Source: Salisapilia sapeloensis CBS 127946 (lineage: Eukaryota > Protista > Oomycota). From it: a DNA stretch of 64,000 nt. The notes under the pieces are model-generated. The model did no database searches. It saw nothing but the letters and a program-made list of their open reading frames with translations, and had not been told where the DNA came from. Of the stretch, positions 1 through 64,000 are shown piece after piece. A program made the position numbers and the translations under genes. The stretch's first letter is position 1. Every line of letters starts with the position of its first letter. The stretch covers positions 1 through 64,000 of the forward strand of contig JAADVB010000061.1 of the NCBI GenBank assembly GCA_023334545.1, in the 5' to 3' direction.

Positions 1-1010
1 ACACCAACTTTATCTCCACCCCCGTCTCCACGGCGCTTAATGAAAACCTCATGCATAGAGTACCTCCGCTTGCACTCCCCATACGTCCATCCACTCACAC
101 CCTCCCATAGCCAGTCTTCCACTACGACTTTAACCAAGAACATGAATTTCTCGAAATTGCACCGTTTAACAACCCAACGTATCCCTATCATACCAGTAGT
201 GTTGCCATTTCCGTTTAAATTCACCGACTACCGGGTATTTTAAGCGAAAGTGAAGGAGCACTGGCATCCGTACTGGCTTCCCATATGTGCTCAACAATAT
301 ATGGGTGTAGACGGCTACGCATATATGCAGCACATGTGCCGCATAGCTTTTCGTCCACATTTTTCCGTCACAATAGCCACGACGTCTCCTTTTTCATATG
401 CATATCTCCAATCGCTCCGCTTTAGCGTTCGCATATCTTCACTCCGTGCATCTTCTTCTGTTCATTTGGATCGTCGAAACGTCAATTGTCAGCTGCCTTT
501 GTATGTCGACTCCTTCAGATTGCCTTGCCAGTTTCGTTAAATGCAAGACATTTCAGTCATATTTCGAGCTCCCTCCGGTTGACCGGCACACGTTGGCGAA
601 GATGTGACCTCCAGAAAGACCCGGTCTCTTCCGAGGTCTTGCATCTTGAGCGCGGATTGCTTTTGTTCGGTTGCGCACTGTGGGGAATCAGAGAATGAGC
701 AGTTTTGTTCAAGGTTCGAAAGAAAGGATGTGACATTAGGCTGGAAGGGTAGCCAAAAGGTCCGAAAGGAGTACGTAGATGTGGATAGAGAAGAGAGCAT
801 AATAGCAAACTAAGAAATACACTGTCGAACGCGAACAGTCTTTAAACTGCAGTCAATTCACTTGTCCATCCATTGTCCTTCAAAATATACCGTGAATCCG
901 ATAAGGTTCTCTTACTGCTACCGTCCCGAGAACCGCTCCACAAAGTCCTCTTCGTATTCTATTTCTCAGTAATTGATTTTTGGCAGTCTAAAATATACAT
1001 TTTAGAGGAC

Positions 1011-1047
1011 TGGCGATTTGAGTTTGGCGATTTGAGTTTGGCGATTC
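1011..1047. repeat. 14-bp tandem repeat (TGGCGATTTGAGTT x ~2.6) upstream of NDK
   Basis: Read directly: tggcgatttgagtt tggcgatttgagtt tggcgattc. Confidence 0.85.
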
Positions 1048-1215
1048 AATGAACCGCCGTAGTAAAGTTTGAGTAGAACCACTAGTAACCTCCAGATATA
1101 AATATCATTTCCATCGTCTCATATTAGTTTTTAACACCTGCTCAAGATCTTCCTCCAACGGAGGAGATCCACACAACTCAAAGAGACCAGTACAGCTCAA
1201 GTCAGTTTTAGCAAA

Positions 1216-1671
1216 ATGGTTCGTGAACAAACGTTTATCATGGTCAAGCCGGATGGTGTCCAGCGCCACCTCGTCGGCGAAATCATCAAGCGCTTTGAGA
1301 CCAAGGGCTACAAGCTCGTTGCGCTCAAGATGGTCAGCCCCTCTCGTGAACACTTGGAGGAGCACTACCGCGATCTTGCTGGCAAGCCCTTCTTCGCGGG
1401 ACTCATCAGCTACATGTCGAGCGGCCCTGTCTGCGCCATGGTCTGGGAAGGCGTTAACGTCGTCGCGGAAGGCCGCAAGATGCTCGGTGCCACTAAGCCA
1501 TCTGAGTCTGCTCTTGGCACGATCCGTGGTGACTTCTGTGTCGAAGTCGGCCGCAACGTGTGCCACGGCTCGGACGCCGTCGACTCTGCTAAGCGCGAGA
1601 TCGGACACTGGTTCCCGGAAGGCGTGCTCGAGTGGAACGCTAGTGACGACGACTGGGTCTACGAGAACTAA
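1216..1671 (+). CDS. NDK: Nucleoside diphosphate kinase
   Basis: 151 aa; [21 protein letters not shown] and catalytic NVCHGSD motifs. Confidence 0.97.
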
Positions 1672-1817
1672 AGTCTCCATTTGCGACTGTAAACTACTCT
1701 CGTAAACAAGTAGCGAAACAGTTCTACATCTATTGTCTTTTCTTGTTCTATTCTTAGCTCAGAAAGATCCCGAAGGACGGAAGTGACCTTATTCAATCGA
1801 TACGACAGTCACGTACG

Positions 1818-2960
1818 TTGCTTGAGTCGATGGTAGAGCTCGACATGGGTAACATACCGACGTCGTATTATCCATTCTTCTGGGCACTCGCTGCCATCAG
1901 TATGCTCCTCGTGCTCTATACACTTCGATACGCTTGCAAGTATCGCACTCAACCTGCTTTCATCCTTCCACCATTCGTCTGCCTCACACTGACGTTCGAT
2001 AACGTCGTCATGGCCATCTCCGGCCTCGATCGACGCCAGCTTACCACGAAAGTCATGCTAGGTTTCCACGCCAGTACCACCCCTCTCCTCCTCCTCATCT
2101 GCTTCGATCTTGGCTACCTCGTGCACAAGCATAAGGCCATTCGCTTCTGTGGTGTCAACCTAAACGATAGTGGTCGTACCCGAGTACGTCGGCAGGTAAA
2201 CCACATGCCGACGTCTCGTCGATGCCGAGACTGGCAGACGATCATGCTACATGGGAGTGTATGGCTACTAGCGTTCGGTCTATTCATCCTACAGCTCTTA
2301 GCTACCTACCGAGCTCATCCTAGTCACCATCACCATGACAACCTCACAGAGCTCCAAACAGCAAGCATCTATGACCTCCAAGGCGATCCAGTCATCCATA
2401 TCATTGGATCCGTCCTACCAGCAGGTATGCTCGTCCTCTTCTCTCTCTACGTCGGCATCGCGCTCTGGCGGTACGGTACCTTTGTGTCGTACAATATGGA
2501 CGCAACGTGCTGTAACCCGTGGATCTACATGCTCGTCGGCTCCATCTTCCTCGTCATCGGCTACATGATGCCGAGTCCATACTACCCCCTCACGTCCAAC
2601 TGTGGGGAAGTCGCTATTATCTCAGCCATCGCGCGTATGTTCCGTACGATCGAGCATGACGTCGAACAAGGTCAAAGCATGCAAGCGTTCATCGACCCGA
2701 CACTCCTCGTCCGACCTTCCTTTCCACCCTTAAGCACGACAATCCATTCGTCTGCAGCCATTAGTCCTCGATACCTCGATACAAGCGAAGCGAGTGAAAG
2801 CAAAGAGCAGCAAGATGTATTAGAAACAAGTATCAAGACGGAGCATACGATCCCTACGTCTGTCTACTATCAAGCCTATGCACATGATACGACCTATTGC
2901 TCGAATCGCAAGAACTCGTATACAGGTATCATCGTCCCATCGACCATCACGTCTTCTTAA
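1818..2960 (+). CDS. Uncharacterised multi-pass (about 7 TM) membrane protein with Ser/Thr-rich C-terminal tail; start probably at an ATG near 1830-1845
   Basis: 380-aa ORF with seven hydrophobic stretches; no family recognised. Confidence 0.7.
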   Translation: MLESMVELDMGNIPTSYYPFFWALAAISMLLVLYTLRYACKYRTQPAFILPPFVCLTLTFDNVVMAISGLDRRQLTTKVMLGFHASTTPLLLLICFDLGYLVHKHKAIRFCGVNLNDSGRTRVRRQVNHMPTSRRCRDWQTIMLHGSVWLLAFGLFILQLLATYRAHPSHHHHDNLTELQTASIYDLQGDPVIHIIGSVLPAGMLVLFSLYVGIALWRYGTFVSYNMDATCCNPWIYMLVGSIFLVIGYMMPSPYYPLTSNCGEVAIISAIARMFRTIEHDVEQGQSMQAFIDPTLLVRPSFPPLSTTIHSSAAISPRYLDTSEASESKEQQDVLETSIKTEHTIPTSVYYQAYAHDTTYCSNRKNSYTGIIVPSTITSS

Positions 2961-3001
2961 TTGAACTCGAAACCCATTGCCTCGCGTCTTCTCTTCTCGT
3001 C

Positions 3002-4975
3002 TTATCCACCTAATACGACATGTGCTTGCTTCTTCTGCTTTTGCTTTGCATTCAGTTTCGCCATGGCACTCACACGCCCTTCTCCTGATAAAGATTTCTG
3101 TGCCTTGCGTTCTTCCTTGAGCTGTCGAAGACGTTTCTCCGCCTTTTTCTTCCCTGGTGCATGACCATGGAACTTGTGACTTAGGAGACGGAAAGCTTCC
3201 TTCTTCGTTAATGGACGACCGAACTCGTCGCGATAGTTGAGAGACACGCCGTCCTTGATACGAAGTTCATCGTCCCAGTTCCGGTCTCGAGCGTCATTCG
3301 CACGACCTGCTTGCTTCTCCTTGACCGTCGACTCGTGCAATTCTCCCGTGCGCTTCAAGAGAGAGAGTGTAGCGGCGACACCAGAGCCGACGAGAGGTTG
3401 CTCTTCGACCCAATCTTCTTCGACGTCTTCCTTGACGTCTTCCGACTCGACCTTCGGCTTCGTCTCGACTTTCGGAGCTTGGTACTGGTCACTACGAGCC
3501 TGCATGGCAGACGACAGACGAGAAGCAAAGTCTGTCGCGTCACTAAAGACGACTCCACCTTGCTCTTTCTTGGGAGAAGACAGAGTCTGTGTCCATTGCG
3601 CTATGCGTTCCTCTTCACTCTGCTTTGGTTTATTCAATCGCAACTGACGTGTACGTTCGAGAGATGCGTAGAGATCCGAATCATCTTCTTCCAAGACATT
3701 CGCACGCTTCTTGGCTTTTTCAAAACGTTGTAATCCGCGATCTTCTTCATTTAGTTGTGTTGTCTGATCCGATCGATTCCCGCGATCAGTCGAGACATCC
3801 TCTGCTTCTAATTCTAACTGCTGCACGAGATTCGAACTCTCGGATTTACGACGCTTCTTCGTCTTCTTCTTCTTCTTCTTGGCGAATTGAGCAACTTCTT
3901 CCTTGGTGTATGTGTCTTGCATTTGCTTACGTTCACTCGGACGTAGCGATATGACTTCCACGTCGTCTAATTCAGCCACAGGTTCTTTTTGCTCCGTCGC
4001 GTGTGTCCCATCAGCATTTAACTGGAACTTGCGAGCATTCTCACGCACAGTAGCATCTTCCTCGGCGTCGTATTGCGCTAATAGTCGCTTCTGTGGCTTC
4101 TTCTTTGGCATACCCATGGAAAAAAACTCGTCATCATCCACACCAGAGTACGCTGGCAACATGGCTCGATTCTTCTGCCGCTGCTGCTCTTCTAGTCGAT
4201 CCTTTTCTCTTAATTCCACGTTTTCTAGCTCATCTTCGGCGTTCTCATTCACGTCTTGCCCTTTTTCATCCAAGACAGTTGAGTCTTTTAACGTGAGCAC
4301 AACGTCTTGACCTTCTTCAAACACATTCGCATCATGTGAGACCGTCATGTTCTTGAGAGCTCTAGAATCGTACGTTTCGACTTTCTTTTCCTCCTTTTTG
4401 TCTTCCACTTTCTTCTCTCGACTCTGCTTGACCCAATCTAATGCTGAAGACGACTTGTACTCTTGCTTTAGTTGCTCACCTAGCGACACGCCTTCAACCT
4501 TTTCATTCATCTCTCGCTTGCGTTTCGATCGAGATAACGCTTTCTCTAGATCCTTCCGATCTTTTTCTGCATCCAATTCCTCTCGTGATTTCGACATATT
4601 CACTTCATTACTCTTCTTCTTCTCCAACGATAAAGGCTTAAGACCCAATTCAGCACGAATACGATTCGTCTCTTCAATACTCATCGATACTTCCCCATTT
4701 TTCTCCTCCGTTTTTACTTTCGATGTGTTATCAGATTTTTGAGTGTCTTCACTAGGCTTATGCCGTTTCGACTGATGCTCGTCGGACTCGCGACGGCGAG
4801 ATGAAGTCGACTCGTGACGTCGGTTGAACCGCCGACTTTCGCTGCGGGAACGAGAGCGGGAACGAGAGCGGGAACGCTTTGACCGACGCGAACTACGTGC
4901 AGGAGAACGCGTACGTGTTCGAGAGTTTCGTGAACGCACAGGACTGCGTGATCGACTACGTGCATCGCGCGCCAT
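3002..4975 (-). CDS. SART1: U4/U6.U5 tri-snRNP-associated protein SART1/Snu66
   Basis: Starts MARDARSRSRS (RS-rich) at ATG 4975; HIND-like motif SMSIEETNRIRAELGLKPL; C-terminal YRDEFGRPLTKKEAFRLLSHKFHG. The ORF track's 5' extension to 5353 is probably non-coding. Confidence 0.93.
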   Translation of the reverse strand: MARDARSRSRSPVRSRNSRTRTRSPARSSRRSKRSRSRSRSRSRSESRRFNRRHESTSSRRRESDEHQSKRHKPSEDTQKSDNTSKVKTEEKNGEVSMSIEETNRIRAELGLKPLSLEKKKSNEVNMSKSREELDAEKDRKDLEKALSRSKRKREMNEKVEGVSLGEQLKQEYKSSSALDWVKQSREKKVEDKKEEKKVETYDSRALKNMTVSHDANVFEEGQDVVLTLKDSTVLDEKGQDVNENAEDELENVELREKDRLEEQQRQKNRAMLPAYSGVDDDEFFSMGMPKKKPQKRLLAQYDAEEDATVRENARKFQLNADGTHATEQKEPVAELDDVEVISLRPSERKQMQDTYTKEEVAQFAKKKKKKTKKRRKSESSNLVQQLELEAEDVSTDRGNRSDQTTQLNEEDRGLQRFEKAKKRANVLEEDDSDLYASLERTRQLRLNKPKQSEEERIAQWTQTLSSPKKEQGGVVFSDATDFASRLSSAMQARSDQYQAPKVETKPKVESEDVKEDVEEDWVEEQPLVGSGVAATLSLLKRTGELHESTVKEKQAGRANDARDRNWDDELRIKDGVSLNYRDEFGRPLTKKEAFRLLSHKFHGHAPGKKKAEKRLRQLKEERKAQKSLSGEGRVSAMAKLNAKQKQKKQAHVVLGG

Positions 4976-5847
4976 CGTCAACTCCAAGCAGCTTCCGATC
5001 TCGCGTTTTGCGTCTTTGCTTTCTTTTAGAATACACAGTCTTCTATTGTTATAAAAACAAACCATACATACAATAAACCAATTATTTATGTTTTTACGGG
5101 TAAGATAAAGATGTATAATTAGTACTAAACGATGAAAAATGATTGGTGAATATTGAAAAGGAGGGTTGTGATTGGGCGGAAATGAATTAACGATGCTAAT
5201 CAGATTTGAAGTTGGCATGAAGCGCCCACCACGGGATCTGGAGAAGGCTGCAACTCGAGTTGCTACGGCATTTTCGCGTGGACTTGCAAGAGGCATTGTA
5301 CGGGAGATGTTTAAACCTCGGACGATCAAGGCGATTACACAGGCTGCCGGCAATTGGATGAAAAAGACAAATACGAAGGGTATTCGATCTCCGAATCGTC
5401 CGTCAGGAAAACAGGATTAGAACGGTTTTCGATGAATGAGAGGGTGACGATTGGACAGAAGTTTGGTCTGCAGCATAGTGTATAGCTAGAAGGAAGGAGA
5501 TAAGCGTAATGGACGCGCAATTAAAATGAACGTTTTGACGATGCATTAGCTAAAGATTCAAGGTATAGCACTAACATGCACTAGTAACAGAGCTTGCTGA
5601 TAAGATCAAGAGCATGCATGCTGATAGACAAAGCAGTACACAGCTCTTATCTTCTCTACGTATCGCAGTATCCATGTCTGCTCGAATATTCTGGAATGCG
5701 ATACATTGTTGTTCTGCATCTCTTTAAATTAGCAGCACACACCTTTATACTCGCGTTTCACTGGCTGAAATGCAAGTCTTAACCAAGTGATTGGTTAAAA
5801 CTCAGTCGACGCAAAGCCATTAAAGCGACAAGAAACAGCACTTCATC

Positions 5848-6252
5848 ATGGCAGGACCGCTCGGACGTATTGTGGCGCAGGTTGTGATCGCCGGCGTAGG
5901 CGTTGTCTCCCGAGCCTTTGTGCAGGCATACCAGCAAGCCGTGCACAATGCCCAGACGGGAAAAACCACGACACAGGCTGCATCTGCCGTCGTGAAGAAG
6001 AAGAATCAAATGCCACGAGACCAAGCGTTGGCAATTCTCAACTTTGATTCGGCTGACAAGCCGGTGATTGGCGACATTAAAAAGCAGTTCGACCGGTATT
6101 TTGAAGCGAACGATCCGGCAAAGGGTGGTTCGTTCTACCTCCAATCCAAGGTGTTCCGAGCGAAAGAAGCGTTAGAAAAGGAGTTAGAAGAGCAGGAGAA
6201 GGCTGCAGCTGATGCGACGTCAGAGGCATCGGAAAAGAAAGAAAGCAGTTAA
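5848..6252 (+). CDS. PAM16: Mitochondrial import motor subunit Pam16/Tim16 (J-like)
   Basis: RAFVQAYQQA, ALAILN, NDPAKGGSFYLQSKVFRAKEAL signatures. Confidence 0.95.
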   Translation: MAGPLGRIVAQVVIAGVGVVSRAFVQAYQQAVHNAQTGKTTTQAASAVVKKKNQMPRDQALAILNFDSADKPVIGDIKKQFDRYFEANDPAKGGSFYLQSKVFRAKEALEKELEEQEKAAADATSEASEKKESS

Positions 6253-6488
6253 GAACGTTTACATAAAATAACTGTCCATTGCGACGTTCGACGAGCCGTT
6301 GACTCTTCCCTCTCTTATCTCTAACGCAGCATCGCCAATTGTATACTCCTCATGCGTCATCCGTCGCAATAAACAACTGGTGGTAAAGTGACGGACGAGT
6401 GCTGCTTAGATAGGAGCTCGTCCCGTCGACATCTTATGATTGGACAAAAAGATCACGTAGGACGCGAAGAGCACAATTGAGGAGAACG

Positions 6489-7436
<948 letters not shown>

Positions 7437-7476
7437 AGTTTTAAACAAATTTTTCTTTTGCCTGGAATTGATTTTA

Positions 7477-8256
7477 TTAGTTAAAAAGAGAGGAGAAAGT
7501 AGTGCGAACGCTATCATAGTAGGATTGAAGAGAGTACTGTTGGAACTGAGAGAAGCGCAGACTGGCACTGTCTAAGTGTCTGCCGTCTCGATCCGTGCCG
7601 GTCCAACCGACATACACTTTCAAGTTGCAGTCACTCTCGGTGTCTCCAGTGCAGTTCGAGGCTTGCAGAGAGCACGTACGACCGGACTGCTCTATCTGAG
7701 AGTCTTCATTCGACTCGGCAAATCGATATAGATTCGGTACGCATCGATCTGATGCACACAGGGAGCACGTATCATCCCACGTCACACCTTGGATCTATTC
7801 TTTTCTAAGCATTTCTTACATTTGGAATCGACAATCCTACGTACTTGTCCTTGCTTTACACTGACGATAGCTGTGAGTGACGGGAAGACTTGTCCGTCCG
7901 ATGACGTGTATAGCTTGTACGGCGTTCGATAGTGAGCGCTCGAGACAGTCAGAAAAGCTTCATTGGAACCTCCGACAATGGACACATCGTTCATAGCTAT
8001 CAACATATAGATACCATTACTTGAGTAAGATACAGCATGCTCCAAGTATCTTACTATCAGCTATTGCAAGGACTGTAAAGTGGTCCGCAACGGGCATAAA
8101 AACCGCTCGATGAGCATCATTGACATTCAAGCAAACGTACGTCCTCTCTCCTTTCACGACATCCACAGACGCATACGTTGGAGAACACAAACTCGTGATA
8201 TTCGTCACTTCACTCTGCACAACACCCACCAACATACACAGCCACGTCCACTTCAT
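7477..8256 (-). CDS. Secreted Cys-containing protein of unknown function (~223 aa)
   Basis: Exons 8256-8055, 7996-7845, 7794-7477 join in frame via 58- and 50-nt GT-AG introns; signal peptide MKWTWLCMLVGVVQS; C-terminal CNLKVYVGWTGTDRDGRHLDSASLRFSQF. Confidence 0.7.
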
Positions 8257-8664
8257 ACCTCTACGACGTTTCAAACTTTTTACTGAAGATTACGAGCCAA
8301 TACTAAATTACACATTCTAAATGTACCGCCCACACATCTAAATGTAAATTTAGCCGTGATTACGCCTAAACCTCACAAAGTCAATCTGCTAGATAAACCT
8401 CTCTCTGATCATTTATAAAAGGTCAATCAAATATACAAGGTTCATAAACTGCTTACAGCAACTTGATCGGTCTCGAAACCCTTCAACGCCGCCCGTAGAA
8501 AACCCTGCAAGAATATTGATGAAACGGCTGCGTATCAAGTATCGAAGATGTATCAAGTGTCCGAGAATAAAATTTTGACAGGAATAGCTTGACAATCTGT
8601 GGCTCTCCTTCATTTTTCCGTTCGCTCTCCGCCGCGCAAGTCGATAAGAAAGTAGTAGAGAATC

Positions 8665-9717
8665 ATGTCCGGTTTCTTCCCTGTCATTTCTTCCTTGAGC
8701 CCCAGCGCTCCGGTCGCCACGCCTGCCAAGGCTGCGCCCAAGCCCATGGCCACGTCGGCCGCCAAGTGGGACTCCCGCTACACGCACGACCCGCCGCACA
8801 CGAACGCCTACTACGGCAAGTGCATGATCGGTGGTATGATCTCGTGCGGTCTTACGCACACTGGTATCACGCCGCTTGATGTCGTCAAGTGCAACATGCA
8901 GGTGAACCCGGCCAAGTACAAGGGCCTTCTTTCCGGCATGAAGCTCGTGGCCGCCGAGGAGGGATCTTCTGCTCTCTTCAAGGGTTGGTTGCCCACGGCC
9001 TTCGGATACTCTGCCCAGGGTCTCTGCAAGTTCGGATTCTACGAGTTCTTCAAGGACTACTACAGCACGCTTGCTGGCGAAGAGAACGCGTACAAGTACC
9101 GTGGTATGATCTACCTCGCTGGTTCGGCCTCGGCTGAATTCATTGCCGACATTGCCCTCTGCCCGATGGAAATGGTCAAGGTCAAGGTCCAGACGTCCCC
9201 GCACGGCACGTTCCCGGTCGAGTTCGGCCCGGCTGTTTCCCAGATGCGCGCTAACGCCGCCGAGACGCGATTCCCGTTCGGTTCGCTCACGCCGCTCTGG
9301 TCGCGTCAGATCCCGTACACGATGGCCAAGTTCTACTTCTTCGAAAAGGTCGTTGAGGCATTCTACAACTACGTCTTCACGGAGCCCAAGAGCTCGTACT
9401 CGAAGAGCACGCAGCTTGGTGTCACCTTCGCCTCTGGTTACCTCGCTGGTGTCATCTGCGCTATCGTCTCGCACCCGGCTGACTCGCTCGTCTCGCTCAT
9501 GGGCAAGGCGGAGAACAAGGGCAAGGGCGTTGGTCAGATTGCCAGCGAGACCGGTCTCATGAAGCTCGCCACCGGCGGTCTTGGTCCTCGTATTATCATG
9601 ATTGGTACGCTCACAGGTGCCCAGTGGTGGATCTACGATACGTTCAAGACGGTCATGGGCATGGGCACGACCGGTGGCGGCGGAAAGGCTGCCCCTGCGG
9701 AGCCTGCTGCCAAGTAA
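8665..9717 (+). CDS. SLC25A3: Mitochondrial phosphate carrier (SLC25A3/MIR1 family)
   Basis: Three carrier repeats with PxDxxK motifs (TPLDVVKCNMQV, CPMEMVKVKVQ, HPADSLVS); GYSAQGLCKFGFYE, RQIPYTMAKF, RIIMIGTLTGAQW. Confidence 0.96.
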   Translation: MSGFFPVISSLSPSAPVATPAKAAPKPMATSAAKWDSRYTHDPPHTNAYYGKCMIGGMISCGLTHTGITPLDVVKCNMQVNPAKYKGLLSGMKLVAAEEGSSALFKGWLPTAFGYSAQGLCKFGFYEFFKDYYSTLAGEENAYKYRGMIYLAGSASAEFIADIALCPMEMVKVKVQTSPHGTFPVEFGPAVSQMRANAAETRFPFGSLTPLWSRQIPYTMAKFYFFEKVVEAFYNYVFTEPKSSYSKSTQLGVTFASGYLAGVICAIVSHPADSLVSLMGKAENKGKGVGQIASETGLMKLATGGLGPRIIMIGTLTGAQWWIYDTFKTVMGMGTTGGGGKAAPAEPAAK

Positions 9718-9893
9718 GTCTGCTTCCAAGTGGCTTGACAGGAATCTTGTTTGGAAAGAAAGAGAATAGAAAACTTTCGTCTGTTTCTTTTAACGACATC
9801 TTGAGAGCGTTGCTTTCCGTAGCGAAGTAGGAGGTAGGAAGGAATACATGAATATCTTGTGGAAGCCAAGTGATGGTGAATTAATGTGTTTAT

Positions 9894-10194
9894 TTATGGC
9901 GCTAAGAAGAGTGTGTGGAGTGCCATGACAACTAGAGCGCCAGCTACGTACGGACTCTTGCGTTCACCAATGCGTGAGGCTTTCCAACAAAGACCTGAGA
10001 GCCCTTCATGCTTCCCAGGCAATTGGTTCCGATCAAAGAGCTTGGGGAATTTGCGCTGGATGTACGTGCAAGTACAGATGAATAGAAGTAGCACTGTCAG
10101 TAGTCCTTGGAGACTAAATAGCGCCGACTAGCATGAATAAAAATTCTTTAGACGAGAGATAAGAGCGATTTAAGTACAATCTACTTCGTACCAT
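9894..10194 (-). CDS. TMEM167: Protein kish (TMEM167/Ksh1), 78 aa
   Basis: Exon 1 contributes only the ATG (10194-10192); intron 10191-10128; exon 2 gives SALFSLQGLLTVLLLFICTCTYI...LCWKASRIGERKSPYVA. Confidence 0.9.
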
Positions 10195-10667
10195 TTTAGC
10201 TCCCCAACGTGTGCGTCACGGAATGCCACTGATGATCTGGTATACAACTTCCAAGTCATTCTGATTCCTTATTATCGAGAGGTTTTTAACATCTTACGAA
10301 ACAGTTCACAACGGCATCCAAGGTAGAAAGCTTTATAGATGCGGTTGCTATTCGAATGATCCAAGACTGGTTCGATAGGTCGATCCTATTGTCTACATTG
10401 AAGTACATTTGTAGGTACTAGGCGAGGGTTCTATGGATTTACTGCTTAAGATTACCATCTAAAGCCTACTTTTAATCAGTTAAAAAGCGACGGATAAACG
10501 GGATGGCAAGTACTATGCTTTCTGACGTACAAGTACCTCGACGAGACATTCTGGAGTATAATGTGGATAGAATGAAAGCATAGGCACAAGAAAGAAGTGG
10601 TTAGAAGAGATCGTGCAGTGGGCAAAAGTGAAAGTGGTTTGGAGTCTAATACAAGCTGTAGGAGCAG

Positions 10668-11257
10668 CTACAACTCGCGGTACTCGGCGTCCTTCGGTCC
10701 ATTGTCTTCCGTGTCATCCTCCTTCTTTCCATCCTTTCGTGCATTCATAGCTGACTGCAAATGCTTATCCTTCCTGTTATGTATCAAAATCATTTAGCTC
10801 CAGTTTATCGAATGACGGATTCATGATCGTACCCGGCATTGGCCATCATAAGGTAGTTGCTGAGTCCTCGCACGGCACTATGATCCACATCCATTAGTTC
10901 CATCCTCATCAAGCATCCATCAGACAGATTAAAGGACTCCTGTAGCATACTTGGATTTGAGGTTCTCAATGCGTTCCGGATCTGTTTCGTCCTTGTGGTT
11001 TCTAAACTCCTTTCTCACAAGCTCTTTAATCGCTTCTCCTTTCTTACTCTACATATCCCATCATCTTAGTACACCAGCACGCCAATACATCTATCGAACG
11101 TACGGTGCCACCAATATGCTTGGCCAATCGCATGCAATCGCGATAAAGCTATCCATTTCCATCGAATCCGTTACATTCCATGGATACTAGAGAACAAGTA
11201 TCTCTAAGAAGGAACCTGCAATGTCGTTCGAGTCACTTGGTTCGCTGCTTGGGCCAT
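10668..11257 (-). CDS. LYR-motif (Complex1_LYR) protein, 111 aa, five exons
   Basis: Exons 11257-11216, 11148-11104, 11048-10951, 10877-10833, 10773-10668 give MAQAANQVTRTTLQLYRDCMRLAKHIGGTSKKGEAIKELVRKEFRNHKDETDPERIENLKSNAVRGLSNYL. Absent from the ORF track. Confidence 0.88.
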
Positions 11258-11381
11258 GCTCGTCACGTGTCCTGGGAGTACTGTCGTGACCAATTAATTC
11301 TTATGGGAGATGAAAAATACGGTACTATCTTTCTTTCGATTGGATAAAAATAAACTCGTGTTTAACACGAACACGGGCACG

Positions 11382-14300
11382 ATGTGGCCGAGACGCCAGC
11401 CTCCCAAGCCTTCTAACGGCGATAGAGGACATCTAGAGAAGAAGAAAGATGGTGTACATGATGCTGAATGGCTACGAAGAGCATATGACAAGACAAAAAG
11501 TAGTAAGATATTAAAACGGCCGAGAAAATCGACTGATACGGATGGTCTGGACACGAAACGAAAGCTATCGAGTGGACCGAACGTTGGGATTTCGATCGGA
11601 TGGAGTCAACCGCATAAGAAGGTAGATACGACTAAGCAGCAAAAGACTGAAGCAACGACAGAAGTGATAGAAAAGCAAGAGGAGGCTTTTGATCATGTCT
11701 TTGATGAAGTCTTCGGTCCATCCACTGCCAATCGTCAGTCCATTCATACAGAAGAAGAGGATACAGGTCTTCCGTCTGCATTTATCGAATTAAAAACTCC
11801 ACAGGCACAACCTAAAGCGGAAGAGAAGCAAGAAATCCCATCGACATCCACTAGTAATCACCAAGACGAATGGAGCTTTCAGTCTCCTGATGCACTCGAA
11901 CTAGACGTTTTCGATGCACCAATTAATACCCATAGCATATCCTCCTCTCTTCCGACACCAGACACAAACTACAAGACAGAAGGAAAGCATCAAGAAGTAA
12001 GCAATAACTTTGTTCGTCTGAATATGCGAAAGCGGATCAAAGGACGATCTGGAAACCCTCGCAAACTACCAGACTATCTCCGCTCTCGATCCAATGACAC
12101 TCCTCTCAATGATCCACAGGATCCTCTAGAAACTAATACCCAACCTTCTACCAATCGACAGGCTCCCCCCAAGCCTCTCCACGTCGAAGACCGCGTCGAT
12201 TTTATCGAAGAGTGTCTCGACGTTCTCCACAAGGTCGAAGCCTCTTCCTCTACTGTCGTCGAGAAACAGGGTTCTAAAGACCCAGAACCTCCGAAATGCC
12301 ATCACGGAAGTACATGCGAACGGCAGGAGGTGAAGAAGAAGAACAAGAACCACGGTCGAGTCTTCTTCTCCTGCCCGCTCGGTCGCTTCGAAGGTCGATG
12401 TGACTTCTTCTTGTGGGAAGATGATCATACCCAAGCTGCATTCGACAGTCTCCTATCTTCCTCTACGTTTGATTCGTTTGATTGTGTTCCTCTCGATCTC
12501 GAACTCCCTATCTCACAGCAGGAAGATGCTCTTCTCACCAACCTCCGCCTCGTATTTGGTCACAAAGACTTTCGTCCAGGACAGCACTGGGCCATCTCTC
12601 GTGTCTTGGAAAAGAAAGACACGATCCTCGTCCTTGCCACTGGCGCTGGTAAGTCGCTCACGTATCAACTCCCGAGTCTATTCCTTCCAGGCTTGACAGT
12701 CGTCATCTCTCCTCTCATTTCGCTCATGAACGATCAGATGAGTAACCTCCCTCCTGCCTTACGCGACCGATCTGCTGTCCTAGGTCGATCTTCAGTCGAT
12801 AAGACCGCTAGCAAGTCGGAAACTGCTCAAGTCATTCGAGACGTTGTTCGTGGCAAATTGAAACTCTTGTTCCTATCGCCTGAGAAAGCACTTACAAGAG
12901 GTGTTCAGCAGCTACTTAGTCGCATTCGTCTCTCTCTCGTCTGTGTCGATGAAGCGCACTGTGTATCCGAGTGGTCCCACCACTTTCGTCCGAGTTACTT
13001 GCGTCTCCAATCTGCTCTCTTCCCCATGGCAGAACGTTTACTAGCTCTTACAGCTACTGCATCGAAAAGGGTTGTACAGGACCTCCTAACACACTTTCGT
13101 ACATGTACTAGTACAGATGATAGCAACAAAGTTCTCCGTCTTCCATGGCAACGATCGAACTTGCAGTTACAAGTACTCCGCGTCGATTCGGATGAACATA
13201 AAGTCCAAGAGCTATGTCGTCTCTTGTCGAGATCTACTGGCGCAACCATCGTGTATGTTCATCAGCAACGACATGCAGAGGAACTAGCTGCCTGTCTCGA
13301 GCAACAATTGGATGTCAAAGGATGGAAGAAGGCGATCGGGAGCTACCATGCTGGTATGGATGCAGCAACGAAAGAAAAGGTTCGAACGAAATTCTTGCGT
13401 GGTCGACTGCGCGTCGTCGTAGCAACGATTGCGTTTGGTATGGGGATTGATAAAGCCAACGTCCGGACGGTCGTTCACTATCATCTTCCTTTCTCCGTCG
13501 AGCATTACGTCCAACAGATTGGACGTGCTGGACGAGATGGAAAAGATGCTCGAGCGGTGTTATTTCTCTTAGCTTCAGACGTTCGTGTCTATCGATCTCT
13601 AGTCTTTGCGAATTCGATGGACGAGATGCAACTACATAAGCTCTTGTCTCTAGTCTTTACATGTGCCTTAGAATCGAATGTCGGGTGTGTCGTGCAGAAT
13701 AAAAGGGAGACGTATGTGACGATAAGTCAAGAGCAAGTCATGCAACGAGTAGATATGAAAGCAGCATCCGTCGAGACGTTTCTAACTTTGCTATCACTCA
13801 AGTCATGGGAGAATGGTGTACAGATAAAGCTTCTACCAGCATCTTCGACACGATGTCGTATCGTCATGAACGAGAATGAACAGAGGAAGGTCGCGTGCGG
13901 ACAGAATGTAGAGACTGCAGCGCTAATAAGTCGGATGGAAGAGATGATAGTTAGTAGACAGGTACAGGATGCGACGGTCGACATGCATGTTGAAGGGTAT
14001 TTACGACAACGGATCCTAGATTTCCATGTTGGAGAGATGGCTGACGCTATGAAAGAATGGGAAGACGATGCGATCGATGTGAAAGAACGCCGGTTGCTCC
14101 AGCGATTGAGAGACTGCCAGTTTGTAGGCGTAGTGCATCGTGTTGATCTATCATGTTTAAGTTTCCGTCTCCAAGTCCGCTACCCAGAAGATGTAGAACC
14201 GTCTTCTTTAGTCCATAGCACGGCCCAGTGGCTGTATGCAAAGCACAAGGAACTAGAAAAACTACAAGTAGATAGACTCGAGGTCTTGTATTCTGCCTTG

Positions 14301-14690
14301 GACGCTTCCTCCATGGCTTGTTCATCCATAACAGACGAAAACGAGCGGGTGCTTAAGGCAGAAGAGCTGCATACATGTCTGACTGCTTACTTTGATGACA
14401 CAGAAGTCGTCTCAAAAGATGCTCGGAAGGAGGTGATGAAAAGTGTTCTCGATCCATTCACGCCAGACGTCTTGGATGCCATCCAGTCGGACATCCAGAC
14501 TGTATTGACGGAAGAGGCGAGTGAAGAATGGACTGCCCATGGCGTCGCGAAAATTTTTCACGGTCTCACAAGTCCGCAACATCCTGCGAAACAGTGGGGA
14601 AGCCATCGATTCTGGCGTAAATATGCGAACGTTGCGTTCGAACAGGTTGTGCAAGTAGCAGATCAAGTACTCCGATCGAAAGTAGAGTAG
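11382..14690 (+). CDS. RECQL4: RecQ4-like DNA helicase with GRF-type zinc finger
   Basis: NNFVRLN motif; Walker A ATGAGKS; CVDEAHCVSEWSHHFRPSY; ATIAFGMGIDK; QQIGRAGRDG; C-terminal VAKIFHGLTSPQHPAKQW; GRF finger CHHG...NHGRVFFSC...CDFFLW. Confidence 0.92.
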   Translation: MWPRRQPPKPSNGDRGHLEKKKDGVHDAEWLRRAYDKTKSSKILKRPRKSTDTDGLDTKRKLSSGPNVGISIGWSQPHKKVDTTKQQKTEATTEVIEKQEEAFDHVFDEVFGPSTANRQSIHTEEEDTGLPSAFIELKTPQAQPKAEEKQEIPSTSTSNHQDEWSFQSPDALELDVFDAPINTHSISSSLPTPDTNYKTEGKHQEVSNNFVRLNMRKRIKGRSGNPRKLPDYLRSRSNDTPLNDPQDPLETNTQPSTNRQAPPKPLHVEDRVDFIEECLDVLHKVEASSSTVVEKQGSKDPEPPKCHHGSTCERQEVKKKNKNHGRVFFSCPLGRFEGRCDFFLWEDDHTQAAFDSLLSSSTFDSFDCVPLDLELPISQQEDALLTNLRLVFGHKDFRPGQHWAISRVLEKKDTILVLATGAGKSLTYQLPSLFLPGLTVVISPLISLMNDQMSNLPPALRDRSAVLGRSSVDKTASKSETAQVIRDVVRGKLKLLFLSPEKALTRGVQQLLSRIRLSLVCVDEAHCVSEWSHHFRPSYLRLQSALFPMAERLLALTATASKRVVQDLLTHFRTCTSTDDSNKVLRLPWQRSNLQLQVLRVDSDEHKVQELCRLLSRSTGATIVYVHQQRHAEELAACLEQQLDVKGWKKAIGSYHAGMDAATKEKVRTKFLRGRLRVVVATIAFGMGIDKANVRTVVHYHLPFSVEHYVQQIGRAGRDGKDARAVLFLLASDVRVYRSLVFANSMDEMQLHKLLSLVFTCALESNVGCVVQNKRETYVTISQEQVMQRVDMKAASVETFLTLLSLKSWENGVQIKLLPASSTRCRIVMNENEQRKVACGQNVETAALISRMEEMIVSRQVQDATVDMHVEGYLRQRILDFHVGEMADAMKEWEDDAIDVKERRLLQRLRDCQFVGVVHRVDLSCLSFRLQVRYPEDVEPSSLVHSTAQWLYAKHKELEKLQVDRLEVLYSALDASSMACSSITDENERVLKAEELHTCLTAYFDDTEVVSKDARKEVMKSVLDPFTPDVLDAIQSDIQTVLTEEASEEWTAHGVAKIFHGLTSPQHPAKQWGSHRFWRKYANVAFEQVVQVADQVLRSKVE

Positions 14691-14762
14691 ATTAAAGCAC
14701 GAATACATTTTCTGAGGAGTGGCCGACATAAGATTACTACAAACTACATTTCTGTCGTCCTC

Positions 14763-15650
14763 TCATGATGCCTCCGGTGTCTCCATCGACTTGTCTTCGT
14801 ATACACCGCGCTCTTGTTTCTCTTCTATCTCGCTCGCAAGAGACGTATGTGATGGAAGACCAGCTATCTCCAGTCGAGCATCACGCTTACCAGCTACTCG
14901 ATGACTGTCGCGTCTGTGAGTTTCCATAAACCCATGGACGAGTGTCGAGTGGCTAGCAGTGTAGTGCATACGTAGCTGCCGGTACTCTCGCTCGCTCAGG
15001 CAGCTCGCGACTTTACGCAGCGTACTCAACTCCACGACGGACTCGAGACTAGCATCCGCGGTGCTAGCGCTATCATACCCCTCTTCATCCGTACTGGAGC
15101 TCATCTCTTGCGGATGGTAGACGACGTCCCAATGCCTCGTAGCTTGGCCTAGCTGTCCACAGCTCGACGTCGAGTTAAGGAGAGGACGTCCGTCCATTGA
15201 AAACGCATCTCGACCACTCTCACGAGGATTCCTGACGCCATATCCGGCGACGTCAAAGAAGGTTTCCAGAGTAGACATGAGGTGGAAACCTATCGCGACA
15301 TGCTGTTCTTGCTGGACCGCTTGGACACACGCAAGTGCTTGTACGAGAAACTGATTAAGCGCAAGTGTCCGTTGCTCAATTACACGCTTGGACCTGGATC
15401 CGAAAAGATGTCGCTTGGGAAATTGCTTGTATAGGAACGGAAATTGTTCCTGCCATGACGTTCCTGTCGCTTGGACTTGATCGATCCTTATCGTCAGTTT
15501 ATCTCGTAGCTCACAAAAGTCCGTAAAGCACCTTCGTACATGCCACGCTTGATCCGTTCGTTCATTCTCGACACGTAAGACGTAGACAGTGGATGGTTTA
15601 ATCGCAAGAGCTGATGAGATCGTAGCAGACAGAAATGGCACGACGTTCAT
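14763..15650 (-). CDS. PX-domain protein
   Basis: N-terminal YVLRV...WHVRRCFTDFCELRDKL...FPKRHLFG...VIEQRTLALNQFL. Confidence 0.85.
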   Translation of the reverse strand: MNVVPFLSATISSALAIKPSTVYVLRVENERTDQAWHVRRCFTDFCELRDKLTIRIDQVQATGTSWQEQFPFLYKQFPKRHLFGSRSKRVIEQRTLALNQFLVQALACVQAVQQEQHVAIGFHLMSTLETFFDVAGYGVRNPRESGRDAFSMDGRPLLNSTSSCGQLGQATRHWDVVYHPQEMSSSTDEEGYDSASTADASLESVVELSTLRKVASCLSEREYRQLRMHYTASHSTLVHGFMETHRRDSHRVAGKRDARLEIAGLPSHTSLASEIEEKQERGVYEDKSMETPEAS

Positions 15651-16015
15651 GCTTGATGTAGCTTGGTGGTAGTGAAACTCGAAATGACGTTGTACGCACC
15701 TTTACATGCTCTTCGAAGGATAGAAAGAAAGTTGCGAGTCTTCCATAAACACTCGTACTCGTCTAGTAGATCGACATGAATATAAAAAAGCACGAGTATA
15801 CAGTTCTACTAGACTATCCAACAAGGTCGGACATGATCCACTACGAAAGATACAGACCTACTTTCCCATGCACACGTCCACTATCTTGATAAAGAGCTAA
15901 GTAAACAAGTCGATGGGAAGAAGAAAAGATGGAGAATTGATTCAAAGGTCGGCGTGACTGCCTCCAAACGGTTTCGTCCATTGTCCTCTCGCGTCCTTGG
16001 TCATACGCTGCTTGT

Positions 16016-17638
<1,623 letters not shown>

Positions 17639-17824
17639 CTACATATAATACCACCATATCTTTTGTCAAACGAGACAATTCCCAGTACTGTCATATCATA
17701 TGTTAAACGAGACAATTGAAGAGCTATGGTTGGATTCTATATAGATTGCCACGGTGATATGCTCAACGAGACAGATGGGAAGGAAGGATACGGATTGAAG
17801 TAGTTGGTAGTTGGTAGGAGAGTA

Positions 17825-19303
17825 CTAGGAGAGAAAGGTGGCGCGAACAGCGTCCGGGACGTCGATGCGGAGGTCTGCGGCCATGGTGTCTTGACCGACG
17901 TCTCGACGGCAGCTCCATCCGCCGTCGTTCTTGGCGTCGTAGCGACTGTGCAGGGCTTCAAGCGTGGCGAGGAGACTTGCGGGGGCTTTGCTCTGCTCAG
18001 CAATGTCGAGCACAGGGCCATATCCGATCGAATCGGCTGGATCGAGGCCGTGGGAAGAGCTGTTGAACCCTAGAATGTTCGAACCGCTACTTTGTCCTAG
18101 CTTAACGATCTCTTCCATCGCCGCCCACTCGCCCACTCGTGCCAACGTCAACAAGAGCGAGTACAAGTATCGTTTATCATCTATCTGGAACGTCTGTCGT
18201 AACGCGGATGGTTTCGCCGACAGCCTCTCGTCCTTAATCTGCGCTCGCTTATCTTCCTTGCGATGATACAGGAAGCAGTAGAGGAGAAAGCGGCGCATAG
18301 GCATGCCCAGCACATTCTGCCGCGGGTACGTCGTCCACACAGGATCCATACTCAGTCTCTTGATATTCGCCTGTAGTGCTTCCTGCCACTGTCGCTGCGT
18401 CTCTGGCGTCGCAGCATCCAGCACCAGTCCTTCCGGACCATCTCCGATCTGGAGGCAGTACGGACGCTTGCTAAACTTGCCAGAGTAGTCAAACTTACTT
18501 ACAGGTAGATTCCGTACGAGCCGAACGTTTCCTTTCTGCCTTTTATCCATGAACGGATTCTTATGATGTTTCTGCAATCGCTCTGCATCGTGTTTGGTAT
18601 AGATGAGCTCCGTCGCATCGAGTTGAAAGTACCTCATGCGCCAATTCGCTTGGAGCGTATTCACCTTGCGTGAACGTTTATCCAAGTACCCAGACTTAAA
18701 GACTGCTGGTGGTGCTGCATCTGCATCCTGTTTCTCTGTCGTTAGCTGTAGTTCACTTAGTTGCATGTACTCAGCAAGAGATTCCATGACCCACGGAGGG
18801 ATACGATGTCGATAGTGTTCTAAGATCGCAGCGACTTCCACAGCGACCGAGAGAGATTGTTCAATCGATCGTTCACGTAGGACTAGAGATAATAGTAAAG
18901 ACGCTAGATCTTCATATCGGCGTGTAGCGAGGAAGAGATCGAGGGTTCCTCGTAGCGCATCAAGCGAAATCCGATCGTTGTTCACGATACAGAGCTCCGA
19001 CTGGTACGCAATCCAGTGATCCATGGCTACATGTGTACGTGAGAGTTCTTGATGAAACACTGCAGGCGCCATGGTGTGATACAGGAACAGTAGTACGTCC
19101 ATAATGACGCCAGAGCACCCGGTCGCTTCGGCTGCACGAAGGAGGTGCGCCTTGGCCCGGAGAGATCGTAGATTAAGTGTGTAGAGGTCAGCATAGTCAT
19201 ATACGAGAGGGGTGTCATCTAGCTGATTATCAGCGTCTTCGAGCCCCAAGTGCCGACGCAAGAGCTGCGCCACGACCGCATCCGGGTCTGTCTCCTTGGA
19301 CAT
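17825..19303 (-). CDS. VIPAS39: SPE-39/VIPAS39 (VPS16B)-like protein with an inserted PH domain
   Basis: [62 protein letters not shown] and [10 protein letters not shown]..SKAP match VIPAS39 blocks recalled from memory; PH domain at aa ~201-316 ([24 protein letters not shown]). Confidence 0.75.
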   Translation of the reverse strand: [492 protein letters not shown]

Positions 19304-19386
19304 GTTTCTTTCTTGTCATGCCCATACAAATACATATACAAATTTCATCGCGTTGTATTGGAATTATATTGAAAAATCTATTCGAG

Positions 19387-19760
19387 ATGGAGCGACAGTT
19401 TAAGATCAAAGTCGGGACGCTACGTCGGTACGTCTGGACTTTAAGTAGACTGTAGACGTAGATGCTGATGAAAGTGGTAGTGTTAGCAAGGATTTGGAGT
19501 ATTATGTGAAAGAGCGAAAGGAGCAGCAGGACCGGATTGATCGGATGAGGCAGGAAGGGGCGGACGAGTATGATATCAAAAAGCAGGAAGAAGTGCTTGC
19601 AGAGACCGATACGATGCTACCGGAAAGCCAGACGAGACTGCATGATACTGTGCGTGATGTCACAGCGTTTTTGCAGGATAATAATGAAGAGATTCAGGAT
19701 GAAGAGCTCAAGCAGCAAGCGCAAGCATTGGTAGAGGCCGCACAGACTTTGCTCAAGTAG
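19387..19760 (+). CDS. TBCA: Tubulin-specific chaperone A
   Basis: Exons 19387-19427, 19481-19760: MERQFKIKVGTLRRVSKDLEYY...EYDIKKQEEVLAETDTMLP. Confidence 0.93.
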
Positions 19761-19988
19761 ACTTTACTAGCTTATAAGGAACATGCTATTCTTTCTCTCC
19801 CAACTTTGTATCAATAAGCTCTACTGGCTATTGGATATCCTGTGAATTTTTGTTGGAGGACAATGTCTTGGCTTACTTGTGGTCATGCAGATGATCATCT
19901 TATTACTTGGTAGCTCTAACATACCAGTGCTTGTGGGAGCCTGGCTTCTCACTGCTTCATCAATAATGACTAGCCAGAATGTGTTCAA

Positions 19989-20237
19989 TTAATGGGTACT
20001 GGGCTCCTTTAGGATGAATTCGCAGCGGAAGGAAGAGATCACGCATGACTCAATCTTAAACGCGCCGGCGACGACGATCAATGACTCCTGAGTGGAGGAC
20101 CTTGCATGCTCAATAAGACTTTCGTTTAGCAATAGATGGGGCTCTTTAATATCAGCAGTCGACTTTACCCGTGAAGACACATACCCAAGTTTCCAATCAC
20201 AAGATACAAGATACGGAGACAGGATATCTACTTCCAT
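19989..20237 (-). CDS. Possible small spliced hypothetical protein (structure uncertain; may extend to ~19810)
   Basis: 82-aa ORF filling the gap between TBCA and the Kelch gene, with several GT..AG intron-like segments; no family confidently recognised. Confidence 0.3.
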   Translation of the reverse strand: MEVDILSPYLVSCDWKLGYVSSRVKSTADIKEPHLLLNESLIEHARSSTQESLIVVAGAFKIESCVISSFRCEFILKEPSTH

Positions 20238-20425
20238 GGTATCTACGACTACTGCTTCTCATTAGATCAAGTTCTTGACCTCTCTCAGCATTATTTCATT
20301 AAACGAGTGGATCTAATCTAGTGGTAAAGCTTCCCTCAGTTATAATGATAAAGTTGCAAGAGATGAAACGCCTTCGATGCAACGTCTTTTGGAAGCTCTA
20401 ATCATCAAATGGGCCGTTCGTCGAC

Positions 20426-23359
20426 ATGAGCAACTACTTGTATCGACTACTCCTCGTTATCCTTTGTACCTGCTCATTGCCCGTGCATGGTGCCAATTGG
20501 GCACAAGTTAGTGGCACGAGGTACACGAATGCTGTCGCGTTGGACAAGACGCCGTGGAGAGCTCGACATGGACACTCGGCAGTCGCGCTCGACTTTTCAG
20601 ATGAATACATCGAAGAAACAGGAAAGCTAGGTCGATTGTTTGTGGTCGGCGGAGACTCGAGTGTTCAAGGTGACCAAGACCTTCGTGCATATCCTGGAGG
20701 CGGGTCTTTGCGTAACGACGTCTGGGCTACAACCGGTATCACGTGGTCGATTCAAACGAGTCCACTGAAGACAACAAAGTGGGGTGATCCATTGCCACGG
20801 ACTATCGCGAACATGACTTGGCTGCAAACAAATCCAGGAAAGCGACCACCACGAGGTATTACCTACCCGGAATGGATTGCATGTGCCTTTGCACCGTGGG
20901 CACAATTTCCACCCAAAGGGTGTGAGGATCCTTCCAAGCCACCTGGAGCCTACCTTGCAGACAACATGTTCTCACCTAGACGTAACTTTGCCACTGTAGC
21001 ATTCAATAAGGAGATCTACGTCATTGGAGGTAGAGCTCGAGAGCATATACCGCTACCCCAGACTGATCTTCGTGGCGGTGTTACTGGATGGCAGGTCAAT
21101 ATGTCCACTGAAGCGAAAGTCGCTAATCTTTCTCGAAATGTACGTTGGAGGGAGTATACGGTCCTCAAGAATGATGTCTGGAAGAGTAAGGACGCTGGTG
21201 CTTCCTGGACATTGGTCACACCTGGATGCTTCATGCCTCAGGCAAACCTGGTGCACAAGGCTGGTGACCGGTTCTTCCAATGCATTGACGACGACCAGTG
21301 TGAAGGCGATGCTTCGTGTCAATTTGCTAGTGCTAGCGCGAGTCTCGGAGTATGTATCTGTAAAATGTGGTCACCACGCGAGTTCCACGCAGTAGCAATC
21401 CACGATAACGCTTTCTATCTTACTGGGGGATATGCTGCAGTGCAGCTAGGAAACTGTGGTGTCGAAGAGTGGGCACGTACGAGGGAGCCAGGAGAAGAGT
21501 TTGCTTGTGGAGGTGGCTATCGAGCATATATGAACGACGTATGGAAGTCTACAGATGGAGAGCATTGGAAACTATTGAAGCTTGAAGCTCCTTTTGCTCC
21601 AAGAGGTGAGCATACGCTATCATCCTTTCGATCGTCAATGTACTTGATGGGAGGTAGAACTGGCATTTCGAAAAGCACGAATGGTAACTCAGAGACAGAA
21701 GCTTTGCTAAACGATATGTGGGTCAGTGAAAATGGCATCGACTGGAGTGAAGTAACAGACGCAGTGCCTTGGTCAAAGAGAGCGAAGCATACTGTCCTTG
21801 TGCTACCTGGATCCACTGATCCGTCTTCCGGAGAGGATGTAGAGGATCAACTACTTTTGTTTTTTGGTGAAAATGAAGAACAAGCTCTTGGAGATGTTTG
21901 GATGTGGAAGGGAGAAGGCTCAAATTGGAATCAAGACTACTCTGCTGATACGGAAGTCGCAAAGTATGTCACCCCCTCAAGTAGCATCCATTTCCTGCGT
22001 GGCATCACATCAACGCACGTTGCTACTCTCCAGTCTGTCGGTTTGAATCGCATTGAGCAGCTTACGGATATTGACTTTGATCTTACTATCAAGCTACGTA
22101 ATTTCATGCCGATATGTGACTACATTGCGTTGGCACGAGTCATTTTGAAGACTTGCACGGTGACGACGGACGTGTACGAAGGACAGGAGTATGCAGATAT
22201 AGAACTAGTACAAGGGAAGAGTGGTACAGCGGCAAAAACCGATGCCAATACCGACGAGATGACAGAGGACAATTGGGACGGTTGTACACACCTTGGTGCT
22301 CAGTACCTAGATCCGAACACAAACCGGTGGGTCTGGCCAGATGTGAAAGGCATCGATCAAGTCGATACTCTCCGTGATATATATGATGACGCACAAGAGA
22401 CGATCTGTCGCTGGCATCCTGTTTCTCGAACAGGACATGCAGCAGCGATCTTTAAGCGCAAAGTCTTTGTCTTTGGAGGTCTGACTGCGCCTGATTATTA
22501 TGAGAATGACGTTTGGTATCGCATTGATCGACGTCCTCAAGCTCAATTTGTGACTGTCCCTCGACCTTCGAGTTCAGATACCACTTTTACGTTCCGTAGT
22601 GATGCAGAAGGTGTCGTGTTTGAATACCACGTGCTCAATATAGTCGAGCAACTTGTGGTGCGAAACTGGACCAAGGTATTGGATACGGTGGACTTTGAGT
22701 CATGGCTCGATCAAGGAACGTACAGGTTCCGTGTTCGAGCGGTGGATCCAGCTGGCAACGTCGATGCTACTTTTGAAGCTGGTCGAAACGAGTACGAGTG
22801 GACCTATGTGCCCAAGTTGCCATGGGGACTAATCATGGGGTTACTAAGCTTTGTTCTGGTGATTATCATGGGCGTGATCATGGAAATAAGGAAGCGTCGT
22901 AAGCGTGCTGCAATGGAAAGATACGCTATGAAACGCATGCGCCGGAAACTCAAGGGAAAGAAGAAAGGAGCGGAGACGGATCCGAATTGGCGTGAAACGT
23001 ACGATAAGGCAAAAGACAAGAAAGCAGTGAAAAAGCGTACGAAGCTCATTGGTGGGAAGAAAGTAGCTGCAACAAAGAAGAAGAAAGAGGACAAGGTAGA
23101 CAAGAAGAAAGATAAGAAAGATAAGAAAGACAAGAAAGAGGAGAAGAAGAAAGTAGATAAAAAGAAAGCGGACGACAAAGGAAAAAAGAAAAAGAAAGAG
23201 GAAAAAGTAAAGAGTGAAAAGACGAAAAAAGAGACCAAGGACAAAAAACCTTCGAGTAAAGTCAAACCAACGAAAGAAAGCAAGAGCAAGAAGAAGGAAG
23301 AGAAAGTCAAAGCATCGACGAAGAAGCCAGCATCCCCTAAAAAGAAAGGCACCAAATGA
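20426..23359 (+). CDS. Type I membrane protein: signal peptide, Kelch repeats, Cys-rich insert, Ig-like domain, TM helix, Lys-rich cytoplasmic tail
   Basis: Six Kelch-like blades (RHGHSAV, RRNFATV..YVIGG, REFHAV..YLTGG, RGEHTL..YLMGG, RAKHTV, RTGHAA..FVFGG); YRFRVRAVDPAGNVD; TM WGLIMGLLSFVLVIIMGVIM; poly-K tail. Confidence 0.85.
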   Translation: MSNYLYRLLLVILCTCSLPVHGANWAQVSGTRYTNAVALDKTPWRARHGHSAVALDFSDEYIEETGKLGRLFVVGGDSSVQGDQDLRAYPGGGSLRNDVWATTGITWSIQTSPLKTTKWGDPLPRTIANMTWLQTNPGKRPPRGITYPEWIACAFAPWAQFPPKGCEDPSKPPGAYLADNMFSPRRNFATVAFNKEIYVIGGRAREHIPLPQTDLRGGVTGWQVNMSTEAKVANLSRNVRWREYTVLKNDVWKSKDAGASWTLVTPGCFMPQANLVHKAGDRFFQCIDDDQCEGDASCQFASASASLGVCICKMWSPREFHAVAIHDNAFYLTGGYAAVQLGNCGVEEWARTREPGEEFACGGGYRAYMNDVWKSTDGEHWKLLKLEAPFAPRGEHTLSSFRSSMYLMGGRTGISKSTNGNSETEALLNDMWVSENGIDWSEVTDAVPWSKRAKHTVLVLPGSTDPSSGEDVEDQLLLFFGENEEQALGDVWMWKGEGSNWNQDYSADTEVAKYVTPSSSIHFLRGITSTHVATLQSVGLNRIEQLTDIDFDLTIKLRNFMPICDYIALARVILKTCTVTTDVYEGQEYADIELVQGKSGTAAKTDANTDEMTEDNWDGCTHLGAQYLDPNTNRWVWPDVKGIDQVDTLRDIYDDAQETICRWHPVSRTGHAAAIFKRKVFVFGGLTAPDYYENDVWYRIDRRPQAQFVTVPRPSSSDTTFTFRSDAEGVVFEYHVLNIVEQLVVRNWTKVLDTVDFESWLDQGTYRFRVRAVDPAGNVDATFEAGRNEYEWTYVPKLPWGLIMGLLSFVLVIIMGVIMEIRKRRKRAAMERYAMKRMRRKLKGKKKGAETDPNWRETYDKAKDKKAVKKRTKLIGGKKVAATKKKKEDKVDKKKDKKDKKDKKEEKKKVDKKKADDKGKKKKKEEKVKSEKTKKETKDKKPSSKVKPTKESKSKKKEEKVKASTKKPASPKKKGTK

Positions 23360-23486
23360 AATGCAACCAAACTTCAATGTTCGTAACCGTTAGCTGTCAA
23401 ATGTTATGTAACCTGTGGACCAGGAGCCTTCATTTTCATACTTTTGCTCGCTAGCGTTTGGCTCGCAAGCTCTACTTCTTCTAACT

Positions 23487-24331
23487 ATGTCCGCATCCCT
23501 CGCTGCCGTACCTACGAACCGCCTTCTCCAAGAGCTGGAGAAGCGCATTGACTGTGCCAACAAAAAGGAGCGTCGTACCATTTTCATCGGTACTGCTAGA
23601 CGATATTCATTTCCATCCAACGTTTACTAAACGTATTTGACCTAGGTCCTCCTGGCTGTGGCAAAGGAACGCAGTCTCCTCTCGTCAAGGATGAGTACTG
23701 CTTGTGCCACTTGGCCACGGGCGACATGCTCCGTGCTGCCGTCCGTGAAGGTACGGAAATGGGCAAGCAGGCCAAGGCCAAGATGGACGCCGGTGAACTC
23801 GTGAGCGACGAGATCGTTGTCGGCATCATCAAGGACGCCATCAAGGATCCGGAATGCCGTCGTGGGTTCATCCTTGATGGTTTCCCCCGAACCGTCGTGC
23901 AGGCCAAAAAGGTAACCTGCTGTTTATGTGAAAGGAAACGTGTATGCAAATTGACAGCCAATTCGTAGCTCGATGAGATGCTCGCGGAGGAAAACACGCA
24001 AGTCGACCATGTTGTTAACTTCAACATCCCGGACTCGGTGTTGAAAGACCGCATTGCCGGTCGTCGCGTCCACCCGGCGAGTGGTCGCAGCTACCACACC
24101 AAGTTCAACCCACCTAAGGTGGACGGTAAGGACGACATCACAGGCGAACCGTTGATCCAGCGCAAGGACGATGACGTTGGCAAGTTGGCCACTCGTCTTG
24201 ATGCTTTCCACCAGCAGACGCAGCCGGTGATTGACTTTTACAAGTCGCAGGGCAAATTGGCGGACGTGAACGCAAACACGGCTATGAACAACGTGACGGA
24301 GCAACTGCGTGCTAGCCTCGGCCGCGAATAG
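23487..24331 (+). CDS. ADK: Adenylate kinase (AK2-like, with LID domain)
   Basis: Exons 23487-23589, 23646-23911, 23969-24331; [40 protein letters not shown]. Confidence 0.96.
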
Positions 24332-24497
24332 ACTGTTGTAGTCATCTTCCTAGAGTCTTCTTTTCTGGAAGCTTTTGCTAAGTTTTTAGAAAGAAAATCA
24401 ACTCGATTGCAGTATCATTCTTTTTCTTTTGTTGTAGCGATAAGGATTCGTAATGCTACTTCAGTGGACATGAAAGCCATCCACAACAAAACATATC

Positions 24498-25228
24498 ATG
24501 GCATCCCCCGTCCTCACGGCGTACTTGGCGCTCTACAACGCCGTCTCGGCGGCTGGATGGGCCTACGTGCTGTACCTGACTCTTGACAAGGTCTATGAAC
24601 AATATACGATCGGTAGCGACGTCGAGTCCATTGCTCTCGTCGTCTACCGAACGGTCCATGTTCCTCTCCAAGTCGTGCAGTCCGCAGCGATGATGGAGAT
24701 CCTGCACTCTCTCCTCGGATTTGTCCGATCTCCAGTGTCTTCTACTGTCATGCAGGTAGGCTCCCGTCTGTGGCTTGTATGGGCCATCAACTACCTCTGC
24801 CCTTCGTCTCGTGCCACCATCGGTCTGCCCATGATGGTCACGAGCTGGGCACTCGTCGAGGTCCCTCGCTACTCCTTCTACACGATCAACCTGTACACCA
24901 AGCCGCCAGCTTTCCTCACCTTCCTCCGTTACCACCTCTTCATGGTGCTCTACCCTTCCGGTGTCCTCGGTACGTCTCCTATCACTCTATTGTCGATCTC
25001 CATGTACTCATATATGGTACAGGTGAGGTACTCTGCATGCTCAGCGCCCTCCCGGATCTCGAGACTGGCATCTTCTCTGTCCAGATGCCGAACAAGCACA
25101 ACATTTCCATCTCACTGTACATGCTCGTCATCCTCACGCTACTCGTGTACATTCCCGGCCTGCCCGTCATGTACTCGCACATGCTCGTCCAACGCAATCG
25201 TGCGTATGGCAAATCGAAGAAAGAGTAA
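24498..25228 (+). CDS. HACD: Very-long-chain 3-hydroxyacyl-CoA dehydratase (PTPLA/PHS1)
   Basis: Exons 24498-24969, 25023-25228; YLALYN, EILHSLLGFVRS, QVGSRLWLVW, EVPRYSFY, LRYHLFMVLYPSGVLGEV. Confidence 0.94.
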
Positions 25229-25332
25229 GAAAGAAAACAAAAGAAAAGAGTTTAGGAAACAAAATTGTCTTGTCAATATCACGCGTAGACACTTGGACGT
25301 CCATCACAAAAGTATTTTGTACCATTCCGACG

Positions 25333-26550
25333 TTAAAGGGTAGGCGTAGCGCCTGAATCGACTCGTAAGAGACTCTCTGGATCGTCTTCTTCACTTAAAT
25401 TCTCCTTGACTTGATGCGAGATGACAACGACGACGGCGGCAAGGACAGCGACGCCACCGAGAATCGAGAAAGCGATCGTCTGGTTCAATCCAGACTCATT
25501 CGCTTCTGCCTTTTGCTGAGCTCGGAAAGCATTGTAAGCTTCTTCCTCCGACATGCTCCGGTACGAGTCATCCAATTGACTCGCAATATTTTTATACCAC
25601 GCGTGTGCCTTGGCGTTCGATGCTTTTGTTACGGAACCAGACGAGGCAGACGATAACGAGTTTGAGTTTCCACTCGATGACTGTGCTGGCGACTCGGCCG
25701 GTGTATTCGTTGGCTTCAGCGGTGGCACTGTCTGCTGGTATGTTGATGCCTGTGACGGTGGCGTCATCTCTTGCCGCTCTGGCTTGGATGCTGATTCGTC
25801 TGCTGACGACTGTGCTGCCTCTTCAGACGACTGTGCTGCCTCTTGAGACGAGTGGGAGGTACTAGTACTAGACGATGATGCATCGGATGCAGGAGGTACA
25901 ATGATATCTTCTGAGACAGACGAGCCACTAGCTCCAGTGGCACTCCCAGAAGCTTGCTCTGGTGTATCCGGAGAGACTTCTGGTGTATCTTGCGAAACTT
26001 CTGGTGTCTCGGGAGAGACCACTGGTGTATCTGCAGGGATTACAAAAGTGTCGTCAGGGACTTGTGGAATGTCCGGAGATACCTCTGGAGTATCCGGAGA
26101 GACTTCTGGTGTATCGTTTGCGGAAGGAGCTGGATCCATATCGGAGGACTGAACTAAACTTGCTTCAGATGATTGAGATCCATTCGCTTCGGACGATTGA
26201 GATGCATTCGTGTCAGACGATTGGGATGCTGAGGCATTCCCAGAATCGGGCGGAACAAACGGAGGGTCCGTCGGTGCCATCGACGGGGTGTCCAATCCAT
26301 CGGTGAGGATGGGCCGGATCACGTCCTTCGTGGCATTCAACACATTTTCGACCGAATTTTTAAGATTTGCAGCATTCGCGAGCACGGAGCCTGGGCTCTT
26401 CACATTGGTGTCTTGGCCACCAGCCAAGTTGCTTACTATAGACGCTGGGTAGCTGGACGAGTCCTCCTTCTGCTGTGCTAAAGAGTGTGTTTCGCCCGTA
26501 AAGGCGCATACAGCCAGCGCTACGGCATTCAGGTAGAAAACCCACTTCAT
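25333..26550 (-). CDS. Mucin-like Ser/Pro/Glu/Thr-rich type I membrane glycoprotein
   Basis: Signal peptide MKWVFYLNAVALAVCAFTG (ATG 26550); low-complexity stalk with PEVSPDT repeats; C-terminal TM AFSILGGVAVLAAVVVVI. Confidence 0.82.
   Translation of the reverse strand: MKWVFYLNAVALAVCAFTGETHSLAQQKEDSSSYPASIVSNLAGGQDTNVKSPGSVLANAANLKNSVENVLNATKDVIRPILTDGLDTPSMAPTDPPFVPPDSGNASASQSSDTNASQSSEANGSQSSEASLVQSSDMDPAPSANDTPEVSPDTPEVSPDIPQVPDDTFVIPADTPVVSPETPEVSQDTPEVSPDTPEQASGSATGASGSSVSEDIIVPPASDASSSSTSTSHSSQEAAQSSEEAAQSSADESASKPERQEMTPPSQASTYQQTVPPLKPTNTPAESPAQSSSGNSNSLSSASSGSVTKASNAKAHAWYKNIASQLDDSYRSMSEEEAYNAFRAQQKAEANESGLNQTIAFSILGGVAVLAAVVVVISHQVKENLSEEDDPESLLRVDSGATPTL
25959..26116. repeat. 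Coding 21-bp tandem repeat, ~7.5 units (PEVSP[D/E]T)
   Basis: Unit ctggtgtatccggagagactt with variants starting at 25959, 25980, 26001, 26022, 26043, 26064, 26085, 26106. Confidence 0.9.
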
Positions 26551-26984
26551 CCGTACGGTCGAAAGAACTTCAGTGCGTGAAGGCAAGTCGGAAGTTAGTC
26601 TCCATCACTTCATATTACGCGAAAATGGCTGTTGCGTGCACACAACAGAAAAAGGGTGTTTTTAATCACGAAATACACAACGCAAGTGAATCAGACGAGT
26701 ACGTGCAGTACAAAACGGTGTCTTTATTCCAGATGGGAAGGCAGATGTACTCACTACTTCCTCCATTGACTTGACTTAAGTATACCCGCCTGACGTGTCG
26801 CCCATCACTATGCCGTCGCTCGATCGTCTGCAGCAAGGAAGACCTAAGGCACTATATCCGCTCGTAGGCTTCATCAATCCAAACTGTATCTTATTCCACC
26901 TTTTATTGTGGTATCCTAGCTATGACGAGATGTACAACTACCCACCAAGGCGCGAGTCCACCGTCGTCTTCTTCCGCCGGCGTT

Positions 26985-28001
26985 CTAATGAGAAATCATA
27001 AATTGACATGGTGATGGTACAGATGGCTGGCATACAAACATACTGATTAAAGGAGAGCTGGTCGTTGGTACGCCACTGGATCGCGTCGATCCGTTGCCGC
27101 TCACGCTGTCGAGCGGGAAGGACCGACGGACGTCCGACGGAGGCTGGAGACGCAAGTCGCATTGCTTCCGCTCTAAACTCTTAAGAGAGACATGGATACG
27201 ACTTCCACCTAAAAGCGTCACTTTCACACCATCCGACTGCACGTCCGTGAGCTCTCCATAGAGCTCTTCCTCGGATAGTTTCGACGTCACGATCACACGA
27301 TCGCCTGCCTTAATCCGGCGGGATGCATCACTACCTAATGCAATCGACTGTTCCTGTTCCTGTAAGATGACCGCCGGCGTTCCTCTCCTAGACGTTCGTC
27401 GACCACTATGCTTCGTAGTAGATGCTTCTTGCGTATACTTCTGAATGCATTCCACTTCTCTCAGCACTTCCTTGGCAATCCGTTGGGCGGATGGGATGCT
27501 ATGCACGAGGTGCTGGAGATTAAAAATCTTTTGATTTTGGGCTAAGGAAGTCTGGATTTCAGCTTCTAGCTCATCCTTCTCCACTTCCATCTTGTCAGGC
27601 TCTGTATCATTCACATCTAAACGCTTTCTCGTTCCTTGTTTAGCTTGGTGAGAAGGATCGAGCCGTCGGTCGATATGACGTAGCTGGCGTCTCGCCTTTG
27701 CTAGCATCCGTCGACGCAGCCTCCGACGTTCATCCTGAAAGACATCATCTGCTTGCTGTAATTCATACTCCAACTGATCATACCCGTTCTGTTTATTCAA
27801 ATCGTGATGCACTCGAGCCGAATCAAGCGCTCGTTTGCGCTCCTTCTCGAACGGCCGACACTGCGCAATATACGCCACGAGCTCCCCACTCCGTAGACTA
27901 TCAAGCTGACCTTTTGCTCGGTCTATTTGTTCCTGATAGATCTGTTTCTCTAGCTCCAATAGCTCTCGTACATTCAGCCCACTCGTCCGCTCCGTCGCCA
28001 T
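26985..28001 (-). CDS. Sds3/BRMS1-like coiled-coil protein (Sin3-HDAC-associated family); 3' end probably spliced further
   Basis: LELEKQIYQEQIDRAKGQLDSLRSG...ELQQADDVFQDERRRLRRRML pattern; GTATGT donor near 27042 with acceptor near 26985. Confidence 0.6.
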   Translation of the reverse strand: MATERTSGLNVRELLELEKQIYQEQIDRAKGQLDSLRSGELVAYIAQCRPFEKERKRALDSARVHHDLNKQNGYDQLEYELQQADDVFQDERRRLRRRMLAKARRQLRHIDRRLDPSHQAKQGTRKRLDVNDTEPDKMEVEKDELEAEIQTSLAQNQKIFNLQHLVHSIPSAQRIAKEVLREVECIQKYTQEASTTKHSGRRTSRRGTPAVILQEQEQSIALGSDASRRIKAGDRVIVTSKLSEEELYGELTDVQSDGVKVTLLGGSRIHVSLKSLERKQCDLRLQPPSDVRRSFPLDSVSGNGSTRSSGVPTTSSPLISMFVCQPSVPSPCQFMISH

Positions 28002-28206
28002 CTTCTCTTCTCATCTACTTTCATAATAATGCGCATATTAAATGAAGATATACCCTTTGTCCTATTATAATCAAACACTTTTCTGTGTATCAATACACGT
28101 AATAAATAAAGACATATATAGTGTCCTGCTAAAAACAGATACTCTTCCTCCTCGGACTGACTCGGAGCACCCATCTCTACCTCTACTAGCCATCGGACGT
28201 GGGAGA

Positions 28207-30405
28207 ATGAACTTTCATTTTCTTCTAGCAGCTCTAGTAGCTGCTACAAGTACTACCTTGACACTCGCGTCGGAATCTACTTCTGGTAAAGCGGAGCATC
28301 TAATAGCACAAGGAGGCGAATGCGTACGTCTGTTCCATAGCCAAGGAGATATTGGTTGTCGGAGCGTCTCGGACGAAGAGATGGCACCTCTCTACCCTGT
28401 ACGTACAAAGGACGACTTGGATACGTTCTTCCAACAAGCTTCAGTGAATGATAAGCATGCACTCGTCTTGCCAGAACACTTACTATCGTCTCAAGTCTAT
28501 GACAAAGGCCGAGACGTGATTGCCGGTCTCTTCGTTTATCCGATTTATGGAAATCGTAGCTATGAAGGTCTAGACGACCATAAGCTCTCGAACGTCTCGT
28601 ATGCTTCGACCATGCCACAAGGTCATGGCAGTCCAGACGCTAAGCTCAATCCATTTGCATCGAAAAAAGTCGAATGGAATCCGCAGGGTAGAGATCTACT
28701 AGATAAATCCGTTCCTTTTCCAGTCGTTCTTTTACAAGATGAAAAAGTAGCAACAGAATATCTCGATCGGGCTGATACAAACGTACAGGATGGACCTGGC
28801 GCGACGTACAAAGCCTATATGAAGTACTACTTTGGTCCGAAAGAAATGAACTCCACGACATGTCTGCTCTTCCGGAACATCTACGGCACGAGATCCCCCA
28901 AATGTGATCCGATCGGTGGACAAAGCACTTTTGCCTATCGTGGACCGGACAAAGCCAAGGACGTCGTCCTCGTCATGGCATCCATGGATGCCACAGCACT
29001 CTCCCACGTCCTCACGCCAGGCGCAAACGCCGGCGCCTCCGGTCTCGTCGCGCTCCTCGCAGCAGCCAAAGCGCTTCAGGCCATCCCGGACAATAAACTT
29101 GAAAAACGTCTCGTCTTCACGACGTTCCAAGCTGAGAGCTACGGTTTCGTCGGCTCCCGTCGCTTCTTATCTGACCTCAAGCACTTTCAGAAGAAGGATG
29201 CATGCAAGCATCCAGTAAAAGACTCTTCCTCGATCTTTGGCAGTCAGTTCTGTACCCAGCCAATGCTATCGAGCACAACGTTTGCCGATAAATTGTCACT
29301 CGACAGCATCTCGTACGCCATTGCAGTCGATCAAGTCGGTCGTCTATCATCTTCGAACAACTTCACTTTGCATTTGAATCCAAATAGCAATACCTCCTCC
29401 AACCTCCTCGATACGATGCAAAAGGTCCCAGGCGCTAGTTCCCATAAAGTATCTTCAGGATCGACGAACTCTATCCCTCCTTCTCCTCTACTTTCATTCT
29501 TGAATGAAAAAGAGTATGGAGATAAGAAACTAGTCAGTGGTGTCTTCACTGGCTATGACGATGCATTCGTCCAAGGCATGTATCACAGTCGTTTTGATAC
29601 ATTAGATGCCGTGGACAGTCAGAACGTCGTGAATGCTGCCCAGATACTTGCTGAAACAGTCTTGACATTAGCGACAGGAAACGATTCGAGTAGTGACGTA
29701 GACAAGGTTGTAGTGGACAAAGAACTAGTAGAGAACTTGATGACGTGTGTCGTCAGCAACTGGACGTGTGATCTCTTCACAGAGTACACGCAAAGGTTCT
29801 TGGAGTCATCCATCGAGTACATGGGACTCACAGACACTTCCCAACCGACGTACAAGATCCCAGCGACCTTGTACGCTGGTCCGATGAATGACGACCGGAT
29901 GATGCTTGTACGAGAGCTATCGGGAGATGGACTCTACCGGACGATGCTCAACGACTCGTGGTCGGATGATAACTACGCTATCAATTTGTTCCCGAATGCC
30001 TACGAGATGTTCACTCGAGCCTTCTTGGCGTCTGCGATGGCGCCAGGGAAAGATGTCGGGAGTAAGAGTGATGCTGGTGAGTGCACCAAGAGTCAGGATT
30101 GCGATGGGCATGGCAAGGAGTGCGTCTATCCTGGCGTTTGTGCTACTCAACAAGCCTTCTTCCATGAAGCACTGTCTCCTGGTCTCCAACGCACTGACCA
30201 GTTGATGGAGTTCGATGTCATCGATGACTCCATGCCACTCTGGACGGAACCGACGTGGGCAGCAGACATTGGTTCGTACGTTTTCCCGGATCCAGGGCCA
30301 GTCGTCGGATGGGTGGCACTTGCTGTCGGTGTCGTAGTGACGATCGTAGGTGTCTTTGCTGCTCGCTTCGTCCTTGGCGCCGTCGAGAAACGGAAACTGC
30401 TTTAA
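28207..30405 (+). CDS. NCSTN: Nicastrin (gamma-secretase subunit)
   Basis: Signal peptide; CVRLFHSQGDIGC; CDPIGGQS; GANAGASGLVALL; FQAESYGFVGSRRFL; YHSRFD; WTEPTW; single C-terminal TM. Confidence 0.92.
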   Translation: MNFHFLLAALVAATSTTLTLASESTSGKAEHLIAQGGECVRLFHSQGDIGCRSVSDEEMAPLYPVRTKDDLDTFFQQASVNDKHALVLPEHLLSSQVYDKGRDVIAGLFVYPIYGNRSYEGLDDHKLSNVSYASTMPQGHGSPDAKLNPFASKKVEWNPQGRDLLDKSVPFPVVLLQDEKVATEYLDRADTNVQDGPGATYKAYMKYYFGPKEMNSTTCLLFRNIYGTRSPKCDPIGGQSTFAYRGPDKAKDVVLVMASMDATALSHVLTPGANAGASGLVALLAAAKALQAIPDNKLEKRLVFTTFQAESYGFVGSRRFLSDLKHFQKKDACKHPVKDSSSIFGSQFCTQPMLSSTTFADKLSLDSISYAIAVDQVGRLSSSNNFTLHLNPNSNTSSNLLDTMQKVPGASSHKVSSGSTNSIPPSPLLSFLNEKEYGDKKLVSGVFTGYDDAFVQGMYHSRFDTLDAVDSQNVVNAAQILAETVLTLATGNDSSSDVDKVVVDKELVENLMTCVVSNWTCDLFTEYTQRFLESSIEYMGLTDTSQPTYKIPATLYAGPMNDDRMMLVRELSGDGLYRTMLNDSWSDDNYAINLFPNAYEMFTRAFLASAMAPGKDVGSKSDAGECTKSQDCDGHGKECVYPGVCATQQAFFHEALSPGLQRTDQLMEFDVIDDSMPLWTEPTWAADIGSYVFPDPGPVVGWVALAVGVVVTIVGVFAARFVLGAVEKRKLL

Positions 30406-30485
30406 CTTTCTTTGAATACAAGACAAATGACAAACGCATTCGAGTGTTGCGGAAGAGTTTCGTACATTGATAGACATGCCTAGTC

Positions 30486-31883
30486 TTATGTGTCTACTTG
30501 CTGGTCATCTCGATCTCCAGCTTCCAATCCGTCCAAGTTTCCAAGTTCGCCACCTTGGAAGTCAACATCTGCTCCGTCCATAGGACGAGCACCCATTGGA
30601 GCAATGTCTGCTGTGCCATAGCAAGCACAGTCTCCTTCACAAGCAAAGCATGCGACGAGGACGATGGACAGGAAGAAGAGGAAGAGGACCATGTCGGTGT
30701 AAAAGAAGACCATGCCTTGCATGTACTCGTCTGGAGATAGTCTCTCGTTCATGCAAAGAGCATCGTAGGAGAACCACATGACTAGCAACAACGTTCCACC
30801 GAGAGAAATGGCTAATTCGATCGTTGTCACTTGACCTTCTAAAGCTGTAAAGTAGATGATTAAAGCGACAATAGCTACAATCGTATAGGACGTCAGGAGG
30901 AGTGCTGGGTACGTAATAAGGTGCTTCGAAGACTGAAAAATTTCTAATGTCTCTTGGATCACACTATGCTCATCTTCTACGTGTTCATCTTCTGAACCTT
31001 GCATTTGGACAACTGCATTCGGCTCGATCTCATGATTTGATTTTTGCTCCTTTGTGGATTCTATAGGTTGTGATGGCTGGATCTTGGTTCTAGTGATCGT
31101 GCACAAGACCGTCGTGAGGCCCATGATACCTAAGAGGATGCAGGAAATGAATGCAGTTGCATTTGCATCGAAATACGCATCACAGCCGGCAAAAAAGACG
31201 CTTTGGAAGAGCGTGTAGATGACGAGTACGATGAAATTCCAAGGATAGCGATACTTTAAGAGGTAGAGTGCGAGGAGACCGGCAATCATGATGGCGAAAG
31301 CTCCGAACAAGTAACCCAGATCACCAGCAAACGTTGACTCAAACCACGATTCAAAAGGATCTACGGATCGAAAGACAGTCAAGAGAGCTACGACGGTGAA
31401 TAGTTGGAGTGTGAATAGCATGAACAACTTGCGTCGAAACCCTTGCTGGATTTCCACTGGCATATGGATGACTGCAAACGGGTCATCCAGAAGATTGGAT
31501 CCGGTTTGAAAGACAGAGAGCGAGATCACCGTCCGTGATTCCATCAAGTTGGACTCAAACTGTCGTTTGATAGTTTCAAAAAACTTTTGCTCCTTCTCAG
31601 TCGCTCCTGTCTCCTTTTGTTTCGTCTTCAAATGATTAAGTAGTATCGTTCCTCGACGATAATGTTGTCGTTGTTTCGGCGATTCATTCGTATTATTCAC
31701 ATCTTTTCGACTCAACAGCCTTGATATTCGATCTGTTAACGATGCAGACCTCGCTTCTTGCTCTTCCGTGATAACATTTACATTCTCTTCTTCCATCTCC
31801 CACGTAGCTCGAACCGGTGGTCGGACCTGATCTACATCGTCCGATTGCACATTCTGATCGCCTTTTTTCTCCATCTCCATCAT
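30486..31883 (-). CDS. TMBIM/Bax inhibitor-1 (Lifeguard-type) membrane protein
   Basis: GFRRKLFMLFTLQL, KYRYPWNFIVL, LSPDEYMQGMVFFYTDMV; about 7 hydrophobic segments plus acidic insert and tail. Confidence 0.85.
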   Translation of the reverse strand: MMEMEKKGDQNVQSDDVDQVRPPVRATWEMEEENVNVITEEQEARSASLTDRISRLLSRKDVNNTNESPKQRQHYRRGTILLNHLKTKQKETGATEKEQKFFETIKRQFESNLMESRTVISLSVFQTGSNLLDDPFAVIHMPVEIQQGFRRKLFMLFTLQLFTVVALLTVFRSVDPFESWFESTFAGDLGYLFGAFAIMIAGLLALYLLKYRYPWNFIVLVIYTLFQSVFFAGCDAYFDANATAFISCILLGIMGLTTVLCTITRTKIQPSQPIESTKEQKSNHEIEPNAVVQMQGSEDEHVEDEHSVIQETLEIFQSSKHLITYPALLLTSYTIVAIVALIIYFTALEGQVTTIELAISLGGTLLLVMWFSYDALCMNERLSPDEYMQGMVFFYTDMVLFLFFLSIVLVACFACEGDCACYGTADIAPMGARPMDGADVDFQGGELGNLDGLEAGDRDDQQVDT

Positions 31884-32096
31884 CGTAAGTTTCTACAAAG
31901 CAATCTCTATCAATTCACGAGACTACTAGCAACCACAACATGGAAAACGGTCGACAGACAACCTATTAATAGTTTATACTTGAAATCTAGCTACTTTCTA
32001 CCTATAGGAGCTCGTAATCTGCGATTGGACGAAATACGACACCTCGCAGACACATCTGCGAAACTACGCTCATAGCATTTTCTCCTCCTTGTGCCC

Positions 32097-33836
32097 ATGG
32101 ACGATTCGAGTGATCAGGAGAAGGAGAAGGAGAACTTTTCTTCGAGTCGTCGACTAGGAAAGAAAGTCTTGCATGAGATTAAGAGCGTCGCGCGTATGAG
32201 TCCAGCGCATACACCGAGGGAAAGCCCGACCTCTCCACCAGATCTGAGTGCATCCAAAAGTCCGCTCGAACTGCCCCCGCAGGAAGACGTGTCGGACAGT
32301 GACGACGAGAATGAAGATTTACGTGAACAATTTAAAGCACAGCACCACAAGTTCCATACGGATGGGTCGTTAGACATTAAAGGTATGACGTCCCCTCCGA
32401 ACTCTGGTCCGAAACCCAAGACATGTGCCTTATGCCATCGATCCTTCACGGTCTTTCGAGCGAAACACACTTGCCAGCTCTGTCATCGTCGTGTCTGCGA
32501 CGACTGTAGCAAGAGTCGAGTGCGACTGTACATGCCTCGAGAACGCAAACGAGGATCGAGACTCTGTGATCCGTGTGCTAAAAGCATACACGCAACCGGC
32601 TCTCCTCGTGTCTCGGACTTGGCACCGACGGAGCAAGGGCAACTCGCGCGTCGAAAGTCTCTACCGAACACAGCAGACGCGTCACCTCCGCTACTACATC
32701 GTCGAAACAGTAGTGCCGACTTGACGCCTCGCACGAGTGAAGTAAAGGACGAGAATGGCGTCACGAGAGTACGTCGGTCGACGTCGGCGCCATTGCAACC
32801 GACGCTAAGCGTGACGTGGGAACGAAAGATAAACACATGGATGAACAAACTGAGTGCATCGGACATGAATGATCCGACGCATCTACGTAGTCGACATCGG
32901 CTGCCGTTTCTACTAGTCTGTGGCTGTATCCTACTCCGTCTTGCGATTGCTGATGCACCGATTATCGGCGAATCCTTCTGGCTTGTCGAAACGTTAGACT
33001 GGTTTCTATCTTTACGTCTCGTCGTGTCCTACCTCTTGGCACTCATCCTCTTTGATGAGTTCTTTACGCAGGAAGAGAGCCGACGACCTCGACGAAGGAA
33101 GAGCTCGGCTGTCCCGACTCGTACGTCACAAACGAATGGGGAACCGGAAGAAGAGATTCAAGTCGATACGGGAGAAGAAAAGATGGAGGAGAATCTCAGC
33201 TTTGAGAAACTCGTCTATCGACTTGCAGAGTGCGTCGAACGTCGGACGCCGCAAGGAGAATTGACCATGGGTGCATTCATGGAAGCTTGCAACCACACCT
33301 GTAGCTTTGTGCTTGTCTTTGGTCGAGCGACGTCGTTTGCTGCGAGTACCGTTGGCGGGTACATCGAGACTGTGCACAAGAATGTGGCGCAATGGCCCGA
33401 ACCAGAGACGGGAGCGTGGGATACCATGAGCTTGCGGTCGATCATCGAGCACGAAGTGGACGAACAGGTCGCAACAATCGGTGGCAAGAAGCAACCGTCC
33501 TGCTGTCGTTGTATCCTTCGTCTTCTCTGGTTCCTACAGTTTGTCCAAGCATGCATCAAGTACACAATGCTTGAGTCAGAGAGTGAGAACTGTGCTGCTG
33601 GTGCGACCAAAGCGTACGAAGAGACATTGGGGAAGAGACATCCGTGGATCATCCGCAAGGGTGTCGTCAGTGCATTTGGTACGATTCCCACTCGCTCGGA
33701 TTTGATACGGGAGATGCATGTGGATGAACTTCCGGACGGCTTCGACAGTGTCCGGTTGACGCAGGAAAGGATGGAGCGGATTGCGATTGAGGTGGAGAAG
33801 TTGATGCAGAAGCATGACCTGTTGGACATTAAATAG
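32097..33836 (+). CDS. FYVE-type zinc finger + TM hairpin + GLTP/CPTP lipid-transfer domain protein
   Basis: CALC..F..FRAKHTCQLC.RRVCDDC...RLCDPC; hydrophobic segment at aa ~270-325; SCCRCILRLLWFLQF and KAYEETLGKRHPWIIRKGV. Confidence 0.87.
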   Translation: MDDSSDQEKEKENFSSSRRLGKKVLHEIKSVARMSPAHTPRESPTSPPDLSASKSPLELPPQEDVSDSDDENEDLREQFKAQHHKFHTDGSLDIKGMTSPPNSGPKPKTCALCHRSFTVFRAKHTCQLCHRRVCDDCSKSRVRLYMPRERKRGSRLCDPCAKSIHATGSPRVSDLAPTEQGQLARRKSLPNTADASPPLLHRRNSSADLTPRTSEVKDENGVTRVRRSTSAPLQPTLSVTWERKINTWMNKLSASDMNDPTHLRSRHRLPFLLVCGCILLRLAIADAPIIGESFWLVETLDWFLSLRLVVSYLLALILFDEFFTQEESRRPRRRKSSAVPTRTSQTNGEPEEEIQVDTGEEKMEENLSFEKLVYRLAECVERRTPQGELTMGAFMEACNHTCSFVLVFGRATSFAASTVGGYIETVHKNVAQWPEPETGAWDTMSLRSIIEHEVDEQVATIGGKKQPSCCRCILRLLWFLQFVQACIKYTMLESESENCAAGATKAYEETLGKRHPWIIRKGVVSAFGTIPTRSDLIREMHVDELPDGFDSVRLTQERMERIAIEVEKLMQKHDLLDIK

Positions 33837-33985
33837 ACGTTGAATTACTTTCAGTGAACTGACAAGATACGAATCATTCCTTGCAGGCAATGGTCTTTGT
33901 TTGTCGATTTGTTTCTTAATAATATCACATGCAAAAGAGAATCCGTCCTTACGCTTGGGGGAACTCTTGCTTTTGGCCAATGGAT

Positions 33986-34495
33986 TTAAGCAGACGAAGA
34001 AGCCTTCTTCGTTTCCTCCGCAGCTTCGTTCGTCAAACTCTTCGACTGATAGTCCTTGATCGCAGCCTTAATCGCGTCCTCGGCGAGCATCGAGCAGTGG
34101 AGCTTGACAGGCGGCAGCTTCAAGTGGCTGGCAATATCCGTGTTCTTAATCTTGAGCGAATCGTCAACAGTCTTGCCCTTGAGCCACTCGGTCACAACAG
34201 ACGAGGACGCAATGGCCGATCCGCAGCCAAACGTCTTGAATTTGGAGTTGACGATGCGGCCCTCGTCGTCCACTTCGATCTGGAGCTTCATGACGTCACC
34301 GCAAGCAGGCGCGCCGACGAGTCCCGTGCCGACGTTCTTGGCATTCTTGTCGAGCGACCCGACGTTGCGCGGGTTCTCGTAGTGGTCAATCACATTGTCA
34401 TGGTACAGACGCGTGGTGCCGGCGTTCATTGGGGCAGATGCAACCGCCGGACGGGATGCCGTGAGAGAACGTTTGAAAGCAGCGCGCGCGAGCAT
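33986..34495 (-). CDS. ISCU: Mitochondrial Fe-S cluster scaffold IscU/Isu1
   Basis: Presequence MLARAAFKRSL; YHDNVIDHYENPRNVG, APACGDVMKLQI, FGCGSAIASSS, LPPVKLHCSMLAEDAI. Confidence 0.97.
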   Translation of the reverse strand: MLARAAFKRSLTASRPAVASAPMNAGTTRLYHDNVIDHYENPRNVGSLDKNAKNVGTGLVGAPACGDVMKLQIEVDDEGRIVNSKFKTFGCGSAIASSSVVTEWLKGKTVDDSLKIKNTDIASHLKLPPVKLHCSMLAEDAIKAAIKDYQSKSLTNEAAEETKKASSSA

Positions 34496-34537
34496 GGTTG
34501 AGAATTGAAGTTTTCCGGTAGTCTTGGGATGCGCGGA

Positions 34538-34555
34538 GAAAATCTAAAAGTGAGC
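34538..34555 (-). promoter_or_regulatory. Oomycete INR+FPR-like core promoter of ISCU
   Basis: GCTCACTTTTAGATTTTC on the minus strand, ~45-60 nt upstream of the ATG. Confidence 0.6.
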
Positions 34556-36048
34556 AAAAAGCAACGGAGCAAATAGCTCCAGGTCGGACAGCTACAGTTT
34601 ACTACTAAACCTTTTAATAAGATAATTTTGTGACTGCGTTTACTGATATTGAGAAAGTAATATAGAAAAATGTAGTTGGTAGCTTCTTCTAAAGAGGTTA
34701 TAAGGTGATAGAGTTGGGAGAAGACGCGTGTGCCCAGCCAATCAAATGCTTGTTAAACAACATTTTTTTCTCGTTTTCTTTCCGTTCCCCTTGGAATTTG
34801 CGCAATGAAGTGGCTAGTAGATGGCTTTTTATTGGAAAATGAGCAGGATGATTGCGCCAAATGACTAGTTTAATGGCATAAGAGGAGGATGCGTCGGAGA
34901 CGTCGGACACGTGCCGGCGATCTGCACTTGACCAATCCCGTCATGTCAGCTGACTAAATTCCGGCGGTCCATGCAAATGTTTGGACGTAACGATGTTTTT
35001 ACGTAGACAAGTACCAGAGTATACCTCTGCCTAGTTATATGTAGGAGTGGAATATATGGAATTGGGAAGAAATGCATTGCTTAACACGCGCCTCGTGCGT
35101 TTACCGTACTGCGTGACGTCCAGTGAGATAAACATATTGAAGTAGCCATAAAGCATTTCATTCGAAACTGTCAAGAAAAAGTCGAATGTGTCATGTCTGA
35201 ATGGAAAGGTTGTACTGTGCCTAGCATCTTGTGGATGATAGGTATGGTGGTAGGCTAACATGGTCCTTGCATTGCCTTTGCTATTGCTTATGTTAAACAT
35301 GCTTTGCTACAAATTTGAAATCGTACTGTGTATTCCTTCAAGACGACTTTGGATGAACACAACTGCATCAGGATCAAATCGCACATTTCAATACTGCAGT
35401 CTCAGAGTCAGTCACTAGGACGACTTAGATCATATCTAATTCTCTTACCACTTCAGCACAGGACGGCATAACGGGACTACTTTCCAATCTTTCGTGTGGA
35501 GATGTATCTCAATTACATAATGGAGATGCTTTAAATGAGGTAGGATATGAATACTGGAAGCTTGATCTGCTATCTCTGAATCTACATCTACAAAGGAAGC
35601 AATGCTCTACGATCAACTTGCATATCATCTACACCGAAAGCGACAGCAAATACATGTTACCAGACATCTCATTCTTGACTCTTGTCTTCCTAGCATACAA
35701 ATCATTCACTGCTCCAACAAAACACTACATGCACACTCGATCCATTGCTTTTATATCCAAACTCCATTTCGTTCCTGTCTAGCGTGAACAACGCAGCATA
35801 CCGCTGGTACGCTGTACACGCCACCAAAGCACTGCAGTAGATGAATATAGCACTACCGACACAAAAGCTAGACAATATTCTCGAGGGAACACAAGACGAA
35901 TATTAATACTCCAGTCCTCAAACTTATCGTCTAGCATCAAGTGCGACGTATTCATGTCATTTCGCTGTTCGAATACAACGGCGCCATCTTCGTATCTGCG
36001 ACTCACATACAAATTCCAAGTCAAACTCGACTCGGACACTTCACGAAA

Positions 36049-36807
36049 ATGGACATTTCACGGAGTATGAGCTCGCCGATGGCCTCCTTGCACTCGCTAG
36101 ACCGACCTCTACGTCGAGAGAGAGACCCGGTATCCTCTTCCCAGCCATTTTACCCACCCATCAGTAATAACCGCATCCAACACTGCAGGTGAGCCTCAGT
36201 GCTTTCTCCTTCCTCTTCTCCGAAATGGTCCAATACATCCAAGGTCGCGTCCAGAACATCTCCGATCTAGAAACTCGGTACGCCTCATACTCGGACGTCT
36301 ACTAGAGTATATGCCAATGTAGTGTAGACTCGACGAAACAGGCTTTGACGTCGGCGTTCGTGTCATTGAGCTGCTCAATTATCGTGAAAAGTCTAATCGA
36401 GACACTCGTCTCTTGGGCATGCTACAAGTACATTTCATCCGTCTCTCTCATCTCTACCTTTTCTTATCAAACCTACATAGTTCATCACGTCCACAGTCTG
36501 GAAAAACCTGTTTGGCAAAGTCGCTGATTCCCTCGAACGCAGTACCGAGAACGAAGACGAGTACATGATCCACGAGTCCGAGCCGATCACGAATACCTTT
36601 GTCTCAGTCCCGACAGACCTCGGGGAACTCGATTGTGCAGCGTACATCGCCGGTATCCTCCGAGGCATCCTCTCTAGCAGTGGCTTCTCAGCCCACGTCA
36701 CGGCACATGCCGTCGACAGTGCACAGCCAGGAGGCTTACGAGAGAAGACGGTGTTCCTCATCAAGTTTAGTGACGATGTCTTGCGTCGAGAGAAAGTGTT
36801 AACCTAG
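36049..36807 (+). CDS. TRAPPC5: TRAPP complex subunit 5 (Trs31)
   Basis: Exons 36049-36129, 36189-36277, 36328-36427, 36481-36807; LDRPL, VSLSAFSFLFSEMVQY, VWKNLFGKVADSLE, LDCAAYIAGI. Start could be a slightly downstream ATG. Confidence 0.93.
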
Positions 36808-36861
36808 CAACTTGGTCTAAAAGACTCGAAAGCAACGTTTGTTCGTGTTTAAATATCGAGT

Positions 36862-38292
36862 CTACTCCATGATCGTGTCTTGCGTTGATGGTGTCTGCCA
36901 CGTCCCATAGTCCGGACGTTCGGCGGCGGCATATTCATCTCGAATACTCTCGACAACTTCTCTCGAATCATCAAATTCATCTAAACTATTCGCAAACATC
37001 GGCATCTTGCGATAATTATCAATGAACGCATTATTCTTTTTCAACCGATCGTACTGTAATAACGATTTCTTAAACAGCTACAAGTAGATGAGTACTTTTG
37101 CGTTCGACATAGGATAATATGAAAGAAGAGGACGTACTTGAGCGATACTCGTGTGATTCGCGAGCATTAAGCCACTGACTTTATGTGCCGATTCGACGTA
37201 CGGAGACTTTTTACTCAACGCGACTTGGATGGATGCTGGTCCCCACGGAATGAAAGTCGCGAGCTTACGCTCACGAATGCGCTGGAGAGACTTGTGGACT
37301 TGCGTCGGATCCACGTCGCCCTGGATGACGTTTAGAATCGACATGTAACACCCGGTCTTGGTGCTCGCGGACACCATAATGTTCTTTGGCTGTAGTAAGC
37401 GACGCATTACATCTAAGACAGACGTCTTGCGGACGACTTGAGACGTCTGAGTCTCGACTGTCAATGGCGTGTATCCTGTCATGAGGAAATGGGCGCGTGG
37501 CGTCGGAATAAGCGATGCCACTAGACCCACGAGATCGTTATTCATGTATCCTGGATATCTCAAAGTCGTTGTGGATGCTGCCATGACAGTAGAGACGAGA
37601 GAATTAAGCTGCGAGACGGTTGGGTTGGATAGACGCAGTCGATCGACTGCGATGCGGTTCAGAGCAGTGTTATCTAGGACGACGACGCAGTCTGTGTTTT
37701 GAACTAAACGCTTTAACGTCAAGACAGAGTTGTATGGCTGGACGACCACGTCGCTCTGCATACTGCCTTGATTCGGAAAGACAGAGTATGTTTGTATAAG
37801 CTTTTTCGGAAAATGATCGTTTAACTGTTCTAAGAGATATGAGCCCATGCCGGAGCCTGTGCCTCCAGCGATGGAATGGCAGAGGACGAAGCCTTCGAGA
37901 CTGTCGGATCCATCAGCCTCTCGATCGATCATGTCCATTAACGTATCATGCTGCCTCTCGGCCTGGTCATACCCGGATGCCCAGTTATTTCCAGCTCCAC
38001 CACCTTCTTGAGAGACGAAGAAGTTTTCTGGATTGTACAGATTCTTATATCCAGATGACTGGATCGAATTGATGACACGAGGCTCGAGGTCCATGAGCAA
38101 TGCTCTTGGAATATAATGCTCATCATCTGCTTGGTAGAAAAACACATCCTTTCGGTCCTGTCCTGGGACCGCATGCTCTTCCAACTTACCTTCTGGTGAG
38201 ATGCCATGCTCCGTACATAGCTGCTTCCAAAACTCCATGCCTACTTGGTTGCCACATTGGCCAGCTTGCAGCGTAATAATCTCTCGAGGCAT
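36862..38292 (-). CDS. TUBG1: Gamma-tubulin
   Basis: [43 protein letters not shown]; exons 38292-37138 and 37077-36862. Confidence 0.98.
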
Positions 38293-38527
38293 CCTACCGT
38301 CTATCAATCGACTTTTCATGCATTTTGGTCGTTCATTCCTTCTTTTCATTGGTTTAAACTAGTTCTCTTAAGCGTAGTTAACTGGTAGAAATAAGTATGT
38401 CTGGAACTGATGTTGATTGGATAAAATGAACACCTCCAATATCTGATATCGAATAGGATGCGTCGGAGATCGTCGGAAAATTCGAAGATCGAGCAATCGG
38501 CACAGCAGAAAGCATCCAGTAGTCAGC

Positions 38528-39913
38528 ATGAGCTCCTTAAAGAAGAGTGGACCGACGGCCATTGCCATGATGAACATGGGTGGGCCGTCGACGTTGCCAG
38601 AAGTCCAGCAGTTCCTTACGAACTTGTTCCAGGACCCTGAGATCATTCCCATGGGCAAATTCCAAGAACCATTGGGTGCGTATGTGGCCAAGCGTCGATC
38701 ACCGAAAGTGGCCGACCAATATGCTCAAATTGGTGGCGGATCACCGATTCTAAAGTGGACGAATATCCAGGGTGAAGAAATGTGCAAACGCTTGGATAAA
38801 CTCCGTCCAGAGGTATGTCGAGATTGCATCCGTGTGATGATGTAAACTCATACAAAATGATAAATTATTAGAGTGCACCGCATAAACACTATGTCTTCTT
38901 CCGCTACGCCAACCCATTGACAGAAGTCTCTCTTCAGAAGATGAAGGAAGATGGTGTCCAACGTGCCGTCGCGTTCTCCCAAGTACACTTCATCCATCTG
39001 ACATACATTCATGATTTAACGACCATCACTCCTAGTATCCGCAATGGTCCTGCACGACAACCGGATCGAGTATGAACCAGCTATGGCGTGAATTGGATAG
39101 ACTCGACATGACGGACAACTTCAAGTGGTCACTCATCGACCGATGGAACACCCACCCTGGCTACGTCTCGGCCGTGGCAAATCGTGTTAAAATGGGACTA
39201 GAGCAGTTTGCGCCGGAAGATCGGGATAAAGTTGTCATCATGTTCTCCGCCCACTCTGTCCCGATGAAAGTCGTGAACAAAGGAGATCCGTACACCAAGG
39301 AAATCGCCTCGACCGTCGAGCGTGTCATGGAGCAACTTTCAGGCAACAATGCCCACATCCTGTCGTGGCAGTCCAAGGGTATGTCCTCTGCAATTAGATT
39401 TCGTACGAGATAGATATTCATACTCTCTTCTAGTTGGCTTCTTGCCATGGATGGGACCTAGCACGAGTGACACGATCAAGGGACTTGCTGAACGCGGTCA
39501 CAAGTACTTGTTTCCTGTATTCAACAACCTTCCTATAAGCTTCTAACGCACTCGTAGACACGTCATGGCTGTCCCCATCGCCTTTACTTCGGACCACATT
39601 GAAACACTGTTTGAAATCGACATCGAATACGCGGAAGAAGCCCAGGAAGCCGGCATCACGGTAACTCTCTTCCATCATATACTCCAGGAACCTCCTCCTA
39701 ATATGTTACCATATACAGCACTTTAAGCGTAGTCCGTCGTTAAATGACGAGCCACTACTCTTTGATGCGATGGCAGACGTCGTGAAAGACCATTTGGACA
39801 ATGACCGGCTGCACTCGCCGCAGTACCCTCTCAAGTGTCCTCACTGCACGAACCCCATGTGCCGTAGCATCAAGAACCCCATCAAGCCATACAAGTCTCC
39901 TTTCCAGTCCTAA
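38528..39913 (+). CDS. FECH: Ferrochelatase, [2Fe-2S]-type, 368 aa, six exons
   Basis: Exons 38528-38812, 38872-38982, 39036-39378, 39434-39503, 39558-39660, 39719-39913; [46 protein letters not shown]. Confidence 0.95.
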
Positions 39914-40048
39914 GCTCGTCCTGTCTTGACGTGAGAATACACGATCTTGTGTCTCGAATCTTCTTTTGTTTTCTTTCGTACTCTTCATTTCCTTCCCTTT
40001 GATGCTAATTATAGCCTTCCTCTACTTGTATTGCTGCGTTCTATCGAT

Positions 40049-42372
40049 ATGACAGACACATCGGATGTCATGGCACCACAGACGTACTCTATAGACGATA
40101 GGTACGTACGTATAATAGGTTGGAGGCTGTCTAGACGATTGACATGATTGTACCATGATAGGAATGAGCATGATCAGTCTACTAGCTCGAAGGAGGTAGT
40201 ACATCCACCTATCAATACAGATATGAATCCTTACTTATGCTGGTGTCGTAGGATATGGATGTGAATCAAGTGCGATGGATGGAAGAGCAGCGTGCAGCGA
40301 TTGTGCAGGACGTGATTCAGACGTTAAAGTCTTCTGGGATGCTGAGTCCGACGAAAAAATCTCCTATACGAAGACGTCCGCATGAGTTTGATACGATGCA
40401 ACTGGAGAAGAATATAAAGAACCTCGCGATGCATTCATTACATGACGCAGGACTTGAGTTTCCACATGTTGCTCGACCTTCATCATCCATGGCACTCACT
40501 CTGTCGAAAGCTCAATCCTGTGATCTACCTCGATCGAAAGAGATTGTGGTACCTCAGAAGGAGTGGAGTGTCGGGTATGCTAGACCAATCTCCGAGTCGT
40601 GGTCTAGTGAACGTAAACCACGTTTGAGGCAGGCGAAAGCGAATCAAATGAATGCAGATACCTATCAAATGAAGAAGAAACTTGAGAAGGAGTCGAGGAA
40701 GGCTTCCTCCAGTAAGCTGCGACTTGGCATTGAGACAGAGAGAGCGACAGGTTTGGTAACGAGACGGATGAGTGAGAAGACACGAGCAGTGTTATTGAAG
40801 AGTCAGCAGTTTCTTGATCAGACTAAAGACTACCGGAATGGAACCCCATCTTTGAATGCTAGTAAACATGATGGAGTAGAAGACGATGGTCAAACCCGTA
40901 GCACCAGCAGTGCCCAGCAAAGCCCTGTACGAACGAAAGCACGGACTCCAATGCGTAAAAAGTCTTATACACGATCTCAGTCGGAACTTGAGCCTATCAA
41001 GTCGTCACGAGATGAAATACAAATTCAGGAAAGCGTTCCTCAGCAAGAAACAGACACCTTGAGATCGCAATCTGCTCAATTTGATTCAGAGATGCTCATT
41101 CCTCCTTCATCTGCTCCGACGAATGAAACTGAGTGGGAGAACGAACTAGCTCGACAAATCCTTACTATTTACGCTACCTCTGTAAAAGCAAAGGAGAACG
41201 CGTCGAACCTTTCGAGGGAAGGAGCTCGGATTACTCCAATGTCAAATAATTCTTCATCACCTGAGCGTTTAAAGAATAAAAAGTTACAGGTCTCCTGTTC
41301 ACTTCCGGTGCTCATGCCCTCGCGTCGTACAAAGCCTTCTACACCATCTGTCCGATATTCTTGGGCACCTTCCCATCGAACGCAAGATGGAAGTGTGCTG
41401 GTAACTGTGCCCAAGATTCCACGACCTGTATGGCTTGTTGGAAGTGGAGCCGTCTTATCTGTGTGGTGTGCTATCGCGGACGGATTTTCAGACTTGCAAC
41501 AAGATTCAAAGAGTCCGAAACGAAGTTCCAAGCACTCTACAAAGCCACCAACTATCTGCAATCACGAATTCTGTGAGCGCATGCGAGGGCTCGAAGCTGC
41601 TCAACGCTTTGCTCAGTACGTAACTGAAGTAGAAGCGCTATTGATTTCACTCGTCCGAGCTCAAGGTGCTGATGACTTTAGTGCTAAACTCTGGAGACAA
41701 TTGATAGTGACTTGCAATGCTTTTGCTAGTCGATGCATCAGCTATAAACGTTTCACAGACGCGTTGACGCTTGTTCGACATGCCGAAAAGCTCATTGACA
41801 GCACTGTATTAGTGGACAAGAAGACAAGGCGAGAGCTGCGTGCATTTCTCTTCGACACATATGCATTTTACTACTTTAGTAGAAGAAAGGCCCAAGCAGG
41901 ACTAGAGTACATTATGAAAGCACAAGGACTTCACGCGCAAGACTCGCAGTGGCAACACGTTGCCAAGTGCCATCTGCATGCATCGACGCTTTTGTCCGTA
42001 TTAGGTCGTCATAAAGAAGCCATGTATTCCTTGATGCAGGTGTTGGAGATGGTAGAAGATAGCACATTGGACGCCGACACACGCATTAAGTCTGAGGTTG
42101 CCGACGAGAGTCTTCATATCGGTGCAACCGGAGCTGACTCCGCACAAAAACTATGCCTCGTGGCGGTCACCTACAATAATTTAGCAGTAGAGCGACTACA
42201 CATGCGCGACTTTGAAGCTGCCCACGTTGCTTCTGACAATGCGAAGAAACTGGCCAAATTATGCCTAAGCTACAGTAATCGATGGTTAACGCAGTTCGAA
42301 GCAACGAGTAAATGTGTCGCGCTAGCGATTGCCACATTGATGGATGAAGTGAACAAAGTCACCAACGAGTAG
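40049..42372 (+). CDS. Hypothetical protein, disordered N-terminus and TPR-like C-terminus
   Basis: Small 5' exons 40049-40101 and 40162-40195 join the 705-aa ORF at 40252; helical repeats VAKCHLHASTLLSVLGRHKEA and VAVTYNNLAVERL. Confidence 0.7.
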
Positions 42373-42551
42373 TAAGCAAGTATATCATCCAACCATGTTT
42401 CCATGTAGGCGTATCAACAGCGTACAAATTAGAAAAGAATAAATTCATAAACTCCAAGAATATTAAAAAAGTACAAGCAGTAATCACAAAAGTCGCAGAA
42501 GTTTTCACATAACACGATATTGTGGACACGAATTACTTTGTCGCGTGGAGC

Positions 42552-43001
42552 ATGAAGAGCGACGGATTCAAGTCGCTTCGGTACTTTGTGAACCGATCAC
42601 AAGTACTGACGCAATATCGAAAATTCTTACGCACAACATCTCCACTATCTGGTGACGTAAAAGCCGATGTTCGACGTCAAATACGCTCCGGCTTTGACGC
42701 GTATCGAGACGTCGAGGACGAGACACTCGTTCGACAGCTTTTGCAGCAATCCAATGCCCAGCTCAAGCAAGTGAGTGAATTAGTCGACTCTGCAGTCGCA
42801 AGGCAGCAGCAAGAGTCAAATCTAAAGCACGGCAGTCTCTCTTGGACGGATCCGATGGCAAGTACCGAGCCGACGGAAGATGGCGAGCAGCCAGACGTCC
42901 GCGGTCGTCTAGGCGTCGGTTGGCCGTGGAAGAGTGGTCAGCCTCAGCGTCGACTAGAACTAGGTGGCATTAAACGTAGCACAAGAGATAAAGAAGAATA
43001 G
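42552..43001 (+). CDS. LYRM2: LYR-motif protein, LYRM2-like
   Basis: SLRYFVNRSQVLTQYRKFLR...VRRQIRSGFDAYRDVEDE. Confidence 0.75.
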   Translation: MKSDGFKSLRYFVNRSQVLTQYRKFLRTTSPLSGDVKADVRRQIRSGFDAYRDVEDETLVRQLLQQSNAQLKQVSELVDSAVARQQQESNLKHGSLSWTDPMASTEPTEDGEQPDVRGRLGVGWPWKSGQPQRRLELGGIKRSTRDKEE

Positions 43002-43085
43002 ATGGAATGGAAAAGAAAAATGTATTTCAAAGTGGACTTCATACCACAATAAAAAGTAGTGGCAATCATAATCGAATAAAAAATC

Positions 43086-45206
43086 TTAATCCGTAATGAC
43101 ACGAACGCCCATGGAAGCGATTTCGTGCATTTTGTCCGTAGCTGGTTGTCGCATGAGCATCATATTGGTCGGAATGTCCATGTTGCGACTAATCCACTCG
43201 ACCATGGCAGTATCAAAGGAGCCATAGATCGAGACAAAGTCGATCTTGATCGTCGGGTAGATGTGATCGAAGAGACAGACAACATCTTGGAACTCTCGTG
43301 GGATCTCACCATCCTTCTCACACACATGCACGAGTCGGAGGCTGTAAGTCTGCTCATTCTTCATTACGTACGACACAGCTTCGTTGATCTTTGGTAAGTT
43401 TGGCGTCTTACAGAAGAAGATCAAAGGCGTGCGTTTGATCCGTTCGATCGTCTTGGCCACCGCGACATTACCGACAAAGTCTGTGCCAGGCATACTCGAT
43501 CGCTCTGGACGTTCGCGATGACGTCGGTCGTAATTGAACCAGAGGTACACTTGCTTGGATACATATAGCACTGCCGTGAGGATCGTCACACGTTCGAGCA
43601 TGACGTAGACGACGAGGAAGAAGATGGCAAAGTAGATGACAAAGAACTTGAGTGCCTCCAAGTCGTTCATGGCGTTGCAAACGAAGCCAAAGACGACCAT
43701 GATGAGACAGAAGAGGACGTTTGTCCATGATGTCTCAGTCGCACGTGGCAATTGGTCTCGATGGACCTTGAGGAGGACACATCCCACGGCAAAGGATGCC
43801 ATGACGCCTAAGAAGGCAAAGGCAAAGACACCTGCGAGGGCATCCACTTGTGCATCCAAAATAAATACGAGACTGGACGCGACGAGGAAGTAGCCGAAGA
43901 TGATGTAGTGCGCCGTGTTACGGCAATTGTTCTTCTTGAGCAAGAAGCTCGGCATGAGTCGATCGATCGCCAGACGCTGCGTGAGACCAGTGATACCGAC
44001 GTACGATGTGAGGACAGCACCGGAGAGGACGACAAACGCATCGATCGTGACGAGGATCTCGAGCCACTTGCCACTCGTGACGTTACCCATGTACGCCAAG
44101 AGCACTTCCTTGTTGCTCATGATCGTATCGACAGGCACGACTGCGAGTGCGAGGAAGGAGAAGGCGATGTTAAAGACGCTGGAGAAGGCCCACATGTTGC
44201 GTAGAGTCTTGGGAAAAACACCAGACGCTTGTTCCTCGACGAATTGAGCTGACGACTCGAAGCCAGTGACACTTAACAGTGCCTGGCCGTAGCCTAGTAA
44301 GAGTGCCGTGAGGACACTTCCATCCATGGCACTTCCGAACATGGTAATGTCTGGGAAAGGAGCATTCATGTTATCCATGAAGACACTTGGGTTTTGTACG
44401 GCGTAGATGATGCAAAAGACGATGAGAATCGTTAGCGTCAGTGCGTGGAAAGCAAAGAAGAGGAGTGCGACGATGGCACTTTCAGCGATACCGACTAAAC
44501 ACAGACACGCAAAGACAAAGAGCATGGCTACGGAACACAAGACGACAGGCAGTTCGACCAAGTAGTTCACATAGTTAAATGCCGAGACAGCACAGACAAC
44601 ACCCGTCGCGACGTACGACAGGACGGAGAAGACAGCGGCAAAGGATGCAGTGCGTTTAGATGCAGAGTTCATCAGGGCAGTGTATGATCCGCCGTTTAAC
44701 GGGACGGCCGACATGACTTCTTCCATGATGAATCGAAGGCAGTAGACCAGGACGGAGACAATGACTTGGGCAACAGGTGCGAGCTTTCCAGCAGTGGAAG
44801 TCGTTAGTCCCGCCGTGAAGAGGACACTGGATAAAATATCGTTGCCACTGATCGCTGTAGACATCCACTCGCCCAAATTTTCCTTGGACGCATGCATCTC
44901 GTCTCGAATCGTATCTCGTTCATCACTCGGACTGTTCACGTGCTTGGCTTCACCACCAACGTTCGGGTGCTGCCAATTTGGAACCTTAAACTTTTGATCG
45001 ACGACAAGAAGGGAGATGACTCGACTCCGCAATTGTGACGGTGTCTGATGAAAGTCTCCGTACTCGGGTTGGCACACAGTGCCATACTCGAGATCCTGGT
45101 TACTGAAGGATGGAGTGGCAGCTGGAGGTGTGAGTGGAGGTCGCGTGTAGACTGGCGACGGCTCTCCACTTTCTAGAAGGTCGAGTCGAAGGTCTTGAGG
45201 AGCCAT
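43086..45206 (-). CDS. APC-superfamily (amino acid/cation) permease with C-terminal soluble domain
   Basis: AISGNDILSS, PLNGGSYTALMN, LSVTGFESSAQFVEEQ, VLSGAVLTSYVG; about 12 TM; start MAPQDLRLDLL at 45206. Confidence 0.9.
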   Translation of the reverse strand: MAPQDLRLDLLESGEPSPVYTRPPLTPPAATPSFSNQDLEYGTVCQPEYGDFHQTPSQLRSRVISLLVVDQKFKVPNWQHPNVGGEAKHVNSPSDERDTIRDEMHASKENLGEWMSTAISGNDILSSVLFTAGLTTSTAGKLAPVAQVIVSVLVYCLRFIMEEVMSAVPLNGGSYTALMNSASKRTASFAAVFSVLSYVATGVVCAVSAFNYVNYLVELPVVLCSVAMLFVFACLCLVGIAESAIVALLFFAFHALTLTILIVFCIIYAVQNPSVFMDNMNAPFPDITMFGSAMDGSVLTALLLGYGQALLSVTGFESSAQFVEEQASGVFPKTLRNMWAFSSVFNIAFSFLALAVVPVDTIMSNKEVLLAYMGNVTSGKWLEILVTIDAFVVLSGAVLTSYVGITGLTQRLAIDRLMPSFLLKKNNCRNTAHYIIFGYFLVASSLVFILDAQVDALAGVFAFAFLGVMASFAVGCVLLKVHRDQLPRATETSWTNVLFCLIMVVFGFVCNAMNDLEALKFFVIYFAIFFLVVYVMLERVTILTAVLYVSKQVYLWFNYDRRHRERPERSSMPGTDFVGNVAVAKTIERIKRTPLIFFCKTPNLPKINEAVSYVMKNEQTYSLRLVHVCEKDGEIPREFQDVVCLFDHIYPTIKIDFVSIYGSFDTAMVEWISRNMDIPTNMMLMRQPATDKMHEIASMGVRVITD

Positions 45207-45243
45207 AGAAAGTGAGGATGCAAGAAGACTTGTGTAGTGGATG

Positions 45244-45261
45244 GCAAATTGCAAAGTGAGC
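45244..45261 (-). promoter_or_regulatory. Oomycete INR+FPR-like core promoter of the APC permease
   Basis: GCTCACTTTGCAATTTGC on the minus strand, ~40-55 nt upstream of ATG 45206; matches the established oomycete GCTCATTYBNNNWTTY consensus. Confidence 0.7.
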
Positions 45262-45397
45262 ATTCGAGAGGATGGAAGAGACACAAAAAAGAATGGCTTC
45301 ATGTATCGCATACTTTATTGCTAATAAACTTCCAGCTGCTTTGGGTTTGGCTTCATTTCGATGTAGCCACTTAGGCGCACCGAAACATATTTCGTGA

Positions 45398-46711
45398 TTA
45401 CGCTGCTAAGGGCGGCTCATCGTCTTCCTGCGGCTGCAAGTGCTTTGTCATGACCGGTTGGAGGTCTGTTGTAGTCTTAGGGGTGGTGCTATGAAGCTTT
45501 TGGCGACGGACACCTTGAGCGACCTGGTCGAGCAAAACAGGAGTTTAGACGCACGTAAGTACATAATACAAGCACGTGCGAGACGCATCTCCTGGATATG
45601 CAAGCTCACCTGTTCGACTTTTCCGTGGCTAGGAGCACGAGGATGTAGCTTTGGCAATGTTAGTTTTAAGGCTCCTGTCGTCTGCGAACGCTCGGCTTTA
45701 CCAAGGTCCGACAGGACTTCCGCTGGTAGACGTAGACGAAAGACTTTATTCTTTGCGACAATTGTTACATGCTCGGGATGGACATCGAGGTCCAGAAGAG
45801 AGGAGTCGAGAAATCTCGGCAATCCAACCTCAAGATACACGAACGCATCCTCCTCCCACAGTCGAAACGGCCACTTGCCTTGATTGCACTGACGCAAGTC
45901 ACTACCACTTTGAGCCTTGGCCATGGCCTCTTCATGTTCTTTATGCAAATCTCGCTCCGGTGGAGCATTCCCCTTTCGTCGTGCTTCCTGTTGTTCCTTT
46001 TGCTCCGCTAGTTCCATATACATTTCACGTCGAGACTCAGGCGTGTACGGTGCTTTGGCATCGGCATCAAACGCGCCGTTTCGCTCTACTAGTACCACCT
46101 GTTCTTCATGTATCTTCTTCCGAGCTTCGTCTCGCACGTGCTTCTGACGTGCGGAGAAGACTTGCATGGCTTTGATCCGATCCCCTCGCGTGATCTCTTT
46201 ACCGTCCAAGATGGATACGGAAGGGAGAGAGGCGATGACGTAGTCTCGGAACCCATCCTCCCACTTGGATTGCGCCGGGTTACCGAGTAGGTACAACTCT
46301 TGAAGATGGGGCAATCGCTTCAAGTGGTTCTGTTAGATGGAAACTTAGCGCACATGGTAACCTAGGTACATTCAGGACGCTTACAATGCTTTCTTCGAGC
46401 GTATCGAAATCAATGAAATTGACCGTGAGATCCAATTTCTCGAGAAATTCACAACTTTGCAATCCTTCAATCTTACGAATGTTATTCAATGCGAGATTCA
46501 AGTATCGAAGCTCCTTTAAATGTGTTAAATTCTCGATCTTCTCAATGATATTATTCTGAAGATACAGGATACGTAGTCGACGGCAGAGTGTGCCAATGAC
46601 TTCGATCTTCTCCAGTTCTTCCTGATGCAAAGACAGCTCTTCTAGCGTCGACACGATCCCTTCATTATGCTCCGCACGCTTCCGGAGGAGCTCGACCGTG
46701 ATACGAGGCAT
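45398..46711 (-). CDS. DNAAF11: Dynein axonemal assembly factor 11 (LRRC6/TilB)
   Basis: [50 protein letters not shown]; CS-like domain [22 protein letters not shown]; exons 46711-46385, 46329-45610, 45523-45398. Confidence 0.92.
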
Positions 46712-47002
46712 CGCGAATGTGACGCTTCACGATCAAATATCTTATATGCGACTATCCATGATCTAGATCCGATATGATCGAAGAATCTCGAAGCTAGACA
46801 CTCGTACTTGCATGCTTCTCAACACCGTACCCATGTCGCGTACATGTTTGCAGCTGCAGATCCGATTGACATGTGCGATACTCTTCTAAACTAATCTCCT
46901 CCTGATTCTCCACTTTCCGCCAATCAAAAACTACAAATTCTATTAACTACCAATCATGACGTGTACGAATGACAGGCTGATAAGACCGCGATTGGCACCG
47001 CG

Positions 47003-48088
47003 ATGGCGACGGACCACGAGCTCGAGAACCTGGACGACCCGCGATGGGATCAGAGCACCTTTGCAGGTCGTGCCAAGCACTTCTTCGCGACGACAAATCC
47101 CTTGAACGTCCTTGCAACGGACGAGCAACTTGATGATGCGAAACGCAAAGTCGACGAGTACCGCCGAGGTCTCCACCCGACGATGGCATCGGACGAAATC
47201 TGGGAAGCCAAGCACCTCATGGACAGCGCTTTCCACCCTGACACGGGTGAAAAGAACTTTCTCCCTGGTCGCATGTCCTTCCAAGTTCCCGGTAACATGC
47301 TCATCACTGGGTGCATGATGACCTTTTATAAATCCACCCCGGCCGTCATCTTCTGGCAGGTACCTCCCCCATCTGTATTACCAACTCCACCTTCACTCAC
47401 ACATGTGTAGTGGATGAACCAAACGTTTAACTCGGTTGTCAACTACACGAACCGGAACGCCAGTACAGGTGTGACGCAAGAACAGCTTCTACAGGCCTAT
47501 GCAGCAGCCTCCACGGCCTCTGTCGCCACGGCCGTCGGACTCAATCGCTTCGTAGCCAAACGACCTAAACTCAGCAACGGCCTCGTTGGTCGACTTGTGC
47601 CTCTTGCGGCTGTCGCAGCAGCCAATTGCGTCAACATCCCGTTAATGCGGCAACAAGAGCTCAAACACGGCATCGAGGTCCGGACGCCGGACTCGGAACC
47701 GATTGGACAGAGTCGCACGGCTGCTGTCCAGGCCGTTGCGCAGGTCGTGCCGAGTCGGATCCTCATGGCCGCACCAGGTATGTTCATCCCGCCAGTGGTC
47801 ATGAACAAGCTCGAGCAGACGCCGACGCTGCTCAAGCGTCCGTGGCTCAAGGCACCATGCACGGTCCTTTTGACAGGTTTCTGCCTCAGCTTCTCCACGC
47901 CTCTCTGCTGTGCTTTGTTCCCGCAAAAGAGCATCATGAGTGTCGATACGTTGGAGCCAGAGCTCCAGGACAAGATCCGCCAACGCAGCGTGGCTCTAGC
48001 AGCCGCGCATGAGGAAGCCCCCGTCGACTCGGGCGCTGCCATCGCATCGTTGCCGGTGACGCACGTGTACTACAACAAGGGACTGTAG
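47003..48088 (+). CDS. SFXN: Sideroflexin (mitochondrial SFXN/FSF1)
   Basis: PRWDQSTFAGRAKHFF, SAFHPDTGEK, GRMSFQVPGNM, WQWMNQTFNSVVNYTNRNA, PLCCALFPQ; intron 47360-47410. Confidence 0.96.
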
Positions 48089-48116
48089 TGTGGACAGATA
48101 ATCGAAACAAGAGGTT

Positions 48117-49006
48117 TTATTTGTCTTTGGACGTTGGTAGAGATTGGAACGTATTGAGGAACGTGTAGCGAGAGAAGAGAACGAAGAGACGTCTGTACCA
48201 GACAAACTGGCTGTAGTGGATAGCCATGGCCTGGTGATTATACCAGGGCTTTAAGAGGGCAACCGTGACTTTGGTAGATGGAGACTGGTAGGACTGATAG
48301 GCTTCTGGAATGGCATCTAGTAGACCTACGTACTTGCGAAGTAGTGACTTGCTCTCGAGCATCCAGCCTTGGATGTGCTTGTCGGAAGCTGACAGAGCCA
48401 TCTTGACACCAAAGTGTGTGTCAATATGGTTTGGATGGCCGGAGATTCCGTAGTTGTCGAATGTGAATACCTACATGGTGCCTTAGTAGATGATCGATTG
48501 GATGGTAGTGGGAAGCGTACTGCATCGATTTTATGCGTATCGAGGTGAGATGATACGACTTTGGAGATATGGGAGCGGTCCCATTGCTCTTGCATGCCAT
48601 CTTGTAGTTTACTGTCCTCTAGGACGTGGATGTTGGACGATGAGACGCCGATGAATGCACCAAGAGATCGTAATTCCTGCTCTCGAATGTCACCGAGACC
48701 GTCGGAATTGCCTCTGGATAGACACAGGATCTGTACGTTCCACTGCTGCTCAGTAGAAGGATCTTCGGATTTCTGGAGAAGAGAATGGAGGAGAGGCAGG
48801 AAGAACATGCTTTCATCGTCTGGATGACTTATGACCAAGAGAGCGGTTTTGGTGCCATCAGAGGACGAGTTACAGGTTTCTGAATCAGTGGATACTTTTA
48901 AAGGAGATTGAGAGCTTAGGTAGACGACAGAGCCTAGAACGAAGAGCACAATGTTCAATGCAAGCAGCATGAACTTGGCTAACTCCAATAGCTCCTCGAT
49001 GCCCAT
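48117..49006 (-). CDS. PIGL: GlcNAc-PI de-N-acetylase (GPI anchor synthesis)
   Basis: ISHPDDESMFF, LSRGN, TFDNYGISGHPNH, WYRRLFVLFSRY; exons 49006-48521 and 48470-48117. Confidence 0.94.
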
Positions 49007-49089
49007 TTTGTTTGTGGTTTAGATGTTATTTTCTGGCGGGAATGATTTACAATTTTCTATTAACTTTTACAGCTTATGTGGGACAAGAA

Positions 49090-49162
49090 GTCGGTGTCGT
49101 CTAGTGGTTAGGACGTAGCCTTAACACGGCTAAGATCGTGGGTTCAATCCCCACCATCGATA
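49090..49162 (+). tRNA. tRNA-Val(AAC), copy 1
   Basis: 73 nt cloverleaf: GTCGGTG/CATCGAT acceptor stem, TAGCC-TTAACAC-GGCTA anticodon arm, GTGGG-TTCAATC-CCCAC T arm; followed by a T6 terminator. Confidence 0.95.
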
Positions 49163-49745
49163 CTTTTTTCGTGAAGTTTCCTTTGTTGGCTACAAGCGAA
49201 AGAGAAATGCTGCAAATATGCTATCGATAATGTGATCTATGTATAAACGTCTTATGACAATATCTTTTCAATTGGTATGCTTTGTGTGTCCGGGACGGTG
49301 GTCAAGCAATTGCACAGTAGCTCGATATCAAATGCAAGCTTAAGACGTAGCCTCAGATCGTCTTGCCTTCCACACTCAAAGCGAAAATCAGTATCTGTAG
49401 AGACAAAGCCATTGCTCTGATGGTTATAGCTCCGATGTTTTTAGTCAAACTGAGTCCAAACCATGAAATACAAATACTACCTCGCCTCCACGTTATCTAT
49501 ATCGTAGCAACGCTGCTATGAATGCAGTCTTTGCCAATCAATCCAGTCTCTTTTGACCCCTAGAGGACATTGCGAGACTGATCTCGAGTCGTCAACAAGT
49601 AGATATCACAAAATAACTCTTATATATTTCTCTGCGGGTGCTAGAAGCATGGTAAACGTACCCGCTTGCTCCTCAATCTACTCGTGAGTGTCTAGATTCC
49701 ATCCTCTGACCTTTCACTTTCTAGCTTGAGGTGTGTTCCTACAAA

Positions 49746-50292
49746 CTTCAAGTGGAGATACTTGAAAAGACGGATGGGTTTTTCAGCGAGCTCTCATGAG
49801 GAAAGGAATGACATGTAGAGCCTCTGGATCATCCCATGATACGCTTTGGAGTGCGCTCTATCTATCCATGCCGAAATTAGAAATTCGAAAAAACAAAAGT
49901 TTTGGTGGCCGACTCGTGATCGCTACCTCGTTGTCCGCATGCTCTGGTGTTCGCTTGGCCCGCGAATTTTCGAGATCATACACAAAGCTAGTAAGTCCAG
50001 AATTCGCAACACTTTCCTTACAGCCGGCGTTGTTATTTTGAGTGACTAGCTTTTTGTATATCTCGGAAGAGCCAAGCCGCTAACAAAACATCCTCGAGCG
50101 CAAAACCCAAGACAGCGAGCTTGAGTCGGCGACCAAACTTTTGTCTTTCAAATTTTTAATTTTGGCACCTATGGATAGAGCATGCTCGAAAGTATCTAAT
50201 GGACCAGTCTAGAGTGTCTACAAGTCGTTCCTTCATCTCTAAAAAGATCAAAGTATGTCTATGACTGTTCAAGGTAGATCGAGCACTAGAAG
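49746..50292. repeat. Diverged inverted repeat (arms ~49746-49992 and ~50045-50292, ~52-nt loop)
   Basis: Four independent anchor matches all give a symmetry centre at 50017-50019 (see finding). Confidence 0.85.
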
Positions 50293-50911
50293 CTTCGATC
50301 GCTGTCCGAGATTACCATGCGTGTGCAGTCACGGTCACGAGATCATCGATAGTCGATAGCTCTAGCAAGGATAGGGACACAATGTGCGAAGACAATTCCT
50401 ACGTTGGTTTAACTTCGTATATTTGATTTTTTATCTGGAGATAAATTGTTGGAGATACGTTTTAAACAGCCCTGCTTGTGTATGCCTATGCCATGCTAGG
50501 TGGAATAACAATGTATGCAGTTAAAGAGTAACGAAGATGTCGAATGCGTCATGCAACTTCATATCTTGATCTCCCAATTCTCATATCGTTCCGTCCAACA
50601 TTTTACTAGGTCGATCAATGACGCAGGAGAAATGTAGGGCATCATGAAGGCCTCACTGCGGTTTGATTTACTTCTCGATATTTACACGCTTGAACGTTGA
50701 GCCTAGCTTCATCGTCTCCGGATCAGGGAGGATTAAACTTTGAACTTTTAGATAGCCGTACAAGCTAGTAACGTTGATCGTAGAAACAGCCTACTAAAAA
50801 CTAACAGACTAACTCCACTGCAAACACAAAGCTTCCATCTTAGCTAGAGACATCCACAGTCCTTCTTAAATAATATTTATTATATTAATTTTTAATAATA
50901 TAATATAACAA

Positions 50912-50984
50912 GTCGGTGTCGTCTAGTGGTTAGGACGTAGCCTTAACACGGCTAAGATCGTGGGTTCAATCCCCACCATCGATA
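50912..50984 (+). tRNA. tRNA-Val(AAC), copy 2, identical to copy 1
   Basis: Same 73-nt sequence; T5 terminator; preceded by a ~44-nt almost pure A/T tract. Confidence 0.95.
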
Positions 50985-52367
50985 CTTTTTAAATTTTGAT
51001 TGACCAGCTTAAAATAAAGCAGGACGTAGTTTGGACATTTTGGCTAATGGAATCTCTTTTTACTCGCGAAAGCTTTACCCGACAAATTGGCCACAGAAGT
51101 GCCTCGAATAGAGTGTTGACAAAACCACAAGCATAGACTCCACTCAGCCAGTGGATACTCTTGCCAACTTACAGTATCCTCAATAAATCTCATTGTTTCA
51201 TTATAAATGCAATTGCTACTCGACTGCACTGGTCCCGTGTGCACTTGGGCTATTACGAAAAATATTAAAAATTAATTGTATTTCGATTCACCAAATGAGC
51301 TTTTCTAAAATAATTTAATCTCTACTCAACTTATCTCAAGCAATATACATACACACGGTCATATTGTACATTTCGTCTCTCGCTGTGTTGCAGTCGGTAG
51401 CCAAAGCAATTTGCAAATTCCCATGCATCTCCTCAATCACAAGATAATATATTTGACTGAGACGGAGCCAAATGCGTACTTTGCGAGAAATTTGTAGTTT
51501 GTATGATCGATCGTAGATACCAGCGACTATTTGATTAATCCCATGATAAACTCATGCGATTTTAAACATTTGTCCATACCAGCTCGCTCTACTATTGATA
51601 TGACAAGAAGATTGTACGAAGACGTTTGTATACCGTGAAGTAAAGAGTCTTTAGCGCTATTATCTCCATACCTGCAAAGAATATGAGTCTAAAGTCGTGG
51701 TACCAGTAGCATATAGGGTCAACATTCAAGTTTTGATGCACTACTAGAGCCTCGAGAATATCTACTCATGATTATACGAAATATGGACAAAGACACTCGA
51801 CAATACATTGATATAAAATACGTTATACCAACTTGTAAGCGCGTAAATCCTAGATGCATCAGAAACTTGTTTGTCGATGTATTGAGGGTCTATCCAAATC
51901 ACCGTGGGAATCAAGTAGCACTAAAAATCGATGCTGCCTCAAATAAAAACGCATGCAAGCAGAATAAAGCTCATTGATGCACAACTTGACTGCGGTGTCG
52001 TCAGCACTGTCCGTAGCCATCAAAATATTAATATACTACTCTTCGTGTAATAGCACACAGTAGAGGTGCTTACTTCATCGGCAAAGAAAACCAGCACAAA
52101 TCACTTACTTCATAATCTTAAAAACATAGATTGGTTCTTTACAAAGAATAGATCAAAGCATTAACTTCTAACACAAAGTAGCTGGTACTCAGCTTTTATC
52201 GAGAGGTTCGAGTTTATAGCAAAATGCATCGTCAAGTCGGACATGAGAAAGCAAGAGTTGGGGCATAGTACAAATAGTGAAACGCATTCAAATGAGGCAA
52301 TAGACTGCAAAGAAACAATGATAACATCGTCTATATCGACAATCCAAAAGACAAACTATTCTCTTCC

Positions 52368-52958
52368 TTAGTAGTTATCTGACGAAATGAGTCCTAAATA
52401 ATCGTCCTTGATCGTGCCAATCGCATTCTACCATACACATAAGTACTCGAATCATAAATACAGCACAAATACAAAGCTTACGATTTCTGTGACGTCGACG
52501 GAGACACCCATGATCTTCAGTCGAACCCCGCAGCCTTTGCGAATCTCCACTTCTCGATCGTCTGAGATCCAGGCATTATTCTCATGATCATACCCGTTGT
52601 TCAAATCTGCTGGCATCGCATGACGAGACACGAACACTTGTAACGGACCGACATCGGCGAAGAACCCGAGCTGGTTCACGACCGTCACGACAGCATCGAG
52701 AACTTGGTTTTTAAACGGTCGGAACAAAATCGCTCGGTATCGAATGGTAAAGCAAACGAATCCTGAATTATCCTGAATCACGCCTTTGCCAATATCCTCA
52801 TCACGGACTTCCGTGACCGTAATGACGTAGCCATATTTGCCCATACTCGTCCCCTCAACTTCTTCAATCAGTCTCAAACGAATGATATCATGAAGCTTCG
52901 GACCAAAGTGCATCGGATGAAGCAAAAGGTCTCGCGAAAGCTGCTTGAGGAAGAACAT
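52368..52958 (-). CDS. RPB7: RNA polymerase II subunit RPB7
   Basis: MFFLKQLSRDLLLHPMHFGP, FRPFKNQVLDAVV, NAIGTIKDDYLG; exons 52958-52482 and 52427-52368. Confidence 0.96.
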
Positions 52959-53121
52959 ATCGGCGTCGTACTCGTCTCCTCGTCCGATCCACAAATCGGT
53001 CGTCGAATGCGTGGTTCTCATTGGTTGCTTGTACACTTAAAATGTACCTAATCCATCCAATAATATATCCCCATGAAGTGGCTAATTCTTCGAGCAAAGG
53101 ACCATAAAGAAGATCGAGATC

Positions 53122-54802
53122 ATGAGCTCTAAGTCGACGTTCTCCGAGACACCTGCGTACAGTGGGAAGCTCGAGTCGGCCAAGGAAGTCGCTTCGGAAG
53201 AAGCCCTCATCTATGAGGAGCTGCGTAAAGCCATCGCACAGCTCGAGAGCGTCGTGAAGACGAACGCCAAGGAAAAGCTTGCTCGTCTCCTTCGAACGAC
53301 GAGCAAGCTTCGTCAGACGCTATCAGTCGCGCAACTGAACAAGGCTATCTCTCAAGCTCTTCCAGATACTAATCCATCGAAAAAATCCTTGTTATCGTAC
53401 TTGTCTAACGTCGAGACGAAGGTTAACGCCACGACGGATGTGAGCATGGAAGCAGTGAAAACCGAAGACGTCGAGTCGATCCCATCATCTGACACGATCG
53501 AAGTCGAAATCTACTTGTCTCTCTTCGTGCTCGCGGCCTTGATCAAATACAGTCTCAGTAAAGAAGCATTAGATGCCACGCTGGCGGTCGTCCAGCGTTG
53601 CGAGCAGTTCAATCGCCGTACGCTCGACGTGTTCCAGGCAAAAGCATACAGCTACTACGTCAACGCTCGTGAACAGTTCGCTTCGAGCCGCGTGGAGCTG
53701 TCGGATCTGCGTCCCATTTTACTAGCTGCACACCGCACGGCTTGCCTTCGCTACGATGAGACGGGCCAAGCGACGTTAATGAACTTGGTGCTACGTAGCT
53801 ACTTGCGCGATAAGTTGTATGACCAGGCGTATAAATTTATCAGTAAGACGTCGTTCCCGGAAAGTGTCTCGAACAACCAGTTCGTCCGGTACTTGTACTA
53901 TGTCGGCAAGGTGCAAGCCATTCAGCTCGAGTATCCGGAAGCCCATACGAAGCTGCTGCAGAGCATCCGGAAGGCGCCGCAGAATACGGCCTTGGGTTTC
54001 CGTCGAACGGTCCATAAGCTCGCAGTCATCGTCCAATTGCTCATGGGCGATGTCCCAGAACGCAGTGTCTTTGACCAGGAAGAGCTCCGTGTCGCCTTGC
54101 GTCCATACTTCCAACTCTCCAATGTGCGTACATTTTTGATAGCAGGGAAGGAATGTGTATTAACTAGATGATTCTAGGCTGTGCGTGTGGGCAACTTGGT
54201 CGAGTTCAACCAAGTGCTAGGACAGCACGTCGACCAGTTCCGAGCGGATGATACGCACTCGCTCATCCTTCGGTACGTGTGATGACTTTTGATCGATAGG
54301 AGTGATATTTCATTCGTCTTGTGGTTTCTAGTCTTCGTCATAATGTGATCAAAACGGGCCTGCGAAAGATTGCCACGTCTTACTCTCGCATCCAGTTCTC
54401 GGACATTTGTGATAAATTGGCACTTGAGACGCCTCAGAATGCGGAATTCGTGTGTGCCAAGGCCATCAAAGACGGTGTGATTGACGCCACGATCGACCAT
54501 GCCCAAGGCTGGCTCCAGTCCAAGGACTCGATCAACGTGTACACGACGATGGACCCGCAACTGGCCTTCCAACGCCGTATCACGTTCTGTCTGGACGTGC
54601 ACAACGAGGCCGTGCGGGTACGATCTGATTCTCTTTCGTACTCTTTCTTTCGCTTATATCTATCGATTACCACTAGGGCATGCGATATCCTCCGGATGCG
54701 TACAAGAAGGATTTGGAGAGTGCTGAGGAACGTCTGGAGAGGGAGAAACAGGAAGAGGAGTTGGCCAAGGAGATTGAAGACGAGATGGACGAAGGACTGT
54801 AG
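53122..54802 (+). CDS. PSMD3: 26S proteasome lid subunit Rpn3
   Basis: QATLMNLVLRSYL, SNNQFVRYLYYVGKVQAIQLEY, LRHNVIKTGLRKI, PQLAFQRRITFCL; exons 53122-54123, 54178-54272, 54332-54617, 54677-54802. Confidence 0.96.
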
Positions 54803-54907
54803 ACTTCGGGTGCTAGACCGTAAGCCAAAGAAAAGAACGGTCTGCCTAAGAAAAGAATTGTCGACTTTATTTCCATTGCGGTATTCGACAAGGTACGAAA
54901 GACACCT

Positions 54908-55294
54908 CTACTCTTTCCGCGCGTACAGAGGCAGTTGGAACCGTTTGCTGTGGTAGACGGACTTGCCGACTTCCCATCCAGGCACGTCCTTCATGATCTG
55001 ACGCTCGCTCGCCAAAACTTGCTCGTTCTGACGGAGGAAATTGACGTCTGCTTCTGCCTGCAAGAACGACGCGATCGATACGCGACGTTCACGCTCTTCA
55101 GCTGCGAGCGCTCGGCGCTGCTTGTTCGTCTGACCCACCATGTAGTATCCGAAGGATGACATGGCAAAGACGCCAAGCAAGACGGCCCATCCTGGTGGGC
55201 CACGTCGTGCTGGCAAGTGGCTACCGTGTGCCACCTTGTAGCCTCCAGGGGGAGGCATGTCTTGGTTCGGCGTAGCATACTGCGGCGTCGCCAT
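54908..55294 (-). CDS. NDUFA13: Complex I subunit NDUFA13 (GRIM-19/B16.6)
   Basis: QDMPPPGGY, TM helix, FLQAEAD, IMKDVPGWEVGKSVY. Confidence 0.95.
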   Translation of the reverse strand: MATPQYATPNQDMPPPGGYKVAHGSHLPARRGPPGWAVLLGVFAMSSFGYYMVGQTNKQRRALAAEERERRVSIASFLQAEADVNFLRQNEQVLASERQIMKDVPGWEVGKSVYHSKRFQLPLYARKE

Positions 55295-55461
55295 GATCTA
55301 GAAGTAGGAACGAAGAGCGGACCGCCGGGAAGAGCTCGAAATTGCGTTGTCAGCCGCAAAAGCTTGTATCGTGTATCAGCCACTCAATGATTCGTATCTT
55401 TAAAATGAACCAATGACCACTATTCTTGAAGATGCTACCCAAAAGAAAAAGAAAAAAGACA

Positions 55462-57180
55462 TTACATTTCGGTCTTTTCGCCAAATAATTCGTGAATGAC
55501 ATCGTAGTTGATCCGCTTGCTCTTCAATTTCTATCATGAAACATAAGCAACACAGCAATAAGTATTACATATAAATCTACATACATGGATGGCATGCTGG
55601 GCAGTGTCAGGCGGTGGCGCCTCAGTATCCACCGTCTTCTTCTTGCGTTTCTTTTTCGGTTTCGGATTCGCATCTCCGGCCTCTTTCTTCTTCGCTTGTT
55701 CCGAAAGATACTCTGCATTCATTTTTTCCCACAATCTTGTCTTGCGACTCACTTCCTCCTCGGACAAGATTAATCGATCAATCTCTTCATCATCAACGAT
55801 CTCTTCCTCTGCTAATTCGACCTTTAAATCCGCTTCAATCGTTCGATAAAACGCCTTCTCCCGTTGTTGCCGATGCACAAATCGTTGCGACGCTTCCCGC
55901 ATCTTTGCCATTCCGACCCTTGCCGCGCGACGACTCGCACGCGTTACCGTTGCCTCATTCGCATCTTCAAAGCCATAATCAAACTCACTCTCGTCATCCT
56001 CGTCTCTCCCAAAAGCTTCTTCCTCCACGTCATACAAAGATTGAGTCACGAGATCTCGCACATGCCGTTTCCGATACGCAGCGTCGCCATTGAGAAAGTT
56101 TTGAAACGCTTCCTCTTGCTCCCGTCGTTTCCTTTCCACGACATCTTGTCCGTCCGTACTACTCTCCTCTATACTCTTTTCCCGTCGCTTCTGTACCTTT
56201 GGTTTCCGTTTCCCTTGCACATCATTCTCCAACAGCAACGCACTCGACTCGGCTTCCAGTGTCCGCATTACTTCTGCCTGTCGATTCCGTTGATAACTTG
56301 GTGGATCGCACTCGACACGTGCCATCTCGAGCCGACCGACTTGATCGGCCGTTAACTGTGCTGTCGGTGTCAATGCAAACTCTTCCAATCGGACCTTGAG
56401 CGTCCGCTCTCCGATGTTCACAACGTCCATCACATCGTGGAGACTGCATGTCACGCGATGGGATCTGGCGGCTAGTAGCAACGCTGCGCCACAGATACCG
56501 GACGGCCGACGCCCAGTCTCGATCCAATCACGCTTCATCGTCGCGACGAGACGCAAGGCCGTGGTGGCAATGGCGTGTGTCTTCTCGCCCAAATGCAATT
56601 GCGAGGCAAAGCGATGGATGTACAAGGACGGATCGATAAGCGGTAGATGTAGTTGCAAGAGAGCACATAGCTTTAGAAAGACACCACCGAGGGCGTAGAC
56701 GTTGAGTTGTAACTTGTCGGCAAAGTCGATGAGCAAGTGGGGAGACCGCTCTCGACGGCAGACGACGTACAGACAGGAGGAAATCACGGTTTGCGCTCGT
56801 CTTCCGTGTGTGAAATTCCGCTGGAGGGCGAGAGCAAAGAGACGAAAGGCAGAGTCGACATAGTGGTCGCCTAGACGTAGCATACCGGCAATCTGTCGTA
56901 TACGCTTCTTTCCATTCGATAGAGCATTCGTTCGTGTTTCTATCCCATAGTTCCGTCCAGTCGGTCCTTTTGTACCAAACGCAGTAGCAGAGGTGGAGGA
57001 TACGAACTGCCCGACGACACTATGAGCGCCACCACCAGATTCCTGAAACTCGACGGACGAGACGATGTTATTGTCATCGAGAATGGTACCGCAATTGACG
57101 CACACGGACTCGCCGGTGACGTCCACGACGTCGATTTCAGTGCACGAGCATGTCGGACAGACTTTCGAGTTCGCAGACAT
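55462..57180 (-). CDS. BRF1: TFIIIB subunit Brf1
   Basis: Zn ribbon CPTC..CVNCG; cyclin folds SSCLYVVCRRE, LIDPSLYIHRFA, DWIETGRRPSGICGAALL; Brf1 C-terminal EEEVSRKTRLWEKMNAEYL, SKRINYD; exons 57180-55585 and 55530-55462. Confidence 0.95.
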
Positions 57181-57346
57181 CTCGACGGACGATCTGGAGC
57201 GCACAGGCGAAGCACAAGACGAGCGACAGTAGCTGGTACTCCACTCCTTTCGTCTTGTCTGCTGTCATGGTTGCAGGTTGCACGTATGAAATGTTGCACG
57301 AAAGAAGTTGCACAAAACACGATGGCGAAAGAAAAGATTCTTTTCT

Positions 57347-58560
57347 TTACATGGCTTTCGGGCCTGGTGGTCGACGTCCACGCAGGAAACCACCGAGTCC
57401 CTTCTGTCTACTTTTCTCCTCTTGCTCATCCAACATGCGCAATCTAGCAGAGTACTTGGTCGGTAGATCACGCAACACACCGTCTTCATCTCGGAATTTC
57501 GCAAGTACTTGTCGAACGTCACGTACGTTTTCCATCGAAACGGCACGTAAGAACGGTAGTAGATCGCGTAGTTCATTATTGTTCCGGTCACGACCACTCG
57601 TGTACGGCGAGATTGGGATCGCATTCTCTGGCTGTAGTTGATATGCACTCGGATCGTCATCGATCACAAGCACCTTGTCCAACGGACGATTGAGGTTCGA
57701 CAAGTCTTTCACATGTGTTCCATTCATGTACCGCGTCGCGTCTCGACCGAGTACGTGCAACACGCATTGACTCTGCGGATCCAACTTGGCAACAATTTCT
57801 TCTGCCATCGGCTGTGGATTCTGGGAGAAGACCACAACTTCAAAACGCTGGGATACGTCCTTGAGGAACTCGTCCACACCCGGACGCTTAGCATGACGCC
57901 ATCCATGCTTTCTCTAGATAGATCGATAAGTACATATATCATTGTGTTACATTCAGACGACAACGTACGTCCCACTCGGAATGGACGAGCGTGTCTTCCA
58001 GATCGAGCACGAGGACAGGGACTTGAGGCATATTAGCTGGTACTTGTGGAATCGGCCAGTCCTAGTACATGTATAAGTGCATATTCGATCGAGAAGAGTA
58101 GAATGAGATAATATACCGGCAACAGCTTGTCATGAGATGGGTCTGTGAAAGGCTTCACCATCTGTGCAACTTCCCTCGCGGCAAAGTTGTACATGCTGCC
58201 GAGTGGTGTGGCCGATAAGGTCTTTTGAATCTGCTGCTTGGTGCTTGCATCGAGGACAAAGGCCCAGGTAGCTCCACCGGCAACGCTGCCGGCGAGGAGT
58301 GCAAAGGAGATACGACTCGGGAGAGACCATGTACGCACGCTCTTGCCTTGTCCACTTGCACCCTGCGCTGCTTGACGGCGCAATTGATGTCGTTCAGCTC
58401 GCGGGATGACTTTCAATGGCACATCACGACCGACAGCATCGAACGTACTGACATTGGAGGCTTCCTGCGAATACAGTCGACGGAGAGCATTGGATGGATT
58501 GTTTGCACCTTTGGAAGCAATACGTGCATGGGCACGCAGAAGCAAAATGGGACGCAACAT
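57347..58560 (-). CDS. TIM50: Mitochondrial translocase subunit Tim50 (FCP1-like domain)
   Basis: Presequence MLRPILLLRAHAR, TM, FTDPSHDKLLPD, VLVLDLEDTLVHSEW, GWRHAKRPGVDEFL, KDLSNLNRPL; exons 58560-58117, 58061-57969, 57913-57347. Confidence 0.94.
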
Positions 58561-58721
58561 ACTGCCACTGCGCTCGATCCACCAACTTTCTTTTGTTGTT
58601 ACGTCTTGATGCACAATTTCGACTTGATAAATGTATGTCTCGTATAAGAAAACGCATCGACCAAAAGAAAAGAGAACGAAATCTTGCAAAGGTGTAGAAC
58701 GCAGTATGATACAAATATTAA

Positions 58722-59669
58722 TCAGAGGATGGCTTCGAGGTCCTCTGGCTTGTGGGTGCTAGGTACGGACACATGTGGCTCATACTTGGCATGGACAGAG
58801 CAGCTCGTGCTCTCTTCCTGCTCCAACAAGGCACACAGTTCACTACAACAAGCTGACAGGTCACTAATGGAGAATCCGGAAACTCGCTCGACGTCGGCAA
58901 ACCATTGCTCGGATGGCGGTTCGTCCTGAGAACAGCATTTGGCTAGCACAATCGACGCTGCGCCCCTTACACTCGCATCGTACTGTAGACACAAGTCAAA
59001 GCAAAGTAGCGCATGCTCCGAGAAGAAACAAGCGAGCATCTGGACCGTCGTGTCGCATTCGAGCGCGGCCGCGAGAGTATACAAAAAAAAGTCTGCGCTA
59101 GGCGGCGAGAGTCGAAAATTTAGCGTGAAAAGCATCTCCTTTTCGAACTTGACGATCGTCTGTGCCGAGTACGACTCTTGGCAGAGATAGACGAGGTCAT
59201 GGACAGCGATGGGGTCCACCTCTTCCATTTTCGCGGCGATGAAGAAGGCGGTTAATCCGACCAATTGAAAGTCCTCTTTCTTCGTAAATCGTCGCGCTAA
59301 AAACCGATCAAATAGGTTGACCGTTAGATACAGTGTGCTCGATTCCAATTCAAAGTGATGATGAATGTCCAAAAGCCAGTCGAGGAGCATCGTTCGCATG
59401 CCTCGATTGAGCTCGACCTGGAAATCAAAGTAGTCGTCGTAGAGCTGGTAGACTGAAATCTTGTCCTTGCGTTTCTGGTACTCATCCGCGGCTTGGTCGA
59501 ATGGATCAAATGCATTGGCTGGTCGAGGGTCGAGGTCGATGGCAGTCCATGAATTATCGAATTCGTCCTGGTCACTTAAAACCGTGGATGCCGTGTCTGT
59601 GCGATCGCGTTTTCCTCTTTTCGGAGAATCCCATGGAATCGAAGGCTCGGGTGGAATCACTGTCAACAT
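58722..59669 (-). CDS. A/B-type cyclin
   Basis: Cyclin box MRTMLLDWLLDIH..TLYLTVNLFDRFL..FQLVGLTAFFIAAKMEE..FEKEMLFTLNFRL. Confidence 0.92.
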   Translation of the reverse strand: MLTVIPPEPSIPWDSPKRGKRDRTDTASTVLSDQDEFDNSWTAIDLDPRPANAFDPFDQAADEYQKRKDKISVYQLYDDYFDFQVELNRGMRTMLLDWLLDIHHHFELESSTLYLTVNLFDRFLARRFTKKEDFQLVGLTAFFIAAKMEEVDPIAVHDLVYLCQESYSAQTIVKFEKEMLFTLNFRLSPPSADFFLYTLAAALECDTTVQMLACFFSEHALLCFDLCLQYDASVRGAASIVLAKCCSQDEPPSEQWFADVERVSGFSISDLSACCSELCALLEQEESTSCSVHAKYEPHVSVPSTHKPEDLEAIL

Positions 59670-59858
59670 AATGCGTCTGTGTCAAAGCGTGAGAAAGGAG
59701 GAATGAAAACAACGAAGCGATTCCGTGGCGAAATTATCATGTTGAAGTTCCAATGGGACATGTACGGATCCCGATCTTTACTCCATACAAAGTCGTAGAC
59801 AAAATTCTGTAACGGTAGACACGGCGTATCATGAAAAGTTGTACGTGTGGGTTTCAGC

Positions 59859-60637
59859 ATGCAGCCAACACGGTCCCACGTCCATCAAAAGGAAGTGAAT
59901 GATAAGCGGTGGAGAAAAGTTTTCGAATACTTGTGCCAGCGAGAAGTGAAAGCAAAGCTTGCACGGTTGCATGAGAAACAGCGCGTCTTCAACGCTGATC
60001 TGAAGGAGTCGGCGGTCGCGTCGACTCAAGAGGCGCAGAAGGTTGCACGCAGAGTCGATGAACTTCAGGAGAAACTAGACAAGAGTATATGTGCTGACAC
60101 ATGCATCACCATTCCAGATCTGTGGATTACTGGCGGCAAAAAACATTGGTCCAAAGTATCGTTCTTGTGTTTCTATCCATGCAATTTTTAAAATGTACCC
60201 GACACGTGTAGAATCAAGTCCAGTGGATGGTGTGGGAAGCAGATGAGGACGCCGATGGCCGGATCGGGTGGGAGGATTTTAAGCTGGCGGTTATGCGCTG
60301 CGAAGCCGACAAACAGCACCTCGAACCGCGTCTACTCTACCACTTTGTCCTATTCCTACTATGCGATTTTGAACACAATTCAGCTGTGCCATGTCTGTGT
60401 ACTATCATATCCACTTTAGAGGACACAACGATTTAACGTAAATCTTTTGTGACAGTATCCGACTTGAGTGCAGAGTTACGCTGCCATCCTGGAACGGAGA
60501 ACATTGCAGACAAGATCGATAAAATATTAAAAGATGAGAAAAAAGCGGGCATTGATGTGCACCTACTGACTGTCGATAGCTACCTCCAGCTCATTTACGC
60601 CGATCTCCCCGCAACCTTCACGTCCGCTCTGTCCTGA
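59859..60637 (+). CDS. EF-hand domain protein with N-terminal coiled coil
   Basis: Exons ~59859-60155, 60212-60392, 60456-60637; EF loop WEADEDADGRIGWEDF. The last splice junction is tentative. Confidence 0.6.
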
Positions 60638-60791
60638 TATAATACACAAACTTTACCGTCAATTCCACTATAGCCGTAGTAGAGCTTGAACAGATGCTGT
60701 CACTTCAACGTCCAATGCACGCCAATGGAACTTGTATTCGTTACGAGAGCTTTATTGATGTATCTAGACGATCAACTACTTGACTAGATTG

Positions 60792-61598
60792 TCATCCAAA
60801 CATTTCTATGAGCCGACGGAAGGCTTCGTCTTCATCAAAGTGGTGTTGACGCAACTCTTGGCATGCAGCAGCGCAGACTGTGATGTCCATGTTGCGTGTT
60901 TCGTTATATGTCGAGAATGCCAATAGCACACGTAGTAGCGTGTCTTGATGACGTGGAGATTGGAAGTCGGTAGATACTTGGCGAAGTCCTTCCAAGCGCT
61001 CAAATAGAGCTCGTACATTTTCAGCTCGTGGACACCTGTCACAAAAACAGAGGTAGTGCTGCAGATGAGGCGACTGAGAACCTTTGAACAGACGCAAGTC
61101 ATGGGTTTTCTCCATTTAGATGGCAGTTCTTTGTAAACATTTGTTCGTATTGAATACCTGTCTCTATTGGATCGGAACGAGGTGGCTGTGTCTCTGCTAG
61201 TGGAAGAGAGTTGACTGATTCTTCGGATGCTTGAGGCGTTCCATAAAAGCATAATGTAGCAGTGAAAACTTGAGCATCACAAGACAGGTGCAATAAATAG
61301 AAAGATATACCTGGTGATGAACCTATCTCGACGTAGCTAGCAGTATACGGACTTTTCGGTTGCTCCATCCAATCCAGACCTGCCTGTTCCTCGACACTCT
61401 GCGTCGCTAGACCTTTACCACTCGTCTGTGTCTGAGCTACTTGCATCATGATAGCTTGCTCTTCTTCATGCTCTCGCGTTCCTAAACAGAAATGTCGACG
61501 ACGAGGCAGATACTCTAACCGTTAATGCCATCAGTCGAACAAGGCACTTGGTAGTACACGATAAACGTACTGCGGCAACAGCAAACTTTCGCTCCCAT
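60792..61598 (-). CDS. Small putatively acylated protein with a partial TBC/RabGAP-like segment
   Basis: Tentative exons 61598-61571, 61481-61158, 61081-60792; N-terminus MGAKVCCC; C-terminal FQSPRHQDTLLRVLLAFSTYN...DEDEAFRRL. Confidence 0.45.
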
Positions 61599-61777
61599 CC
61601 TGTTCTTCTCACTACTTACTGTCGATGCAAAGTCTTTGAATGAAAGGATATAATCTTTGAGTGATCTCGATGTCCGCGAGGCCTGTCCGAGGAGGACAGC
61701 TAGCCCTCCTCTTGAAGTTCATTATCAGACGGTACACTATCGGTACTTTGGACAAGAACGACACCAATAATCCTACC

Positions 61778-62731
61778 ATGAACAGCGGCGCGCCGGCCAT
61801 CCCTCGCGAGAGCCTTAATGAAGACGTCAGTCGTCTACAGACTGTATGGTCAAACGAAATGGTATTTTCGCTTCCATCTATCATATACACACACCATAAT
61901 TTTAAATCTATGCGTCTCTAGAGTGCGCCAGAGCTCCTGCCATACGACGATGACATTGTGTCCGAGATGCTAGAACAGCTCAGGAATCAAGTAATTCTAC
62001 ATTCATACATTACTATACAACCACCAATAATGAATTGCATGTACTAGCAAGAGTACGTCGATTCGGTGAACGAAGACAAGACTCAATTGACCGATGAGTT
62101 AGCTTTTATCAACAAACTCTACCAGGTATCCTCCATTCCTTGTATCTCTCTATATCCATCTAACAGCTCTAGTAGATGGAAATCGACCGCCTACGCTACA
62201 TGGTCACATCCTACCTGCGTCTTCGACTACGCAAGGTACATACATCTATTCCATTTCATCATCCTCCACTCACCTATAGTAGATTGAAAACCATGCAACC
62301 TACCTCTTATCCTCTCCTGAACAGACACAACGTCTATCTCCCAAAGAACAAGATTTTGCTACACAGTACTTCTCCAACTTAAAAACATGTATACCCGATC
62401 TAAACCCTGCTACTAGATTCGTCAACCTCGTCACATCCCACGTGAACGACTTGGCTGTGGGCAAAATGGCACCGGAGCATCAATCGTTAACTGCTGACGG
62501 CATGGGTACATTTTCCTATTCTTTACGTTTTACACACGAATTAACATGCACGTAGTCCAAGAGCCAAACATCGATCATTTCGTCTTTTGTCAAAGTCATC
62601 AGAATCTCGGAGATCTCGTGATTGACGATCGAGGCGCAGAGTCGATCGATTTCCAAGACAATGATCGACATGTCATTCGTTATCGTACGATCCAGAACTA
62701 CGTTTTGAATCACCAAATGACACTTTTATAA
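61778..62731 (+). CDS. GINS4: GINS complex subunit Sld5, seven exons
   Basis: Exons 61778-61861, 61922-61990, 62048-62125, 62176-62235, 62283-62365, 62417-62505, 62556-62731; WSNEMSAPELLPY, MEIDRLRYMVTSYLRLRLRKIE, EPNIDHFVFC. Confidence 0.94.
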
Positions 62732-62795
62732 TCCGAAAGTATTCATTTCAATTGCACTTTTTGAATTAATTTATCGAAAATGGAGCGAATACGAA

Positions 62796-63401
62796 TTACC
62801 ATAATGGATTCGTTAAGGCAGAAGTCGCGGAAAAGACGACACCAAAGGATCCTGGCTGCATGCATAGAAGTAAGAAGAGATAGTTACAGATATAGAGGGA
62901 AAGGAGGACGTACGATGAGTAGCAAGAGATGAGTGAATAGGAAGATGATTTGGAGACTCTGGTAGGACGTGATATGGACTTCTGGATGTATGAATCGATG
63001 GTAAAAGTACATGGCTAATAAAACGTTCCGACCGAATTCAACTGTGCACACGACCAAGTACTAGGCAATACGTTAGCTGCAATAGATAAACTTGGCAATA
63101 TAAGTCGTCCTACCACAATGGTCCATCCCATTCGTTCCGATCGCACGGCGAGTAAGCCGGTGATACCAGCAAAGATGGCAAAGGCGTTCGTGAGCCATAA
63201 AAAGTTAAAGCAGGAGAGAATGCCGACGAAGATTTGAGCCATCGCGAGGTACCACAGTCGCTCGGATCGACGAGCCGTGGCTTCCCACACGTGCTTTTGC
63301 TGTTCAAAGCCACCGTAGTGTTGTTTCAAGTAGGTTTGCGACCCCAAGGCAGACCTCGGTCGCCCGCCTTCTAACTCAGCCATTTGATACTTACGGTCCA
63401 T
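62796..63401 (-). CDS. Small (~164 aa) multi-pass membrane protein, unknown function
   Basis: Exons 63401-63114, 63060-62914, 62855-62796 all join in phase 0 at GT-AG; about 4 hydrophobic helices. Confidence 0.65.
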
Positions 63402-64000
63402 CTCGTGCCGGTGAAATGGTCGGGTGGACTCAGTGGTACGATGGAGAATATCTTTTGCGGCCAAGACGTCGCAGACAAGACGCGTACGCAAGTGAAACAG
63501 TAGGAAAAAAACTGATGGGAATGGAAGAGGAAGGCTATGTTCTACCAGACAAACGAGGGAGATTTGTAAGCGGAAGCCGGAGGATGCGTAGTGAAAGGGA
63601 ATTTGCAGCCACTGTTGACTGACTTCATGGAAGTATAAGGACGGATGCTACTGGTTGGTGATGAGCTAGGGTATTAGGCTGTGCTTCGAGACATGGAGAT
63701 GTCACAAGGCGAAGGGATAGTTAGAGTTGAGCTTTTACGATGTAATGGAGATCGTAGCGTTAGTTTATAGATATGTTCTGCTTGGTTGTGGTGACTGGAA
63801 GATGGGTTGGATGGATTTGGGAGAGAATGTATTACGTATTGGTATCATGCATGTAGGAGTGGAATGATATTGTTGTAGTCTGACAAGTACGTACGTTGAA
63901 TCTACAGTTTACGATCCTTCTGTACTCAGTTGAAGCTACCTGGATTCGGAATGTCTTCTACGTCCTGATATAGACGTAATTGTCGATCAAGCAGACATTT

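Follow-up and report, generated by a model that had tools for sequence, protein, structure and literature searches.

The question raised by this locus, at positions 17,825 to 19,303 of a 64,000-nucleotide stretch of DNA from Salisapilia sapeloensis CBS 127946 (contig JAADVB010000061.1, positions 1 to 64,000; hereafter the window), is whether a protein of the VIPAS39 type exists outside animals, and what role a PH domain might play within it. VIPAS39, also termed VIPAR, SPE-39 or VPS16B, partners VPS33B in the CHEVI complex and is mutated in ARC syndrome. Both VPS33B and VPS16B have been stated to occur in metazoans only (PMC10208892), and "metazoans additionally possess VPS33B" according to another account (PMC6005816); non-animal CHEVI parts are unmentioned in evolutionary surveys of tethering complexes. 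An earlier note, made from the letters of the window alone, had proposed a SPE-39/VIPAS39-like protein in a stramenopile, split by an inserted PH domain. The organism is indeed an oomycete, and our analysis supports the assignment of the protein to the VIPAS39/VPS16B family rather than to canonical VPS16, on the evidence of profile searches, non-circular HMMs, signature residues, the lack of a propeller and a fold of the Vps16 C-terminal type. The range of the family is wider than the literature states, and a PH-bearing oomycete version is added to it.

The gene occupies 17825..19303 on the minus strand as a single exon, as judged from the list of open reading frames and from the layout of the orthologues; it begins with ATG, contains zero internal stops, ends with a stop codon at 17825-17827 (−) and encodes a 492-aa protein with three parts. 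The N-terminal helical block (aa 1-198; 18710..19303, −) includes the stretch matched by the family HMM (aa 44-197). The inserted PH domain (aa 199-317; 18353..18709, −) comprises a beta-sandwich at residues 203-296 and a C-terminal helix at residues 300-317; Pfam PH (PF00169) matches aa 201-314 with an E value of 1.6e-8 and 35.4 bits, against a gathering score of 25.1 bits, which bears out the complete PH domain previously read from nucleotides 18356-18703. The C-terminal helical block (aa 318-492; 17825..18352, −), ordered to approximately aa 458, includes the profile-matched stretch 318-447 and bears the family signature P327, Y342, Y346-H347, P365 and W393. Within this block, the Pfam match to Vps16_C (aa 367-410) is weak, at 18.4 bits and under the 21-bit cut-off, and the Pfam search of the 492-aa protein did not find a Vps16_N propeller. 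Canonical VPS16 was rejected as the identity of the protein on these two counts. A sequence search of the PDB with the whole protein returned PH domains only.

A profile of 16 oomycete orthologues was searched exhaustively against 1.84 billion representative proteins and yielded 213 significant matches. Among the matches listed, the closest proteins are those of other oomycetes (Globisporangium, Pythium and Phytophthora; 41-53% identity), and the Aphanomyces orthologues are more distant and have the same three-part layout. The oomycete proteins are followed by about 100 PH-less proteins of 400-560 aa, which match in two stretches, at profile positions of about 39-197 and 318-468, that is, in all but the PH domain. 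These include the VIPAS39 of Pycnogonum (E 6e-16), the SPE-39 proteins of Branchiostoma (3e-15) and Anneissia (1e-8), and a member from the stramenopile Platysulcus (4e-27); other non-animal members were found in Rhodelphis, Plasmodiophora, Paulinella, Mantamonas, the dictyostelid Tieghemostelium and the choanoflagellate Salpingoeca punica. Vps16_N-bearing canonical VPS16 is absent from the best 150 of the 213 matches, and several long matches (700-970 aa) that were considered as canonical VPS16 were rejected, none having Vps16_N in Pfam. Vps16_C is matched in 66 of the 82 aligned family members, at E values up to 0.001. The six motif blocks that the earlier note had compared with human VIPAS39 all align with the Branchiostoma, Pycnogonum and Anneissia proteins and with protist relatives, with 4-11 identities over 14-22 residues per block; in BLASTP, Branchiostoma SPE-39 is matched in two HSPs that are collinear (E 3e-9 and 4e-5). 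From these matches, the VPS16B-type scaffold extends across most eukaryotic supergroups; moreover, the stramenopile ancestor already had a family member, because Platysulcus has a PH-less one. In the databases, the names given to the oomycete proteins go no further than "PH domain-containing" or "hypothetical"; the Plasmodiophora member is named "Vps16 C-terminal domain-containing".

The oomycete protein shares with animal VIPAS39 a length of about 490 aa, a Vps16 C-terminal helical domain as the sole scaffold with no beta-propeller, and collinear conserved blocks with the signature K51, P327, Y342, Y346-H347, P365 and W393 in common, although the identity is about 20%. The genome assembly (22.4 Mb in 1365 contigs) contains one canonical VPS16, an 877-aa open frame on contig C537 with both Vps16_N and Vps16_C (151 and 154 bits in Pfam), and this is the only Vps16_N in the genome; a second VIPAS39-like gene was not found there. 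The comparison of VIPAS39 and VPS16 by HMM, which the earlier note had suggested, separates the two. An HMM of 67 non-oomycete family rows gives the oomycete protein 133.5 bits versus 47.8 for VPS16 of the same genome, and an HMM of three annotated animal proteins gives 55.5 bits (2.3e-13 at a nominal database size of one million) and leaves that VPS16 unmatched. In the reverse direction, the oomycete profile, searched against a small local set, does not pick up the VPS16 at E<10. Six residues, K51, P327, Y342, Y346, H347 and P365, are common to the oomycete protein and at least 91% of the non-oomycete members, whereas the VPS16 has a gap or another residue at all six positions. Over match columns, the identity of the oomycete protein is 21% (median) to the non-oomycete family versus 13% to its own VPS16, and its Vps16_C score of 18 bits contrasts with the 154 bits of the latter.

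The predicted structure agrees with this assignment. The AF2 model, calculated from the 82-row alignment with a pLDDT of 88.3 and a pTM of 0.81, is helical at residues 7-196 and again at 321-458, and between these blocks it has a beta-sandwich that ends in a C-terminal helix (203-317). An exhaustive VIA search gave as the best structural match 4kmo_B, the C-terminal domain of Chaetomium Vps16 crystallised with Vps33 (Z 14.8, rmsd 3.6, 245 of 265 residues aligned); this match covers model residues 2-462 and therefore spans both sides of the insert. In the same search, Vps16 of the HOPS core (8dit_B) was matched at Z 13.6, and the PH fold matched many PH structures at Z 12-14. With helical proteins, Z values of this size are not conclusive by themselves; in this case they are in line with what the sequences show. 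A Foldseek search of the PDB with the model returned PH-containing chains only. In VPS16, the Sec1/Munc18 (SM) protein VPS33 is held by the helical C-terminal domain, and the oomycete protein is predicted to share this fold with canonical VPS16.

Length and layout are alike in the orthologues of Pythium, Globisporangium, Phytophthora and Aphanomyces, and more than 20 independent oomycete assemblies, Aphanomyces among them, show the three-part layout. By Pfam, PH is matched in all 16 aligned peronosporalean orthologues and Vps16_C in nine of the 16 (best E 1.1e-6). Because the layout and the PH match are kept across orthologues, the PH segment belongs to the gene itself and did not arise in assembly; the PH domain is a genuine insertion in frame, and all oomycete orthologues found have kept it. 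Its presence in both Peronosporales and Saprolegniales, with the Platysulcus member lacking it, indicates that it was probably inserted in the oomycete lineage.

In PH-less relatives whose two matched stretches both extend to the junction, the gap between them is 0-12 residues (for example, residues 409 to 415 in P0029 and 377 to 378 in P0053); therefore, the PH domain sits in a loop. That the domain takes the place of a loop had been anticipated, but the length of about 10 residues given for this loop in the animal protein does not hold: in the MAFFT alignment of 82 family rows, the columns of aa 199-317 contain 0-1 residue in nearly all PH-less rows listed, the exceptions being Pycnogonum with 11 residues and P0062 with 20. 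The 119-aa PH domain in this 0-1-residue loop distinguishes the oomycete protein from nearly all relatives examined. In the 493-aa SPE-39 of Anneissia, the insert maps between residues 314 and 316, and the N-terminal block maps to residues 165-314, with aa 39 corresponding to residue 165. Across animal proteins, aa 39 corresponds to residues 134-208, and only 38 residues precede the domain in the oomycete protein; in the alignment with animal proteins, the long low-complexity N-terminal region, of the type of human aa 1-152, is missing from it. This disordered N-terminus of 130-200 aa is typical of the animal proteins and may not be a defining trait of the family. Human VPS16B residues 1-152 are reported to be unstructured and residues 143-316 to be necessary for complex formation with VPS33B (PMC10208892). 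If numbering is similar in proteins of equal length, this approximate mapping suggests that the oomycete protein keeps the SM-binding segment, equivalent to the VPS33B-binding part of the animal protein, and that the PH domain lies at the C-terminal edge of this segment.

The K-Xn-(K/R)-X-R motif is characteristic of lipid-binding PH domains, and a candidate lipid-head-group motif of this type, K209-x12-R222-x-R224, runs from strand beta1 to beta2 of the insert (18632..18679, −). Residues K209, R210, R212, W221, R222, R224 and Y235 are invariant in all 16 peronosporalean orthologues, and R224 aligns with the second Arg of the NWKRRYF segment of TAPP1; in Aphanomyces, the basic motif is weaker and partly degenerate. 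The best structural matches of the insert are Grp1 (Z 14.1), TAPP1 (Z 13.9), SKAP55, ARAP3 and DAPP1, all at Z 13-14. The PH domains of Grp1, TAPP1, DAPP1 and ARAP3 also have K-Xn-R-X-R on beta1/beta2; the oomycete domain differs from them in its longer beta1-beta2 loop and in being embedded within another domain instead of terminal. These features make the PH domain a candidate binder of phosphoinositides. A PH domain is also found on the same scaffold family in Paulinella chromatophora (P0125; Pfam 4.3e-11), where it is N-terminal instead of lying in the loop and goes unrecognised by the oomycete PH profile. The Paulinella domain appears to stem from a fusion of its own in Rhizaria and suggests that PH domains have been joined to the VIPAS39-like scaffold twice, in oomycetes and in Paulinella.

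A search for a second VPS33 paralogue, also suggested by the earlier note, was successful. The genome contains six Sec1-family (SM) genes, three of which encode VPS33-type proteins by best PDB match: L005 (354 bits to human VPS33A), L006 (155 bits to Chaetomium Vps33) and L007 (121 bits to human VPS33A). The ESM Atlas leads for L006 and L007 left VPS33A and VPS33B undistinguished, and they are the only pointer to L006 as a possible SCFD2/MIP3-type SM protein. A homology search with L007 returned five Phytophthora proteins only (P0195-P0199), animal VPS33B not being among the matches, and L007 forms a clade with these five (support 100/99) with the canonical L005 outside. Because this clade excludes L005, a second VPS33 paralogue is conserved in oomycetes. 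L007, which may be an orthologue of animal VPS33B, is the most probable candidate for the SM partner of the VIPAS39-like protein.

We consider it somewhat better than an even bet that the oomycete protein is a VIPAS39/VPS16B member with a PH domain in a loop, which pairs with the second VPS33 and is docked by its PH domain on a phosphoinositide-bearing membrane; the pairing, the lipid binding and the compartment are the parts of this model that we infer. The gene product would be a short, propeller-less paralogue of VPS16 consisting, apart from the insert, of the helical C-terminal domain only. This scaffold would bind an SM protein, most probably L007 (in Phytophthora, its P0195-type counterpart), to give a two-subunit, CHEVI-like fusion module. 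The PH domain, through its conserved basic K-Xn-R-X-R pocket, would then dock the module on an endosomal or post-Golgi membrane marked by phosphoinositides, and this docking may take the place of Rab-dependent recruitment and of the extended disordered N-terminus in the animal protein.

Several other readings of the locus must be weighed against this model. The notion that the PH segment comes from a separate gene, or that a mis-assembly has fused two genes, is so improbable as to be negligible: the frame is single and continuous, the layout recurs across independent assemblies that include those of Aphanomyces, and in the AF2 model the two helical blocks form a single Vps16-like domain, from which the PH domain loops out. 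This candidate explanation was ruled out by the single frame and the conservation among orthologues. More serious, yet still improbable, is the idea that the oomycete proteins arose by independent duplication of their own VPS16, were truncated, evolved fast and only converged on the VIPAS39 layout, and are not orthologues of animal VIPAS39. The phylogeny with VPS16 proposed in the earlier note bears on this point. Maximum-likelihood trees of 92 and 36 rows place the oomycete PH-bearing clade (support 100) inside the family, with a holozoan clade at support 99 and a backbone otherwise unresolved, but the stem of the oomycete clade is long (1.5-1.7 changes per column), and grouping this clade with its own VPS16 costs only 5.0 lnL and is not rejected by an AU test, with a p-AU of 0.177 obtained against a single, very long canonical VPS16 outgroup. 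The AU test was performed on 36 rows, with P0125, P0136, P0067, P0084, P0115 and most animal rows left out. Because the only outgroup is one very long branch and the p-AU is 0.177, the tree does not settle the root; the family assignment rests on the profiles, the signature residues and the architecture. These speak against a local duplicate: the protein is closer to non-oomycete VIPAS39-like proteins than to its own VPS16, it has six family-specific signature residues that VPS16 lacks, its profile leaves that VPS16 unmatched in the small local set and recovers zero Vps16_N proteins in the best 150 from 1.84 billion, and the PH-less member in Platysulcus indicates that the stramenopile ancestor had one.

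If membership in the VIPAS39/VPS16B family is accepted, the partner and the ligand could each still differ from those that we propose. Family membership does not fix the SM partner, and the genome offers six SM proteins; in animals, VIPAS39 also acts with VPS45 in FERARI, as listed in the animal FERARI papers. The oomycete protein might accordingly pair with VPS45 in a FERARI-like manner or with canonical VPS33, or act as a solo PH-targeted adaptor. We regard this as unlikely, though the least unlikely of the alternatives, because the scaffold has its structural match in the part of Vps16 that binds Vps33, the segment equivalent to the VPS33B-binding part of human VPS16B appears to be kept, and the second VPS33 paralogue conserved in oomycetes would otherwise be unexplained. 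Slightly less likely still is the proposal that the PH domain, instead of sensing lipids, is a protein-binding module, for a small GTPase or a SNARE for instance, or a structural plug controlling SM binding. Protein binding, or only weak lipid binding, is common among PH domains; the Arf-binding ArfBD of ARHGAP21 and the Ral-binding PH fold of Exo84 are also among the structural matches of the insert, the degeneracy of the basic motif in Aphanomyces would fit such a role, and so would the position of the insert at the edge of the SM-binding segment. The invariance of K209, R210, R212, R222, R224 and Y235 in the peronosporalean orthologues argues for lipid binding instead, as do the top structural matches, Grp1, TAPP1, ARAP3 and DAPP1, all of which are 3-phosphoinositide binders; in addition, the unrelated PH domain on the same scaffold in Paulinella argues for a general role in membrane targeting.

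Given its members in Holozoa, Amoebozoa, CRuMs, Rhizaria, Stramenopila and Rhodelphis, the scaffold would date to early eukaryotes. Only tentatively, and with rather less than even confidence, we speculate that the VPS16B scaffold and the CHEVI-type SM module as a whole are early eukaryotic and not an invention of animals, that the PH domain in the oomycete loop has rewired recruitment and works with the second VPS33, and that Paulinella has arrived at something similar independently through its N-terminal PH domain. If the pair does form a complex, CHEVI would be an ancient trafficking module open to study in simple organisms, and the oomycete form would provide a natural experiment on recruitment by lipid as against recruitment by Rab and a disordered tail. 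Oomycetes include major pathogens of crops and fish, and proteins so far labelled "PH domain-containing" or "hypothetical" receive a concrete annotation. On the contig, the gene is flanked by an adjoining adenylosuccinate synthetase gene at 16016-17587 (−) and by a divergently oriented tubulin cofactor A gene at 19494-19760 (+; Pfam TBCA 1.3e-19).

A second joining of a PH domain to the VIPAS39-like scaffold was encountered in Paulinella chromatophora, in an 816-aa protein (P0125; EukProt EP00457_P002163) in which Pfam places the PH domain (4.3e-11) over aa 31-127, N-terminal to a VIPAS39-like region at approximately aa 271-744. The scaffold is the same as in the oomycete target protein, but the PH domain is attached at another position and is unrelated in sequence; the Paulinella fusion looks independent of the oomycete one. 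The 644-aa protein P0080, which falls within the holozoan clade of the family tree, is a further variant of the family with an accessory domain, in which N-terminal TPR repeats (TPR_2, 4.7e-15) are joined to the VIPAS39-like domain (Vps16_C, 1.2e-15).

Among the Sec1-family (SM) genes of the source genome, L006 (contig C470, 1078-3411, + strand) encodes a divergent protein of 777 aa, the top PDB match of which is Vps33 (1.7e-44). Because its neighbors in the ESM Atlas are plant clusters named "VPS33B family" and "Sec1 family domain-containing", L006 may be an SM protein of the SCFD2/MIP3 type. Another SM gene, L002, lies approximately 5 kb away on the same contig. In Phytophthora citrophthora, a 1149-aa protein (P0201; KAK1929502.1) shares a 90%-identity cluster with the second VPS33 paralogue P0198 despite its annotation as "cystathionine beta-synthase"; its gene model probably merges two adjacent genes.

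In the window, the target gene is transcribed divergently from a small ORF for tubulin-binding cofactor A (19494-19760, + strand; Pfam TBCA, 1.3e-19), with the two start codons approximately 190 bp apart. The neighborhood also holds an adenylosuccinate synthetase gene with a long N-terminal extension (16016-17587, - strand) and a gene (20426-23359, + strand) whose 977-aa product has a Lys-rich tail.
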